From the NCBI GenBank assembly GCA_965218435.1, contig CBDCKW010000005.1, forward strand, positions 1 through 64,000: a stretch of 64,000 bases of DNA, in the 5' to 3' direction. Below, in pieces: positions 1 through 64,000 of the stretch. Every line of letters begins with the position of its first letter. The first letter of the stretch is position 1. The notes under the pieces were generated by a model. The model was not told the origin of the DNA. It saw only the letters and a program-made list of their open reading frames with translations, and made no database searches. The position numbers and the translations under genes are program-made. The stretch is from Truepera sp. GTDB taxonomy: Bacteria > Deinococcota > Deinococci > Deinococcales > Trueperaceae.

Positions 1-338
1 TGTGCTTCGGGCTCGGAGAGCCACGTCTCAGCCCAAACAGAAAGGGTGTTAAGAGGAGCCTCGAGCGCCTGTCCCTTGGGTGTAAGGCGGTATTCGACCC
101 GCACTGGCGTCTCAGGGATGACCTGTCGCAAGACCAAGCCAGCAGCCTCAAGTTCCTTGAGCCTTTCTGAGAGCATCTTATCGCTGATCTCGGGTATAGC
201 TCGCCGCAGATCGTGAAACCGCACCGGCCCGTTTAGTAGGAGCTGCACGATTGCTCCGCTCCACCGTTTGCCGATAAGCTCGACAGCGGCATGAAAGCGC
301 GGACATAGTTGAATGCAGGATTCGGCGGAGGGTTCCAT
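1..338 (-). CDS. HxlR-family winged-helix transcriptional regulator (3' end runs off window)
   Basis: Manual translation MEPSAESCIQLCPRFHAAVELIGKRWSGAIV...ISDKMLSERLKELE...PVRVEYRLTPKG; not in ORF track. Confidence 0.9.
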   Translation of the reverse strand, partial: MEPSAESCIQLCPRFHAAVELIGKRWSGAIVQLLLNGPVRFHDLRRAIPEISDKMLSERLKELEAAGLVLRQVIPETPVRVEYRLTPKGQALEAPLNTLSVWAETWLSEPEA

Positions 339-384
339 AAGCAAAGTTTAGCATAAGCATAGCTGCTTATTTTTTCTCAGCTAC

Positions 385-430
385 TTGACATTCTGTAATA
401 ACCGTTCTATAGTAGCTTACAAAAGGTTAG
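385..430 (+). promoter_or_regulatory. Sigma70-type promoter for doxX plus probable HxlR operator
   Basis: TTGACA(385-390)-17 nt-TATAGT(408-413), followed by imperfect palindrome CTTACAAAAGGTTAG. Confidence 0.7.
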
Positions 431-469
431 TCAAGCTAGCCTTAATCTAATGACGGCAAGAGGTTATCT

Positions 470-976
470 ATGGCAGACATTGGGCTTCTCATTCTTCGAC
501 TGGTAGTCGGGCTTCTCCTAGCTGGACATGGCGCGCAGAAACTGTTCGGGATGTTTGGTGGTCCCGGTCTTAAAGGTACGAGCGGCTGGCTCGGGTCAAT
601 GGGCCTGCGTCCTGCGGGCATTTGGGCGATTCTTGCTGGTCTTAGCGAATTTGGTGGTGGCGTGTTACTGGCACTTGGGCTCCTTACCCCGTTTGGCGCG
701 GTTGGGGTAGTCGCGGCGATGCTGATGGCGGTGCTTTTGGCTCACCGTCAGGCGCTATGGGTGACTGACGGCGGGATGGAATACAACCTCGTGCTGATCG
801 CCACAGCTGTCGCGCTCGCCTTCACCGGCCCAGGTCAGTTTTCGCTCGACGCGGCGCTTGGTCTGAGCGTACCCCTTTCCCTGACAGCAGGGCTTGCGCT
901 ACTCGCGCTGCTTACAGTCGTGACCGCTCTGGGCACCCGTAAAGCGCCCGCCCCTGCCCAGGCCCCAGGCGACTAA
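470..976 (+). CDS. DoxX family membrane protein
   Basis: LRLVVG..HGAQKLFG, GMEYNLVL motifs. Confidence 0.9.
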   Translation: MADIGLLILRLVVGLLLAGHGAQKLFGMFGGPGLKGTSGWLGSMGLRPAGIWAILAGLSEFGGGVLLALGLLTPFGAVGVVAAMLMAVLLAHRQALWVTDGGMEYNLVLIATAVALAFTGPGQFSLDAALGLSVPLSLTAGLALLALLTVVTALGTRKAPAPAQAPGD

Positions 977-1071
977 AAGCTTTCTACTGAGCTGCGAGGA
1001 GGCACACGACTTGGTGTGCTTCCCTAGGTGCTTTTTCTTTCTCAGGCTCGACTATCAAAAAAAGGATTCTT

Positions 1072-2178
1072 GTGTCAGCTTCGCCCTCCACTAAAAGCAC
1101 GCTCACCCCCACACGCCCCTTCGAGATCGGTCTCTACTCGTTTGCCGAGCTGACCCCCGACCCCGCGACGGGTCAAGTTTTCAGTCCGGAGGAGCGCCTA
1201 CGCGACCTTTTGGAAGAGATTGAACTGGCGGATCAGGTCGGGCTCGACGTCTACGGCTTGGGCGAGCATCACCGTGCCGACTTTGTGGCGTCAGCGCCCG
1301 CCGTTGTCTTGGCTGCCGCAGCTACTCGTACGAAACGCATCCGCCTGAGTAGCGCCGTGACAGTCCTCAGCTCGGACGATCCGGTGCGTGTGTTTCAAGC
1401 TTTTGCCACGCTCGATCTACTTTCACAGGGGCGTGCCGAGATTATGGCGGGGCGCGGCTCGTTCGTCGAGTCGTATCCACTTTTTGGTTACGACTTAAGC
1501 GACTACGACGCTCTCTTTTCGGAAAAGTTGGAGCTTTTGCTCGCTATCCGGCAAGATGAGTTTGTTACCTGGTCGGGCAAACATCGTCCCAGCCTCGACC
1601 ATCTAGGGATCTATCCGCGCCCCGTGCAGGACGAACTGCCGATCTGGATCGCGGTCGGCGGCACGCCCGAGTCGGTCGTGCGGGCTGGACATTTCGGGTT
1701 GCCGCTGGCTCTCGCCATCATTGGCGGGATGCCCGAACGTTTCGTACCGTTTGCCGACCTCTACCGCGATTCTGCTGCGCGCTCAGGCTACACAGACCTC
1801 CCCGTCAGCATCAACTCGCACGCGTACCTAGCTGCTACCAGGCAACAGGCTGTTTCTGAGTACTACCCTTCCTACGCGCTCCTGATGAACCGTATTGGGC
1901 GTGAGCGCGGCTGGTCGGGAATGTCGCTTCCCCAGTTTGAAGCGCTGTGTTCGCTGCGCGGTGCCCTCGCGGTTGGAACCCCCGAAGCGGTTACCGAAAA
2001 GATCCTTTTCCAGCACGAGCTGTTTGGGCACCAGCGGTTTATGGCGCAGCTGAGCGTCGGGACGCTCCCACATAGTCAGGTCATGCACGCCATCGAACTC
2101 TTAGGGACGAAGGTCGCGCCGGTGGTGCGAGCAGAAGTTGCACGCCGCACCAAGAGGCGTTCGGCAGTGGGTATTTGA
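1072..2178 (+). CDS. LLM-class flavin-dependent oxidoreductase (luciferase-like)
   Basis: [27 protein letters not shown] motifs. Confidence 0.92.
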
Positions 2179-2469
2179 CTTTACCTATAAGGGAACTACC
2201 TCTTTCTGCTCAAGCAAGCCCGGTACTGGCGTTGTTACATTAACTTTGGCTAAGATTGTTGAATACAGCTTGCTTACGCAACCGGCCGTACCTTTTATGC
2301 GGTTGCCACTAACTCAGTCACTTCGCGCCAAGTTGCGAACCGCTCAGACAGAGTTTGGCGGTAGTCGGCTGCTTCAAGCAAATGGCAAGATGGGCGAAAG
2401 TGAGTGTTGAGGGGCTCGAAGATGGACAGAAAGCGCCCTACATGGCCGGGAGACTTGAAGCACTGATAG

Positions 2470-2570
2470 CAGCCCCACGATAGGGCAAGGCCCACGTACT
2501 TGCCCCACTAGGGGCGGGCTAGTGCCCGTACAAGTGGCCGTACCCTAGGGCGGGTCTAGTGACCCCTATG
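2470..2570. repeat. Cluster of three degenerate REP-like GC hairpins
   Basis: TAGGGCAAG..CTTGCCC, CACTAG-GGGCGGG-CTAGTG, TAGGGCGGGTCTAGTGACCC. Confidence 0.4.
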
Positions 2571-2579
2571 CTGAAGCGC

Positions 2580-2958
2580 CCGTTCTCGTCGCCTCGTTCT
2601 CTGATGCGAGTTCTCAGCACGGTTGTTTAGATACCGGCTCTGACGATGTTCAGTGTGGTGCAGCAACGCAGGGCAGCCCTATAGCTTCGTAGCTTGTCGG
2701 TCACGACCACCCTTGGCTTGGCGTTGTCCCGCAGCAGTTTGCGTAAAGAACGCTTGGCTGCCCTTTTGTCACGTTTGCTTGTCACCAGGATGTCGAGTGT
2801 ATTGCCCATTTGATCGACTGCCCTCCACAGGTAGCGCCGTTCGCCACCGATATCCCGAAGCGGTAGTAAAGCCAGAGGCAGTGATTGATGATCTCGGCGG
2901 GGAAGCGGTGACGTTTGTAGAGGTCGGTGCTCATAAGTTGCCAACCTTAACATGAGCC
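2580..2958 (-). pseudogene. IS6-family transposase remnant with internal deletion
   Basis: MSTDLYKRHRFPAEIINHCLWLYYRF (ATG 2934) joined directly to RYLWRAVDQ..LDILV..VVVTDKLRSY. Confidence 0.85.
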
Positions 2959-3017
2959 TTGAGTTGCCCCGGAGTTAATGTGACAATTCCCGACTGCGGC
3001 TTTCATCCGTCTCCTCT

Positions 3018-3644
3018 CTATCTTATGCCTTTCACGAAGTGGAGCTCGACGCCCGAGAGCGGCGCGCCGACGTCGTGCAGGGCTCCGCCCCGTGCCAGCG
3101 ATCCCAGGTCGAGCGCTTTGAAGCCGAGGCTGTCGAGCAGATCGATAACGACGCGCTTTGCCTCCTGGTCGTCACCCGAAGTAAAGAGAACCGTTCGGGG
3201 CTTGTTCGGACTGAAGTCCTTGATCCACTCCATCGGAATGTTACTGATGGACTTTACAAGCCGGGCACCCGGTACCAGCTCGGACACGATTTCGCTCGAC
3301 GTACGACCACCCAGCGCAGCGCGCGAGCGCGCGATCCCTGCGGGGCTGAAGTCGGCGGGTTTGTCGGCGTGGGCATTGGTGGCATCAATGAGGATTTGGC
3401 CATCCCACCTTAACCCTTCAACGGCCTTCGGCACGTCAGGCCAGTTGACAGAGAGAACGACCAAGTCTGTCTTCAAGACATCGTCCCGCGTCCCCGCTTC
3501 CGCGCCGTCGCCGAGTTCAGCGACGACATCGGCGAGGGTGTCAGGCCTGCGAGAGTTGGAGATCATCACCTGGTGTCCGTTGACGAGCATGTGGCGCGCT
3601 ATCGTACGTACTGCATTACCCGCTCCAATAATTCCGATACGCAT
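3018..3644 (-). CDS. NADPH-dependent F420 reductase-like oxidoreductase
   Basis: MRIGIIGAG Rossmann motif, LIDATN, DLGSL. Confidence 0.85.
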   Translation of the reverse strand: MRIGIIGAGNAVRTIARHMLVNGHQVMISNSRRPDTLADVVAELGDGAEAGTRDDVLKTDLVVLSVNWPDVPKAVEGLRWDGQILIDATNAHADKPADFSPAGIARSRAALGGRTSSEIVSELVPGARLVKSISNIPMEWIKDFSPNKPRTVLFTSGDDQEAKRVVIDLLDSLGFKALDLGSLARGGALHDVGAPLSGVELHFVKGIR

Positions 3645-3868
3645 AGCGATCATCTCCCAATTGCAATTATTATAGGGTAGTATTCCCTGCGTTCGCGTCT
3701 TAAAGGCGCGTGGCAACTCCGAAGACCGGATTATTGCGATGGCGATTTGTCTTCACTGCGGTGCGACGCCGACGGTCGCCGCTTCAGGAAGGGCGTTCCC
3801 AACCTGTCCCGGGGGGCTGCCGACGACAACGCGTCGGCAGCCCCCCGTGTATGAGCGGGGCGGTTCGA

Positions 3869-4411
3869 TCAGAGCTCGCCAGGCACGGCGAATCGGTAGA
3901 ACACCCCGCCGACCGGCTGAATACCGATCAGTAGCCACACCGCGTTCTCGAAGTCGCGGGCTCGTGACAGGTCCCCAACGTTGACCGGATCGTACCCGGC
4001 ATCGCGGATAAGCTGCTCAGTGACGTCGCGGGCACCGTCGTCGGCGACGTACAGGTTGCTCGGTCGCACTCGCTGCTCCCGCGCTGCGCCGAACAGCTTC
4101 CCGAAGTTCATGTTGAAGCTCTTGGCAACCGGGGCGTGGGTGAAAGACTTCACTTCGTGGGCGTAGGACTCGAAGTCGCCGTGACGCGCGGGCAGGATGT
4201 TCGTAGCGTCGATCGCTATCTTCCCCGCGAGTCCTGTCACCTTGCTCAAGGCGGGTGAGATCTCTGCGCCGGGCACGGCGATCAGGACGACGTCCGCGCT
4301 CGATGCATCCCCACCATCACGCCCAAGCCCGTCGACCTCGTGGCCTGCGTTCCGCCAAAGGTTGGCTAGCCCTCCACCGATCTTCCCTCGTCCAATCGTC
4401 ACAATCTTCAT
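3869..4411 (-). CDS. NADP oxidoreductase (F420-dependent family) dinucleotide-binding protein
   Basis: IGRGKIGG, IDATN, AKSFN. Confidence 0.85.
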   Translation of the reverse strand: MKIVTIGRGKIGGGLANLWRNAGHEVDGLGRDGGDASSADVVLIAVPGAEISPALSKVTGLAGKIAIDATNILPARHGDFESYAHEVKSFTHAPVAKSFNMNFGKLFGAAREQRVRPSNLYVADDGARDVTEQLIRDAGYDPVNVGDLSRARDFENAVWLLIGIQPVGGVFYRFAVPGEL

Positions 4412-4629
4412 TTCGGTCTCCCATGGGCTGAGGGGACGGGTCGTGACGGCGCAGCTTGCGGATGGGTAGGTTGAGTGCTCATCTTATCTTCTTTCTGTCG
4501 CAGGTCGTCTCGTTACGGACTTGAAATGAGTGTGGCCTGTTCTAGGCTCGAGTGGGCAGGTCGGCACCTGCTTCTGCTTCGTTTCGCTTGCGGAACTTTC
4601 CGGGACGCTCGCTTCTCCGAGCGGACGTG

Positions 4630-5960
4630 TTACCTGAGTAGGCTAGGCCGGTACTCTGGAAAGGCCGAGCGAATGCGGCCGAGTACCCGGTCGCGTGACG
4701 CTTCGACCCGCAGGCGTAAGCTGTCGATATCGACTCCGACGAGCTCATGATTCCATTTCACGGTGCGGCCCGCGATAAAGACGTGCCGGACATTGCTGGC
4801 GTCCATCATCGTGACTACCGTGTTTGGGGCGTTGTTCATCGGGATAGTGTTGATGAGTTCTGCGTCCAGCATAATGATGTCGGCAGCTTTGCCAGGGGTG
4901 AGTGAACCGATCTTGTGCTCGAGCTGCGTCGCCCGTGCGCCGGCCATGGTGGCCATCTCGAGAACTTGCCTGGTGGTAAGGAGTTGCGGTAAGTCCTCTT
5001 CGCCCGCGAGGTAACGCTCATTCAGGAGAGCCCGTTGCAGGGTAAAGGTCGAACGCATGATCGAAAACATGTCGGCGGTCATGTTAGTTTCTACATCCGC
5101 ATTGAGGCTTGGGAGAATACCGTGGTCTAACGCCTGCTGCAGGGGGGGCATCCCGTGTCGCATCTGCATCTCGATCGGTGTGGCCATCGAGAGATGACCG
5201 CCGGACGCGGCGATAAGCTCGAACATCTCGTCAGGCAACCGGGTCGCGTGGATGTAAAGCATGTCGGGGCCGAGTAAACCCATCTCCGACGCCCTGCGGA
5301 TAGGTTCTGAGCCGGAAGGTCCGACTTCGCCAAAGGCGTGAGAGATGAGCGGAGCGCCAAAGGCTCGAGCCAGCTCTAGATTCTCCACACTCACAAAACC
5401 GCCCAGCCCGAGCGTGACTAACTGATCGTCGGACGAGAAGTATCAGGATCTGAGTCGACCTAGGCCCCGCCTTATGTTTCCAATGGTGCCGGGGTACTCG
5501 TAGCCGGGTGAGTCTGTCCGGCCTTCAGAGTAGGCAAAGAGTGCGCGGGCACCCGAGTCTATAAGCCCTTGGATCATGGCGTCCGTATGCTCAGGGGTGT
5601 GCGAGCTCTGCGAAGTGTCGATACCTGTCGTAACGCCAGCACTGATCTGATTCAGGGCGGCAACAAGCTCGGAGATGTAGTTGTCTTCAGGATCGTAAGG
5701 CGAGCGCCCCAAATCGAACTCGTCATTTTGACCCTGCGTCCAGAGGCTCTGCACAACTGAGAAGTAAGTCTGTGCGGGCCAACTGCCGGTGGCGTCAAAC
5801 CCGAGGACACCGTTGGACACGATGCTCCGCTGAATCGTTTCGTAACGGTGGTGGTGCGTATTAACGAAGCCGGGCATGACGATCATGCCTGAAGCGTCGA
5901 CAAGCTGGACCGCTGAGGCCTCAATATTCGGCCCAACCTCGAGGATCTTGCCGCCTTCGA
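4630..5960 (-). pseudogene. Amidohydrolase family, frameshifted near 5440 and N-terminally truncated
   Basis: MPGFVNTHHH and IGSLTPGKAADII in different frames; N-terminus stops at 5960. Confidence 0.85.
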
Positions 5961-6882
5961 CTCGAGCCCCGCATTCAAGCTCTCCAAGAAGCCTACATCC
6001 GCAAGGTGGTTGACACGGTGCAGGACTTGCCTAACGTTCTCTATGAAGTCGCCAACGAGGGTCTATCGATGAAACCTTTGCCCAGATGTTGGGCCTGTCG
6101 GAAGTCCCTGACTGGGGAGACACCACGCAGTGGCAGTATTGGGTCATCAACGTCTTAAAGCAGTACGAGGAGGAGATGGGCTACACCAAACATCCCATCG
6201 GGATGACGATGCAGTTTCCCGTCGCCGACCAAACCAAGGTCAACGACGTGCTCTTCAACAGCCCCGCTGATTGGATTTCACCCGGCTATGACGACGACAT
6301 CTTCACGGAGGGTCGTAACCCGATGGCACCGGGGAGTCCGCCGTCCAGGTGGTTCGACGACCCGCCCGCCGCCGACGGCCGTAAAGTCATCCTCAGCGAC
6401 ACCGACCACTACTCGTCCATGAAGAGTAACGCGCTGTGGGCTTGGAAGTCTTCCTTCGCGGTCACAACCCGATTTTGTACGACCTCAGGATTATTAACGG
6501 AGTGAACCCTCCCGACCCCTCGGCGGGGACGCCCTCTTTCGCGTCCTATGAAGCGGCGCGCTACGCGCTGGGGGACACCCTGCGCTATGCGGAGCGGATG
6601 CAGCTGATTGACATGAACCCACGAGGCGAACTCAGCTCGACGGGTTACGTGCTGGCAAATCCCGGCCAGGCGTACTTGGTTCTCGAGCCCGGTGAAACGA
6701 CTGAACCCTTCACGGTGACGCTCGACGCAGGTACTTACACGGTCGAATGGTTCAGTGTCAACAGCCGCAAGACGAAAGAAGCTGACGAACTCACGGTCGA
6801 GAGCAAGGCAAGTCTTAGCTTCACCGCGCCGTTCGCCGAGACTGGTCCGTCCGTGGTGTGTCTAAAGCAGGTTAGCCGCTGA
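5961..6882 (+). pseudogene. Fragment of a DUF6298/glycoside-hydrolase-like protein with C-terminal collagen-binding-like domain
   Basis: AYIRKVVDTVQDLPNVLYEVANE, ILSDTDH, AWKS/FLRGHNP split over frames. Confidence 0.6.
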
Positions 6883-6906
6883 TTAAGTAGTTCCGAACTC
6901 ACTTAC

Positions 6907-7142
6907 CTAGAGGCTGTGATGAACTTCCGAAGCGGGTCTTGCTCAGTTGGGAATGCTCGCAGTGTTCCGTCCTGCTGGGCTTTTCTAAGGCTCCACTTGA
7001 CTTTTACAAGCCTTACGGAACTTGTCCTTGACGGTTGGGTAGTTGCCGTACCTGAAGGTATGAGCAGGCTCAGGGCCGAAACTTGCGGCTACAACGGCTT
7101 CCAGAAACTCATCTTGTGACTGGAGTTCATAACACGCTCTAG
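6907..7142. mobile_element. MITE, ~236 bp
   Basis: CTAGAGGCTGTGATGAAC ... GTTCATAACACGCTCTAG terminal inverted repeats; no coding capacity. Confidence 0.7.
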
Positions 7143-7153
7143 GGAAGCAATTT

Positions 7154-7861
7154 ATGACGAGCACAAATACAGACCCAAGCGCAACTCAGTTTATCGAGAG
7201 GTTGGAAGCTTACCTTTCACCTGAGCAAGCGGTCAAGTACAGAGACGCATTGGCGCAAGGCGAGGGTGACACAACGATAAACGTACGGATGGGCCAAGTC
7301 TTCGCTCTGGCTAAGGAGTTTATCGACATGCCGATACGTGAAGTTGAAGTCTTGCTCGAGAGCCCCGTCCACGAAGTGCGTGTTGGCGCAGTAAGCATCA
7401 TGGACTTTCAGGCCCGCCGCAAAAAGACGCCTGAAGCTCGTAGACGAGAACTTTTTGACCTGTACCTGAAACGTCATGACAGGATCAACAACTGGGATTT
7501 GGTAGATAGAGCCGCACCTTACGTCATCGGCGGCTACTTGTTTGACAAACCCCGTGACGTTTTGTACGAGCTAGCTCGCTCTAAAAATGTTTGGGAACGC
7601 CGCACGGCCATTACCAGCACTTACTACTTTCTGAGACAAGGTGACGTGACGGATACCTTCAACATCTCGGAAATACTGCTTAATGACGACCAACATCTCA
7701 TTCATACAGCCGTTGGCGGGTGGCTGCGTGAAGCAGGTAAAAAAGACCTTCAAAGCCTGTTGAGCTTTTTAGATGAACATGCTACCACCATGCCGCGTGT
7801 TGCCTTGCGTTACGCCACCGAACACCTCGAGAAGCCAAAAGGGAGCATTACTGGAGCCTGA
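7154..7861 (+). CDS. DNA alkylation repair protein (AlkD-like), C-terminus probably frameshifted
   Basis: INNWDLVD, WERRTAI, AVGGWLREAGK. Confidence 0.88.
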   Translation: MTSTNTDPSATQFIERLEAYLSPEQAVKYRDALAQGEGDTTINVRMGQVFALAKEFIDMPIREVEVLLESPVHEVRVGAVSIMDFQARRKKTPEARRRELFDLYLKRHDRINNWDLVDRAAPYVIGGYLFDKPRDVLYELARSKNVWERRTAITSTYYFLRQGDVTDTFNISEILLNDDQHLIHTAVGGWLREAGKKDLQSLLSFLDEHATTMPRVALRYATEHLEKPKGSITGA

Positions 7862-8089
7862 AGAAAGTCCAGGAAAACCGTGTCTCAAAAGGGAGAGAAT
7901 GGTGCAAAGAAACTGGTTGATCGTTCTGAGTGTATTCGTTGGTTTGATGTCCAACCTTGGTTGTAGAAAAGCCATGACCTTTGAAGCGGTTGACGACGTT
8001 GCCGGGGTTGACTTGTTAGGCGAAAAATTGCGAGTGGGTGGGGACGACCGCGCAAGAGAACTTCTGGCTAGCAGTAAGGCTGCTTTATC

Positions 8090-8689
8090 ATGAGTCTCCG
8101 TGTGGTGGGTGCTGGGCTACCGCGTACGGGTACAAGCTCGCTCAAGGAAGCCCTCGAGCATCTCCTGGACGGACCTTGCTACCACATGCGGGAGATTCCC
8201 AACCGCCCTTACAATTTGGGAGTGGGCTGGCAAACCGCACTTGCAGGAGAGTACCCTGACTGGGAAGAATTATTAGCTGGCTACGTTGCGACCGTAGATT
8301 GGCCTGCTTCCATGTTTTGGCGGGACCTAAGTGAAGCCAATCCTGATGTGCTGGTCCTCCTTTCCGTCCGTGATTCGCCAGCTCAGTGGCATCAGAGTGC
8401 CGACCAGAGCATTTTGCCCTACGCTCGTATGGCTCTTGCACCCGAGTGGCGGGAAGGGCGCGATTTTCTAACCCTTTTAGAACGGTTTACAGGCAGCCGA
8501 CAATGGGATAACGCCACGACACTCAAAACAGCTTATGAAAGACATAACGAGGCAGTACGCCAAAGTGTACCGCCGCAGCGGCTTTTGGAATGGCGCGTTA
8601 CCGACGGCTGGACACCTCTTTGTGAAGCACTCGGCTTGCCTGTTCCTACGACCCCGTTCCCTTGGAATAACAAAGATGGTGTTGCCTAA
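8090..8689 (+). CDS. Sulfotransferase family (Sulfotransfer_4) protein
   Basis: VVGAGLPRTGTSSLKEAL, CYHM, GWTPLC..FP.N. Confidence 0.88.
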   Translation: MSLRVVGAGLPRTGTSSLKEALEHLLDGPCYHMREIPNRPYNLGVGWQTALAGEYPDWEELLAGYVATVDWPASMFWRDLSEANPDVLVLLSVRDSPAQWHQSADQSILPYARMALAPEWREGRDFLTLLERFTGSRQWDNATTLKTAYERHNEAVRQSVPPQRLLEWRVTDGWTPLCEALGLPVPTTPFPWNNKDGVA

Positions 8690-8696
8690 GAGGAGC

Positions 8697-8730
8697 AGCA
8701 GTTCCCAACAGTAACAAGTTGGACTTGAAA
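8697..8730 (+). repeat. 34-bp intergenic repeat, copy 1
   Basis: AGCAGTTCCCAACAGTAACAAGTTGGACTTGAAA; 29/34 identical to 10218-10251. Confidence 0.8.
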
Positions 8731-8745
8731 ATCAGGGAGGAAACA

Positions 8746-9477
8746 ATGCTTAGAAGATGCTTGATCGTCCTAAATGTGTTCATCTGTCTATTGTTCAACT
8801 TCGGGTTAAGTCAAGAAGCGGTGAGCTTTGAAGCAGCTGACGGCGTAAAAGTTTTTGCTGACCTTTACTCGGCAGGTGACATATCCAACCCTATCGTGCT
8901 GCTCTTTCACCAGGCGGACTACAACAAAGAAGAGTACGAAGAGATTGCTCCCAGACTCGTCGAAGCAGACTTTAACGCGCTGGCCGTAGACCAGCGTAGC
9001 GGTGGTAACGCCTATGGCGGTGAAAATCTCACGGTCAACGCTCTGGGTAAATCTACGAGTTATCTCGAAGCTCTCCCTGACCTCGAGGCCGCTTTAACTT
9101 GGGCGAAAGAAAAAAGTTACCAAACCATCCTCATATGGGGTAGTAGCTACTCCTCTTCGCTCGTGTTCTTACTCGCAGCCGAACACCCCGAGATTGCTGG
9201 CGTCCTCTCGTTTTCACCTGGCGAGTATTTCCCCGAACCCAACCTCGTCCAAGAGGCTGCCGCGAAGGTTACGGTGCCTGTCTTTATTACCTCGGCAGGG
9301 GGTAGTGAAACCACCGAAGCTCATGCCATCTTTACGGCGGTGGCAAGTCCAGACAAGGTGGAATATGAGCCCGACGGGATCGGCGTACACGGTTCTTTGG
9401 CGCTTGTCGCATCTACGTCAACCATCCAAGAAGGTTACTGGACGGCGGTTCTTGGGTTTCTCGAGCGGATCAAGTGA
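8746..9477 (+). CDS. Secreted alpha/beta hydrolase (dienelactone-hydrolase-like)
   Basis: Signal peptide, WGSSYS nucleophile elbow, HGS. Confidence 0.8.
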   Translation: MLRRCLIVLNVFICLLFNFGLSQEAVSFEAADGVKVFADLYSAGDISNPIVLLFHQADYNKEEYEEIAPRLVEADFNALAVDQRSGGNAYGGENLTVNALGKSTSYLEALPDLEAALTWAKEKSYQTILIWGSSYSSSLVFLLAAEHPEIAGVLSFSPGEYFPEPNLVQEAAAKVTVPVFITSAGGSETTEAHAIFTAVASPDKVEYEPDGIGVHGSLALVASTSTIQEGYWTAVLGFLERIK

Positions 9478-9854
9478 ACCTGGTGGTAGCACGGTAGCAG
9501 ATCAGAGCTACTAAAGGAGGTCGGAACTGGGACTAAATCAAGGAGGAACAGGTTATGGACACTTTGGGCTGCCGCTTGCGTTGAACATGTCTCCTAAGGC
9601 TCGAGGAACTGTACCCGAGCGATGACTGGCTAAGGACGCTCCACATTCGCTCAACATTTGCTGGCGTTGGGATTCACAGAAACGAAGAAAACTAGAAATC
9701 CAGGGAGCTAAATGCCACCGGGTCGAGCCGGGGAGCTTATGAGGACATTAACACGCTTATTCAACAGAACTAATGTTGATCCTGAATATTTATCAACATA
9801 CCTGTTTGAGAGACAGAGCTAAACATATGGCTCAAGCCCTGAACGGAGACAACT

Positions 9855-10235
9855 ATGACTATCAAACGCATTATCCCGGAGATTCGTTCTCGTGATGTTG
9901 AGGCGACTAAAGGCTTTTACTGTGGGTTACTAGGTCTCGAGGTTGGCATGGAAGACGGTGCTTTCCTGATGTTGGACTCGCCGACGAACCTAAGTGCTCA
10001 GTTGACCGTCAATGATAACGGACACCCTAGCCTTCCGCCCGGCTTTGCAGTTGATGTTGGTAGCGCGGACCAAGTTCAGAAAGTGTATGAAATCCTCACG
10101 AAGCGCGGCTTTCCCCTTGTCGAGCCACTCGAGGACAAGCCTTGGGGCATTCGTCGTTTTTCAGTGATTGATCCCAACGGGGCAAGGGTGACCATTATTG
10201 GACATTTAGAAACGGATAGCAGTTCCCGACAGTAG
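9855..10235 (+). CDS. VOC/glyoxalase family protein
   Basis: FY..LLGL, DKPWGIRRFSVIDPNG. Confidence 0.9.
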   Translation: MTIKRIIPEIRSRDVEATKGFYCGLLGLEVGMEDGAFLMLDSPTNLSAQLTVNDNGHPSLPPGFAVDVGSADQVQKVYEILTKRGFPLVEPLEDKPWGIRRFSVIDPNGARVTIIGHLETDSSSRQ

Positions 10236-10251
10236 CAAGTGAGTCTTGAAA
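10218..10251 (+). repeat. 34-bp intergenic repeat, copy 2
   Basis: AGCAGTTCCCGACAGTAGCAAGTGAGTCTTGAAA. Confidence 0.8.
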
Positions 10252-10257
10252 GTTAAG

Positions 10258-10413
10258 ATCGACGCCTATCTGATTGTCGTCCATCCGGCTGTACTCATGG
10301 CCGGTCCACGAATGTTCGAGAGCTTCTCCAAAGACCTCGCTCTGGCACTCGTCGAAACGAAGGTCTTCAGCGCAGGTGCGGTCGTCCTGTACTACAACGT
10401 GAAAGCATCATAA
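10258..10413 (+). pseudogene. C-terminal fragment of RibD_C/DHFR-like protein
   Basis: IDAYLIVVHPAVLMAGPRMF...GAVVLYY* with no N-terminus. Confidence 0.7.
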
Positions 10414-10422
10414 GGAGGATAG

Positions 10423-10968
10423 ATGGGAACAGTCTTTTTAGATATGGCGATGTCGCTCGACGGGTTTGTCGGCGGGTTGGACAGTAAAGACTACGGGCTC
10501 TACGACTGGTACTTTGCGCCCTCAGGGGACGCAGCGTTTGTTCAGAACGAACTAATCGAACGAACGGGGGCGATGATTCTCGGCAAAGGCGTTTTTGGAG
10601 ATGAGCCGGGTGGGTTTGAGACACCTTATAAAGTGCTCCATTTTGTCCTTACGCACGAAGCTAGGCCGAGCGTTGAAAACGCCGGGACGACCTTTACTTT
10701 CGTCACTGAGGGAATTGAACGTACCCTAAGCCAGGCTCGTGCGGCCGCTGGTGACTAAAACGTCTGTGTCGCCGGTGGCGCGAATACAGCGCAGCAGTTT
10801 CCAAAAGCTGGACTCGTGGGCAAAGTACAAATCCACCTCGTACCTGTCTTGATCGGAGACGGGCTTCGGTTGTTCGAGCATCTGGGTTCCGAAGATGCCA
10901 AGTTGGAGAAAACTAGGGTGCTCGAGTCCGGCGGCGTCACTCACCTTCGCTTTCGCATTATCAACTAG
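10423..10968 (+). pseudogene. RibD_C/DHFR-like protein with in-frame TAA at 10756
   Basis: MSLDGF...GD*NVCVAGGANTAQQF...LIGDGLRLF. Confidence 0.85.
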
Positions 10969-11190
10969 AGCATGTTATGAACTCTGAGGCAATTGTAGCT
11001 GCTGAACGTGCGTCCTATACAGCAGTTGAACTGTTCAGCTGTTTCGGTATTCCGGACTCGAGCCTACCTTTAAGCTTTGAGCACGCGCAAAAAGACACTG
11101 CCGAAAGTTCAAAAAGCCTTACTGGGACGGAGTTCCCAAGCGTTGACCAAACAGCTTGGAGCAATCTCCAAGGTTCATAACACGCTTTAG
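10965..11190. mobile_element. MITE, ~226 bp, same IR family as 6907-7142
   Basis: CTAGAGCATGTTATGAAC ... GTTCATAACACGCTTTAG. Confidence 0.75.
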
Positions 11191-11279
11191 AAAGGGTACT
11201 TGAGGAGGCCGCAGCATTCTAGCAGTCAATTATTTAAGAAAGTGGACAATTTGATGTCCCCAACTGGAGGAAAGACACA

Positions 11280-11690
11280 ATGAGTATGAGAGTGAGCGCA
11301 ACCGGAACAATCGAGGCCAAGACCTGGAATTTTGAGCCTATTGAAGAACTCGGAGGCGGTAGTAAGTTGATTCGGATGAGCGCCACAGACCTCTTTCATG
11401 GAGACATCGAGGGCGAGGCTCGAGCGGAATTTGTAGCTATGGTCGCCAGCGGCAAATCGAGTGAGTTCGCTGGCATCTATCGGTTCTCAGGGAGCTTAAA
11501 CGGTCGTCAGGGCACGTTCCTGCTCAACGCAACTGGTGCAAGTGATACGAACGGAGCCACGCGGGGAACCTGGCGCGTTATAGACGGCTCGGGCACCCGT
11601 GAACTCAGCGGCGTTAAAGGTATGGGGGCCTTCGCCTATAGGTCGGGTGGACCATCATCTTTAACGCTTGACTACGACTTGGACTTTTAG
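11280..11690 (+). CDS. DUF3224 family protein
   Basis: FHGDIEG, GSLNGRQGTF, GSGTRELSG. Confidence 0.85.
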   Translation: MSMRVSATGTIEAKTWNFEPIEELGGGSKLIRMSATDLFHGDIEGEARAEFVAMVASGKSSEFAGIYRFSGSLNGRQGTFLLNATGASDTNGATRGTWRVIDGSGTRELSGVKGMGAFAYRSGGPSSLTLDYDLDF

Positions 11691-11818
11691 AAAATTCGTG
11701 GAGGCCGCAGCGTCGTGGCGAGTTTTTTGGAGAGAATAAACATTGCGGAATAAGAGGTGACGAGACCTCAAAACTCAGCTGGGCTGTTCTTTTGACCCAT
11801 AGGGAAGAAGAGGAATCT

Positions 11819-12160
11819 GTGCTCCTTAAAAATAAGCGTGCTGTGGTTAACGGTACAACAGGGGGGTAGTCAGTGCGGTGGCTCGAGCCTCTGCTCCCGA
11901 AGGCGCAAGCCTGTTTCTAGCAGAGGGCACCCTCAGTAAGCTTAGAGCCCTAAGAGGAGAAATTGTCGACGCTGGCGGTACGGCTCAAGCTGCTGAGGTA
12001 GCTGCGCTCGAGTAAGAGGAAGTTGAAGAACACCTTACTGGCGCAAACGAATTGACGGAGGAGATTCGAGCAACCGGCCTTTCATTCCAGGTGTTGATGC
12101 TCATGACTTGGGTGGCCATCAGCCCACCGACGACGAAACCATCGAGGCGTTCTACGGCGG
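11819..12160 (+). pseudogene. Degraded SDR oxidoreductase
   Basis: MLLKNKRAVVNG..VARA..EGASLFLA with frameshifts. Confidence 0.6.
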
Positions 12161-12218
12161 TTAAAGGCGGGTTCTACTCGACACGCGTTGATATGGTAAA
12201 CATAACAAAGGCGAGAGC

Positions 12219-12905
12219 ATGAATTTTCTATTTGAGGCGTATTCTTTAGACTCAAGTTTGATCGCGTCGGTATGGCGAAGCTGTAGCCCGGAAGCGGGCC
12301 GGTACATTTCGGTAGCTGCGAGCCACTGGAGTTTTATGTTCGCCAAGCGCCAAGGCAGAATCTATGTTGATGTGTGCGGCCCCGAAACCAGAGCCACTTC
12401 CGATACATTCTCGGCGGGCTCGGACGTCTACGGCATTAACTTCAAAGCGGGCGTGTACATGCCGCAACGCCCAACCAGCAGCCTCGTCGACGCGCGGCTC
12501 CAGCTACCACAGGCGAGTGACAGGGCTTTTTGGCTCCACGATTCCGCCTTGCCGATCCCGAAGTTTGAGGATGCTGAAGCGTTCGCTGAGCGACTCGCGC
12601 GGGCCGGGCTGCTCGTGCGTGACCCCGTCGTAAGCGCGTCCCTACAAGGCGAACCCCTCCGGTTGTCCGCACGCGCCCTGCAATACCGCTTTGTGAAAAG
12701 CACAGGGTTAAGCCAGCAAACGATCTTACAGATCGAGCGGGTACGACAGGCCGCAGTGATGTTAGAGCAGGGCGTCGCTATTGCCGACACGGTTTATCTG
12801 CTGGGTTATTGCGACCAAGCGCACTTGACACGTTCACTCAAGCATCTTTATGGTCAATCGCCGAGAGCAGTGGCTCAAGTAACCGCGTCGACAGCCCCGA
12901 CTTGA
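12219..12905 (+). CDS. AraC-family regulator (DUF6597-type N-terminus)
   Basis: C-terminal GYCDQAHLTRSLKHLYGQSP. Confidence 0.88.
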   Translation: MNFLFEAYSLDSSLIASVWRSCSPEAGRYISVAASHWSFMFAKRQGRIYVDVCGPETRATSDTFSAGSDVYGINFKAGVYMPQRPTSSLVDARLQLPQASDRAFWLHDSALPIPKFEDAEAFAERLARAGLLVRDPVVSASLQGEPLRLSARALQYRFVKSTGLSQQTILQIERVRQAAVMLEQGVAIADTVYLLGYCDQAHLTRSLKHLYGQSPRAVAQVTASTAPT

Positions 12906-12950
12906 ATTGCGTTTTTTTACAAGACAAGGTCTTGAGCTAACTATAGGCTC
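12906..12950 (+). promoter_or_regulatory. Putative AraC-dependent promoter element
   Basis: TTGCGTTTTTTTACAAGAC directly after the AraC stop, then TAGGCT -10-like element. Confidence 0.4.
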
Positions 12951-13139
12951 GTGGCATGAGCCCTAAAACGTAACTGCCTCATCTCTTCGGACCGTCAAAA
13001 CGCTGTTTGTGCCGTGCGTCAAGCTGACGGTTCCTTGAACTGTACTTACTGTAGTCAGCGTGCTCGGTAAGGTCGCCCAGCTTAGGTAACGCGCTTTTCT
13101 GGACCTCTTAAACATCATCCTTTCAACGATTGGAGTTAC

Positions 13140-13856
13140 ATGATGAAATTGGTAACGTTCCGTCGAGCAATGTTTGTCCTTGCAGCCCTCTGCTCGTTCC
13201 ACGTGGGTGCAGCAAGCACGTTTGTCGACTTCTGCTCGGCTGAACGGGTGCAGGCACAACCTTTAGCGTTCGAGAACACCTCGGGCCAGCCGCTCGAGGG
13301 TGCTCTTTTGGGCACAGGTACAACTGGTGTTTTGTTCTCTAACGACAGCGGCAACGGCGCGTGCAACTGGTTTCCCTTTGCCCAAACGCTTGCAACCAAA
13401 GGCTTTCGCGTGTTCCTTTATCAGTATGCCGGTGACGACCCAAGCGCCGACCGCCTTGGGGATCTTCAAGCTGCCATCACTGCCTTTTCACGCCAAGGGG
13501 TTAAGCGCATCATCCTCATTGGGGCATCCCAAGGTGCCAACCTTACGCTCATCGCCAATAGCCAAGCCCTTGCAAAGGTGGTAGCTACAGTCACCTTATC
13601 CGCCGAAGCGCGGGTGCTCGCTTCCGCAGGTGAAGAACTCGCACCGTACGCGGCTAAGGTAACATTTCCGATCCTTATGATCACGGCAAAAATTGATACG
13701 TATGGCTCTAACGAAGCGACACCCCACCTTTACGAGCTAGCCCCTTCGGAAAACAAAAAACTCCTCATCGTACCCGGGTACGCGCACGGTACCGAATTGT
13801 TAAAGGAAACAAAGGTTCAGGCAGCAGTGCTCGACTTCCTGATGAAATACCGCTAG
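13140..13856 (+). CDS. Secreted alpha/beta hydrolase
   Basis: Signal peptide, IGASQG, AHGT. Confidence 0.8.
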   Translation: MMKLVTFRRAMFVLAALCSFHVGAASTFVDFCSAERVQAQPLAFENTSGQPLEGALLGTGTTGVLFSNDSGNGACNWFPFAQTLATKGFRVFLYQYAGDDPSADRLGDLQAAITAFSRQGVKRIILIGASQGANLTLIANSQALAKVVATVTLSAEARVLASAGEELAPYAAKVTFPILMITAKIDTYGSNEATPHLYELAPSENKKLLIVPGYAHGTELLKETKVQAAVLDFLMKYR

Positions 13857-13962
13857 CCATGCAAAAACCTCACCATCTATTTACAAAATGAAAAATAGTC
13901 ACTTAGTGATGTGACGAGACCTTACGTATGGATAGAAACCTGTTGCAGAAAAGGAGAACATC

Positions 13963-14454
13963 ATGGCAGACCACATGAATCGCAAACAGCAAACCCCTCA
14001 ACCGACGGACGTACCAGCTATACGTTCACCCGCCTTAGCACCCCTTAACGCCCTCGTTGGAACGTGGTCTATCGCCTTTACACACGTTGAACTTCCAGAC
14101 ACAGTACACGGGCAACAGACTTACGAGTGGTTGGGGGGTGGTCACTTTCTTATCGAGCACAGCCGCATGGAACATCCCGAGATTCCCGACAGTATTGCCA
14201 TCATCGGTGCAGATGACTCGGGTGAGGGGTTAATCCAACACTATTTCGACTCGCGTGGTGTTTACCGCGTTTACCAGATGAGTCTAAGCGAAGGGACCTG
14301 GAAAGTCTGGCGGGACGCCCCAGGGTTTTCGCAACGCTTTACGGGCAAGTTTAGTGATGACGGCAAAACCATTGAAGTCTCGGGGGAACTCTCGAAGGAC
14401 GGGGTGAATTGGGAACACGACTTTACTCAAAATTACACTAGAGGAAATGCCTGA
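13963..14454 (+). CDS. DUF1579-like beta-barrel protein (paralog 1)
   Basis: ALVGTW, YFDSRGV, FSQRFTG. Confidence 0.7.
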   Translation: MADHMNRKQQTPQPTDVPAIRSPALAPLNALVGTWSIAFTHVELPDTVHGQQTYEWLGGGHFLIEHSRMEHPEIPDSIAIIGADDSGEGLIQHYFDSRGVYRVYQMSLSEGTWKVWRDAPGFSQRFTGKFSDDGKTIEVSGELSKDGVNWEHDFTQNYTRGNA

Positions 14455-14533
14455 GACGGCCCAGAATTTTGTGGCAGCCATGCCCAACGCACGCTTAGGA
14501 CGATCGCTCTCGGCACAAAAGCGATGAAAGGAC

Positions 14534-15664
14534 TTGATCATGATGAAACAAGGGTTTTCAAGTGGCTTGCTGTTTCTCGTTTTTACCTTTTCTATGGTGA
14601 TGGCACAAGGCACAGGTCAACCTCCGCTGTCGGCTCGAGGCTCTCACTTCGTCGGCGTGCAAACTTTGAACCTTACCGACACCGCCCGCTCGCGCACCCT
14701 CAAAATCGAGGTCTGGTACCCAACGGATGAAAAGGACGGAGCAACCTTTTACGACGCGATGCTGGGGCCGACACCGACGAGGTTACTGGGCCAAGCTAAA
14801 CGTGGTGCGGCTCCAACGACCAAAAAGTTTCCCCTGATTGTCGTCTCGCACGGTCAACCGGGTACCCGCTACCAGCTCGCTTACCTCGGTGAACACCTGG
14901 CCTCCTGGGGCTTTGTCGTGGCGAACCTCGAGCATACCGGTTCGACCTATCAGGACACCACGGACGCCGATTACGTCACCAGCCTTGTTTACCGGCCCGA
15001 AGACATCCTCTTTGCGATAGCTGAACTGCCCAACTTCATCGCCAACGCGGATAACAGCAACGTCGGCTTGGTGGGTTACAGCTACGGCGGCTATAGCGCC
15101 GTCAACGCTGCCGGTGTACCGCTGGATAAAGCTGCCCTGACCGAGTATTGCCAGAAGACGAACGATGAAGGCCCCTGCTTTGTCTTAGGTGATTTTTACA
15201 GGCTCGAGGCGGCTCGAGGCGCAACCATTAAGGCTGACCCACGGATTAAAGCGATCTTCGTGATGGCTCCTTACGGTGAACCGTGGCTCGGCGCAAAGTC
15301 CTTAGCCAAGCTCAAGGTGCCGTTGTTTGTGGCTGGTGGAACCGAGGACACCGCCGCCGTGTACGAGCGGGACGTGCTGATGTATTTCCGTGATGCAGGC
15401 TCACAGACTAAGTACCTGCTCACCTTCGCGGACGCGCAGCACAATATCTACGCCGAATGTCCCGAGTCGGTGCGCGGTGTTGAGAACTGCTTTGACCCGG
15501 TTTGGGAGCCAGACCAGGCGCACGCCCTGATCGAGCACTTCGCGACGGCGTTCTTCGGGACGGTTTTGCAAGGTGATGACGCGGACAGGCAGTATCTCAA
15601 GCCCGACTTACCCGGCTTGAACCAGGTGGTGATGCCGGGGGTGACGCTCGAGGTGAGGAGGTGA
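14534..15664 (+). CDS. Secreted alpha/beta hydrolase (PAF-acetylhydrolase/dienelactone-hydrolase-like)
   Basis: VWYP, SHG, GYSYGG, DPRIKA. Confidence 0.85.
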   Translation: MIMMKQGFSSGLLFLVFTFSMVMAQGTGQPPLSARGSHFVGVQTLNLTDTARSRTLKIEVWYPTDEKDGATFYDAMLGPTPTRLLGQAKRGAAPTTKKFPLIVVSHGQPGTRYQLAYLGEHLASWGFVVANLEHTGSTYQDTTDADYVTSLVYRPEDILFAIAELPNFIANADNSNVGLVGYSYGGYSAVNAAGVPLDKAALTEYCQKTNDEGPCFVLGDFYRLEAARGATIKADPRIKAIFVMAPYGEPWLGAKSLAKLKVPLFVAGGTEDTAAVYERDVLMYFRDAGSQTKYLLTFADAQHNIYAECPESVRGVENCFDPVWEPDQAHALIEHFATAFFGTVLQGDDADRQYLKPDLPGLNQVVMPGVTLEVRR

Positions 15665-15909
15665 TGACCGCCTGAAGCTACCGTGCTCGAGTCGTACCCC
15701 ACGGCTGATGTCGCTTAAAGAAGGGAGGTCGAGGTCATAGACATAAAGCCGGGTCACTTTATGGACCGTCGTAAAAGCACCCCCATAGGAATCTCATCGG
15801 ATGAAGGTCTGACAATCAGGAATTAGCCCGCCTATCGTCAAGGCTGCGCCGTTCATGCTGAGGCCCAGATCGAGTGGTTCAAATGGCATTGATGAGGAGG
15901 ATAAGAAAT

Positions 15910-16100
15910 ATGGCGACGTATACAGTTGACGTGTTCACAACCCTGGACGGCTTCGGCTCGGGGCCGGTGGCGTACTGGGGCAAGGAAGGCCCGCAGCTGC
16001 TCGAGCAGCGGGCGTGAACCTACGGCGAGAAAGATCAGACGCTGGTGTTCGGGGCGAACACCTACCGCAGCTCTGCTGTCGCATGCAGGTTCCTGTGTCG
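15910..16100 (+). pseudogene. N-terminal remnant of RibD_C/DHFR-like protein, paralog of 19284
   Basis: MATYTVDVFTTLDGFG..YWGKEGPQLLE..LVFGANTYR with frameshifts. Confidence 0.7.
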
Positions 16101-16505
16101 CTGACACAACGGCTCTAACCACGTGGAAGCTGACCGCATAGAAGGCGCTAAAGGGTGCGCGCCAGACTCGGCGGCGAAAAACTGGATAGCGTGACCAAAT
16201 GGTAACGTGGGGTATCAACTGAAAAGCGGCACTAATAGACCGTGGACGGAGCAATGCGCAATGTCCACGGTCTTCCATTTTGGGAAGGGCTTATGCGGTC
16301 ATTGGGTTGTAACGCTGCACTTGGCGTGGGCCACGCTTAGCAAGAATGCGAGCCAGCGGTTTGCTCCTTAGCAGAGCTCGATAGCCAGCTCCCGCCGTTG
16401 ATGTGCCAACGGCGTCGGAACGTCTGTTTAACTCGATGTCGCAACTAGAACCGCTCTTCAACATCCCTCTAGCAGGACTCTGATGACCATAACACCAATA
16501 CCGAA

Positions 16506-16560
16506 CTATATTCCTTGACACGAATATTTTTCATAAGATATATTCGGCATGTGGGAGGAC
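16506..16560 (+). promoter_or_regulatory. ArsR operator/promoter
   Basis: TATATTCCTTGACACGAATAT palindrome overlapping TTGACA. Confidence 0.6.
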
Positions 16561-16605
16561 AAATGAGATGACGAGGTGAACCGCGTGCTAGGAGAAAACT
16601 CAGCA

Positions 16606-16941
16606 ATGCACGAGACGGCACTCAGTGCTCTAGCCGAACCCAACCGCCTGCGGATCGTCGAACTCTTACGCGACGGCCCCCTGAGCGTAGGCGAGATCGC
16701 GGAACGGAGCGGGCTCCGCCAGCCCCAAACCTCGAAGCACCTTAAGGTCCTCGGCAGCCACGGGATCGTCGAGGTGCAAGCCGACGGCAACCGCCGAATC
16801 TACCATCTCCGGCCCGAGCCGTTCCTTTCACTTGGTGCTTGGCTAGAGTCCTTCGAGTACGTTATGCAAGAACGGTTCGACAAGCTGGACGACTACCTGA
16901 AGGAACTTCAGCGCCGCGATAAGCAGGGTCACGAGAGTTAA
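16606..16941 (+). CDS. ArsR/SmtB family regulator
   Basis: ALAEPNRLRIV, SKHLKVL. Confidence 0.9.
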   Translation: MHETALSALAEPNRLRIVELLRDGPLSVGEIAERSGLRQPQTSKHLKVLGSHGIVEVQADGNRRIYHLRPEPFLSLGAWLESFEYVMQERFDKLDDYLKELQRRDKQGHES

Positions 16942-16956
16942 CGAGGAGAACTACCG

Positions 16957-17469
16957 ATGCCCAACGACAAAACCGTCTCGCGCGTAGAGAACGGCAAGGT
17001 GCTTGTACTCGAGCGCGTTTTCGACGCACCGCGTGAGCTTGTGTTCACGATATTTAAGGAGCCCGAGCACCTCAAGCACTGGTGGGGACCGAGAGGCTAG
17101 GAGCTGACCGTGTGCACCGTCGACTTCCGGCCCGGCGGCGTATGGCACTACTGCATGAAGTGCGTTGACAAAAGTCAAGGCGCGCTCTACGGCACGGAAG
17201 CGTGGGGCAAGGCTTTATACCGGGCTATCGACGAGCCGGAAACGATCGCCTACACTGACTACTTCTCTGACGCGGAAGGCAATGAGGACGAGGCGCTGCC
17301 AGCCGCCGAGGTCACGATGGTGTTCACCGATCTGGGTGGCCAGACGAGGTTGGTCAGCCGCTGGGCGTACAGCTCCGCCGAGGACCTCAAGCGCGTCATG
17401 GACAGGGGTACGTTGCAGGGTCTCATCGAGATGTGGGACCGGCTCGCAGAGCGGCTCGGGGTTCGTTGA
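16957..17469 (+). pseudogene. SRPBCC/AHSA1 protein with in-frame TAG at 17098
   Basis: LERVFDAPRELVF..WWGPRG*ELTVCTVDFRPGG. Confidence 0.85.
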
Positions 17470-17739
17470 CTCGTCGGTGCTCGTCGGGCGCGTGCAGCAG
17501 CTCGTCTACGTCCCAACCGTCCGCTGAGCGCGATCAGCTCACGACACACCGGGTTGAGCCCACAGGCGTTTACCAACTAGCCCATCGCTGCCAAGCCACC
17601 AAACTCGATGAGCTCACATCGCTTAAAGGAGGCACGCCATGCTCAGGACTACCTCGAACGTTGCTCATCGCCCGACCGCTGTACAGGCGCGAACTATGTG
17701 GCACGACCCGTCCGATACCTTGGTCAAGCCGGGTGCGCG

Positions 17740-19182
17740 ATGAGCGGGCGGACGCGGGGCGCGCACCCGTGGCTGGCGCTGGCGGTCCTGGCGCTGCCGA
17801 CGCTGCTGTTGTCGGTCGATGTGAGCGTGCTCTACTTGGCGCTGCCGTCGATCTCGCGGTCGCTGCACGCCTCGCCGGTGGAGCAGTTGTGGATCCTCGA
17901 CATCTACTCCTTCGTGCTCGCCGGGTTCCTCGTGCCGATGGGGTCGCTCGGCGACCGGATCGGTCACCGGCGGCTCTTACTGATCGGCGCAGCCGCTTTC
18001 GGAATCATATCGGTTGGGGCGGCGTTCGCGCCATCGGCACCACTGCTGATCGTCGCGCGGGCCGCTCTGGGCGTGGCCGGTGCAACGCTCGGTCCGACCA
18101 CGCTGGGACTGCTCCGCACGTTGTTCCCCGATGAGAAGCAGTTCGGCCGCGCGCTCGGAGTGTGGTTTACCTCCTTCCTGGGCGGCGCGCTGGTCGGCCC
18201 GCTCGTCGGTGGCGTTGTACTGCAGGTGGCGTGGTGGGGCGGCGCGTTTCTGCTCGGGGTGCCCGTGATGGCCCTCCTGCTCGTTCTCGTGCCCGTGCTG
18301 CTGCCGCCGCCGCCAGCATCAACAGGCCGTGGCCGGATCGATGTCGGCAGCACCGCGATCGCACTCGGCGCGGTACTGCCGACGATCTGGGGTATCAAGG
18401 AACTCGCCCGCGGCGGCGTGACCCTCGCCGCGCTCATCGCCATCGTGGTCGGGCTGGCAGCTGGTGCCCTATTTATCCGGCGACAGCTGCGGTTGCCGGA
18501 ACCGATGCTGGACCTGCGACTGTTCACCGCCCCCGTGGTCGCGTACGGGCTTGGGGCAAACCTGCTCACCGGTGTCGTCATGGCGGGGTCGTCCCTCCTC
18601 GCATCGCTGTACCTTCAGACGGTGGCTGGGCTGTCGCCGCTCCACGCTGCGTTGTGGCAGATTCCGCAGAATATCGCTATGGTCGTCGGGTTCCAGCTCG
18701 CGCCGGTCCTAGCGAAGCGGCTGCCGCCCCTTACCGTCGTGGCGCTCGGCTTCGGCTTGGCCGGCGCTGGCCTCGGCCCGCTCGGCATGGTGACACCTGA
18801 CAGCGGGCCGGTACTCGTCGCTGTCACGATGACGGTCGCGTCATTCGGTATTACGGGGCCGATGACGGTGCTGATGACCCTCATCATGAGCGCCGCGCCC
18901 GCCGAGCGAGCCGGTTCCGTGGCTGGGGTCAACGAGACCGCGAACGAGTTCGGCATCGCCCTGCTCGGCTCCCTCGCAGCAGCTATCACCGGGGTCGCGC
19001 GTGCCAACGGCAGCGGTACCGCACCCGCCTTCACGGTCGGCTATGCGGTCGCGGAACTCGTCGCCGCCGGGGCCTTCGTCGCCCTCGCCGTCGGTACGTT
19101 GCTCGTCGCCCGTCGCGCCCCGCGATCGGCCAGTGCAGCCACGGATGCAGCGCCCGCCGAGATGACCGCAGTCGATCCGTGA
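17740..19182 (+). CDS. MFS drug efflux transporter (DHA2/QacA-like), high GC
   Basis: D.SVLYLALP, GDRIGHRR, ~14 TM segments. Confidence 0.9.
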   Translation: MSGRTRGAHPWLALAVLALPTLLLSVDVSVLYLALPSISRSLHASPVEQLWILDIYSFVLAGFLVPMGSLGDRIGHRRLLLIGAAAFGIISVGAAFAPSAPLLIVARAALGVAGATLGPTTLGLLRTLFPDEKQFGRALGVWFTSFLGGALVGPLVGGVVLQVAWWGGAFLLGVPVMALLLVLVPVLLPPPPASTGRGRIDVGSTAIALGAVLPTIWGIKELARGGVTLAALIAIVVGLAAGALFIRRQLRLPEPMLDLRLFTAPVVAYGLGANLLTGVVMAGSSLLASLYLQTVAGLSPLHAALWQIPQNIAMVVGFQLAPVLAKRLPPLTVVALGFGLAGAGLGPLGMVTPDSGPVLVAVTMTVASFGITGPMTVLMTLIMSAAPAERAGSVAGVNETANEFGIALLGSLAAAITGVARANGSGTAPAFTVGYAVAELVAAGAFVALAVGTLLVARRAPRSASAATDAAPAEMTAVDP

Positions 19183-19283
19183 GCAGCATTCCAGAGGCGA
19201 CGCCACCAAGCATGATGCCCGGAGTTAGAACGTCCGACGCTTCAAGAACGAACGACGACCACGAACCACTCAAGGAGGACGAC

Positions 19284-19856
19284 ATGACCGCCACTTACAC
19301 CTTCGACATCCTTGCCACCCTCGACGGCTACGGCTCCTACGACGGCGGAAACTGGGGCGGCTACTGGGGTAAGCAAGGCCCCGAGTTCCTCAACCACCGC
19401 CTCGCCGTGGTCAGCGAGGAGCAGCGGATGGTCCTCGGGGCCAACACCTTTCGGCAGTTCCTGCAGCTGCTGGGCTCGATCGATGAGTCCGAGCTTGACC
19501 CAGTGAACGCCCGGATGAGGAGCATGCCAACAACGGTGGTGTCGACGACACTCGCAAGACCCTTCGAATGGCCGGATGTGACTGTCGCGAGTGGCGACGC
19601 CGTAGACGTCGTAGCCCGGCTCAAGGCGGAGTCCGAGATACCGCTGCGCTCCCACGGCAGCCTGTCGATGAACCGGGCACTGATGGCCGCGGGCCTGGTC
19701 GACCGCGTCCAAGTGACAATCTTTCCGGTCATCAGCGGTCAGACCGGGATAGAACCGGTCTTCCAGGGTGCAGCCGACTTCGACCTGGAGTTGCTCGAGC
19801 ATCGGACCCTCGACGGCCACATCCAAGAGCTCATCTACCGACCCAACCTCCATTGA
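19284..19856 (+). CDS. RibD_C/DHFR-like protein
   Basis: AAGGAGG RBS; TLDGYG, SHGSLS, GLVDR..IFPVI. Confidence 0.88.
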   Translation: MTATYTFDILATLDGYGSYDGGNWGGYWGKQGPEFLNHRLAVVSEEQRMVLGANTFRQFLQLLGSIDESELDPVNARMRSMPTTVVSTTLARPFEWPDVTVASGDAVDVVARLKAESEIPLRSHGSLSMNRALMAAGLVDRVQVTIFPVISGQTGIEPVFQGAADFDLELLEHRTLDGHIQELIYRPNLH

Positions 19857-19963
19857 CACTGAGTTCGAAGCTGAGCGCGATGCGGCCCGATCCGTGGGAA
19901 GCCGCTCCATACGATACCTACAATGTCCTGTTTCACTCCCTAGTTATACGAAAGGTGAGGATC

Positions 19964-20571
19964 ATGCGCAAGCTCATCGTTTCCATCCATAGTACAGCCA
20001 ACGACATCGTCACTGGGCTTCCGTCTGGTGATGAAACTGACTTGTACTGGGCGCAATCCGGCATTGAAGATTCACTTGACACCTTCTGGACGTCTCTGGC
20101 TGGCGTTGACACTATCCTGCTAGGACGCGCTACCTACGAAGACTTGGTGAGACGGTGGCCGAAGGTTAAAGAATGGCCTGATGTGTCTGAGGTTACCTTA
20201 CGCATCGCAGAAAAGATCAACACGACCCGAAAGTTGTGGTAACCGGCAAACATCCTCTTGAAAGCCTCGAGTGGGACGAGTTCGAGCCGCCGACACAACT
20301 CACCGGCACCAACATTCAAGAGCAGGTCAAAGCGTTGAAGGAGGCAGACGGTGGCAACATTATTACGTTTGGCAGCCCCACACTTATGCAGTCTCTTATA
20401 AATGCGGCGCTCATTGACGAGTATTGGATACTTATCCATCCCGTTATCGTGAACGAGGGCAAGCGCCTGTTCGACAATTTAGATGGCCGTACGGATTTTC
20501 GGCTCACCAGTGTAGAAACGTTTGAACACGGCGCGATTTTGGTCAAATACGCACTACTGGAGGCCAGTTAG
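19964..20571 (+). pseudogene. RibD_C/DHFR-like protein, frameshift near 20236
   Basis: MRKLIVS..LLGRATYE / FGSPTL..LIDEYWILIHPV. Confidence 0.85.
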
Positions 20572-20709
20572 TCCTCCAGTAGCGTCAGGGGCTTGGTCGC
20601 GTAATAACCGAAGCTCAGCGCGCGCGTATCTAATGTTCGCCACTGAGTGGGTCACACGGGCTCAAGCTCGTATAGCGGCCTCAAAATTCGCAAATGAGAG
20701 GAAGAAACT

Positions 20710-21312
20710 ATGGGCAAGACGATCATGAACGTAGCGGCGGTGTCGCTGGACGGCTTCATCGCCGACGACAACGACGGGATCAACCCGTTATTCGACTGGT
20801 TAAGCAACGGCGACGTCACCTGGAGGTTCGGGGGCACCGAGCGCGAGTTGCGGACCACCCAGGCCTCGGCCGACTTCATGCAGAGCCACTACCAAGACGT
20901 GGCGGCGGCGATCATTGGGCGGCAGCTGTTCGACCTGACCAACGGTTGGAACGGCAAGATCGACTGCCCTGGAGAACACGTCTTTGTTGTCACCCATCAG
21001 CCGCCGACGGATTGGGAGTACGCCGACACCGCGCCGTTCACCTTTGTCGACGGTGTCGAGAAGGCGTTTGCTGCTGCCAAGGCGTTCGCTGGCGACCGGG
21101 ACGTCTACGTCTTCTCCGGCCAGATTGGCAGTCAGGCGCTTAAGCTCGGTCTGATCGACCAAATAGTTGTCAATCAAGTCCCGGTAGTTATGGGTTCCGG
21201 TCGTCCGTTCTTCGCTACCGGAAGCCTGACCGAGCCGCTGCGGTTGGAAAACCCGACGACGGTTGTGCAAGGCGACCGAGTCGTCCACTTGGTCTACGAT
21301 GTCAGCCGGTGA
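20710..21312 (+). CDS. RibD_C/DHFR-like protein
   Basis: VSLDGFIA, GLIDQI..PVVMGSGRPFF. Confidence 0.9.
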   Translation: MGKTIMNVAAVSLDGFIADDNDGINPLFDWLSNGDVTWRFGGTERELRTTQASADFMQSHYQDVAAAIIGRQLFDLTNGWNGKIDCPGEHVFVVTHQPPTDWEYADTAPFTFVDGVEKAFAAAKAFAGDRDVYVFSGQIGSQALKLGLIDQIVVNQVPVVMGSGRPFFATGSLTEPLRLENPTTVVQGDRVVHLVYDVSR

Positions 21313-21346
21313 GGTCCGTAATAGAACACCTATAAAGGGAGCGTTT

Positions 21347-21811
21347 ATGAACCAAGATTCAATGCAAGAGGCGTCCATACCCAACCCGGCCCTGCAACCG
21401 TTTAGCGTGTTGATCGGGACCTGGACTACAACTGGGACACACGGCCTTGTCCCAGACACCACCCTCCACGGTCGTACCTCGTTCGAGTGGCTGGAGGGTG
21501 GGGCATTTTTGATGATGCGCTCGGAGATCGATGACCCCCGTTTCCCTACCGGTATCGCGATTCTTGCGAGCGACGACTCCGAAGGAGAATATTACATGCT
21601 CACCTTCGATGAGCGCGGTGTTTCCCGAAAGTATGAAATGACGCTGCGCGACAACCTCTGGAAATGGTGGAGATACACACCGGGCTTTTCCCAACGCTAC
21701 GAATTCTTGATTGTCGATGACGGCAACACGATCATTGGGAAAGGAGAGTTGTCCAAAGACGGGAAAACTTGGGAGAAGGACCTCGACTTAACCTATACGC
21801 GTGTCGAATAA
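21347..21811 (+). CDS. DUF1579-like protein (paralog 2)
   Basis: PNPALQPFSVLIGTW, FDERGV, FSQR. Confidence 0.7.
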   Translation: MNQDSMQEASIPNPALQPFSVLIGTWTTTGTHGLVPDTTLHGRTSFEWLEGGAFLMMRSEIDDPRFPTGIAILASDDSEGEYYMLTFDERGVSRKYEMTLRDNLWKWWRYTPGFSQRYEFLIVDDGNTIIGKGELSKDGKTWEKDLDLTYTRVE

Positions 21812-21880
21812 ACCGCACATGGAGGAAGTATATGCCTGAGCTTGTTTGCGAACTGATCATCACTTTTTAAGGAGTTCATC

Positions 21881-22219
21881 ATGCCAAGTATCGAAGCCGA
21901 CAACAGCGTCGTTACACACATCAACGTGTTCACCGTTCCACGCGAAAAACAGCAACTGCTCATCGACTCGCTCGTAGAAACCGTTAACGCAGCGAAAACT
22001 GTACCTGGCTGGCTCTCTGCCAGCATTCACCGAAGTTTCGACGGAACGCAGGTTGTGAACTACGTGCAGTTTGAAAGCCATGAAGCTGCCCAATCGGTGT
22101 TAAGGCATCTCGCCGCGGGTGGTTATCTAAAACGCAATACCGAACTCGGCAGCGTTGCGGGAGGACACTACGAAGTGGTCTATACCCTCGAACAAGAAAA
22201 GGAGCACGAGGACGGATGA
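21881..22219 (+). CDS. Antibiotic biosynthesis monooxygenase (ABM) family protein
   Basis: INVFTV, SASIHRSFDG, VNYVQF. Confidence 0.85.
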   Translation: MPSIEADNSVVTHINVFTVPREKQQLLIDSLVETVNAAKTVPGWLSASIHRSFDGTQVVNYVQFESHEAAQSVLRHLAAGGYLKRNTELGSVAGGHYEVVYTLEQEKEHEDG

Positions 22220-22354
22220 AGCCAGTGCTGGATTGCCCTAACTTGGTTGACAAAGATTGTGCGAAAGCCGCCCCTGATGTCCTTCGGCTTCCTAGTAAGC
22301 AGATTAGGTGAGCGGCGAGACAGATTGTCAGTATTGCTCTGATCTGAGGAGATT

Positions 22355-23203
22355 ATGATGGTATCAAAACAGTCTTCACTACCCCAAGTGCAAACCCTGG
22401 TGTCCGGTCTGGCGATGGGGGAGTCGCCACGTTGGCACGAGGACCGTCTTTGGTTCTCGGACTGGGGAGCCCAAGAAATCATTGCTGTTAATCTTGATGG
22501 TGACCGTGAGGTCGCAGTCCGGACCTCGTTCGGTCTTCCTTTCTGCATTGATTGGCTGCTCGATGGACCTCTGCTCATTGTTTCAGGGCGAGAGGGACTT
22601 CTCCTTCGCAGGGAGGCTGACGGGACGCTGGTGAACCACGCCGACCTGCGTGACCTCTCGAGTAGCGGCTGGAACGAGATTGTTGTAGACGGTCGCGGCA
22701 ACATCTATGTCAATGGTGGCCCGGGCATCATCGTACTTGTCTGTCCCGATGGCGCGGTTCAACAGGTGGCCGATGGCATCGACTTCCCTAATGGTATGGT
22801 CGTGACACCCGATAATACAACCTTGATCATTGCTGAGTCTCATGGCAGGCGGCTTACAGCTTTCGACATCGCTACGGACGGAAGCCTGTCGAACCGGCGT
22901 GTGTGGGCTAATCTCGGCGACGGCGTCCCTGACGGCATCTGTATCGATGCCGACCACGCCGTCTGGTACGCGGACGTCCCCAATAAGCGTTGTGTGCGCG
23001 TCCGTGAAGGGGGCGGGGTGTTACAGACGATCAACCTTGACCGAGGTTGCTTCGCTTGTATGCTCGGGGGCGTAGATAACAGAACGTTGTTCCTGATAGC
23101 GACCGAGTGGCGTGGCATGGAAAACATTCCCGAGGTTATACGCGCGCGAACAGGACAGGTTTTGACCATCGAGGCACTGGCACCGGGCGTCGGATGGCCG
23201 TAG
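22355..23203 (+). CDS. SMP-30/gluconolactonase/LRE family protein
   Basis: GESPRW, FPNG, PDGICID. Confidence 0.92.
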   Translation: MMVSKQSSLPQVQTLVSGLAMGESPRWHEDRLWFSDWGAQEIIAVNLDGDREVAVRTSFGLPFCIDWLLDGPLLIVSGREGLLLRREADGTLVNHADLRDLSSSGWNEIVVDGRGNIYVNGGPGIIVLVCPDGAVQQVADGIDFPNGMVVTPDNTTLIIAESHGRRLTAFDIATDGSLSNRRVWANLGDGVPDGICIDADHAVWYADVPNKRCVRVREGGGVLQTINLDRGCFACMLGGVDNRTLFLIATEWRGMENIPEVIRARTGQVLTIEALAPGVGWP

Positions 23204-23277
23204 AAGAGTGTCTCATAGGGTCTCCCGGCGCGATAGACCACATTATTATTCACCTATCACCAAAGTGTAGAGGAGCA

Positions 23278-23470
23278 ATGATGGAGACAGTCGACCTATA
23301 CACTGATGACGGCGGAACAGAGAGCTTGCTGCCGGTCGTCTTCTTACATTCGACTGCAGGTAACGCGTCGCAGTGGTCCGCGCAGCTCGAGCACCTGCGC
23401 TCGCAGCGGCGCGGTTGCTCTGGAATGGCGCGGTCATGGTTGCTCCGAGACACCCACGATTTTCTTTGAC
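23278..23470 (+). pseudogene. Alpha/beta hydrolase N-terminal fragment
   Basis: PVVFLHSTAGN..W / ALEWRGHG frameshifted and truncated. Confidence 0.65.
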
Positions 23471-23633
23471 AGGGCATCCACTTATCCTACCGTGTATATA
23501 TCACCCAGGGCAGAGAAGGTTTCCGCTGGCCTCGAAACACTTACTTGGGTTATGTGCTACCTTATATTTTAAGGTATTTACCGAGGCTTTGAAGGACAAA
23601 CCATGGTGCAAAACGAAGGGATGGTCACGATTT

Positions 23634-23933
23634 GTGTACGGACTCATCGGGAAGATGACAGCTGTTTCAGGACGACGTGATGATTCGATCTCAGTACTGA
23701 ATAAAGGCATCGAGGCGATGCCAGGGTGTTTAAGCTACATCATTGCAAAAGACCCTTCAGATGACAAAATCCTGTGGATCACCGAGGTCTGGGAGAGCGA
23801 GCAGAGTCATCAAGCGTCGCTAGCTTTACCCTCGGTGCGGCAAGCTATAGAACAGGGAAGGCCACTTATTGCTCATTTCGGCAGTCCCACTGTGACCGAG
23901 CCCGTTGTCGGATACGGATTGACACGTGCCTGA
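23634..23933 (+). CDS. Putative quinol monooxygenase (ABM family)
   Basis: YGLIGKM, PGCLSY, ITEVWES..H.ASL. Confidence 0.85.
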   Translation: MYGLIGKMTAVSGRRDDSISVLNKGIEAMPGCLSYIIAKDPSDDKILWITEVWESEQSHQASLALPSVRQAIEQGRPLIAHFGSPTVTEPVVGYGLTRA

Positions 23934-24113
23934 CATCGATGAGAAGCGCATCCACTCGTTCCGAACGGCAGCTGAGTTTAACCGCTGGCTCGAGGAGCAT
24001 CACGCTGAGGGCAGCGCCAGAAATGAACAAATTCCTGTAGAAGCGTCGGGCGGCTTTGTACCGCTTGGCCACGGCAAGGAGAGTACAAGTCGCGTGAGTG
24101 ACAGGGGGCAGCG

Positions 24114-24479
24114 GTGAAGCACGCCCGCATCAGTGCCTACTTGCTGCTCGTCACCGGTAGCCTGCACACCCTTATCGGATTCGTCGACGGCTACCCGCAG
24201 CTCGCGGCCATGGCCCGTGACGGGCTCTTTAACACGGTCACCACATCGCCTGAACGCGAAGCGATCTTTTGGTTTCTAGTCACTGGCGTCGCGCTCATTC
24301 TTACTGGCTTACTGGCACTCGGCTTCGAGCGCCCGCTACCCGCCTCGTTCGGCTGGGGACTCCTAGCCCTCAGCGTGGTGGGAACCGTCCTCTTGGGTCC
24401 TTCAGGGTTTTTGCTGGTGATTCCGCAAGCTGTATATATCCTCGTCGTGTCACGCCGCACCGTTCAAAGAGCACTTTAG
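24114..24479 (+). CDS. DUF6463-like membrane protein
   Basis: LH..G, FWFLVTG, PSGF. Confidence 0.6.
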   Translation: MKHARISAYLLLVTGSLHTLIGFVDGYPQLAAMARDGLFNTVTTSPEREAIFWFLVTGVALILTGLLALGFERPLPASFGWGLLALSVVGTVLLGPSGFLLVIPQAVYILVVSRRTVQRAL

Positions 24480-24534
24480 GTCAGCTTCCGTAGGGTGCCG
24501 TTGGCCCTTAACCGATGAAAGGATACATGAATAA

Positions 24535-24936
24535 ATGGCTTCTATCTACAAGGAAATCCTGGTCGAGGTTGATCCCGAACAGGTGTGGGAGGCAGTTCGC
24601 GATGTTGGCGCAGTTCATAGGCGTCTTGTCTCGGGCGTATTGGTCGATGCGTATCTCGAAAGAGACGCAAGGGTCGTAACGTTTGCCAATGGCATGATGG
24701 TCCGTGAGCTGATCGTCACGCTCGACGACGATGCGCGCCGGTTCGTATATGCGTCGGTTGGCGGACGGGCTACCCACCACAACGCCTCGTTCCAAGTTTT
24801 TGATGCAGGTGGGGGCAGTACTCGGTTGATGTGGATTACGGACGTGCTACCCGACGAGATGGCCGCCTCTGTCAGTGCGTTGGTGGAGCAAGGTGCCGCC
24901 GCTATCAAGCAGACGCTCGAGCGGAAGGATGAGTAA
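24535..24936 (+). CDS. SRPBCC (polyketide cyclase-like) protein
   Basis: VWEAVRD.GA.H.RL, HHNAS, WITDVLP. Confidence 0.88.
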   Translation: MASIYKEILVEVDPEQVWEAVRDVGAVHRRLVSGVLVDAYLERDARVVTFANGMMVRELIVTLDDDARRFVYASVGGRATHHNASFQVFDAGGGSTRLMWITDVLPDEMAASVSALVEQGAAAIKQTLERKDE

Positions 24937-24959
24937 AACGACATCGGCTTCTACGTGCG

Positions 24960-25229
24960 CGACTATGAGTTTACATCAATGCTTTTGACGTGCTTACGCC
25001 ACCCAACCCCGACTACCGCGAGTTAATCCGCAGCATCCGCACCCCAATCCTTTTGGTTATTGAAGGCAGAGGTCTTGTTTCACTTGAAACGGCTCAAGCA
25101 TTGCAAGGTCTTAACCCGCGCCTAAGCTACGAGCTGATAGCAGATGTCGGTCATGGTCTGCCGTATGATCAACCGGAACGTCTGGGAGCAATGGTCAAAG
25201 CCTTCTTACAGTCGTTGGTCACAATGTAA
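24960..25229 (+). pseudogene. Alpha/beta hydrolase C-terminal fragment
   Basis: PILLV..GHGLPYDQPE. Confidence 0.6.
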
Positions 25230-25352
25230 CGCGCCCTTTGGAAGCTTTCGTGAGTTAAGTAGGTTGTGACCCCTGTTTTTGTCACATAGAACTCTGGTGA
25301 TGGAGGTTCTGTCCTTCAACTCCCAAAAAGATTAGACATCAAAACATACATC

Positions 25353-25388
25353 TTGACTTGTATTCCCATATAAGAATATAATGACGAC
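25353..25388 (+). promoter_or_regulatory. Leaderless promoter with ArsR operator
   Basis: TTGACT..TATAAT-6nt-ATG; palindrome TATTCCCATATAAGAATA. Confidence 0.7.
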
Positions 25389-25730
25389 ATGGCACGCAAG
25401 GCAACTACCTCGGATGTGTTCAACGCGGTCGGCGAAGCCCAAAGGCGCGACATTCTGGGGTTGCTCGAGGGCGGCGAGCGGTCAGTGAACGAACTTGTCG
25501 AGGTGCTCGGTGCCAGGCAGCCCCAAGTCTCCAAACACCTCAAAGTCTTAAAGGAGGTCGGCCTAGTTAGTGTGCGTAGCGAAGGTCAGCAGCGGCTATA
25601 CCGGCTGAACGGTGAAGCCCTCAAACCGATTTATGACTGGAGCAAATCTTTTGAGCATTTGTGGGCGGAGCGGTTAGACCGGTTGGACGCATATCTCGAG
25701 GAGCTAAAGAAAGGTGGGCATAAAGAATGA
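25389..25730 (+). CDS. ArsR family regulator
   Basis: DVFNAV..RRDIL, QPQVSKHL. Confidence 0.92.
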   Translation: MARKATTSDVFNAVGEAQRRDILGLLEGGERSVNELVEVLGARQPQVSKHLKVLKEVGLVSVRSEGQQRLYRLNGEALKPIYDWSKSFEHLWAERLDRLDAYLEELKKGGHKE

Positions 25731-26212
25731 GTGGGAACAGCCAGGCTACGACGTTGACCCTGCCGTCGGACCGGGAGATTGTGATTACGCGCAACTTTGG
25801 TGCGCCGCGCCAGCTTGTGTTTGAGGCGTGGACGAAGCCAGAACACGTGCGGCAGTGGTACGGCATGGAGCCATTCACCATGACGGTATGCGAAATCGAC
25901 CTGCGGGTCGGCGGCCACTGGCGCTATGTGCTGCGCGCACCCGACGGCAGCGAACACGGCTTTTTCGGCACCTATCACGAGATCACGCCGCCCGAACGCC
26001 TGGTGTACACCGAGGGGTATGAGGGGTTGCCACCGGGTCATGACTGCAGAGTTACCACCACCTTCGACGAGCAAGACGGCAAGACAACGTTGAAGAGTCT
26101 TCTGTTCTACCGCTCGAAGGAGGATCGCGACGCTCATATCGCTTCAGGGATGGAGGTGGGAATGCGTGAGACATTAGATCGGCTCGAGGCGCAGCTCGCG
26201 ACAATGGCCTAA
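25727..26212 (+). CDS. SRPBCC/AHSA1 protein
   Basis: EIVITR.F.APR.LVFEAWT, DLRVGG; ATGA coupling to arsR. Confidence 0.92.
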   Translation: MSGNSQATTLTLPSDREIVITRNFGAPRQLVFEAWTKPEHVRQWYGMEPFTMTVCEIDLRVGGHWRYVLRAPDGSEHGFFGTYHEITPPERLVYTEGYEGLPPGHDCRVTTTFDEQDGKTTLKSLLFYRSKEDRDAHIASGMEVGMRETLDRLEAQLATMA

Positions 26213-26238
26213 ACGCAACCTTAAGAGGAGGAACCGAG

Positions 26239-26967
26239 ATGGACTACAAGACCCGTACAACGCCTGACTTAAAAAGTAGGGGAGAGACCCCGACAACAGC
26301 TGGATCAGGTATCGTCACGAAACCACCCTCAACCCTTGAAGCATATGCGGCTAGAACAGCAATCTTTTCCGGCGTGCTCTTTGCTGTTCTGCTGCTCAGC
26401 TTGCATGTGTTCGAGCCGGAATTTGACCCTACCTGGCGCTTTGTCAGCGAATACATGCTGAGCGACTTCGGCTGGCTGATGCACTTGGCTTTCCTGACAC
26501 TGGCTGTGAGTATGGCGAGTGCCGGGGTCGCGGTTTTATCCCAAGTCCGCATCTGGACTGGGTACCTCGGCCTTACTGTTCTGGGGATTGCCGCCGTCGG
26601 TATCCTCATCGCCGCCATCTTCACGACAGACCCGGCCATCACGAGCCGGAGTCAAGCGGCTGCGACGTTCAGCGGCACCATGCACGTGTTCGGGGCCTCG
26701 CTCGACTACACGCCCGTGGCAGCCCTGTTGCTGAGTTTCAGCTTGGCGCGTAACCAGGCTTGGCGGCCCGTTCGCCGTCGGCTTTTTCTCACCGCTGGGA
26801 TCACACTGGCCTTGATGGCAGCCTTTATGGCCGTGCTGCCCTATGACGGCACCCTCCGCCCCGGCATGATCGCCGGTTTAGTGGGTCGGTTGCTGCTCCT
26901 CTCCTACCTCGGGTGGTTCACAGCCGTAGGTTTGCACGTCCTCAAGGTGCACAAGCAAAACGCGTAA
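26239..26967 (+). CDS. DUF998 membrane protein
   Basis: DPTWRFVSEY, FTTDP, H, GR. Confidence 0.8.
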   Translation: MDYKTRTTPDLKSRGETPTTAGSGIVTKPPSTLEAYAARTAIFSGVLFAVLLLSLHVFEPEFDPTWRFVSEYMLSDFGWLMHLAFLTLAVSMASAGVAVLSQVRIWTGYLGLTVLGIAAVGILIAAIFTTDPAITSRSQAAATFSGTMHVFGASLDYTPVAALLLSFSLARNQAWRPVRRRLFLTAGITLALMAAFMAVLPYDGTLRPGMIAGLVGRLLLLSYLGWFTAVGLHVLKVHKQNA

Positions 26968-27033
26968 CGCTACAGCTTGAACCTAGACACAGGTGCACCG
27001 AAACTTAGCCATCTTCCCAAAAGGAGTAGACGC

Positions 27034-27477
27034 ATGGCAAACGAGACACTCACCCCTAATCCTGACCTTCAGACCCTCGCCCGACTGGTCGGTACCTGGC
27101 AGGTGTCCGGCGACGCGCAAGGACAGAGCCGCTACGAGTGGACCGAAGGCGGATTCTTCCTCGTGCAGCACTTCGACCTTGTACGTGAGGGCCGACCGAT
27201 CAGGGGCATCGAACTCATCGGACACCTTCGGCCCCTCGAGGGCGAGCCCAGTGAAGAGATTTGGACGCGGGTCTACAGCTTTACGGACGGCCTGACACTC
27301 GACTATGTGTACGAACTTAACGGCGACACCCTCACGATCTGGGGTGGGGGCAAAGGGTCGCCAGCTTATTACCAGGGTACGTTTAGCGCCGACGGTACCA
27401 GTGTGACCGGTGCCTGGCACTGGCCCGGCGGCGGCTACACAGCTGACATGACCAGGGTCACGGAGTCTGCTGCGTGA
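27034..27477 (+). CDS. DUF1579-like protein (paralog 3)
   Basis: PNPDL..LVGTW, YEW.EGGFF, W.WPGGGY. Confidence 0.65.
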   Translation: MANETLTPNPDLQTLARLVGTWQVSGDAQGQSRYEWTEGGFFLVQHFDLVREGRPIRGIELIGHLRPLEGEPSEEIWTRVYSFTDGLTLDYVYELNGDTLTIWGGGKGSPAYYQGTFSADGTSVTGAWHWPGGGYTADMTRVTESAA

Positions 27478-27574
27478 CCTACGGCCCTCCTCAGGGCAAA
27501 CTTGGGCGCGACCTTCGCACACAAACTGCGGGGTCGCACCCGCCTCTGCTGATGCTTGTTCCGGAGAATACTAA

Positions 27575-28063
27575 GTGATTTCGTTGCGGCAGGCGACTAC
27601 AGCCGATTTTGAAGCCATCTGGCAGATATTCCGTGAGATTACCGACACCTACCCAGACGACTCCACCTGCACGCCTGACGAAGCGCAGCAGCTGTGGCTT
27701 GGCAAAGGCGTCTTCACGGTGGTCGCCTCTACAGATGAGAACGTTGTCGGGGCTTACAAGTTGGCCCCGAATATGCCTGGGCGGGGTGCCCATGTCGCAA
27801 ACGGCTCCTACATCGTCGCTGCTGACTATCGCGGGCGTGGTATCGGTCGCCTGCTTGTCGAGCATTCCCTTAGGGAGGCCAAGCGAGCTGGCTACCACGC
27901 CATCCAGTTCAACTTCGTGATAAGCACGAATGATGCGGCTGTCAATCTCTATCAATCATTGGGCTTTCAAACGCTTGCAACCCTTCCAAAAGCGTATCGT
28001 CACGGCACCCTCGGCTACGTTGACGTTTATGTCATGTACCGATCGCTAGAGCATGAAGCTTGA
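27575..28063 (+). CDS. GNAT N-acetyltransferase
   Basis: RGRGIGR, QFNFVISTN..AV.LY..LGF. Confidence 0.92.
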   Translation: MISLRQATTADFEAIWQIFREITDTYPDDSTCTPDEAQQLWLGKGVFTVVASTDENVVGAYKLAPNMPGRGAHVANGSYIVAADYRGRGIGRLLVEHSLREAKRAGYHAIQFNFVISTNDAAVNLYQSLGFQTLATLPKAYRHGTLGYVDVYVMYRSLEHEA

Positions 28064-28303
28064 GGGTTTTTGTCAAGTCGAGAGAAGGAGAGGGCAGATG
28101 AGCACGAAAGGCAACTCTACTTCAACACCGAGGAGCGGGTCACCTGTCGAGCCATAGCAAACGCCCAGAGCGACCGCAACGCGTACCTTCTGCCATGTGC
28201 TCGTCTACACCGCCTCGCACACCACCGTCTTTAGGACAAGGTAGATAGAAACGCCGCTCATTACCTACAACAGAGTTCTTTACACGCAACGTCATCCATA
28301 TCC

Positions 28304-28361
28304 ACACTTAGGTATTGACCTAAGTGTTTTGATATTGTATACTTAGTCAAGTGCCTAAGTA
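28304..28361 (+). promoter_or_regulatory. Double ArsR operator and leaderless promoter
   Basis: ACACTTAGGT-ATTG-ACCTAAGTGT and ATACTTAG..CTAAGTAT overlapping TATACT and the GTG start. Confidence 0.75.
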
Positions 28362-28695
28362 TCTACAAGAGTTCGATCAGACCTTTCAAGCGCTTGCTGA
28401 CCCGACCCGGCGGCAAGTCCTGGAAAGACTCAGCCGAGGTTCCGCCACCGTCACGGAGCTAGCAGAACCTTTTGACATGGCACTGCCCTCATTTATGCAG
28501 CACCTGCAGGTGCTGGAAAGGAGTCAGCTCGTGAGTTCGGAGAAAGTTGGACGCGTGCGCACCTTCCGGCTCGTACCTCAGAAGATCAAAAGCGCAGAGT
28601 CGTGGCTGCAAGCGCAACTCGATGGGTGGCAGCGCAGGCTAGATCAATTCGATACCTATGTCAAAGAGTTAGCCGATGAGGAGAGTCATGAGTAA
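28351..28695 (+). CDS. ArsR family regulator
   Basis: FQALADPTRR, QHLQVLE. Confidence 0.92.
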   Translation: MPKYLQEFDQTFQALADPTRRQVLERLSRGSATVTELAEPFDMALPSFMQHLQVLERSQLVSSEKVGRVRTFRLVPQKIKSAESWLQAQLDGWQRRLDQFDTYVKELADEESHE

Positions 28696-29173
28696 CGCTT
28701 CGTATTTCGATGTCGATCCCTCGCTGGATTTAGTTTTGGAGCGTGAGCTCGACGTACCTCGAGAGATCGTCTGGCGCGCCTGGACACAAGCCGAACACGT
28801 CAAAAGATGGTACGCCCCCGCACCTATGACCGTGGCTGAATGTGAGATCGACTTGTACCCGGGCGGTAGGTTTTACACCGTGATGCAAACCCCCGACGGG
28901 CAAACGTTTCCTGGCACGAGCTGCTACATCGAGATCGCGCCTAACGAGAGACTTGTCTTCACAAACGCGCTCGCCCCAGGCTACCGCCCAAGCAAACAAC
29001 CCTTCTTCACGGCCATAGTAGTGCTCGAGCAAACAACGACGGGCACCAAGTACACCGCCGTCGCCAAGCATAAGGATCAGGCCGGCCGACAGCAGCATGA
29101 AGATATGGGATTTCACGAGGGGTGGGGGTTATGTCTCGACCAGCTCGTCACCGTCGCAAAAGGGTTGAAGTAA
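28688..29173 (+). CDS. SRPBCC/AHSA1 protein
   Basis: LDLVLER, HEDMGFHEGW. Confidence 0.92.
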   Translation: MSNASYFDVDPSLDLVLERELDVPREIVWRAWTQAEHVKRWYAPAPMTVAECEIDLYPGGRFYTVMQTPDGQTFPGTSCYIEIAPNERLVFTNALAPGYRPSKQPFFTAIVVLEQTTTGTKYTAVAKHKDQAGRQQHEDMGFHEGWGLCLDQLVTVAKGLK

Positions 29174-29344
29174 GCATGTCATCAAACCGAAACGTTCGTT
29201 CCTAGCAGCAAACCTCTGCCGCAATTAACAGCTACCGTCTCGCCTTTTCTTGACGGTCACGGGCTGGAAAGCACGTGACCTGATAGGAAAATGGACAACA
29301 TGCCGCCCGAAGCCTTGAAGAATTATTTACAGGAGAAGACTTAC

Positions 29345-30124
29345 ATGGAAACAGTTACTTCCAAAGATGGCACAACGATTGCATTCGATAAGTCAGGTCA
29401 GGGAGCCCCCGTCATTCTGGTATGCGGTGGGTCGGTCGACCACACCTCGAATGCACCGCTGGCGGCACGCCTCGCAGAGCACTTCACCGTTTACAACTAC
29501 CACCGCCGGGGTCGGGGGGAGAGTGGCGACACGCAGCCCTACGCAGTAGAACGCGAAGTCGAAGATATTGAGGCCGTCGTTGAGGCGGCGGGCGGTTCGG
29601 CCTTCCTGTACGGCACCTCTTCGGGGGCGGCTCTGGCACTCGAGGCCACTCGCCAGCTTCCTACCAAGATAACGAAGCTGGCGATGTGGGAACCGCCCTA
29701 CCTCCTCGACGAAGGTCGCCGCCCTCCAGCCGACACCGCGAGCGTTTACCGGGAGCTGGTCGCCGAGGGATGTCGGGGTGACGCTGCCGAGTACTTCATG
29801 ACTCAGGTCGTCAGGATGCCACCCGAATTCGCCGCGAACGCGCGAAGCCAGCCCTGGTGGGCGGCGCAAGAGGCTTTAGCCCACACCCTCGCTTACGACG
29901 CCACCGTCATGGGTGACTATTCCTTGCCCGCCGAGCGCATCGCCGAGGTTGAAACCCCTACCCTCGTCATGGACGGCAGCGCGAGCTTCCCCTTCATGCA
30001 CGAAACGGCGGACGCCGTTGCCGAACTGCTTTCCAGGGGACAACGCCGCACCTTAGACGGCCAGCAACATAACGTTGACCCGACAGTCCTTGCACCTGCG
30101 TTGGTCGAGTTCTTCGATTCTTAA
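29345..30124 (+). CDS. Alpha/beta hydrolase
   Basis: SKDGTTIAF, GTSSG, QH. Confidence 0.9.
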   Translation: METVTSKDGTTIAFDKSGQGAPVILVCGGSVDHTSNAPLAARLAEHFTVYNYHRRGRGESGDTQPYAVEREVEDIEAVVEAAGGSAFLYGTSSGAALALEATRQLPTKITKLAMWEPPYLLDEGRRPPADTASVYRELVAEGCRGDAAEYFMTQVVRMPPEFAANARSQPWWAAQEALAHTLAYDATVMGDYSLPAERIAEVETPTLVMDGSASFPFMHETADAVAELLSRGQRRTLDGQQHNVDPTVLAPALVEFFDS

Positions 30125-30165
30125 TTCGGTTTCAAGTCTCAAACCATCAGTGAAAGGAAAAAGTT

Positions 30166-30846
30166 ATGCAACAAACTTTTTCAAATGACCCAAGCAACCG
30201 TGCAGCCTCGAATGCGAGGTTAACAAAAACCCTCCTCGCTTGTGCCGTCATTGCTGGCCCTCTTTATCTCGTCGTGGGCTTGGTTCAAGCGTTTACGCGC
30301 CCTGGCTTCGACATTACCCGGCACGACCTCAGCTTGCTGAGCAATGGTTCTCTGGGATGGATTCACATCACGAACTTTGTCGTTACAGGTCTGCTCGTCA
30401 TGGCTGGAGCCGTGGGGATGAAGCGGGCGCTGCAGGGCAGTCGCGGCGGAACCTGGGGACCGTTGCTCATCGGCGTCTACGGTTTGGGCCTCATCGGTGC
30501 AGGCATCTTTGTTGCCGACCCGGCCTTGGGTTCTCCGCTAGGAACCCCCACCGACGCGAACGCCATCAGCGGGCACGGTCTGCTGCACTTCGTCTGTGGT
30601 GGCTTGGGCTTTCTCGCCTTCATCGCCGCGTGTTTCGTGTTTGCCCGCCGCTTTGCTGCGTCAGGACAAAAGGGATGGCAAGTGTTCTCTGTCGTCACGG
30701 GGCTCATCTTTTTAGCCGGTTTCTTCGGAATTGCCGCAGGGTCGGGCAATGGCTGGACCCTCCTGGGTTTCTGGATTGCAGTCATCGTCGCTTGGGCGTG
30801 GCTTTCGGTAGTGTCGGGTCGGTTACGCCGAGAGATTGCTTACTAG
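30166..30846 (+). CDS. DUF998 membrane protein
   Basis: RPGFD..RH.LSLL, F.ADP, H. Confidence 0.85.
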   Translation: MQQTFSNDPSNRAASNARLTKTLLACAVIAGPLYLVVGLVQAFTRPGFDITRHDLSLLSNGSLGWIHITNFVVTGLLVMAGAVGMKRALQGSRGGTWGPLLIGVYGLGLIGAGIFVADPALGSPLGTPTDANAISGHGLLHFVCGGLGFLAFIAACFVFARRFAASGQKGWQVFSVVTGLIFLAGFFGIAAGSGNGWTLLGFWIAVIVAWAWLSVVSGRLRREIAY

Positions 30847-30944
30847 GTAGTGGAGAGGGTCACAGGGCTGAGGCAATAAGGCAGCATCACCATACTCGTT
30901 CAACACAACACTTAAAAAGGCTATCCAAAGCCAGGGAGGATTGT

Positions 30945-31877
30945 ATGAAAAACGTAGCTGCAAAACCCGGTATCCACCTCGAGTTCAAGCTAATGAGGCC
31001 GCTGACTGCTTTCGTAGCACTAGGTTTGGCCACCCAAACGTTGGGTCTTGCTCAAACTGAAGGAACGGAGATGAACAACGTTCAAGGCAAGTACGCGGAA
31101 GTGAACGGCCTGAACTTATACTACGAAATCCACGGCACGGGTAAGCCCCTTGTCTTGCTGCATGGTGGTGTCGGCGCTCTCGAGATGTTTGGTGAAGTGT
31201 TGCCCATGCTGGCTGAACATCATCAGGTCATCGCGGTGGATTTACAGGCGCACGGACGCACCGTCGACATCGACCGCCCCCTCTCTTACGAGGTGATGGC
31301 CGACGACGTTGCGGCGCTTATCACACACCTCGGCTTTGAAAAGGCTGACGTGATGGGGTACTCGCTCGGAGGTAGCGTCGTGCTAAGAACGGCGATTCAA
31401 CATCCCGACGTGGTGCGTAAACTCGTCGTCGTGTCGGCAGCCTTCAAGCAAGATGGTTGGTATCCCGAGATTCTTGCAGGCGAAGCTCAGATGAACGCTC
31501 AAGCAGCCGAGGCCATGAAACCCACACCGCTTTATCAGCTCTATGCCAGCCTTGCGCCACGCGTCGAGGATTGGCCCATGCTGATTACGAAGTTGGGTGA
31601 CCTCTTGAAGCAAGACTATGATTGGTCGCAGGAAGTGGCCGCCATTAAAGCGCCGACGCTCCTCGTTTTTGGCGATGCGGACGCGGTTCGTACCTCTCAC
31701 GCAGTAGCGTTTTTCGACCTGCTCGGCGGCGGTCAAAAAGATGGCGGCTATGACGGCTCGGCGATGTCTGCTTCACGGCTGGCGATTCTGCCGGGAATAA
31801 CGCACTACACCATCTTCTCGTCTCCTGAACTGGCAGCAACGGTCATTCCCTTTCTCGACGCGCCTATGTCCCAGTAG
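30945..31877 (+). CDS. Alpha/beta hydrolase with signal peptide
   Basis: GGAGG RBS; LLHGG, GYSLGG, PGITH. Confidence 0.88.
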   Translation: MKNVAAKPGIHLEFKLMRPLTAFVALGLATQTLGLAQTEGTEMNNVQGKYAEVNGLNLYYEIHGTGKPLVLLHGGVGALEMFGEVLPMLAEHHQVIAVDLQAHGRTVDIDRPLSYEVMADDVAALITHLGFEKADVMGYSLGGSVVLRTAIQHPDVVRKLVVVSAAFKQDGWYPEILAGEAQMNAQAAEAMKPTPLYQLYASLAPRVEDWPMLITKLGDLLKQDYDWSQEVAAIKAPTLLVFGDADAVRTSHAVAFFDLLGGGQKDGGYDGSAMSASRLAILPGITHYTIFSSPELAATVIPFLDAPMSQ

Positions 31878-32005
31878 TCTGACGATGAAGTTCATCGTCA
31901 GCGCCAGTTTCAAACTGCCCGGCGGTGACTCCCCTCACCTAGAAGCGAGAGGAGCGCCTACGGTGCAAGCGTTTCGTTCCATGATTCAAGCAGATTGGAC
32001 TTGAG

Positions 32006-32443
32006 ATGAAAACAACGTTCACCACAACCATCAAAGCCTCGGGCAACAACACAGGCATCGAAGTACCGCCTGAAAACATCGCCGAGCTGGGCTCGAGCAA
32101 AAAGCCACCTGTCAAGGTCTATCTTCCCGGTTACAGCTACTCGAGCACGGTGGCGGTCATGGGCGGAAAATACCTGATTGCCTTGAGCAAAACCCACCGC
32201 GAAGCAGCGAAACTTCAAGCAGGGGACGAGGTAGAAGTCACGCTCGAGCTGGACGAAACGCCGCGCACCGTCGAAGTGCCGGGCGATTTGCAAGCGGCGT
32301 TGGAGCACGCGGGCGCAACAGCCTCGTTCGAGGCGTTAGCCTTTTCAAAACGCAAGGCGTTCGTGCAGCAGGTAGGGGACGCCAAGACCGAAGAAACCAG
32401 GGCGCGGCGCATCGCCAAAATCGTCGCGTCGCTTAGCGAATAG
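32006..32443 (+). CDS. DUF1905 + YdeI/OmpD-associated protein
   Basis: TGIEVP, VEVP.DL, AKTEETRARRI. Confidence 0.88.
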   Translation: MKTTFTTTIKASGNNTGIEVPPENIAELGSSKKPPVKVYLPGYSYSSTVAVMGGKYLIALSKTHREAAKLQAGDEVEVTLELDETPRTVEVPGDLQAALEHAGATASFEALAFSKRKAFVQQVGDAKTEETRARRIAKIVASLSE

Positions 32444-32461
32444 CTTAGAAGGGGAGACCTC

Positions 32462-32692
32462 ATGTCGTTTCAATCGTACCTGAACAACATCGAAGCCAAA
32501 ACCGGTAAGAACGCCGAGGACTTTAGAAACCTCGCAGCGGAGAAAGGCTTTACCGAAAGCGGAAACCTCAAAAAAGGCGTCAAGGCGGGGGAGGTCGTGC
32601 AGTGGCTCAAAGACGACTTCGACTTAGGTCACGGTCATGCGATGGCGATTTATGCGCTCCTCAAAGGTGCAAAGCACGAGGGCAGCGCGTAG
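32462..32692 (+). CDS. DUF4287 family protein
   Basis: MSFQSYL.NIE.KTGK, WLK.DF.LGHGHAMA. Confidence 0.88.
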   Translation: MSFQSYLNNIEAKTGKNAEDFRNLAAEKGFTESGNLKKGVKAGEVVQWLKDDFDLGHGHAMAIYALLKGAKHEGSA

Positions 32693-32974
32693 TACCCCTA
32701 ACATCCTCTGGAAAACGCTTTGCATCAGCTTCGTTTGTTGCCCTTGTTTGACTTAGCGACGCAAGGGACGCTGAAAGAGCAATAGCTCGGTACCCCCGTT
32801 TTTGTACGAGAGACGCGCGCCTTTTGCACAACGCTTACGCATTTGGCAGGTCGTACACACTCAAAAAGTTGAGCAGACGCGGCCTCCTTGGGGTATACTA
32901 GCGACGCCACTGGTCAGCACCCGAACAAAGCCAAGCTTTCGCCTTACAGTTAGTTCACGCTGCCCAGGAGGGTT

Positions 32975-33448
32975 ATGCCTACGCCAATCCGTTTTGAAGA
33001 CTTTACCAGTAACCTGTTCACCTTACTTATTGAAACCTTTGAAAGCCCACCTCGACCTTTCAGCGCCTACCTTGACCAAAACACGGGCCTATTTGACACC
33101 CTCAGCCACCTCTCGGCTGAACAGGCGTCGCAGCCAACCACGGAGGGCGGTACCAGCATTGCCGCTCAGGTCAAGCACCTAAAGTACTACATCGAGGTGT
33201 TTGAACAGTTCTTAGATAGCAAGAAGGTCGAGGCGGACTGGCACGCCAGTTGGCAACCTAAAGAAGTGACACCAGAAGCGTGGGAAACGCTGAAACAAGA
33301 CCTCGAGACAACTTATCAAAGGCTAAAACGAAAGCTTGAGAGTATCGAGACCTGGAACGACGACGCGGTGGGTGACAGCATGGCTATCGTCGTCCATACG
33401 GCCTACCACTTAGGCGCGATACGCCAGATTGGGCGCACCGTCATGTAA
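32975..33448 (+). CDS. DinB-like four-helix protein
   Basis: SIAAQV.H, HTAYHLGAIRQ. Confidence 0.8.
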   Translation: MPTPIRFEDFTSNLFTLLIETFESPPRPFSAYLDQNTGLFDTLSHLSAEQASQPTTEGGTSIAAQVKHLKYYIEVFEQFLDSKKVEADWHASWQPKEVTPEAWETLKQDLETTYQRLKRKLESIETWNDDAVGDSMAIVVHTAYHLGAIRQIGRTVM

Positions 33449-33640
33449 CTTGTGCCACGCTTGCGCCGAGCTGTTCGAACGCCTCTACCTCTTTTCGCTT
33501 GAACGCCGCTGTGTAAACGCCACGCACTCTCATGGATGGCCCTTCTATTAGAGAGTTAGCTAAATCTCCATTTTGGCGGTCAATCTCAGCGACTTGTTGC
33601 CCTTGTTTCGGTGCCATTCAAATGAGGAGAAATAAACTTC

Positions 33641-34120
33641 ATGCTCACTCGAGAAGACATCAACGTAGCCCTAGTCAGTCGATTGGTCGCCACGCAGTTT
33701 CCCCAGTGGGCAAACTTGCCTATCAAACTCGTGGAGCCGAGCGGCTGGGACAACCGAACGTTTCACCTCGGCTCCACCATGATGGTTCGGCTACCGAGTG
33801 CCGAGGGCTACGCGCCCCAAGTGGAAAAAGAACATCGCTGGTTGCCCAAACTCGCGCCGCTGTTGCCCCTGCCCATTCCTGTTCCACTGGCGAAAGGGGA
33901 GCCCGAAGACAGTTATCCCTGGCCGTGGTCCGTTTACCCCTGGCTCGAGGGCGAGACGGCAACTCTGGAACGCATCGCCGACTTACCAGAGTTTGCAACG
34001 ACACTCGCCCACTTTCTCACGGCTCTCTAAACCATAGACGCCACAGCTGGACCCCTGTCGGCACCTCACAGTGGTTTTCGTGGTGGACTCTTGAGTACTT
34101 ACGGCGCGGAGACTCGAGCT
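33641..34120 (+). pseudogene. Aminoglycoside phosphotransferase family, N-terminal part (TAA at 34028, then truncated)
   Basis: SGWDNRTF, VRLPS, KEHRWLP, WSVYPWLEGE. Confidence 0.85.
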
Positions 34121-34153
34121 ACGCTTCCTGTTGGGACTCGCTCTTAGTAACAG

Positions 34154-35144
34154 CTAATCTACCATACCCAATCGCGTCACATATTTACCCTCACCGCGAC
34201 CATCAGCGAGCAACTGGTGGACGGTAGCTACACCGGTCAGCGAGCCTATCTCGGTTACGGGAATGTTGAGCTGGCCGGTAGCGATTAGGTCTAGGACGTG
34301 GCGGAGAGCTTCAGCGACACGCTGTGGGGCCGTACGGGTCAGGCTGCTGAGACTAAAACCGCCGACTGCCAAATTACTGCTGATGAGCCGTCCAACGGGT
34401 GGTAGTGAGGCAAGCTGCCCGCCGTTGGCATTGCCGAACAGTACAACGCGGCCACCAGGCGCAGCAACTGCCAAGTCAACGTCGAGCATACTGGTACCTA
34501 ACGGGTCTAAAACGATGTCTACACCGCCGCCAACCACAGCACGTACTTTTTCGGTCAGGTCACTGTCACGAGCGAGTGCGACATCGTAGCCGTTCTTTTT
34601 CGCAGCATAGACTTTCTCGGGGTGGCCGACGGTTCCAATACGCAGCCCCCCACCCAAAATAGGCACCAGTTGAGCTACGGCGCTGCCCACGCCACCGCTA
34701 GCCGAATGTACTAACACGCTTTCGTTGGCACGTAGTCTGGCGACGTCGGTGAGCAGCAGCAAGGCCGTACTCAGCATGACCGGGGCAGCTGCTGCGACCC
34801 GTAATGGTACCCCGTGCGGCACCGGCACGGTCAGTGCTGCTCGGGCGAGTGCAACCTCAGCGAGTCCACCACCCATAGTAAATGCAGCTACCTGCTGGCC
34901 TACAATTAGATCGTTGACACCCATGCCTACCTTACGAACGGTACCAGCAACCTCTAAACCGGGCAGGTAAGGCCACGCGCACATAGCCTGCATCACCCCG
35001 ACGCGCCATCACGTCGATGAAATTGATCCCGGCATAGATGACGTTGATACTCACCTCACCCTCGTTCGGGCAGGGCTCGTCGATCTCCTGCACCACTGTG
35101 AAGTCCGATCCTTGCGACGGTGCGGTCATTACTAAAGCGTACAT
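34154..35144 (-). pseudogene. Zn-binding/quinone oxidoreductase (MDR family), frameshift near 34980
   Basis: YAGINFID / PGLEVAG, HSASGGVG. Confidence 0.85.
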
Positions 35145-35155
35145 AACAGTCCCCT

Positions 35156-35212
35156 TTTCGACATTCGTCGTACGACGAATGTTATATCATAAACATACGA
35201 CGAACGTCGAAG
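35156..35212. promoter_or_regulatory. Operator between divergent oxidoreductase and arsR
   Basis: Perfect 22-bp palindrome ACATTCGTCGTACGACGAATGT (35161-35182), plus TACGACGAACGTCGAA. Confidence 0.7.
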
Positions 35213-35224
35213 GAGATGTACGTG

Positions 35225-35569
35225 ATGCCTAGATCACAACGCCGCTACACGAGCTTGGCTCACCCGAAAGCAACTGATTTCGACCTGTTAGATATCCTGC
35301 ACGCACTCGCCGACCCCACCCGCATGATCATCGTCCAAACCTTACTTTCCGACCCGGAGCGAGCGTGTGGCACCTTTAACGTAGAGGTTGCGCCTTCTAC
35401 GCTCTCTCATCATTTTCGGGTGCTTCGTGAAGCCGGGGTTATTCATCAGCGCGAGGAAGGTAACCGCCGGTGGACGACTCTTCGCCTCGAGGACCTTAAA
35501 ACTCGTTTTCCCGGTCTCCTCGACGCTATTATTGCGGCCTACAACTACCAAACTGAACCGCCTTCATAG
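35225..35569 (+). CDS. ArsR family regulator
   Basis: ALADPTR, STLSHHFRVLREAG, RFPGLL. Confidence 0.92.
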   Translation: MPRSQRRYTSLAHPKATDFDLLDILHALADPTRMIIVQTLLSDPERACGTFNVEVAPSTLSHHFRVLREAGVIHQREEGNRRWTTLRLEDLKTRFPGLLDAIIAAYNYQTEPPS

Positions 35570-35789
35570 TCATCATATCGCCTCAAATTCCATTCTAAAA
35601 GCCGTGTCGCATTACCGCGACTTTATTCTGGTCTTATAACGACGATGTTGTGCGTGAAACCGGCCCAATGCACGCATAAGCAGCTCTGTTTACCCACATC
35701 CTCCATCGTCGTTGCCTTTACCTGGGGTTAAGTTCAACCACTTTAACGTGAACTGCTATCAAATCGGGTACATTAAATCTGTTATTGTG

Positions 35790-35980
35790 CTCTTTCAGGC
35801 GAAAATCGTCGGGCGTTCTATTCGGGCCTTCCGGCGGACAACGCAACGTGGGCGAGGGGACGCGGCTGGGCGTTGTGGAAGGCGCTCATTACCCTCGCCC
35901 AACGTCTCGACACCTATCCTCAAGAAGCTGTCAAGGCCCGGTACGTGATTGATGAAGTGCTGGCTGATCCTATTGCTTGA
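35790..35980 (+). pseudogene. C-terminal end of the APH gene begun at 33641
   Basis: SGENRRAF..DNATWARGRGWALWKALITL..VIDEVLAD. Confidence 0.75.
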
Positions 35981-36049
35981 TAACGCCGAACAGTTCGGAG
36001 AACTTTTCATGATCACGCTTCTTGGAATAGAGCCCATAACCATCAGCAC

Positions 36050-36991
36050 TTACGCCGAAAAGATGCGCATCAGGTGATGGGCCATCGTCTCAGGTGCGGC
36101 ATCACGCAGGTAGTCAGGCCAATAGAGCAAACGTGTACGCCTCTCGGACTCGTTCATCGAAAACTTGATGGCATCCTCATTCACGCTCTCAACGCCCGAT
36201 GCTTCAAGGGCACTGCAATAGGTTGCGATAACGGCGTCTTGAGCAATGTCCGCTCCATTAGCCTCAGCCCGTTGTATTAAAAACGTTAGGTCGCTTGGAC
36301 CATATCCAATTCGCACCTCTTGCCAGTCTGCCCAAAGCAAACGACCCTCCCCATCGCGCAGCAGGTTGTCGAGATGACAATCTCCGTGGCACAAGGTCAT
36401 TGTCGTGTCTGGGCCGTAGTCTGGTTCTGTCCTGACCTCCACTAAAGCCGACTCGATTTCACCCAAGGTCGCGTCGGTCAAGACTTCACGAAGTTGTGGT
36501 TGCTGTGCCAGAGCCTGCCAGGTTTCATAGGCGTGTCGCGCATCCTTGGTAAGGTCTGACGGCTTCGGCTTTTCCAGCCACGATAAGTTATCAAGCTGGT
36601 CGGTGTGGTTCCAGTACACAGCATGAAAACTCGCCAACTCTCTGGCGATTTCGGTGAACTCAGCCCCCTTCAGTTCACTTGCAGGCTTCATAGGCGTATA
36701 TGCTGCGAGCAAAAGCGCACAAGAACCAGATTCTTCTATCAGACTCCCTAAGACGCGCGGGGTGTGGAGCGGTATACGCGCTGCCAACTCGTCGTAAAAG
36801 TAAATCTCACGGCAGCCTCGAGCCCGCACGTAAGCTGCACTGTCGGCAGCAATCACTTTCAACACACACAGCTCAGTGAGTCCGTGAACCCGGTAAGTTG
36901 CTGCCCCGGACACGCCACCACTCAACAACTCCAGGTCAGCAGACAACGCCTCTTCAATTTGCAAACGCCGGGTTTTCTCTCCGGTGTCCAT
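36050..36991 (-). CDS. Phosphotransferase (APH-like) family protein
   Basis: CHGDCHLDN, WADWQ. Confidence 0.85.
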   Translation of the reverse strand: MDTGEKTRRLQIEEALSADLELLSGGVSGAATYRVHGLTELCVLKVIAADSAAYVRARGCREIYFYDELAARIPLHTPRVLGSLIEESGSCALLLAAYTPMKPASELKGAEFTEIARELASFHAVYWNHTDQLDNLSWLEKPKPSDLTKDARHAYETWQALAQQPQLREVLTDATLGEIESALVEVRTEPDYGPDTTMTLCHGDCHLDNLLRDGEGRLLWADWQEVRIGYGPSDLTFLIQRAEANGADIAQDAVIATYCSALEASGVESVNEDAIKFSMNESERRTRLLYWPDYLRDAAPETMAHHLMRIFSA

Positions 36992-37109
36992 GCTTGCGCC
37001 AATTTAGCAAAAGGTATCTTGCCTGTATTGACACAAAAAATATCGCCACAATCTCGCAACCACTCAACACACCACCTTAGCCAAACCTCGCTATTACGGC
37101 AGGCGGCGG

Positions 37110-37394
37110 TTGAATCACATGCCTAAGTTCGTGGCTTCGACGACCCTTCAAGAAACCGAGTGGAAAGCAACCCTAATAGAGAGTGAGGTTGCCGAAGGCG
37201 TCTCTAAGCCAAAAGAATCCCAGAACCTTCTAATCTACGGTAGTGCCAAGCTGGTGCAGTCACTCATGCAGCATGGCCTTATCGACGTGTACCGGCTGAT
37301 GGTGCATACAGTTGTTCTCGGGCAGAGGCTTCGTCTTTTTGTCGAGAAGAGTACAACGACGGGCTTTGCACAGAAAGTCCACAAAGAGTTATAA
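37110..37394 (+). pseudogene. Internal RibD_C/DHFR-like fragment
   Basis: PKFVASTTL, IYGSAKLV..LID.YRL. Confidence 0.7.
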
Positions 37395-37507
37395 ATGAGG
37401 GGTGCGCGCATCATCTCAGCGTGGTCGTACTAGGCTCAACGCTGCCTGGAACATCATCTTTAGACTGCACGTTTTGTAACTGCTACTTAGCCGATGGTTT
37501 ATCCTCT

Positions 37508-38764
37508 TTATGCCGGTAGTTTGACGATAAACCGTGCACCGCCCTCCTCACAGTTGGCAACTGCGACCGTCCCACCATGCAGTTCAACCAACGTCTTGAC
37601 GATGGCCAAACCCAAACCACTACCCCCCGTCAATCGGTTGCGGCTGGCTTCAACGCGGTAAAAGCGGTCGAAGATGTGCGCGAGAGCTTCTTCGGGAATA
37701 CCCGGACCGCTGTCCTCGACCGTCCAGTTGGTGCCTCCACCGTAGGCGTTCATAGTCACGCTTATCCGACCCCTCTTGGGCGTGTGCTGGAGGGCATTAC
37801 TCAGCAGATTATGAAGAACTTGGCGTATACGAACGGCGTCAACGACGCCCCAAATTTCGGTATCGACATGGTTATAAACAATTAAAATCTCGGTGTCTCT
37901 GGCCTCGATCTCTAAACTTTGGAGCACGCTCTGCGTCAGGACGACGAGTTCAGTCGGCTGCCGGTTGAACTTCAAGCGACCTACCTCGGCCAGCGAGAGA
38001 AGGCGCAGATCATCGACCAGCCGGGAGAGAAGGTCAACTTCTTGAACGAGCGACGCGACTTCCTCCTTATCGGGCCGCAAGATACCGTCTTGAAACGCGT
38101 CGAGTTGGGCTTGCAAGATAGAAAGTGGGGTGCGTAACTCGTGCGCGATGTCGGCGATCAGCTGCCGGCGTTCATCCTCGAGCCGCGCCAATGTTTCCGC
38201 CATCGTATTGAAACGCTTGGCTAGCAGGGTAAGTTCATCTTCGGCGCGTTCAGACCGTTTTGGTAAGCGCACCCTGGCACTCAGGTCACCGCGGGTCACA
38301 CGGTCGGCGGCGGCGGCAACTGCGGCTATCGGCCTCGCTACACGCCACGACAGCCACACGGTTAGGGCCGCTACCGGTAGGGCAATCCACAAGACCAGAA
38401 AGAGTGGAGAAAACCAGCTGTTAGGCTGGTGAGCCTCGAGCAAGAGGTTGGTTATGGCGCTCAAATCATCTGGTGCTACACCGTGCCCGAGTCGTTCGGT
38501 GATCCGCGACGCGAGTTGGTCGCGCTGCTGCGCTTCGCTGAGGGTCAGGTCATCGAGGATGGCGCGTGTTTCCCTACCGAACGCCGTATCCGACCTTGCT
38601 AAAGCCCGCTCGTAGTGCTGACGTTGTGCCCTTGGCATCGGCCAGGTCGGGGTCAGCGTTTGAAAGGCAAGCACCAGCAAGCTCTCGAAAACGACGACGA
38701 CCACAACGATAACAAAGCTCAACCGTACGGCTAGACGTTTACTAAACGGCACTTTCGTTGTCAT
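37508..38764 (-). CDS. HAMP sensor histidine kinase (BaeS-like)
   Basis: IAHELRTP, NLLSNA, D.GPGI, GSGLGLAI. Confidence 0.93.
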   Translation of the reverse strand: MTTKVPFSKRLAVRLSFVIVVVVVVFESLLVLAFQTLTPTWPMPRAQRQHYERALARSDTAFGRETRAILDDLTLSEAQQRDQLASRITERLGHGVAPDDLSAITNLLLEAHQPNSWFSPLFLVLWIALPVAALTVWLSWRVARPIAAVAAAADRVTRGDLSARVRLPKRSERAEDELTLLAKRFNTMAETLARLEDERRQLIADIAHELRTPLSILQAQLDAFQDGILRPDKEEVASLVQEVDLLSRLVDDLRLLSLAEVGRLKFNRQPTELVVLTQSVLQSLEIEARDTEILIVYNHVDTEIWGVVDAVRIRQVLHNLLSNALQHTPKRGRISVTMNAYGGGTNWTVEDSGPGIPEEALAHIFDRFYRVEASRNRLTGGSGLGLAIVKTLVELHGGTVAVANCEEGGARFIVKLPA

Positions 38765-39441
38765 GACGGCGCTTTCAGCCGGTAGCCGACACCACGGACA
38801 TTCTGGAGGATACCGGTTAACCCACCCTGCGCGAGTTTGCGCCGCAAATTGGTGATATGCGAGTCCACGGTACGCTCGAGGGCGTCGCTTTCGGGATTGG
38901 CCGCCTCGAGCAGTTCCGCACGGCTATAAATGCGTCCAGGATACTGGGCGAGCTGATAGAGGATGCGAAACTCAACCGGCGTCGGCTCTAGGTCACACCC
39001 CCGTACCGTAGCCGAAAGTTTGAGCGGATCGAGGTACAAGGGGCCGAGCTGCAGCGGGGCGTCGCGGCGGTCGGGTGGCGTGGCGGGGCGGCGGAGTACC
39101 GCCCTGATCCTGGCTAAGACCTCCCTGGGCCGGAACGGTTTAGGGATGTAGTCGTCCGCGCCCAGCTCGAGCCCCAATACCGTATCGATCTCCTCGACGC
39201 GGGCGGTCAGCATGATCACGGGTGTGCTGCCTGCGGCCCGGATGGTTTTAAGCACCTCGAGGCCGTCTAATTCGGGAAGCAGGATATCGAGCAAAACCAA
39301 ATCCGGACGGTACACACGAAATGCCTCCAACGCGCGCATCCCGTTCTCGGCCCGCTCGGTTTGAAAGCCCGCCTCGCGCAGGTACGCCTCGAGGATACGG
39401 GCGAGCTTCCATTCATCTTCAACGATCAAAATACGGACCAC
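38761..39441 (-). CDS. OmpR-family response regulator (BaeR-like)
   Basis: VEDE, LDILLP, GADDY..KPF, VRGVGY. Confidence 0.95.
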   Translation of the reverse strand: MVRILIVEDEWKLARILEAYLREAGFQTERAENGMRALEAFRVYRPDLVLLDILLPELDGLEVLKTIRAAGSTPVIMLTARVEEIDTVLGLELGADDYIPKPFRPREVLARIRAVLRRPATPPDRRDAPLQLGPLYLDPLKLSATVRGCDLEPTPVEFRILYQLAQYPGRIYSRAELLEAANPESDALERTVDSHITNLRRKLAQGGLTGILQNVRGVGYRLKAPS

Positions 39442-39579
39442 GAGTTCTTGCTTGCTCCCTTATCCGCCTATCGTAGCGAAACTTCGTTGAGCTTGCGGCG
39501 AGGTATCTTCACACTCGCTCAACACACGCTTGGAAAATGCTCAACCGTCCTCTGGCACGCTGCAAGGCAAGGAGGACAT

Positions 39580-40230
39580 ATGGCATCTGCAACATCTGTT
39601 ACGCTTCAAACCCACGCGTCGCTAAGCCGCCAGTACGACGACGCTGCCCCAAACTGGCAAACGAAGATTCGGCGGTTACGTTATGACCAAGCCTACAAGG
39701 ACACCCTAGAGCGGGTGAATTACCTGGGTCTCGAACCGGGTACCCATGTTTTAGATGCTGGGATAGGGGGCGGGGCGCTGAGCCTCGCGCTTGTAAGTGG
39801 GCTGGGCACCCTTCACGTGACAGGCGTCGATATCGCGCCGAAGATGCTGGTCGAGGCCAGCCATACCCTAGCGGGTGCGGTCGCAAGCTACGACTCCTAT
39901 TGTGCTGATGTACGCGCACTGCAGCTCCCGGATAGCGTTTTCGACGGGGTCGTCAGCGCGCATCTGCTCGAGCATTTTGCTGATCCAGCGGCTGCTTTGG
40001 GAGAACTCTACCGCGTTTTGCAACCCGGAGCACCACTCTTTGTCATGGTGACCCGGCAGGGACTCGGGGGACTGTGGATCAAGCGCAGATGGCCTATCTA
40101 CCCACTGACGCCACGCACGTTGAGGCAAACTCTTGAGCAAGCAGGCTTTCATAAGATTGAGCAGGTTCCGGTTCAAGGACCCCTCTGGTGCCGCCATTTA
40201 AGTCTGGCATTCCTCGCTTGGAAAGTATGA
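39580..40230 (+). CDS. Class I SAM-dependent methyltransferase
   Basis: GGAGG RBS; VLDAGIGGG, LYRVLQPG. Confidence 0.9.
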   Translation: MASATSVTLQTHASLSRQYDDAAPNWQTKIRRLRYDQAYKDTLERVNYLGLEPGTHVLDAGIGGGALSLALVSGLGTLHVTGVDIAPKMLVEASHTLAGAVASYDSYCADVRALQLPDSVFDGVVSAHLLEHFADPAAALGELYRVLQPGAPLFVMVTRQGLGGLWIKRRWPIYPLTPRTLRQTLEQAGFHKIEQVPVQGPLWCRHLSLAFLAWKV

Positions 40231-40706
40231 AGGTCTCGGTGACGGTCATCTTCTGGCGCTTTCTTGCCTTGACACTGACCGCCTTAACGATGGGACTCAC
40301 CTTTGCCCACGCGCTCGAGGCACTTCCCAAACTGCGCTGGAATGGGGAGCTCTACCTCTCGGTGCAGACCAACCTCTACTACCTTTTCGGCAACGTCGGC
40401 GCAGCAACCGAAGTTGGAGCCATCGTAGCTGCGTTCGTCCTTACGGCTCTTGTTCGGGATCGAGGTAGGGTCTTCGGCTGGACACTAGCAGGTGCGCTTA
40501 TCTTTTTGAGTTCCTTGGTCGTGTGGTTTTTATTCGTTGCCCCCGTCAACGCTCAAACGGGTGCTTGGCAGCAAGCGAGGGCTGTTCCTGCCGACTGGAA
40601 AAACTGGCGTAACCAATGGGAGGTAGCTCAGACGACGTGTTTTGTGCTGCACCTGTTCGGTTTCGGGGCACTGCTGCGTTCGGTTTTACTCGAGACACCC
40701 TCATGA
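40227..40706 (+). CDS. DUF1772/anthrone-oxygenase-like membrane protein
   Basis: AHALE.LPK, PVN, W..WR.QWE. Confidence 0.75.
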   Translation: MKVSVTVIFWRFLALTLTALTMGLTFAHALEALPKLRWNGELYLSVQTNLYYLFGNVGAATEVGAIVAAFVLTALVRDRGRVFGWTLAGALIFLSSLVVWFLFVAPVNAQTGAWQQARAVPADWKNWRNQWEVAQTTCFVLHLFGFGALLRSVLLETPS

Positions 40707-41770
40707 AACGCTTTTGGCAGGTTGTCCTGAGTCTTTTTGCGTTTACAGTCATATCTATCGTCGTGACGAGTTGTGCGCCTGTTTACACCCAGGCTTTTCG
40801 TGATGCCAAGGGCAAGCTTGTCCCGAAGAGTGTAGCGGTGATAGAGCAGATTCGTATTAACGGCGTTAACCAGAGCTTGTGGTTCCGTGGTGTAAATATC
40901 GATAATCTCGCTCTCATCCTGCTGCACGGCGGGCCGGGAACCAGTGAGTCGGCGCTCTTTCGCCACTATAACAGCGAGCTGGAAAAGCACTTCTTGGTGG
41001 TGTACTGGGAACAGCGCGGGGCAGGACGCTCATATCATCCCCCCCCTGCGTCGATGACCGTCCGGCAGTTCGTCGCTGATTTGCACGAGGTCGTCAAGCT
41101 GGTCAAGCGGCGTTTTGGTAAGGATAAAGTTGTGCTGCTCGGGCACTCGTGGGGCACGGTGATCGGCACGCTTTACGCTTCCGAGTATCCGGAAGACGTG
41201 GCTGCATATGTCGGCGTGGGTCAGATTGCCGACGTCGCTGAGGGTGAAAAGTTGTCCTACCGGTTTGCCCTTGATGAGGCTATTCGTAGGCATGACCAGG
41301 CCGCGTTTCGGGAGCTTAGATGGATGGGTCTGCCGCCCCACACCGTCGCTGAGCTGTTAGCGAAGGGCCGCTGGGTCGAGCGGTTCGGCGGCGATTTCCA
41401 CGCCGACATGGATACCTGCAGCCTGATCTGGGCTGCGCTTTCGGCTGATGAAACGAACCTCGCCGACCTGATTAAATTCGGTCAGGGGAACGCGTTTTCG
41501 CTCGAGTATCTGTGGCCTGAGTTCTCTCACGTTGCACTCGACGATCACGTTCTAAATTTTAAGGTGCCGGTGTTTTTCCTCGAGGGACGCCACGACTGGA
41601 ATGTCCCTGCCGTACTCGCCGAGCGGTACTTTCAGAAACTTCACGCACCCTACAAGAAGCTTATCTGGTTTAGCGGGTCGGCGCATAACCCGCCCTTCGA
41701 GGAGCCTGACGTTTTCGATAAAGTTTTGATTCAAGAGATATTACCGGTAGTAATGAGCCAGGTTGAGTAG
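40703..41770 (+). CDS. Alpha/beta hydrolase (proline-iminopeptidase-like), lipoprotein signal
   Basis: LHGGPG, GHSWG, SAH. Confidence 0.88.
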   Translation: MKRFWQVVLSLFAFTVISIVVTSCAPVYTQAFRDAKGKLVPKSVAVIEQIRINGVNQSLWFRGVNIDNLALILLHGGPGTSESALFRHYNSELEKHFLVVYWEQRGAGRSYHPPPASMTVRQFVADLHEVVKLVKRRFGKDKVVLLGHSWGTVIGTLYASEYPEDVAAYVGVGQIADVAEGEKLSYRFALDEAIRRHDQAAFRELRWMGLPPHTVAELLAKGRWVERFGGDFHADMDTCSLIWAALSADETNLADLIKFGQGNAFSLEYLWPEFSHVALDDHVLNFKVPVFFLEGRHDWNVPAVLAERYFQKLHAPYKKLIWFSGSAHNPPFEEPDVFDKVLIQEILPVVMSQVE

Positions 41771-42039
41771 ACGTTCCGCTGGGACAAGAAGTAGTTTGCT
41801 GCCCACCGCCAAGCGTTAGCTCGTCATTTTGAGGAGCGTCGAGCCATGACGGAGAGTGTTACGGGCAAATTTTTACTGCCTAACTCCTTGACGTAAGAAA
41901 TGACGAAATAAGGTTCGTTTAGGCGGTATCTTAGCGCGTTCCAGTTAACCGCCTATGCTGCAAATGGGCTGGAAGCACGCGCAAATACTACGTTGCTTAA
42001 CACTACTTTGAAACGGCAAGGCTCAGGACGTCAGCAACC

Positions 42040-42906
42040 TCAAGGAACCGACTTCTCTAAAAAGTCCCGAATAGCTTGGGTGATCTGCTCCTTTGCCTCT
42101 TCTTGGAGAAAATGACCCGCGTCAAGCTCTGACGTTTCGGGATTCTCGAACATCGTTTGCCAGCGAGTTAAGAAACTCGGGGGTACCAGCTTGTCTTTCA
42201 TCCCCCAAAGTAGCAGGGCCGGTTTATCTGCTATCGCCACTCGCTTGTCCCACAATGTCTCAAACCACCCGTTAGACTCAGCAATCGTAGCGACAAGTTC
42301 GTAGAGTGCTTTACGGCTTCGTGGCGTTGGAAACGGTTCCCGGTAGTGCTTGAGCAGTTCATCGGTCAGAACTGTTCGGTCCGCAAATCCCAGCCGTTGC
42401 AAGGGTACGTTGACCGAAAAGTTCAACCGGGTGTAGAGAAACCTACCCAACGGATTGCCAAGCACTTTCCCTGCTCTTTCGAGCGACGCGTTAGGCCACA
42501 GCCAAGTATTCATCACCACGAGTGCCCGAACGTTTTCAGGATGCTCGAGCGCGTAAGAGAGACCGATGGGGCCGCCGAAGTCGTGGACGACCAGCACAAT
42601 ATCTTTAAGCTCGAGCTTGTCAATAAGTCGCCCCAAATTCTCTGCGTGTGCTACTGGGGTATAAGCAAACGCTTCGGGTTTATCTGAAAGACCGAAACCG
42701 AGCTGATCCGGTGCAACGCAGCGATAACTATCAGCTAAGCCTCGGACGAGGTGGCGGTACAAAAATGACCAGCTCGGCGTACCGTGAACCATTACGATAG
42801 GTACACCTTCACCTTCGTCTAGGTAATGCATACGACCTGATTCAACCTCGAGGTAGTTTCCTGCAAAAGGATAGAATGCCGGGTTAAGCCATATAGGTCG
42901 GGTCAT
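42040..42906 (-). CDS. Haloalkane-dehalogenase-like alpha/beta hydrolase
   Basis: HGTPSWS, VHDFGG, AGHFLQE. Confidence 0.88.
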   Translation of the reverse strand: MTRPIWLNPAFYPFAGNYLEVESGRMHYLDEGEGVPIVMVHGTPSWSFLYRHLVRGLADSYRCVAPDQLGFGLSDKPEAFAYTPVAHAENLGRLIDKLELKDIVLVVHDFGGPIGLSYALEHPENVRALVVMNTWLWPNASLERAGKVLGNPLGRFLYTRLNFSVNVPLQRLGFADRTVLTDELLKHYREPFPTPRSRKALYELVATIAESNGWFETLWDKRVAIADKPALLLWGMKDKLVPPSFLTRWQTMFENPETSELDAGHFLQEEAKEQITQAIRDFLEKSVP

Positions 42907-43472
42907 GAGGAAACCTCCTGATATTTGCCGAGCAGCGCTCCTAGAACACGTTCAAACGGGTAGTCGGGCTCGAGCATCGCGTGCTGACAAATACCGTCGA
43001 TAGCGGCGAAAAGTAGGCGTGATTCCGTCTCGGGGTGAGCTACGTTTAAGTCTTGACATATCTGCTCTAACTGCTCGCGGATGCTCTTGATACCCGAATA
43101 GATAACAGAACCTAATGCTTGGACAGCTGACGGTTGAAAGCGCAAAGTATAAAAGAGCCGCCAGAAGTCACGATTCGCTTGCATGAGGTCGAACGTTTTA
43201 CGCAGTAGCAGTTCTAAACGCCCTACACCATCAACTGCTGCGTCAAGCTCGAGGGTAGAGCGCACGTCTTGCATACTTTTTTCAAATAGTGCCAACAAGA
43301 GGGCTTCTTTATTCTCGAAGTGAACATAGAGCAGCCCTTGAGAAACGCCTGCGCGTTGGGCAATCGCTTTAACACTGGTTCCAGCGTACCCGTACTCGGC
43401 AAAGAGTTCTAGAGCACTCTTCAAGAGCCGTTCTTGCCGAGTTAAATCTCCTTCTACATTTGCGATAGCCAT
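42903..43472 (-). CDS. TetR/AcrR regulator (leaderless)
   Basis: IAQRAGVSQGLLYVHF; upstream TATAAT and palindrome TGAATG..CATTCA. Confidence 0.92.
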   Translation of the reverse strand: MAIANVEGDLTRQERLLKSALELFAEYGYAGTSVKAIAQRAGVSQGLLYVHFENKEALLLALFEKSMQDVRSTLELDAAVDGVGRLELLLRKTFDLMQANRDFWRLFYTLRFQPSAVQALGSVIYSGIKSIREQLEQICQDLNVAHPETESRLLFAAIDGICQHAMLEPDYPFERVLGALLGKYQEVSS

Positions 43473-43619
43473 ACTCTTATTATAGTGAATGTTCGTTCAT
43501 TCATAAAATGATAAATGTCCTGAAGGAGTTTTAGGCCGTTATGCTATGATTGAGCTCAAGGAACGCAGTGGTGGCGGGACGATGAGCAAATGATGTCCAT
43601 CAAACTTAGGTGACTCAAG

Positions 43620-43738
43620 TATGTTGTTACCAAACTAATGTACGTAGTGCTGTCACCTAATCGCGATGACGCATATTTCACGCCTGCGGGCTGCTTAGCG
43701 TTAATGGCTGCAAATATTGTTTCGACGGCAGCCTCGAG
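43620..43738 (-). pseudogene. Fragment of small ABM-like protein
   Basis: LEAAVETIFAAINAKQPAGVKYAS. Confidence 0.4.
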
Positions 43739-45287
43739 CTGCTCCCGAGCAGGTAAAGATGTGGGTGCATTCGCCGCACGGTGACGGAGACGGGTACGCC
43801 CCACCGGTACGCGTCACCGGCGTGCCGGGAACGAGCTTACAGGTGGCATTACCCTCGGGCGTCGAGGCGGTTGTCGCGTTGCCCTTTCCCCATGAAGTAG
43901 CTCGCCTAACGCTCGGCGGCCAATTGCGGACGAGTCTGGCACTTACGCTCTATGAAGACGACAGCGACCTAGCTTATGCTGCTGAAACAGTTGAACGCGA
44001 AAAGGGGGCTGCTCCTGGTACGACCGGAGGCACAGCTGCCGACGACCGTGCGCTGCACCTCGCAGTCGTCGCGCTCGCTTGGAACCACTACCGCTACTTT
44101 TTTCCTTACTTTGATCAGATCGACACGGACTGGGACGCGTTACTTCCCGAGGCCATAACCCTTGCGGCACAAGACGATCCGGTCTCCTTTACGGCTACGT
44201 TCCGCTGGTTGAACGCCCAACTCCGTGACGCACACAGCTTTAGCTACCTCAAAGACGAACGGGCGCAACGCGACTTCCGTCCCCCATTCCGGTGGCGCAC
44301 GGTCGGGGCCAGTTGACGGTCGTTCATACCGACGAGGTGGGTTCCTTGACGGTCGGCGACGTCGTGACCAAAGTTGGCGGTCTGCCAAGCGGGGAGGTGC
44401 TCGAGCGTGAAATCGCGCTGCTCTCACAAACGGGCGACTTGGCTCAGCGCTACGCCGAAAACATCGTCCTCTCCGGCGCTGAGAACAGCCCCCTCGAGCT
44501 CGAAGTCGCGTCTGCTAACGGCGAAGTTCGGCCTATAGCCGTGCGGCGGAGCGTGGACCGGCGGGGGCGTAAGGGCGTGCCGACGGACAACCGCCCCGCC
44601 TCGCCCGTCGCGCGGCTTGGAGACGGCGTCGTCTACTTCGACTTCACCCGCTTGGACGACACCACCGATGTTTACACCGGGGAGGCGGCCATACACGATC
44701 TCGCGGCGCTCGTGACGCTGCTCGCGGGCGCGGAGGGCCTTGTCTTCGATATGCGGGGTTACCCCGGCTGGACCTTACCCATTGAACTGTTCGGTCATCT
44801 GACCGACAAACCGCTGCGGACCGCGCCCCTGTACATGCCCGTGGTAACCCGGCCAGATACCCCGGTGGCGCTTGTTGACGTGACCTATGAATGAGCGCAA
44901 CCCCAAGCACCCCGCTTTACCGATAAGGTAGTGTTCCTCATTGATAGTCTAGCTCTAAGCCGGGCCAAGCATATTCTTGCGATGGTCGAGGGCTACGGGC
45001 TCGGCGAACTGCTAGGTACGACGACAGCAGGTGCGAACGGCACTTACGCGGGCGTCACCTTTTACGGCCGTTACGCCTCGAGTTGGACGAGTCTTCAGGC
45101 GAACCGCTTTGGTGACAAGCAGCTTTTCGCTAAAGGCATTCCGCCGACGATCCCAGTCGAGCGTACCTTAGCAGGTGTCCGCGTAGGGCGTGACGAACAG
45201 CTCGAGCGGGCTTTTAATCACCTTTCGGGCAGGCCCGCCGCCGCTATGCGGGTTGAGGTTCTAGACTTGCCGGGGGCACCGGTTTGA
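43733..45287 (+). pseudogene. S41 family peptidase, N-truncated and frameshifted
   Basis: WNHY..FFPY..DWD, LVFDMRGYP, GTTTAGANG, GIPPTI. Confidence 0.8.
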
Positions 45288-45293
45288 CTACAG

Positions 45294-45326
45294 CCGACCC
45301 CTCTGTCAAAAGACGGGTCGCTTTTC
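45294..45326 (+). terminator. Probable intrinsic terminator
   Basis: CGACCC...GGGTCG followed by CTTTT. Confidence 0.45.
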
Positions 45327-45739
45327 TGTCTTTCAAACGCGCAACCAAAGTGTGTCCCTTTTCGGTGCGCCTAGGGTATCAAGTAACGATTGCTCGCTAA
45401 CGACTTTACCTCTTTATAACTGGTGTTGTGTAAGGGTTTAGCAAATACCGAAAAGAACCAGACAGCCGAGCTCGTCTATCTCCACCTCAAGTTCTGTAGT
45501 GAAGCCCAAGTGTTGGTCAGGCAGCTCGAGGTACTCTTAGCATCCCGCACCGGAACGCTACCGAGGCGTTGCAAAGGCTTGTCGAGTTAGGCCTGCTCGA
45601 AGTGCTCAAGCCTGCGGCGAACCGGGCAGGACGGTATCGGGTCAAGCAAGCTTAATAGAGAAGCTAAAGAATTCTACTCTAAATACTTGACTTGTCCCCT
45701 TCAATTGACCGACCCCCCAGAAACGCCTATCCTTAAAGT

Positions 45740-45970
45740 ATGACGCTACGCGAAGAGATACAAGCGCGGATAGCCAAACTCGACGACGCTGTGCTGCCTA
45801 ATGTTCTGCTGGACTTAGAGGCTATCGAAGCGCGGCAAAACCGTAAGTTCTCGCAGGCGTTCAGCGACCTGATGAACCGCGAGCCGCAAGCCGATGACCT
45901 AAGCGGTGACGAAGCGATGGCGCTGGCAACCGAGGCGGTAAAGGCCCACAGGATAGAACACCGCCGTTAA
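45740..45970 (+). CDS. Putative antitoxin (leaderless)
   Basis: Small gene coupled (TAATG) to PIN gene; TTGACC..TATCCT-6nt-ATG. Confidence 0.6.
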   Translation: MTLREEIQARIAKLDDAVLPNVLLDLEAIEARQNRKFSQAFSDLMNREPQADDLSGDEAMALATEAVKAHRIEHRR

Positions 45971-46380
45971 TGCGGATTGTCCTTGACACCAACGTTCTCA
46001 TCTCAGCGCTGCTTACCCCGCAAGGTCTGGCTTTTCAAGCTGTCAAACTCTGGCAGCAAAACCGTGATGACCCGGTAACCTCGATCTAGCAGATCAACGA
46101 ACTTCGGGGTGTAACTAGGCGCGAGCATGTAAAAAAGCACCTCCGCTCCGGCGCTGCTGGAACGCTCGTCGAAGCGTTACGGAGTAAGGCGTTCGTGATC
46201 GAATGTTTGCCGCGGGTAGACGATTCACCCGACCCCGACGACAACAACGTCCTAGCAACAGCGATTGCCGGGGGCGCGCATTATCTGGTGACAGGCGATA
46301 AGACCGACCTACAAACCTTGGAGAAGGTGCAAAGCGTCCGCATCCTCACCGTGCGTGAATTTATGGAGATCATGGGCTAG
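45970..46380 (+). pseudogene. PIN-domain toxin with in-frame TAG at 46088
   Basis: MRIVLDTNVLISA, DPDDNNVLA.A, LVTGDK.DL. Confidence 0.88.
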
Positions 46381-46484
46381 CTGATAACTTAGACGAGCTG
46401 CTGCCCAGATTCCTTGAGAAATAATCGTTTTTCCGTCCTGCTGCTGATATGTAATGCTAGAGCGATAATGACACAGGGAGAGAC

Positions 46485-47052
46485 GTGGCCGCACCCGACA
46501 AGGTTTTAGAGCTGATCGAACGCTTTGACTACAACCTCAGCTCGTACCGCTCCGGCAAATACAACGAAACGCAGGTCAGACGCGAGTTTATCGATCCGTT
46601 TTTTGAAGCAATGGGCTGGGATGTCGGCAACCGTCAGGGCTACGCCGAAGCCTACAAAGACGTGATTCACGAAGATGCGATCAAAATCTGCGGGCAGACC
46701 AAAGCGCCGGACTACTCGTTTCGTATCGGCGGCACCCGTAAGTTTTTCCTCGAGGCCAAAAAGCCGTCGGTAAACATTAAAGACGACCTGCCGCTGGCCT
46801 TCCAAATATGCCGCTACGCTTGGAGCGCCAAGCTACCCCTTTAGATCCTCACCGATTTTGAAGAGCTGGCCGTCTACGACTGCCGTATCCAGCCGAACCA
46901 GACGGACAAGGCAGCGACGGCGCGGGTGCAGTACATGACCTTTCGCGATTACGCCGAGCGCTGGGACGAGCTGGCCGGGGTGTTTTCCCGTGAAGTCATC
47001 CTTAAAGGCTCATTCGACAAATACGCTGCTGATACGAAAAAAAGGCACCGCC
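46485..47052 (+). pseudogene. N-terminal endonuclease region of type IIG/type I-like restriction enzyme; TAG at 46842, truncated
   Basis: ETQVRREFIDPFF, PDYSF, LEAKKP, Q..RYAW, LTDFEEL. Confidence 0.85.
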
Positions 47053-47260
47053 AAAAGCGCTAGCTACGAAGCGACAACTTACTTACTTAGACAGGGACAC
47101 AGCCGCGTCGGTTTTATAGGTCATACCCTTGAGCCTACTAACTACCCTAGGTACCGCGGGTTCTTAAGCGCATACGATGGATACGGCCTTGAGCCTGATG
47201 TAGCACTGCTTTCTGCCGGGGCGACAGACTACGAAAGCGGATTTCAAGCAACTGCGCAGC
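47053..47260 (+). pseudogene. LacI-family sensor-domain fragment
   Basis: YEATTYLLRQGHSRVGFIG..RYRGF. Confidence 0.65.
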
Positions 47261-47582
47261 TGCTTGTGGACTCGGCACTGCCGCTGCAGAAAGGCAAAAG
47301 ACCTGTTTTCTTAAGGCAACGGGCTCGAGCTGGCTTACCGTCTCGAAGGTGCAAAAACCGTTTAGCAAGAGGTGTGCCAACCCCCGCTTGACCCGATAAT
47401 CGGTATTGGTGCCTTCAAAAACTGAAAGCTCCTCGTCTAACTCGAAACGTTTTTCGCCTAGGTAGAGACCGAAAATACTGATAATCTCAGTTGCCAGCGT
47501 CAAGGTCTTTTTATCCAGCCAACCGTAGGGGCGTCAGCTCTTCGCCGGTATAGCGGTGCACGAGTAGTTCGGAGGTCAGCAC
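47250..47582 (-). pseudogene. DUF790 family N-terminal fragment
   Basis: MLTSELLVHRY.GEE / DYRVKRGLAHLL, LEPVALR. Confidence 0.7.
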
Positions 47583-47684
47583 GCGGCTTAACGATAATAA
47601 GCCTCGCCATAGTCTCTACAGTTCAACCCTTGGCAAGAAGCCTGTGTGGGGAGGTATGCCGAGCATAGTAGCAACCGGTGGTCT

Positions 47685-48581
47685 TCACGACTCTACTCTT
47701 GCTAAAAAGTCAGCCAGCACCGCCATGTACCTTTCGGGCTCCTCAGCGTGCGCCATATGAGCACTGTTTTCAAAAACGACCCAGGTCGAGTCTTTAATGC
47801 CTTGATGAACCGTTTCACCGATTAAAGGCGTGGCCTCATCGTAACGACCCGTGGTGATCAGGGAAGGCGTACTGATTTCACTCAAACGCGCTGTGACGTC
47901 CCAATTTTTGATTACACCTACTACATGAAACTCGCTGGGGCCGTTCATCGTGTGGTACACCTGGGGCCACTCGGCTAGTTTGGCAAAGCTGCGCTGCACG
48001 TAACCTGGGTTTGGCACCACGCGGCAGACGTAGCGGTCGTAAAAGACTTGCATCGCCTGCTGATACGCTTCGCTTTCGGTCGTGCCTGCTTCTTCGTGTT
48101 GGGTAAGCGATTCCTGTACCTCTTCTGGTAACTCAGCGCGTAACCGGTTGGCCTCTGCTAGCCACATAGGGATACTCGAGGGCGAGCTGGCAACCGTGAT
48201 ACTGGCAACGCCCTTGGGCTGCGTCAGCATGTACTGCATCGTCAGCATCCCACCCCACGATTGGCCTAGCAGATGAATCTTCTCTAAACCTAGAGCTTTA
48301 CGGACTACGTCAACTTCTTCGACAAACAGATCAACAGTCCATAGCGATGGTTCGTCAACGTGGGTCGAATTGCCGCAGCCAAGCTGATCGTAAAAAATTA
48401 CCTGGCGTCCGGTCGCGGCTAAGGCCTCTAACGACTCGAGATAGTCGTGCGGGACGCCGGGGCCGCCGTGTAAGCAGAGGAGCGGCAATTTCTTCTCGTC
48501 TGTTCTCTCACCGACGATTTTGTACCAGGTCTTAAAACCGCGAAACTCGACGGTGCCTTCTTTTTCCGTATAGGTGCTCAT
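47685..48581 (-). CDS. Proline iminopeptidase-family hydrolase
   Basis: LHGGPG, YDQLGCG, GQSWGG, MNGPSEF, SAH. Confidence 0.92.
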   Translation of the reverse strand: MSTYTEKEGTVEFRGFKTWYKIVGERTDEKKLPLLCLHGGPGVPHDYLESLEALAATGRQVIFYDQLGCGNSTHVDEPSLWTVDLFVEEVDVVRKALGLEKIHLLGQSWGGMLTMQYMLTQPKGVASITVASSPSSIPMWLAEANRLRAELPEEVQESLTQHEEAGTTESEAYQQAMQVFYDRYVCRVVPNPGYVQRSFAKLAEWPQVYHTMNGPSEFHVVGVIKNWDVTARLSEISTPSLITTGRYDEATPLIGETVHQGIKDSTWVVFENSAHMAHAEEPERYMAVLADFLARVES

Positions 48582-48590
48582 GACGTCTCC

Positions 48591-49020
48591 TTATTTTTGT
48601 TTGGGATCGAACTGGGCGCGTAGCCCGTCACTAAACCAGTTGACGGCGATCACAGTAATCATAATCGCGAGTCCGGCGAACACGGCTACGTAGGGCGTCA
48701 GGAGTAGGTAAGCCCGGCCGTCAGCGAGCATCGAACCCCAGTCGGGATCGGGCGGTTGAATACCAAGCCCTAAAAAAGACAAGGCGGCGATATCTAAAAT
48801 GGCAAACGCAATATCGTTACTACCCTGCACCAAGATAGGCGACGCGATATTGGGCAGCAGGTGGCGGTACAAGATACGCCCGTCGCCCATGCCGCTACTC
48901 CTCGCTGCTTCGACGTAGTTCAGGTTGCTCTGCACCAGCGTTGCGCCGCGAACAACCCGTACAATCGCAGGAATGTAAACAATGCCTAAGGCGAGCACTG
49001 TGTTGCTCAGCCCACGGCTC
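48591..49020 (-). pseudogene. Peptide ABC permease (DppC-like), N-truncated
   Basis: YVEAARSSG..HLLPN, LSFLGLG.QPP.PDWG. Confidence 0.85.
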
Positions 49021-49766
49021 GGCTCAGCGACAAGGTAATCCCTGAAAGCGCATTGCGTCACGAAACGGGCCGCCGCTGGAAGCCCTGGCTACACCTCAAC
49101 TGTAATGGGTATCCCGCTTATGAGTGGGTCCGTGCCAACAGCGGCTATATCCCCAGAGGATTCGAGGCGTGGAGTTTGCCTTTTAGGTACTTCACCATCT
49201 TTAGCAGCACGTCGCCAGATGCGGCACTCCTCGAGCACCTTAAAGGGGCCGTCAGCACTGCACTTGGGCAACGCGCTCACCTCCAACAAACAACGCAAGT
49301 TCAGATCCAAAGAGCACTGCAGCACATGGAGAGCAGTACCTTCCCGCTCGCGCTCGCGCAAGGGTTTCCCTTTTTGCTAAGCCACGAGCAACCTCCTGAT
49401 CAAGCTGCCGAACAAAATTTTGCTCTTAGGCTCACGGTGATTACCGAAGTGCCCGACGAAACCGTGGCTGGTCCGTTGTGGCGTGATTGTGTCGAAGCGC
49501 AGCAGATCATCGTCGAAGCGGCTCTACAAACGTGTTTGAAGGTGGAGGCCGCAGCTTTACATCGCCACAAAACGTAAGAGCACAGGGTTATACGGCTGGT
49601 CGTCAATCAGGTAGAGAAGCTATCACGTTTCTATGCTCGAGCTTAAGAGAACGCTTGGGCTTTCATTATGATCAGTCCAGGACCAACGCATGTAGATTTC
49701 TTTCAAGAGCTACCCGTGCTTTCAACATAACTTTTGAAGGTAGCCTTTCTTGAATCTCTTGGGGTC

Positions 49767-49975
49767 TGAGTCTACGCCGCAAGCGGCGTAGACTCACAAG
49801 GTGAGCAAGTATATCCACAAGAGCCACAACGTAGATATTCTGATGTACCACATAGTTTTTCCGGCGAAGTACCGTCGCGCGGTGATAGACGATGAAGTTG
49901 ACAACGTGCTCAAAGAAGTCTGCATGGAGATTGAGAAGCGTTACGAGATCATATTTTTAGAGATAGGCACAGACA
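49767..49975 (+). mobile_element. tnpA: IS200/IS605 left end with truncated tnpA
   Basis: Perfect hairpin TGAGTCTACGCCGC-AA-GCGGCGTAGACTCA; MSKYIHKSHNV..YHIVFPAKYRR cut before the HUH motif. Confidence 0.88.
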
Positions 49976-50879
49976 ACCTCGACTGCTAGGGGGTAGCTCT
50001 ATAGGGAGAAAAAAGCGAAGATAGCGCGATTTGGACATCGCGCTATCTTCTAGAGCAGCATACCGTCAGCGAGTTGTTCACGGTCGTATACGTGCTGGTC
50101 GATGATTACCTCAGAGCCGGGGTGCAGCAAGGCAGATTTGTGCTGCCCGAGTCCAAGCAGCAAAAGGGTAGCTACGCAGAACTGATGAGCATTGCCTTGG
50201 TGGGCGATCTGCTTAACCAGGCCGATGTGGGGCTGTGGTTCAACCTAGTCAAGAGCGAGTACAAGGGCTTGTTCCCGGTGTTGCCCGACGATACGCGCTA
50301 CTACCGGGTACTCAAGAAGCTAGAACGCCTCTGGGCCGAGCTAGCCCTGGTGCTCACCGCGCAGCACGCTACATGGGCTTACAGTATCGACTCCAAACCG
50401 CTGCCGGTGTGTAAGTTCAAGCGTCACCGACGGCCTCGGGCCATGACCGAAGCGACCGTAGGCTTCTCGACCCAAGGTGCCGTATACGGCTTCAAACTTC
50501 ACGCCCTCACGACCTCGCAAGGGCTCATTGTCAAGTTCGCCAGCGCCCCGGCACACGAAGCCGCTGTCACCGTTGCTAGAGCCTTGCTCGGTGAAGCCGA
50601 ACGGGGTGCAAGCTTAAGCGACAAAGCCTATCTCGGTTGTGGCGTCTACACCCCTCCCAAGGCCAACGCGCTCACGCCCGGCGTCTGGACCCAGCTCATG
50701 GATGCGTCTCGAAAAACCATCGAAAGCGTCTTTTCCTCGCTCTCCCGCACCAAACATCTTGTCCTTGGTCAGCGCAACTCGTTTCATTCGCTCCGGGCAC
50801 ACGTCTGTCGCAAGATAGCAGCGCATAACTTCGCCCTTATCTTCGCTTCCTAGACCCCTTATCCCCTAGCAGTCGAGGT
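49976..50879 (+). mobile_element. IS982-family insertion sequence
   Basis: 17-bp perfect IRs ACCTCGACTGCTAGGGG / CCCCTAGCAGTCGAGGT. Confidence 0.88.
50074..50853 (+). CDS. IS982-family DDE transposase
   Basis: IDSKPLP, YGFKLH, DKAY, RKTIESVFS. Confidence 0.9.
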   Translation: MFTVVYVLVDDYLRAGVQQGRFVLPESKQQKGSYAELMSIALVGDLLNQADVGLWFNLVKSEYKGLFPVLPDDTRYYRVLKKLERLWAELALVLTAQHATWAYSIDSKPLPVCKFKRHRRPRAMTEATVGFSTQGAVYGFKLHALTTSQGLIVKFASAPAHEAAVTVARALLGEAERGASLSDKAYLGCGVYTPPKANALTPGVWTQLMDASRKTIESVFSSLSRTKHLVLGQRNSFHSLRAHVCRKIAAHNFALIFAS

Positions 50880-51033
50880 AGGTTATGAATTGTGCGTTGC
50901 CGCCCCCCAATTCGTAGTTGGTAAAGCCTAAGTAGATACCTTGTACCAAAGGAAGTACCGAAAAAGCGACAATAGGAATAAACGCTGGTAAAAGCAACCA
51001 GAGCGGAATGCCCAACCCTTTAGACCGAAACAT
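50880..51033 (-). pseudogene. Sugar ABC permease N-terminus truncated by IS982
   Basis: LLLPAF..PLVQGIYLGFTNY. Confidence 0.75.
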
Positions 51034-52105
51034 AGCCCGTCTCTTGTGTTGCACCAGCGATATATCCTGTAGACGACTCGCGGATAACTAAGCGGGGCGT
51101 GATCACAATTTTCCGAGGCTCGAGGTCGGGTTCACCGAGCCGTTCTAAAAGCAGTTCGGCTGCGAGTCTGCCGCGCTCTCCGGCGAGCAGCGATACAGAA
51201 CTCAACGTGGGATTGCTGACCCTAGTCAGATCGATATTATCCATACCTACGACTGCGATTTCTTGCGGTATCGTCTTGCCCAATTCTTGGAGTTTCCGAA
51301 GCGCACCAAGCGCGATAAGGTCGTTTGCACAGAAGAAAGCGTCGATGCTGGGTGCCCGGTCAAGTAACGTAGCCGCGGCGTCGTAACCACCTTGCACCGT
51401 AAACGCTGTGTCCATCACCAGGGTACTGTCGAAATTTAGGTGCTGCCTCTCGAATTCGGCTTGATAGCCGCGAAGCCGAGCTTCCGCAGGAACGGTATGG
51501 GCGTCGCCGTTAATAAACGCGATTTGTCGCCGCCCCGTTTCAACGAGGTGAGCGAGGGCTAGGGCTGCCCCAGCAGCTGAATCTACGCGAACGCTGTCGA
51601 CGGGTACGGCCTCCGGGATGCTGCCAATCACACATACCCGCTGCCGCGCGGCTTCGACCTGTTTGAGAAACGTACTCGTTACTTTGAGCGAGCAGATAAT
51701 CAGTCCGTCAACGTAGCGGCGCTCGAGATTTTTGACGGCGAGCTGCTCCTCAAGCGAACTGCTTTCGGTGCTTACGACGCTCATGCGGTAGCTGCGTCCC
51801 CGGGCAACTTGTTGCACGGTCTTTGCCATTGCTACATAGACCGGGTTGGCAATATCGGGAATGACAAGCTCGATCTGGTCGGTCTTATTGCGTTTCAAGC
51901 TTTGCGCCGCATGGTTGGGTACATAACCCAACGCCTTGACAGCGTCTTGAACCCGCTTGCGCAACTCAGGAGCGCAGTTGGGTGCGCCATTAAGCACTCT
52001 GGAAACAGACCCGACGGAGACGTCTGCTCGTTTGGCAACATCTGCGATCGTGACCCTCACCTGTCTTCGGTTCACTTGACGCTCCTCTCCGTGACACCAG
52101 CTCAT
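51020..52105 (-). CDS. LacI-family regulator
   Basis: TIADVAKRADVSVGSVSRVLN, YVPN..A, CAND..ALG. Confidence 0.95.
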   Translation of the reverse strand: MSWCHGEERQVNRRQVRVTIADVAKRADVSVGSVSRVLNGAPNCAPELRKRVQDAVKALGYVPNHAAQSLKRNKTDQIELVIPDIANPVYVAMAKTVQQVARGRSYRMSVVSTESSSLEEQLAVKNLERRYVDGLIICSLKVTSTFLKQVEAARQRVCVIGSIPEAVPVDSVRVDSAAGAALALAHLVETGRRQIAFINGDAHTVPAEARLRGYQAEFERQHLNFDSTLVMDTAFTVQGGYDAAATLLDRAPSIDAFFCANDLIALGALRKLQELGKTIPQEIAVVGMDNIDLTRVSNPTLSSVSLLAGERGRLAAELLLERLGEPDLEPRKIVITPRLVIRESSTGYIAGATQETGYVSV

Positions 52106-52137
52106 GAAGCCTATAACTTATTTTTGATTCATCAATC

Positions 52138-52262
52138 ATAAAACGTTTCATCAAACAATGTTAATCTATTTTACAGTTATATATCGACAAGGAAAGCAAG
52201 TGACGCTGTTCTCAGCAGTCAGACGGAACAGCGGCATAGGTTTATTAATGAAACGATTCACC
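52138..52262. promoter_or_regulatory. Two LacI-type operators
   Basis: ATAAAACGTTTCAT and ATGAAACGATTCAC. Confidence 0.55.
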
Positions 52263-52435
52263 TCAAAAAGATTGTTTATAGACGCTACTCATCGGGCCCC
52301 TCTACCACAGCCTGAACCCTTGCGGTTGCGGCGGCACCTTTTAGTAAAGGTGCCTGTTTGAAGCGCAATGTGCGGAAAAAGTAGGGTGTAGCCCGGTTGG
52401 TCACCGATACCAGTGAGCCGAATAAGTCCTTAATC

Positions 52436-52676
52436 TTGGCGAGAACGAAAAGAATACACCTTGGTTCACCTCGAGACTGCACCACTAAACGTCAAATTCA
52501 TTGCCGCTGCCGACAAATTGCACAAGGTCCAGAATATTGCACTCGATCTCGATACGTTAGGTGACGCGGTATGCAGGCGCTTTAACGCTACGAAAGAAGA
52601 TCAAGCTTGGTACTACCGTGGCGTCTTGAACGTACTCACCACACGTGGCGAGACGCATCCTTGTCCGACCTTTTGA
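52436..52676 (+). pseudogene. HD-domain (Mesh1/SpoT-like hydrolase) C-terminal fragment
   Basis: WRERK..AADKLH..RFN..QAWYY. Confidence 0.7.
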
Positions 52677-52784
52677 GCAATACGGTAGAGCAAGTCTTCC
52701 GCTAAAATATATCACCGGTTCCATTTTGCATTTCTCAACTTCGTGTCTACGTACGGGAGGTTGCAAGCTGTAAAGGGTAGTGGA

Positions 52785-52990
52785 TTCAAGCTCCGATATT
52801 CAATCGCTCTCTCGCCTGCTCCAACATGTCACGCGCGATACGGTTGGGGCTGTAGCCCCCAGTCATATGGACAAAGGGTATTTCCCCGCGCTTTACACGT
52901 CTGCGCCAACTCTTGGTGAGTATGGTTCGACCAGCGAACGAGCAGTAAAACGACGGCCACCTCGTCGGTAACTTCTAGTTCAAGTAAGCT
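52785..52990 (-). pseudogene. DUF2325-like fragment
   Basis: VLLLVRWSNH..C..G / IPFVHMTGGYSPN. Confidence 0.35.
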
Positions 52991-53106
52991 CAAATTGGTA
53001 TGCGGCGCAGTTTCTAGCTACCTAATCTGGCAGGCAAAAGCCGTCCCGAGCCGTCGTTTAAGCCAGCTCAACAGCTGCGCTGGTGGTCTCGAGCCTGGCG
53101 GTAGGC

Positions 53107-53922
53107 TCAAAGCTCAGACCCTCCTCCGCGAGAATGCACGCGCGTATAGTGCGCCTTAGCTTTGCCGAGGCGTCGCCAGAGGTCGGGGTCAATAGGGATA
53201 GGCCGGACACTCCCGCTAGCGAGCGAGTAGAACGCCCCGTGATAGGTCAGCGTCCCGTGCCGCAACAGCTGCCAGAGCAGATTTAGAATAGTTGTTGCAG
53301 CGAAGTCGTTGACCAGTAGGTCTTGCTTTGTAAGCGCCTCGAGCGTGCTACAGCTGGGCAGGTCGTCTTCGGGAATACGCGTGTCGCAGAGTTCGGGAAA
53401 GAGTTCGTACGCGATGCGTAGGCGCTCTTGCTTCCGGCGATTGTAGTAGCCCAGGGGTTGTCCCAGCACGACCTGACCGGTGCTGGCAAGATTCCCGGCA
53501 GAGACGTGGTAGACGACCCGGTGGAGCCCCCCTGCAATCGTTGCCCTGGCTGCGCGTGTATCTACGCAGTCAATCACTAGCTTGGGGGCGTCGTAGGCGT
53601 CGGCGCAGCCTCTATCGAGGTTCTGCGGCTGCGCCCGCCAGTCGAGGCCACACGAAAGGTTGAGGCGGTTGATCAAGACCTCGGCTTTATTGAGACCCAC
53701 ATCTGATGGGTAGAAGCTCTGCCGGACGAGGTTACTTTCGCTTACGGTGTCGCCGTCGGCGAGGACGACCTCGAGGCCGGGATAGCCGAGCGCCCGGAGA
53801 CCCTGGTGGATGTTCTTGAGGCCGACGACGACCTTCGAGCCTGTCCCGCCAGCACCCACAACGAGCGTTCGGATGGGCATTCTGGAGTCTTGAAAGTACG
53901 GGTGCAAGGTGTGGCTAAGCAT
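53107..53922 (-). CDS. PRTRC-system ThiF (E1-like) protein
   Basis: VVGAGGTG, DGD.V.ESNL.RQ, DCVD..AR, DDLPSCS.LEAL..Q. Confidence 0.9.
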   Translation of the reverse strand: MLSHTLHPYFQDSRMPIRTLVVGAGGTGSKVVVGLKNIHQGLRALGYPGLEVVLADGDTVSESNLVRQSFYPSDVGLNKAEVLINRLNLSCGLDWRAQPQNLDRGCADAYDAPKLVIDCVDTRAARATIAGGLHRVVYHVSAGNLASTGQVVLGQPLGYYNRRKQERLRIAYELFPELCDTRIPEDDLPSCSTLEALTKQDLLVNDFAATTILNLLWQLLRHGTLTYHGAFYSLASGSVRPIPIDPDLWRRLGKAKAHYTRVHSRGGGSEL

Positions 53923-54634
53923 GAAAGAGGTCTCCGAGTGTTTCAGTAAGGGGAACCAGCTGCTCAGTAGGGAAGTGGCCCTCTTCTCTGACCCGCTGCC
54001 AGAGTTCGCCCATCGTGCCGCCCCAGTTGCGGTAGAGCAAGTTCGATGAGCCGTGAGTAAAAGCCGAGGCGAAAAAACCGCTCGAGTACCCTGCGGTGTC
54101 TTTCACACTCAGCGTGTCAGGTAGCGACGTTGACCCTAAACAGACGCCGCTAGTCGAAGTGTTCCAATAGGGCGCAGTGTAGAGCCTCGAGGCTGCGGTG
54201 GGGCGTTCATCGTTGTCTAAAGCCAGCACCCGCAGGCTTCTGTGACCTGCGATAAAGAGCAGGGGAGACTGCGGAAAACTCGAGCCCGAAAGCTGCGTGA
54301 GCAGGGGGTCATTACATGCATAAAACATCACCCGCTCCCTAGCAGGCTCGAACCACACGAGGTTCTCGTTGTTGGCGGCCAGGACGTGCGGCGGCAGCAG
54401 CTCGAGGCCGGACACCGGACTGAGGGCTTGAGAAAGTTCACGGACGGCCTCGACGTTTGCGAGGGTGCCTGGCTCGAGCATAGGTGTCGCGCCGTCGTAA
54501 CGCACTGTGTGGACCGACGCGAAGGTGTCTGCGGGTGCGCCGTAGGTGTCGCAGGCATTTTCGTAGATCAAAATGGCCTTTTTAAGCATGACCTCGTTGT
54601 GATAGCCGAGTTGTACCTGCACGTCGATACTCAT
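53915..54634 (-). CDS. PRTRC-system protein B (prokaryotic E2 family D)
   Basis: LY.AP.WN..GVCLG, FFASAFTH. Confidence 0.88.
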   Translation of the reverse strand: MSIDVQVQLGYHNEVMLKKAILIYENACDTYGAPADTFASVHTVRYDGATPMLEPGTLANVEAVRELSQALSPVSGLELLPPHVLAANNENLVWFEPARERVMFYACNDPLLTQLSGSSFPQSPLLFIAGHRSLRVLALDNDERPTAASRLYTAPYWNTSTSGVCLGSTSLPDTLSVKDTAGYSSGFFASAFTHGSSNLLYRNWGGTMGELWQRVREEGHFPTEQLVPLTETLGDLFHA

Positions 54635-55803
54635 GCCATCGCCTCCAGGGCGTAAAAGAGTGCGTTCGTCTGTTCGAGGATGAGCCTACACACCGTTAGG
54701 GCGTCTTTTAGAGTCGTCAGCGTTTCGGGATCGTCAGGGTCGAAGCCAAGGGCGTAGGTTGGTTGAAAGTCCGTTCCCGCCTGCCAGATCTGCTGCTCAT
54801 ACTCGCCGTAGACCTCCCGCACCAGGTCGTGGTCGCCGCCAAGCGTGACGATAACGCCAAAAGGCAGTTCGCCCTCGATCAGGTCGTCAATGTGCCGGTC
54901 GCGTTCAGGGAGCGCCCCTTGCAGTTCAGCAAGTTTTTCCAGCGCTGTGATGATGGGCAATGCCTGCTCGAGCTTCTCAGTGCAGAGACCCCTACACCTC
55001 TCGAGGCTTAAAGCGCCGTGTTCCTGGTAGCGGGGCTCGAGGCGCGCATCGACCTTTTGGCTGGTCAGGAAGTGTTCCTGGGCGTAGGCAACGACATCCT
55101 CGTGGGTAAAAGCTTCTTTCCTGTCGCTGAACTGGTACCCGAGTTCTTCCTCGGCTTCTTCCAGCAACATACTGTCGTCGTCCATTCCTTGCCAGTAGTG
55201 CCAGCGGATGATGTCTTTGGCGACTTCGGGTGTAAACGCCGGGGTCAGGTCGAGCGTGCGGTAGACGTGCCCGAGGATGCTCGGGCCGAGCTGCGGCTCC
55301 AGCTTGTCGAACGCCGTCGCCGCCGCGTCAAAGGAGATGACCGGAACGCCGCCGACGAATACCAGCAGGTAGTGACGCCCTTGTTCCTCGAACTTTGCGA
55401 CCCGAAATGCGAGGTCGAATCCCGGATAGCCGAGGCTGTTGCCGAGCGTTCGGGTGATGGCCTTCTCGATGAGTGCGTTCGGGCTGCTGTAGGGCGCGTC
55501 GTCGCACTCGTGGACGAGTCCGACCTCGAGTAGCCTCAGCGCGAGCTGAGCCGAGGCAGCCTGCTCATTGTCAAGGCTGTAGTGCGAGGGGACACCCTCC
55601 AGCCGGGGAAGCGCTAGTCCAGCATAGGCAGGGAGGATGAAGGTGGGCGTTTGGCGGGTTTTCCTGTCCGACTGCTCAGCCGGGCGAGAAGCTGACCGAC
55701 GGCCTGCGCGTGCGGGTCCTTGAGGTAAGCCTGCACGAGGGGTGGGTTGTGCGTTTTGCCCGAGGTGCTCCGGGCGAGTTTCTCTTCGAGTGGGGACACG
55801 CAT
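54631..55803 (-). CDS. PRTRC-system protein F-like
   Basis: Operon position (F-B-ThiF, overlapping stops/starts); LALPRL.GVP, WQGMDD acidic motif. Confidence 0.65.
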   Translation of the reverse strand: MRVPTRRETRPEHLGQNAQPTPRAGLPQGPARAGRRSASRPAEQSDRKTRQTPTFILPAYAGLALPRLEGVPSHYSLDNEQAASAQLALRLLEVGLVHECDDAPYSSPNALIEKAITRTLGNSLGYPGFDLAFRVAKFEEQGRHYLLVFVGGVPVISFDAAATAFDKLEPQLGPSILGHVYRTLDLTPAFTPEVAKDIIRWHYWQGMDDDSMLLEEAEEELGYQFSDRKEAFTHEDVVAYAQEHFLTSQKVDARLEPRYQEHGALSLERCRGLCTEKLEQALPIITALEKLAELQGALPERDRHIDDLIEGELPFGVIVTLGGDHDLVREVYGEYEQQIWQAGTDFQPTYALGFDPDDPETLTTLKDALTVCRLILEQTNALFYALEAMA

Positions 55804-55826
55804 AAGCCTCCTTTGGCAGATAAATG

Positions 55827-55848
55827 CAGGGCAACCGAAGTTGCCCTG
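55827..55848 (-). other. 9-bp stem with cUUCGg tetraloop upstream of protein-F RBS
   Basis: Minus strand CAGGGCAAC-TTCG-GTTGCCCTG. Confidence 0.6.
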
Positions 55849-55928
55849 GAAACTTATACCCAGGTTCTAAATGCACATTACGGCTTGGCTGAGACTGACT
55901 TTAAGCTGCACCTCGAGCCGTGTGCCAA

Positions 55929-56414
55929 TCAACGTCCTTCATTGGCAAGTCGTGCGTCGAAGCGGAAAGACCGGGGAGCCTCGATGGTCAGCTCTGTGAA
56001 CTGCGGGTGTTCGGGGTTGAGCAGATAGTTCCGTTCCTCGGGCACGATGACGCTGGGGACGGCTAAGGCGACGCTCGCCTGCGCCGCCAGCCACGCATCC
56101 CCAACTCGCCTCGCACCGTCGCTGACCGCCCTTACCTGCCAGTCTTCGGGCAAGTCCTGCTGGCGCAGCTCGAGAACGAGCCGTTCGGGAATCGCGAGCT
56201 TGAAAACCACGTACTCCCGCTCGAAGCGCCGCCTGTCGGCGTGAACCAGCGTTTCCAGCGCGGCGAGTGACAAACTCCCACTGACGTAGACAACGCGTCT
56301 ACCCGGTGTGTTCCAGCGTCCGCCGAAACGCCGTGCGCCTTCACCGTTAAAGGCGTCGGCTCGGCTGCCATACCTGGATCTGACGAGTCGCCAAGCCGTG
56401 AACACCTCAGCCAC
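55929..56414 (-). CDS. RES-domain toxin
   Basis: WRL, GGRWN, Y.S.SLSLA.LE, VPS.IVP.E.NYLLNP.H. Confidence 0.93.
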   Translation of the reverse strand: MAEVFTAWRLVRSRYGSRADAFNGEGARRFGGRWNTPGRRVVYVSGSLSLAALETLVHADRRRFEREYVVFKLAIPERLVLELRQQDLPEDWQVRAVSDGARRVGDAWLAAQASVALAVPSVIVPEERNYLLNPEHPQFTELTIEAPRSFRFDARLANEGR

Positions 56415-56434
56415 AAAGGTCGTTGAAACGCCGG

Positions 56435-56869
56435 TTAACTGTAAATGCCGTAGTCGATCCGCCCGAGCAGGTTCTCGACCTCTCTTGCGCCGATCTCGGT
56501 ATCGGCGTAGCCCAGCGGCGTGAGGTTGCCCAGGCTCAGATTTGGTGTTTTAAGCCACGCCGCTGCGTCACCGACGTCTTCAAATACCTGTGCGGCGCGC
56601 TCGAGCAAGTTGGCCAGGCGGAGTACGTGTTCGCTTTCGTCCGGGGCCAACCGGCCTGCACGCTTACGGCGGGTCAACGTGGTTCCGCTGATTCCTGCCA
56701 GGTTTGCAAGCATCGCGTCGCTGACGCCCAGTGCCTCAGCGAGCGTGCGAAAGACCTGAATGGGCAACCCGCTCCTTACGACCTCAATCAGGTCACGTGG
56801 GCGGTTCGTCAGACCTAACGTCTGTAAGACGCCCGTTGACCGAAACGGGGGGGGGACAAATGCATCCAT
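56435..56869 (-). CDS. Xre/MbcA/ParS antitoxin (leaderless)
   Basis: TLTRRK..L..DESE, A..WL..PN..LG..PL, LGRIDYG. Confidence 0.93.
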   Translation of the reverse strand: MDAFVPPPFRSTGVLQTLGLTNRPRDLIEVVRSGLPIQVFRTLAEALGVSDAMLANLAGISGTTLTRRKRAGRLAPDESEHVLRLANLLERAAQVFEDVGDAAAWLKTPNLSLGNLTPLGYADTEIGAREVENLLGRIDYGIYS

Positions 56870-57000
56870 ATGGTTAGTTTAGCATAGCCATGTGAACCGT
56901 AGCAAAAATTTTTGAAACCAAGAAGACGTTTGCAGGTCGTATATACGCATGTAAGGGTTGTTTATACTTTTAGGTGCGAGGATGGCAGGCTGTCGTGCTG

Positions 57001-57453
57001 TCATGGTCGTCGATACTCCCAGATGCTCACGGTGTCGGGCAATGTATCCAGCAGTTTGAGGACTTGGGCTCGAGGTAAACCGCCCTGCCCGATACCAGGG
57101 AAGTTGAGGTAAACCTGTGCTGTAGGGTGGCACTCGCACCAGCGTCGTAGCTTGGTGGCCGCCTCGCTGATAAGGCTGAGCTGGGCCGGGTCTTTCCAGT
57201 GCAATTTCGTCTGAAACGCCCCAAGTCTCGCCTCGGGCCAGCGCGGGCTCACGAGCAGCCCGTAGTGTTTACCTTGCTCGAGAACGACTTTGCCGAGTGC
57301 TTGGTCGAGACCAGGGAAGCGGTCACGGGCTTCTTTAGCAATACCAGCTCCCATCACGAGCTTGCCTTGCAAGGTCAAGGTCGCATTGGCCGCAATGAGA
57401 AAGAGGTCGGCCTCGGAAAAGACCGACCACATATCGCCTTGGCGCAGCTTCAC
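57001..57453 (-). CDS. Stand-alone macrodomain (ADP-ribose-binding/hydrolase) protein
   Basis: GD, N, VMGAGIA, F.TK.HW, PGIG.GGL; GGAGG RBS. Confidence 0.8.
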   Translation of the reverse strand: MKLRQGDMWSVFSEADLFLIAANATLTLQGKLVMGAGIAKEARDRFPGLDQALGKVVLEQGKHYGLLVSPRWPEARLGAFQTKLHWKDPAQLSLISEAATKLRRWCECHPTAQVYLNFPGIGQGGLPRAQVLKLLDTLPDTVSIWEYRRP

Positions 57454-57633
57454 GTTGCACCTCCTTGAAGCTATGCTGCACCCTAAAGTGCAAAGCTGCT
57501 TTATGAGGTTGTAGCAAGGCGGCTTTGGAGCCGCTTGCAAGAGGGTATCGAGACGTTTCTACAGCGTTTTGGAAAAGACTTTTCAGGCATGGCAGACCGA
57601 CGTCCTTTTGGAAATCTTAGCCCCAGAGTAAAC

Positions 57634-60023
57634 GCTGGGTAAAGAAGTGGCATTACTGCCACTCCCTCCCCTAAGAACCGGACGTGCGAGTTTCCCCGCA
57701 TCCGGCTCAAGCTGTTCAAAGCCCCGGTGTTGGGGCCAGTTTCACAGCGTCGAATCGTCGGCTATGAATCTGACTATGGCAGTTGGGATGGATCATCAGC
57801 AAGTTGGATTGTCGATTATCACCGCCGCTGGCTCGTGGGATAATGTGATGGACATGCCATCCCTGTTCTCCCGTAAGCTTTTGGCGGCATACCGGACATG
57901 TTCCTCCTTGTTTTAGCCAAAGGGAACGCAACCTCTGTCGTCCGTCTAGTGAGGTCCTCATTTTGAAGGTCAAACGCTCTTCAAAGTAGGCTTCCCACCG
58001 GGGGTCGAACGGGTTGGCCTCCGTTTTGACCTTGATGTGTCGCTTAATGGGTACGTCGCCTGCGTTAAACAGTCTTGTCCATTGAGGCGTTCCATCGTTT
58101 AGGGTTTCCCCTGTTTTCGCCGCGAATACCCAGTTCCGGCTTCCCTTAGAGATGAAGTATTTATCCTTCAACCAGTGAGTGCCTTTGCCAGGATGACGGC
58201 GTTTTATCCAGCGCCATAGGGTTTGCCAAAGCTCTTTATTCACTGACTGAAACGTTTCGCTAGCAACAACATGTCTGTGATAGTTTGCCCATCCGCGTAT
58301 CACCGGGTTGAGTTGTTTAATCACATGGCTTTGTTTTGCCGTTGGCTGACGTTTCACGATTTCTCTGACTTTATCCAAGAACGTCTTGACGCTCTCTTTT
58401 GACGGCTTAATGAGTAGCTTGCCGTCGTACTTGCGGATATTTTGCCCTAAGAAATCGAACCCCTCTTCGATATGGGTGATTTTGGTTTTCTCTTGCGAGA
58501 GTTCCAAACCCCGAGCTGCCAGAAACTTGGTAATCAGGGGTTTAACTTCATTTTCTAACAACTCTTTTGAGTAGCCAGTCACAATGAAGTCGTCTGCATA
58601 CCGAATCAGATTGACCTTCTAGGTGAATCGTTTTCCATCAACCGTTTTCCGTTTGAAGCCTTTGGTTAACAGGCATTCGAGGTCATCCAGGGTCATATTC
58701 ATCAACGTTGGCGAGATGGGGCCGCCCTGCGGTGTCCCTGCCTCTGTTGGGTAGAGGGTCTTGTTGTCAATGAACCCAGCCTTCAGCCACTTGCGGAGCG
58801 TTACCTTGTCCGTGGGGATATGGTTCAGCATCCACTCGTGCTGAATCGTGTCGAAGCAGGCTTTGATGTCACCTTCCAGAATCCACTGAGCAGACGCTTT
58901 TGTTCCGAGGGAGTTAAAGCACCCTTCAATGGCGTCTGCCGTGCTTCGTTCTGGCCTGAACCCATACGAGTTCTTATCCGCTGTGGTCTCCGCGACGGGT
59001 TCGAGAGCCAGCAGGTAAAGTGCCTGCATCGCTCTATCCTTCATCGTGGGAATACCCAGCGGGCGCATCTTGCCATTGCTCTTAGGGATCCCGCCTCAGC
59101 GGGCTTGGTTTGTAACCATGCCGTTTGAGGGACACGATGGCTTGAGATTTGGCCGCCGGGGTGGACCAGGTTGCCCCGTCTACACCCGGCGTGTTCTTGC
59201 CTTGATTCTCCGTCACTCGCCTGACAGCTAAAGCTTTGGCCGAGAACGAGTGGGTCAGCGTCCACTGCAAGGCTTTCACCTTGCCATGTCGGCCTTCCTG
59301 TGTCGCCTTTACAATACGCGCCTGGAGTTTCCTCACCGTTTGGTAGCACTTGGCCCAGTCGATGCTGTGCCAGTCCACGTTTGAGTGGGAGGATGCACAC
59401 GCTTTAGCGTTCATTTGCCTTTCCTCCTTAAGAGATTCTTCAAGCTCCCTTGTAACGAACAACCATACGGAAGTCTGCCCGCTTTCGCGTGGGGTGATGT
59501 CGCGGCTGCTCAACCCCTATCTGCCCCATTACAGAGCAGCGTTCGCTTTCTCCGCGCTCCTCTACCCACAGCCCTATCGGCCCGCCTTGCGGCTTGCTTT
59601 CCTTTACAGGAGGACTATGGGCTTACCGTGTTTCATCTAAGTAACAACGATGGGTTAGACCCTGCCTCTTCACCGGTGGCCGTTTTATCCGTGTAACCCC
59701 AGCCAAGAACAGGGTTAACTGAGCCACGTACCTTTTGGTTCAAGCCTGTCAGCGTCTTTGGCTTGTTCTTGATGACGATGTTTATCAGCAGTTCACATGT
59801 GTTGGTCATACCATCGAGCCCAGTCCCCTGACCGCTTTACGCTAGCAGCCAACGCTTTTACCTCACGGTTCGTGCGTAATCTTTCGATTCGGGTACTCTT
59901 TTCTCGGCAGCTTCACACCAGAGCGTTACCACCCTCGCATGTGCCGATAGGCTACTGTTGACGGAACAACAGGTTTTGTCGTCAGAGACGCAAAACAATT
60001 ACTTAGACGACTTCACGTCGCAC
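57634..60023 (-). mobile_element. Group II intron (IIB, EcI5/CL1-like)
   Basis: 5' GTGCGACGTGAAGTCG at 60023; domain V GAGCCGGATGCGGGGAAACTCGCACGTCCGGTTC and domain VI ending ACCCAGC (3' end approximate). Confidence 0.9.
57716..59414 (-). pseudogene. ltrA: Intron-encoded RT/maturase/HNH protein, inactivated
   Basis: TPGVDG, RPLGIPT, GTPQGG, YADD, HNH; frameshift near 59085 and in-frame TAG at 58619. Confidence 0.92.
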
Positions 60024-60031
60024 CCTGACCT

Positions 60032-60580
60032 TCAAGCCGCACGGAGCACCTCCACCTCGGGCAGCTCGCCCGCTACCAAAGCTTCCCTGACGGCTTTCTC
60101 CAGGTTGACGACCGCGAGCTTGAGTTCGTAGGCGTGAAGCCGCTGCGAGCGGAGCTTCTTGACCATCTCCTCAGCGAGTGCGTGCTCCCACAGCCAAGTC
60201 TTCCACGACTCGTGGAGCGGCAGCCGGAGCTGTTTGGACAACAGTGTGTAGAAGCGCCCCGGCAGGTCCTCTTCGTGTTCGCAGATGACCAGCTCGCCGC
60301 GCAGCACGGTTTTCGAGAGCAGGAGGCCGTGAAACGCGCCGGACGGGAGGCGTTCGGTCAGCAGCTTGCCGCCGTCTCGTGGGTTCATGCGGACGCTGTA
60401 GGTCCTCACCTCGTTATGGAGGACGGTGGTTTCGCCTTTCATGAGGCGCGCCCAGATAGCCTTGACCGCCTCGCGTGAGCCGACCAGCGATAGGAGGTGA
60501 GCGTAGCTTTCTCTGCCGGTGCCGAACACGGCCTCGTCGACGTGACACGCAAAGCCTTTGGTCTTTAGCAGCGGGACCAC
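60032..60580 (-). CDS. Mobile-element hypothetical protein of the type found upstream of DUF6094 genes
   Basis: LLSLVGS..AVKAIWA.L, LPLH.SW.WLW; family link is from recall, not a search. Confidence 0.6.
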   Translation of the reverse strand: MVPLLKTKGFACHVDEAVFGTGRESYAHLLSLVGSREAVKAIWARLMKGETTVLHNEVRTYSVRMNPRDGGKLLTERLPSGAFHGLLLSKTVLRGELVICEHEEDLPGRFYTLLSKQLRLPLHESWKTWLWEHALAEEMVKKLRSQRLHAYELKLAVVNLEKAVREALVAGELPEVEVLRAA

Positions 60581-60584
60581 GGCT

Positions 60585-60755
60585 TTACCGTTCGGGCCAG
60601 AGCGACAACCAGCGAGTACCGTAACGTGCGGCGGCGCGCCGATGTGCGGGACGAGCCGCGGAGAGTGTCGTAAAGCGCCGGGTGCAGCCTGTTTTGCGGT
60701 AGGTGAGCACCCAACCTTTTGCCTGTCCAGCTATCGTATGGGCGACTTGGTTCAT
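60585..60755 (-). CDS. Small basic hypothetical protein (56 aa)
   Basis: AAAGGAAGG RBS; MNQVAHTIAGQAKGWVLTYRK...LWPER. Confidence 0.5.
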   Translation of the reverse strand: MNQVAHTIAGQAKGWVLTYRKTGCTRRFTTLSAARPAHRRAAARYGTRWLSLWPER

Positions 60756-60948
60756 ATGAGGCACCTTCCTTTCGAGAAGTTGCCCCCATGCTGCTCGTGT
60801 TAGCGAGCGTCCTTTTTAAGTTGTAGGCGAGCTTAGCGTTCAGAATTGGTTGTGCGTCTGCTTGCGGCGCTTGGTCCGGCGAAAGACGAACCACAAAGGA
60901 AACGACACGAACCAGAAGAACGTCAAGCCCGTGTCGACGATGCTTTGT

Positions 60949-61440
60949 CTAATTGAGGTTCCCCTGCGCCGCTCGCCTTTTGAGCAGCCCGTCGATACGC
61001 CGGACGATGCTGTCAAGCGTCGCCTGCGCTTCATTGGAGTCTTGCAAGCTCACCTGCACGTCGTTCTCGCCGAACTCGAGCCGGGGCTCGCCGTTACCCA
61101 GCCACTCACGCACGAAGGTCAAACCCTGCACGTAACCGCTGAGCTGCGCGACCTTGGTCTCGAGGGTCAGGTAGAGCGCCAGTTCATCTCGCTCGAACGC
61201 TCTACTACGCTCGGCCTTAAGGCGTTCGAGCGCGATCTGAGCGTCTTCGAGGCTCCGGTCGAGTTCAGGCAAGATGCCGTCCAGTTCGTCTAAATCGTCA
61301 CGGTAGCCTTCACCTGGCAGCGCGCTGCCGAGGATAAACACCTCATCGTCCGCTTCATAATAGACCTGGCGTTTGACATCGTGCTCGTCCTCGGTCTCGA
61401 ACAGCCCGTCTCGGTCTTTATCTTTCATGAGCTTTAGCAT
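60949..61440 (-). CDS. Acidic coiled-coil hypothetical protein
   Basis: GAGGAG RBS; heptad-rich helices. Confidence 0.7.
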   Translation of the reverse strand: MLKLMKDKDRDGLFETEDEHDVKRQVYYEADDEVFILGSALPGEGYRDDLDELDGILPELDRSLEDAQIALERLKAERSRAFERDELALYLTLETKVAQLSGYVQGLTFVREWLGNGEPRLEFGENDVQVSLQDSNEAQATLDSIVRRIDGLLKRRAAQGNLN

Positions 61441-61555
61441 AACGTTGTCTCCTCGTTTGGGTGTAAGAAAGGGAGAAGAACCTAAACCAGGTTTAGGTTC
61501 AGGTTCTTCGTCGACACGTTATACGAGATAACGTGCCCGCCTGAGTGCTCAGGTC

Positions 61556-62857
61556 TTAGGCAGCGTTCACAGTCTGCTCGAGCGTCTTAAAGCCGTCCAT
61601 GATGCTCGGGATCATCCGGGCATTCGTGGCCGCTTCAAGTCTCGCGTGGGCAAGAGCTGCGACAACACCTTTCGGCGCTTTACGATCACTTTGCTTGAGC
61701 TGCGTTTCAAGCAAGGTGACGATGGTCTCGGGCACGTCGGCTTCCGCTTCGTCCCTGGCCTCGGCATCATCGGCTTTGATAAGCTCACGTCGAGCTTTTA
61801 CCTCAGCGGTGACTTTCTCGGCCGTTTTGCGACCTTCGAGCCATGCGTCCGATGGTGCTTCTATGGGCCAGCGAGGACCCTGGGTACGTGGTGCCGGTTG
61901 TACCCTGATAGGTTTCGCCAACTCCGCTGCCCAGTAACCTGCACTCCCACCGCGACCACCTTTCTGCGGCGGCAGCGGGGGCACGAAGTCACTTACCTTC
62001 GGCCCGCCTGCCAGCTCAGCTAACGCGTCCTGGTAACTTGCTTCACCCGCTTCGGAGACAAGCTCGTCGGCACGTTCGGCGACCAGAGCGCGTTCTTCGA
62101 TGTCGTCTTCATCACCAAAGTGGGGTGACAGAAGCGGATCGAGGTTGCGGCTGGTGTCTCTGACAAACCGCGCGTGCTCAAAGCTCGGGGCTGAAGCACC
62201 GAACAAAGAAACGCGGCGTATCGGATCACGGGCGTCGAGTTCGGCGGCTTCTTTCCAGGTGATGTCGGCCTTGTACCCAAGACGCTGTATCACCCCGAAG
62301 TCCCGACCGCTGTTCTGCATGAAGTCTTCTTCAAGGTCCCACGGCGCGACTTTGGTCAGCGTAAGTGACCTGGTCAGCGGGTGGGTGCGTTTGACGAGCG
62401 TGTGCCAGCCATTTCTGGAGGCGGACTGCTCATCCCACAGCTCTCGAAGAAGCTCTTTGAGAACGCGGCGGTGGTTTCTCTTGCAGCGGAGGTCTAAACG
62501 ACCCGAAGCTGCTGCGGGGGCGACTTTGTTCACCACGAACTTGGCGAAGTTCGGATTGTTACGCAGCCGCTGCCCGAACTCTTTCCTGACCATCTGCTCA
62601 CGCGAACGCCGGTTGACGTCGTCAGCAGAGGACGAGTAAAAAGAGAAGAGCACCACATCCGAATTCACGAGGCGGACGAGGAGCCTCATGGCGAGAGGGC
62701 GGACGTCATCGGGACAGACAAGTCGAACGTTTCCGTCCAACACATCTGCTGCTCTCTTACGAGCTTCCTGGGCAAACTTGGCGTCTGCCTGATAGCGCCC
62801 CAGAAACCCTTTGACACTCTGACCAAACACAAACGTATCCTCCTGCTGGTTTTGCAT
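61556..62857 (-). CDS. Orphan hypothetical protein, 433 aa
   Basis: Long ORF; AAAGGGG RBS before ATG at 62857. Confidence 0.75.
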   Translation of the reverse strand: MQNQQEDTFVFGQSVKGFLGRYQADAKFAQEARKRAADVLDGNVRLVCPDDVRPLAMRLLVRLVNSDVVLFSFYSSSADDVNRRSREQMVRKEFGQRLRNNPNFAKFVVNKVAPAAASGRLDLRCKRNHRRVLKELLRELWDEQSASRNGWHTLVKRTHPLTRSLTLTKVAPWDLEEDFMQNSGRDFGVIQRLGYKADITWKEAAELDARDPIRRVSLFGASAPSFEHARFVRDTSRNLDPLLSPHFGDEDDIEERALVAERADELVSEAGEASYQDALAELAGGPKVSDFVPPLPPQKGGRGGSAGYWAAELAKPIRVQPAPRTQGPRWPIEAPSDAWLEGRKTAEKVTAEVKARRELIKADDAEARDEAEADVPETIVTLLETQLKQSDRKAPKGVVAALAHARLEAATNARMIPSIMDGFKTLEQTVNAA

Positions 62858-63125
62858 GTCTTTCCCCTTTCTTACAACTGAGTTCAGACAGACCTGAGAC
62901 TTGGTAGTTTGGCCTATCTGCTGTGAGCCTAGCAAACCCTGGAAATCCCTGTGCTGTTTAGGTGCGTAAGGGACGCAAAAACGGCGTACACGCAGCAAAG
63001 GATTTGCACCCCGATAGAGTTGGTGCTACACTCTAGGGGCATTTCAATCCTTCTGGATTGCACTGAGTTACCAGGCGGCAGAGTTTACTTGGTAGTTGCT
63101 CACTGCCTGGGCTTTTCTTGCCCCG

Positions 63126-63153
63126 ACAACAAAAAAGCCCCGCACTGGGGCTC
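63126..63153 (-). terminator. Intrinsic terminator of the Uma2 gene
   Basis: AGCCCC-AGTGC-GGGGCT-TTTTTGTT. Confidence 0.75.
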
Positions 63154-63174
63154 GCGCACAAATTTGTGAAGGCG

Positions 63175-63729
63175 TTAGCTGTCGAACAGCTCGCTGATCG
63201 GCAGTTGCCATCCCGGTACAACTTCACCACCGTCGAGCGTGTCGTCTACCCCCAGAACCTTCACATCGGCATCGGGAGCGTGGACGAACACCTGCTGCCT
63301 GCGCGGGTTGACGACCACGACCATCTTGGAGCCCGCTTCCAGCCACTCGGCCACCTTGTCGCTCACCTCGGTGTAGAGATCAAAGGGGGAGACGACTAGG
63401 GCGGCCAGGTCGGGCGCACCGGGCCAGTAGCCCTGAACCGGGCCTACCTCGTCGAGCCGCTTCTGACTGATGAAAGCGGCGTCGGGTGCGCGGACGGTGT
63501 CGGGATTGCTGGCGAGTTTGAAGCCCGTTTCGGCGGCGTAGACCTTACCGAGCCTTTTGGCCTTCACGAAGTTTCGCAGCTCGGCAGCGAACTCGAGCGC
63601 GAGCATTCCATGTTCGTTTCCTGCGGGTGCCATCTTCTTCAGCTCCCCCTTTACTAGTTCATAGCGAAAGCCGTCGTTGGGACAGCGGAGGAGTTCGTCG
63701 GCTGTGGTTAGCTGTACCTGGGTGGTCAC
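63175..63729 (-). CDS. Uma2 family (DUF820) endonuclease-like protein
   Basis: YELVKG, VRAPDAAF, GAPDL..VVSP; the usual catalytic Glu appears replaced (AALVVSP). Confidence 0.9.
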   Translation of the reverse strand: MTTQVQLTTADELLRCPNDGFRYELVKGELKKMAPAGNEHGMLALEFAAELRNFVKAKRLGKVYAAETGFKLASNPDTVRAPDAAFISQKRLDEVGPVQGYWPGAPDLAALVVSPFDLYTEVSDKVAEWLEAGSKMVVVVNPRRQQVFVHAPDADVKVLGVDDTLDGGEVVPGWQLPISELFDS

Positions 63730-64000
63730 GTCTACCTCCTTTTGGTCCTCACAGTATAGGAGGCCCGAACCTTTTAAGGCAGACTGCACGGCACGTGCGA
63801 TGTTTAGGGGTGCTTCACGCTCCCCTCGACCTCGAACATGACTCGGGTTGTGATGCCTTCGTGCTCTATAAACGCCTTCGACACGGTTTCCGACCGCCTG
63901 TATGGTGACCTTTCTTACTAAGCCGTACGCGTTGAAAGTCAGAGGGTCGTCCTCCGGGTAGTCCTCGTCCTGGCAGCCGTTCCCACGGTGTCTAGCCCAG

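Follow-up and report, generated by a model that had tools for sequence, protein, structure and literature searches.

We analyzed a single open reading frame (ORF) in the last part of the window, by which we mean the whole 64,000-nucleotide stretch of DNA under study. The frame runs on the minus strand from 62857 to 61556 and is the only ORF between two inverted sequence arms. The features of the region are listed below in order of position.

60949..61440, minus strand: next gene, 163 aa, no family; in read-through RNA its Shine-Dalgarno (SD) sequence would pair locally, and less strongly, with the left arm
61462..61479, minus strand: left arm, comprising the base of the terminator stem and the pyrimidine tail; predicted to serve as anti-SD at the 3' end of the mRNA
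61475..61509, minus strand: predicted intrinsic terminator with a 14-bp stem
61540..61553, minus strand: conserved hairpin of the 3'-UTR with a variable tetraloop, containing one arm of a second, 9-bp inverted pair
61556..62857, minus strand: ORF of 433 aa, unnamed family; soluble, N-terminal part basic, C-terminal part helical
62859..62876, minus strand: right arm, the extended SD region; pairs with the genome's own 16S 3' tail (-12.5 kcal/mol)
62877..62884, minus strand: target site 2, single-stranded, adjoining the SD
62885..62920, minus strand: predicted 5' leader hairpin, with target site 1 in its loop (62899-62909, variable base 62905)
62926..62934, minus strand: predicted extended -10 promoter of the mRNA, invariant in 4/4 aligned loci
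63004..63032, plus strand: predicted small-RNA promoter (-35, 17 nt, extended -10), below the scan threshold
63039..63119, plus strand: predicted divergent small RNA of ~80 nt with 5' tail, terminator-like hairpin and U-rich end
63062-63069, plus strand: site 2 of the small RNA, in the 5' tail
63087-63097, plus strand: site 1 of the small RNA, in the hairpin loop, with YUNR motif and variable base 63093
63135..63153, minus strand: terminator of the upstream Uma2 gene, which insulates the module

Two observations were made in the 3' region. The hairpin at 61540-61553 is followed by a GC-rich conserved motif and is kept in L003, X4, X7 and X10. A 10-bp hairpin lies at 61512-61536; its 3' arm has an alternative partner in the next gene's start region (61440-61455), a possible switch in read-through RNA.

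The 433-aa protein gave no match in Pfam and NCBIfam, in line with the first-pass annotation, which had recognized no domain in the single ORF. It contains no membrane segment (maximum 19-residue hydropathy 1.45). We found 39 close homologs at 57-93% identity, and the profile search with the family listed 31 clusters at 50% identity. Full-length distant homologs (24-27% identity) occur in three of the 362 other genomes of the order, G036, G076 and G078; these were first found with a profile of the close homologs, and their E-values are inflated in a later profile, which contained them. When 16 distant members were run against Pfam, 15 had no match and one fell below cut-off. A DinI match was seen in 4/15 family members (best E 0.0009), the query itself being without it. 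The name "Mor family regulator", which P0032 carries in its source, was rejected as unsupported by Pfam, NCBIfam and structure scans. The Atlas search returned no usable match for the protein and the PDB sequence search none. Two AlphaFold models reached pLDDT values of 54.8 and 61.8, and Foldseek, a check of the kind that the first-pass annotation had suggested, returned no match at E<=0.001 for these low-confidence models, a result that bears little on the N-terminal part and on the presence of an RNase H-like transposase fold or a Rep fold. Structure comparison of the C-terminal part yielded helical-bundle matches only, all below Z 8. Scans of genomes and viruses revealed no further loci and PLSDB no locus, and the metagenome scan gave at least one. 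In N-terminally extended homologs the promoter region is kept and the loop varies. Proteins P0004 and P0007 share a source contig of 324,890 bases, which suggests that another genome, too, has two paralogs on one replicon.

Contig C5, to which the window belongs, is 685 kb long and carries a second copy of the gene at 307294-308592. The two proteins are 94% identical overall and identical over their first half. This paralog belongs to a 63-kb duplicated segment: window positions 1-63562 recur at C5:242532-309299 with about 97.6% identity (92.9% over the last 2.6 kb), and the small-RNA alleles of the two copies differ. A third copy (L002, C5:236268-236848) consists of Uma2, small RNA and leader, with the gene gone and the leader cut by a DDE_3 element. 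Neighbors in the window are PRTRC B, PRTRC ThiF, RES-Xre and Uma2. In G036 the homolog is accompanied by genes for DUF932, AAA, DUF2201, DUF6915 and PemK, in G076 it lies downstream of both VirD4 and SLT genes, and in G078 its neighbors are ParA, ParB and a CyRepA1 initiator. All these contexts are mobile DNA. Elsewhere in the window, positions 53107-57540 hold PRTRC ThiF, B and F-like genes, the RES-Xre pair and a DarG-like macrodomain gene with no recognized DarT beside it. A group II intron lies at 57634-59973; its reverse transcriptase frame is in three pieces in the window and in two in the duplicate. A small element whose perfect repeats are 18 nt or longer occurs nine times, at C5:295106-296032 and at eight places on C9, and one of these sits inside the duplicate of the PRTRC operon region.

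The two arms, 61462-61479 and 62859-62876, are complementary at 16 of 18 positions, and the inverted copies described in the first-pass annotation were thus found again. How unusual is such a repeat? In 16 of 3645 ORFs of the genome, the 5' flank has an inverted 18-nt match to the 3' flank that reaches 16/18 or better. Ten of these are perfect 18/18 repeats resembling IS ends, leaving six that include the gene studied here. The repeat alone is therefore uncommon and within reach of a window scan, and it is no proof of function; its significance comes from the homologs and not from the repeat itself. The second pair (61548-61556 and 62890-62898) is indeed an exact 9-bp match as reported, but as a long-range pairing it was rejected. 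Each arm is part of a local hairpin, and two local hairpins explain the arms better; moreover, the pairing is missing from the fold of the terminated transcript and variants show no co-variation.

A 16/18 repeat flanking one ORF could mark a 1.4-kb insertion sequence with TGT...ACA ends and an unrecognized transposase, as the first-pass annotation had considered. We take such ends to be typical of DDE insertion sequences (IS481, IS30, Tn7-like), and the terminal trinucleotides are the one point of likeness, present in the window copy only. The alignment of window and paralog runs through both arms with 92% identity on either side, arguing against an element boundary at the arms. In the paralog the left arm is identical and the TGT end of the right arm is lost. 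This end also varies in relatives, whose variants were read from runs X3, X4, X7 and X10 (4 of 23), and hence the TGT...ACA ends lack conservation. A search for target duplications of 2-13 bp at the repeat found none, and Pfam and NCBIfam showed no transposase or DDE family in the protein, as already noticed in the first reading. The paralog has the same neighbors, and L003 has an upstream Uma2-like gene. An empty site was not found in the own genome; in relatives the two ends were compared separately. The mobile-unit reading is largely refuted by these data and its probability is close to nil.

Two sequences in the interval from the gene to the Uma2 terminator are repeated on one strand: 62899-62909 equals 63087-63097, and 62877-62884 equals 63062-63069. 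A plus-strand transcript of the upstream unit would be complementary to two parts of the leader, the loop at -52 and the stretch at -27. The boundaries of the small RNA were set after the repeats were seen, and the small RNAs matched no Rfam family. In the predicted promoter of the small RNA the hexamers are conserved and the spacer is variable in 4/4 loci. Both promoters rest on conservation, since a consensus scan of 60600-63300 found none. The YUNR loop (UUGG at 63089-63092) is invariant in 4/4 loci. The first-pass annotation was silent on this divergent RNA, which the sequence comparison adds as a putative second key.

Co-variation is seen at both sites. At site 1, the bases of small RNA and leader match in 4/5 loci that carry both on one molecule (window, paralog, L003 and X7 contig 17), a count that leaves out the X4 alleles, with A dominant at both loop positions, and X7 contig 18, as these are unphased or incompletely tabulated. 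In X7 contig 17 both 62905 and 63093 changed from T to C, and 62882 and 63067 of site 2 also change together. The mismatching locus is the third copy, C5:236268, with its IS-cut leader and lost gene, where 949/1000 shuffles were as good. Its orphan RNA is predicted to cofold with the paralog leader no less strongly than the cognate RNA does (-18.9). At site 2, window, paralog and L003 each have a matched sequence of their own (8, 8, and 10 nt). Cognate cofolds of these three loci reach -19.5, -18.9, and -14.1 kcal/mol, compared to -5 to -11 for the six crossed pairs; the window RNA can still pair with the paralog loop through G-U (-15.8). Out of 1000 shuffles, the observed complementarity was reached by 1 for the window, 0 for the paralog, 10 for L003, 1 for G076 and 0 for G078. 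In a blind scan 32 of 2951 ORFs passed, with the window in second place and the paralog joint third.

Upstream of each of the three distant homologs there is a comparable antisense layout. In G076 a loop repeat of 12 nt lies at -52, with another sequence, and a site 2 of about 6 nt was seen by eye. The loop repeat of G078 is 8 nt long and lies at -51, and a further repeat of 15 nt lies at -26, again of other sequence. In G036 (L005:2636-2900), inspection by eye revealed an antisense-like promoter and terminator over the SD of a leader ORF of 57 codons that ends right at the homolog start. From its sequence this arrangement appears to be a cis version of this control. Loop and tail, each present twice, could instead be DNA sites, bound by protein or forming single-strand hairpins, and not a matter of RNA pairing; direct repeats on one strand and the lack of a promoter passing the consensus scan would suit this explanation. 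However, the sites co-vary between paralogs whose proteins share an identical first half. Furthermore, in the four close loci the upstream copy lies between a promoter-like pair of hexamers and a U tract, both on the opposite strand, and inspection by eye showed similar elements in G076 and G078. We regard DNA sites as highly improbable. Judged by sequence and co-variation, the upstream unit qualifies as a candidate antisense RNA complementary to the mRNA leader, and this predicted small RNA is the best-supported part of the system.

The right arm contains the ribosome-binding site of the gene, as the first-pass annotation had noticed. In the predicted fold of the terminated window transcript the terminator tail lies on the SD (P=1.00) and the leader hairpin is kept; the corresponding value for the paralog is P=0.78. 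A regulatory 5'-3' lock over the SD, as known for hok and aapA, had been favored in the first reading, and these folds, together with the complementarity in three distant homologs, speak for it. Among the 146 genes of the genome with an SD and a terminator-like hairpin, the pairing of SD and own tail is strongest for the window gene (-22.8 kcal/mol, median -8.4) and ranks 6th for the paralog (-16.8). No change in the left arm is listed in the main contigs of X4, X7, and X10. L003 shows no lock (-10.6). It leaves the window similarity about 50 nt after the stop and continues into what is presumably an IS, and this result is uninformative because the 3' region appears interrupted.

Co-variation of the repeat pair had been suggested as a check, and the outcome is divided: SD and tail pair in the three distant homologs, but the G036 fold lacks the lock. 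In G076 the pairing reaches -18.8 with unrelated sequence, and 31 of 2536 SD regions of the window's own genome (G000) pair as well with this tail. G036 reaches -21.0 with the better of two starts, where none of the 2536 SD regions is as good, and -14.4 with the other start, where 134 are. For the SD region of G078, the best partner in 4488 windows is the tail of a hairpin that lies about 250 nt beyond a second gene, a ranking that sets aside the SD site itself and the small-RNA region. The minimum-energy fold locks the SD in G078, and whole-transcript folds give 0.54 for G076 and P(SD-3')=0.00 for G036, where the lock does not form; in read-through folds the leader hairpin opens and the paralog SD pairs elsewhere, and folds of such 1.4-2.3 kb transcripts are unreliable. 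The models thus predict an SD hidden by an anti-SD in window, paralog, G076 and G078, and not in the G036 fold.

It could still be that only the small RNA works and that the repeat is a by-product, because purine-rich SDs and pyrimidine-rich tails pair partly from composition, with the pyrimidine-rich terminator tail acting locally on the SD of the next gene. Such local sequestration is indeed predicted, albeit at -8.8 versus -22.1 kcal/mol for the left arm on the own SD. The paralog pairing is not significant (matched by 102/500 shuffles), the G036 fold points the same way, and 6 of about 3635 non-IS ORFs reach 16/18. Crossed SD-tail pairs reach -15.2. On the contrary, the own tail is the best entry in every row of the SD x tail cross matrix and is among roughly the best 1% for window, paralog, G076 and G036 (ATG start), and G078 pairs in AT-rich DNA across its distance beyond a second gene. 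We consider a by-product somewhat unlikely. Release of the lock by single-stranded DNA, the other possibility raised in the first reading, found no support.

We propose, with a probability of roughly 60%, a double lock on translation of the 433-aa protein like that of type I toxin-antitoxin mRNAs, because the leader shares two co-varying sites with the small RNA and the SD pairs with the terminator tail. The matches, their co-variation and their positions are read from the DNA; the RNAs, their pairing in the cell and the activity of the protein are predicted. According to this model, mRNA and small RNA would start from back-to-back promoters. The small RNA would form a kissing contact between its own loop and that of the leader hairpin at -52, and its 5' tail would base-pair at -27 next to the SD, which would keep ribosomes from loading. 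Specificity would lie in one loop base and in the tail sequence, so that each copy would respond mainly to the RNA it encodes. In the finished transcript the terminator tail would fold onto the SD, and the message would stay inert as long as the tail is not trimmed back to the stem. Only in the absence of the small RNA would the protein be produced.

Provided that the locks exist, the most likely role may be that of an addiction or maintenance module of a mobile element, with a protein that is harmful after element loss, at somewhat less than even odds. An establishment pulse comes a close second and replication third. Addiction is favored because the pair of locks is a hallmark of type I toxin mRNAs (PMC6733600, PMC9841398), because the paralog-specific bases recall zor/orz (PMC3919570), and because G078 already has an initiator. 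We tentatively picture an addiction module in which a soluble protein of about 430 residues from a new family is controlled by an anti-SD lock across 1.4 kb and by a small RNA. Equally tentative is the idea that the small RNA was born from a partial duplication of the leader. Loop base and tail might also, with similar caution, form an orthogonal address code that lets several copies coexist per cell.

The same RNA locks could time an establishment pulse, where a new cell without the small RNA would allow brief translation from nascent mRNA, and allele-specific loops would let an incoming element escape the RNA of a resident relative. In accordance with this, the nascent leader has no predicted hairpin that would hide the SD, the gene stands first in operons of the backbone (PRTRC in the window; DUF932, AAA, DUF2201, and DUF6915 in G036) and it follows the VirD4 and SLT genes in G076. 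Nevertheless, no TrwC, MOB relaxase or coupling protein was found on C5 with the three families tried, and the G078 gene sits in a rep-par region; taken as a whole, this explanation is unlikely. It is improbable that the protein initiates replication, or helps in it, under copy-number control by an antisense RNA, with loop alleles as incompatibility determinants. A YUNR kissing loop with a variable base is shared with plasmid antisense systems (PMC4485353), the G078 gene is divergent from parA-parB and the N-terminus is basic. The G036 cis antisense over a coupled leader peptide also fits, an arrangement that, we assume, resembles copA/tap. Against replication, the G078 plasmid has its own CyRepA1 above cut-off 4.5 kb away, no Rep family is among the Pfam and NCBIfam matches, and the RNA is encoded apart from its target.

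An addiction module of the kind proposed would resemble several known systems in part. In hok/Sok and aapA/IsoA a 5'-3' long-distance lock is combined with an antisense RNA as second control (PMC6733600, PMC9841398). Likewise, the primary transcript here is predicted to be locked by 5'-3' pairing, with a far anti-SD over the SD as in aapA, 3' trimming is expected to activate it, and an antisense RNA would be the second control. In contrast, the mRNA is about 1.45 kb long, the product is soluble with 433 aa, the RNA is encoded apart from its target and no metastable SD hairpin is predicted. Type I toxin mRNAs measure 150-400 nt and encode toxins of 20-60 aa (PMC8594479). We do not file the gene as a type I member, because its 433 aa lie outside the 20-60 aa of small, usually hydrophobic toxins and its toxicity is putative. 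In zorO/orzO, tisB/istR and shoB/ohsC the small RNA is divergent with limited leader complementarity, and duplicated loci are distinguished by few bases (PMC3919570). These features recur here, but instead of the one 18-nt stretch given there, we find a pair of short sites, 8-12 nt in the loop and 8-15 nt in the tail, which keep their distances from the start of a large protein and are probably too short for RNase III.

CopA/CopT, RNAI/RNAII and pMV158 RNAII share the terminator-like hairpin, the YUNR loop and the 5' tail, and loop changes create new specificity groups in these systems (PMC4485353). Unlike these cis-encoded and fully complementary RNAs, the small RNA appears here as a partial duplication of the leader, encoded separately in the window clade, G076 and G078 and in cis only in G036, and its target is no recognizable Rep. 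Complementarity that comes from a partial leader duplication means that both copies must change together. EGeRS1/2 of conjugative plasmids, along with single-stranded DNA promoters, are comparable in placing a conserved structured region upstream of a backbone operon (PMC8708921). As described there, EGeRS1 spans 400-750 bp with no promoter found and its mechanism unexplained, EGeRS2 has a protein repressor, and an antisense RNA is reported for neither; a "zipper" antisense mechanism for pLS20 was likewise not found there.

A literature search, with supplements and most subscription journals outside its scope, found no description of such a system. In the literature considered here, the double RNA lock belongs to tiny toxin mRNAs (PMC6733600, PMC9841398). 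What we describe is likely an orphan 433-residue protein on mobile DNA that would be under the two-key RNA control of small toxin genes. To find a double lock on a message of 1.4 kb, coding for a large protein that belongs to no known family, would broaden this control logic, and it would flag the protein as one that a cell must not make at the wrong time. The natural alleles, with their matched changes at two sites, offer ready-made compensatory tests and may also serve as a small set of orthogonal trans-acting RNA switches.
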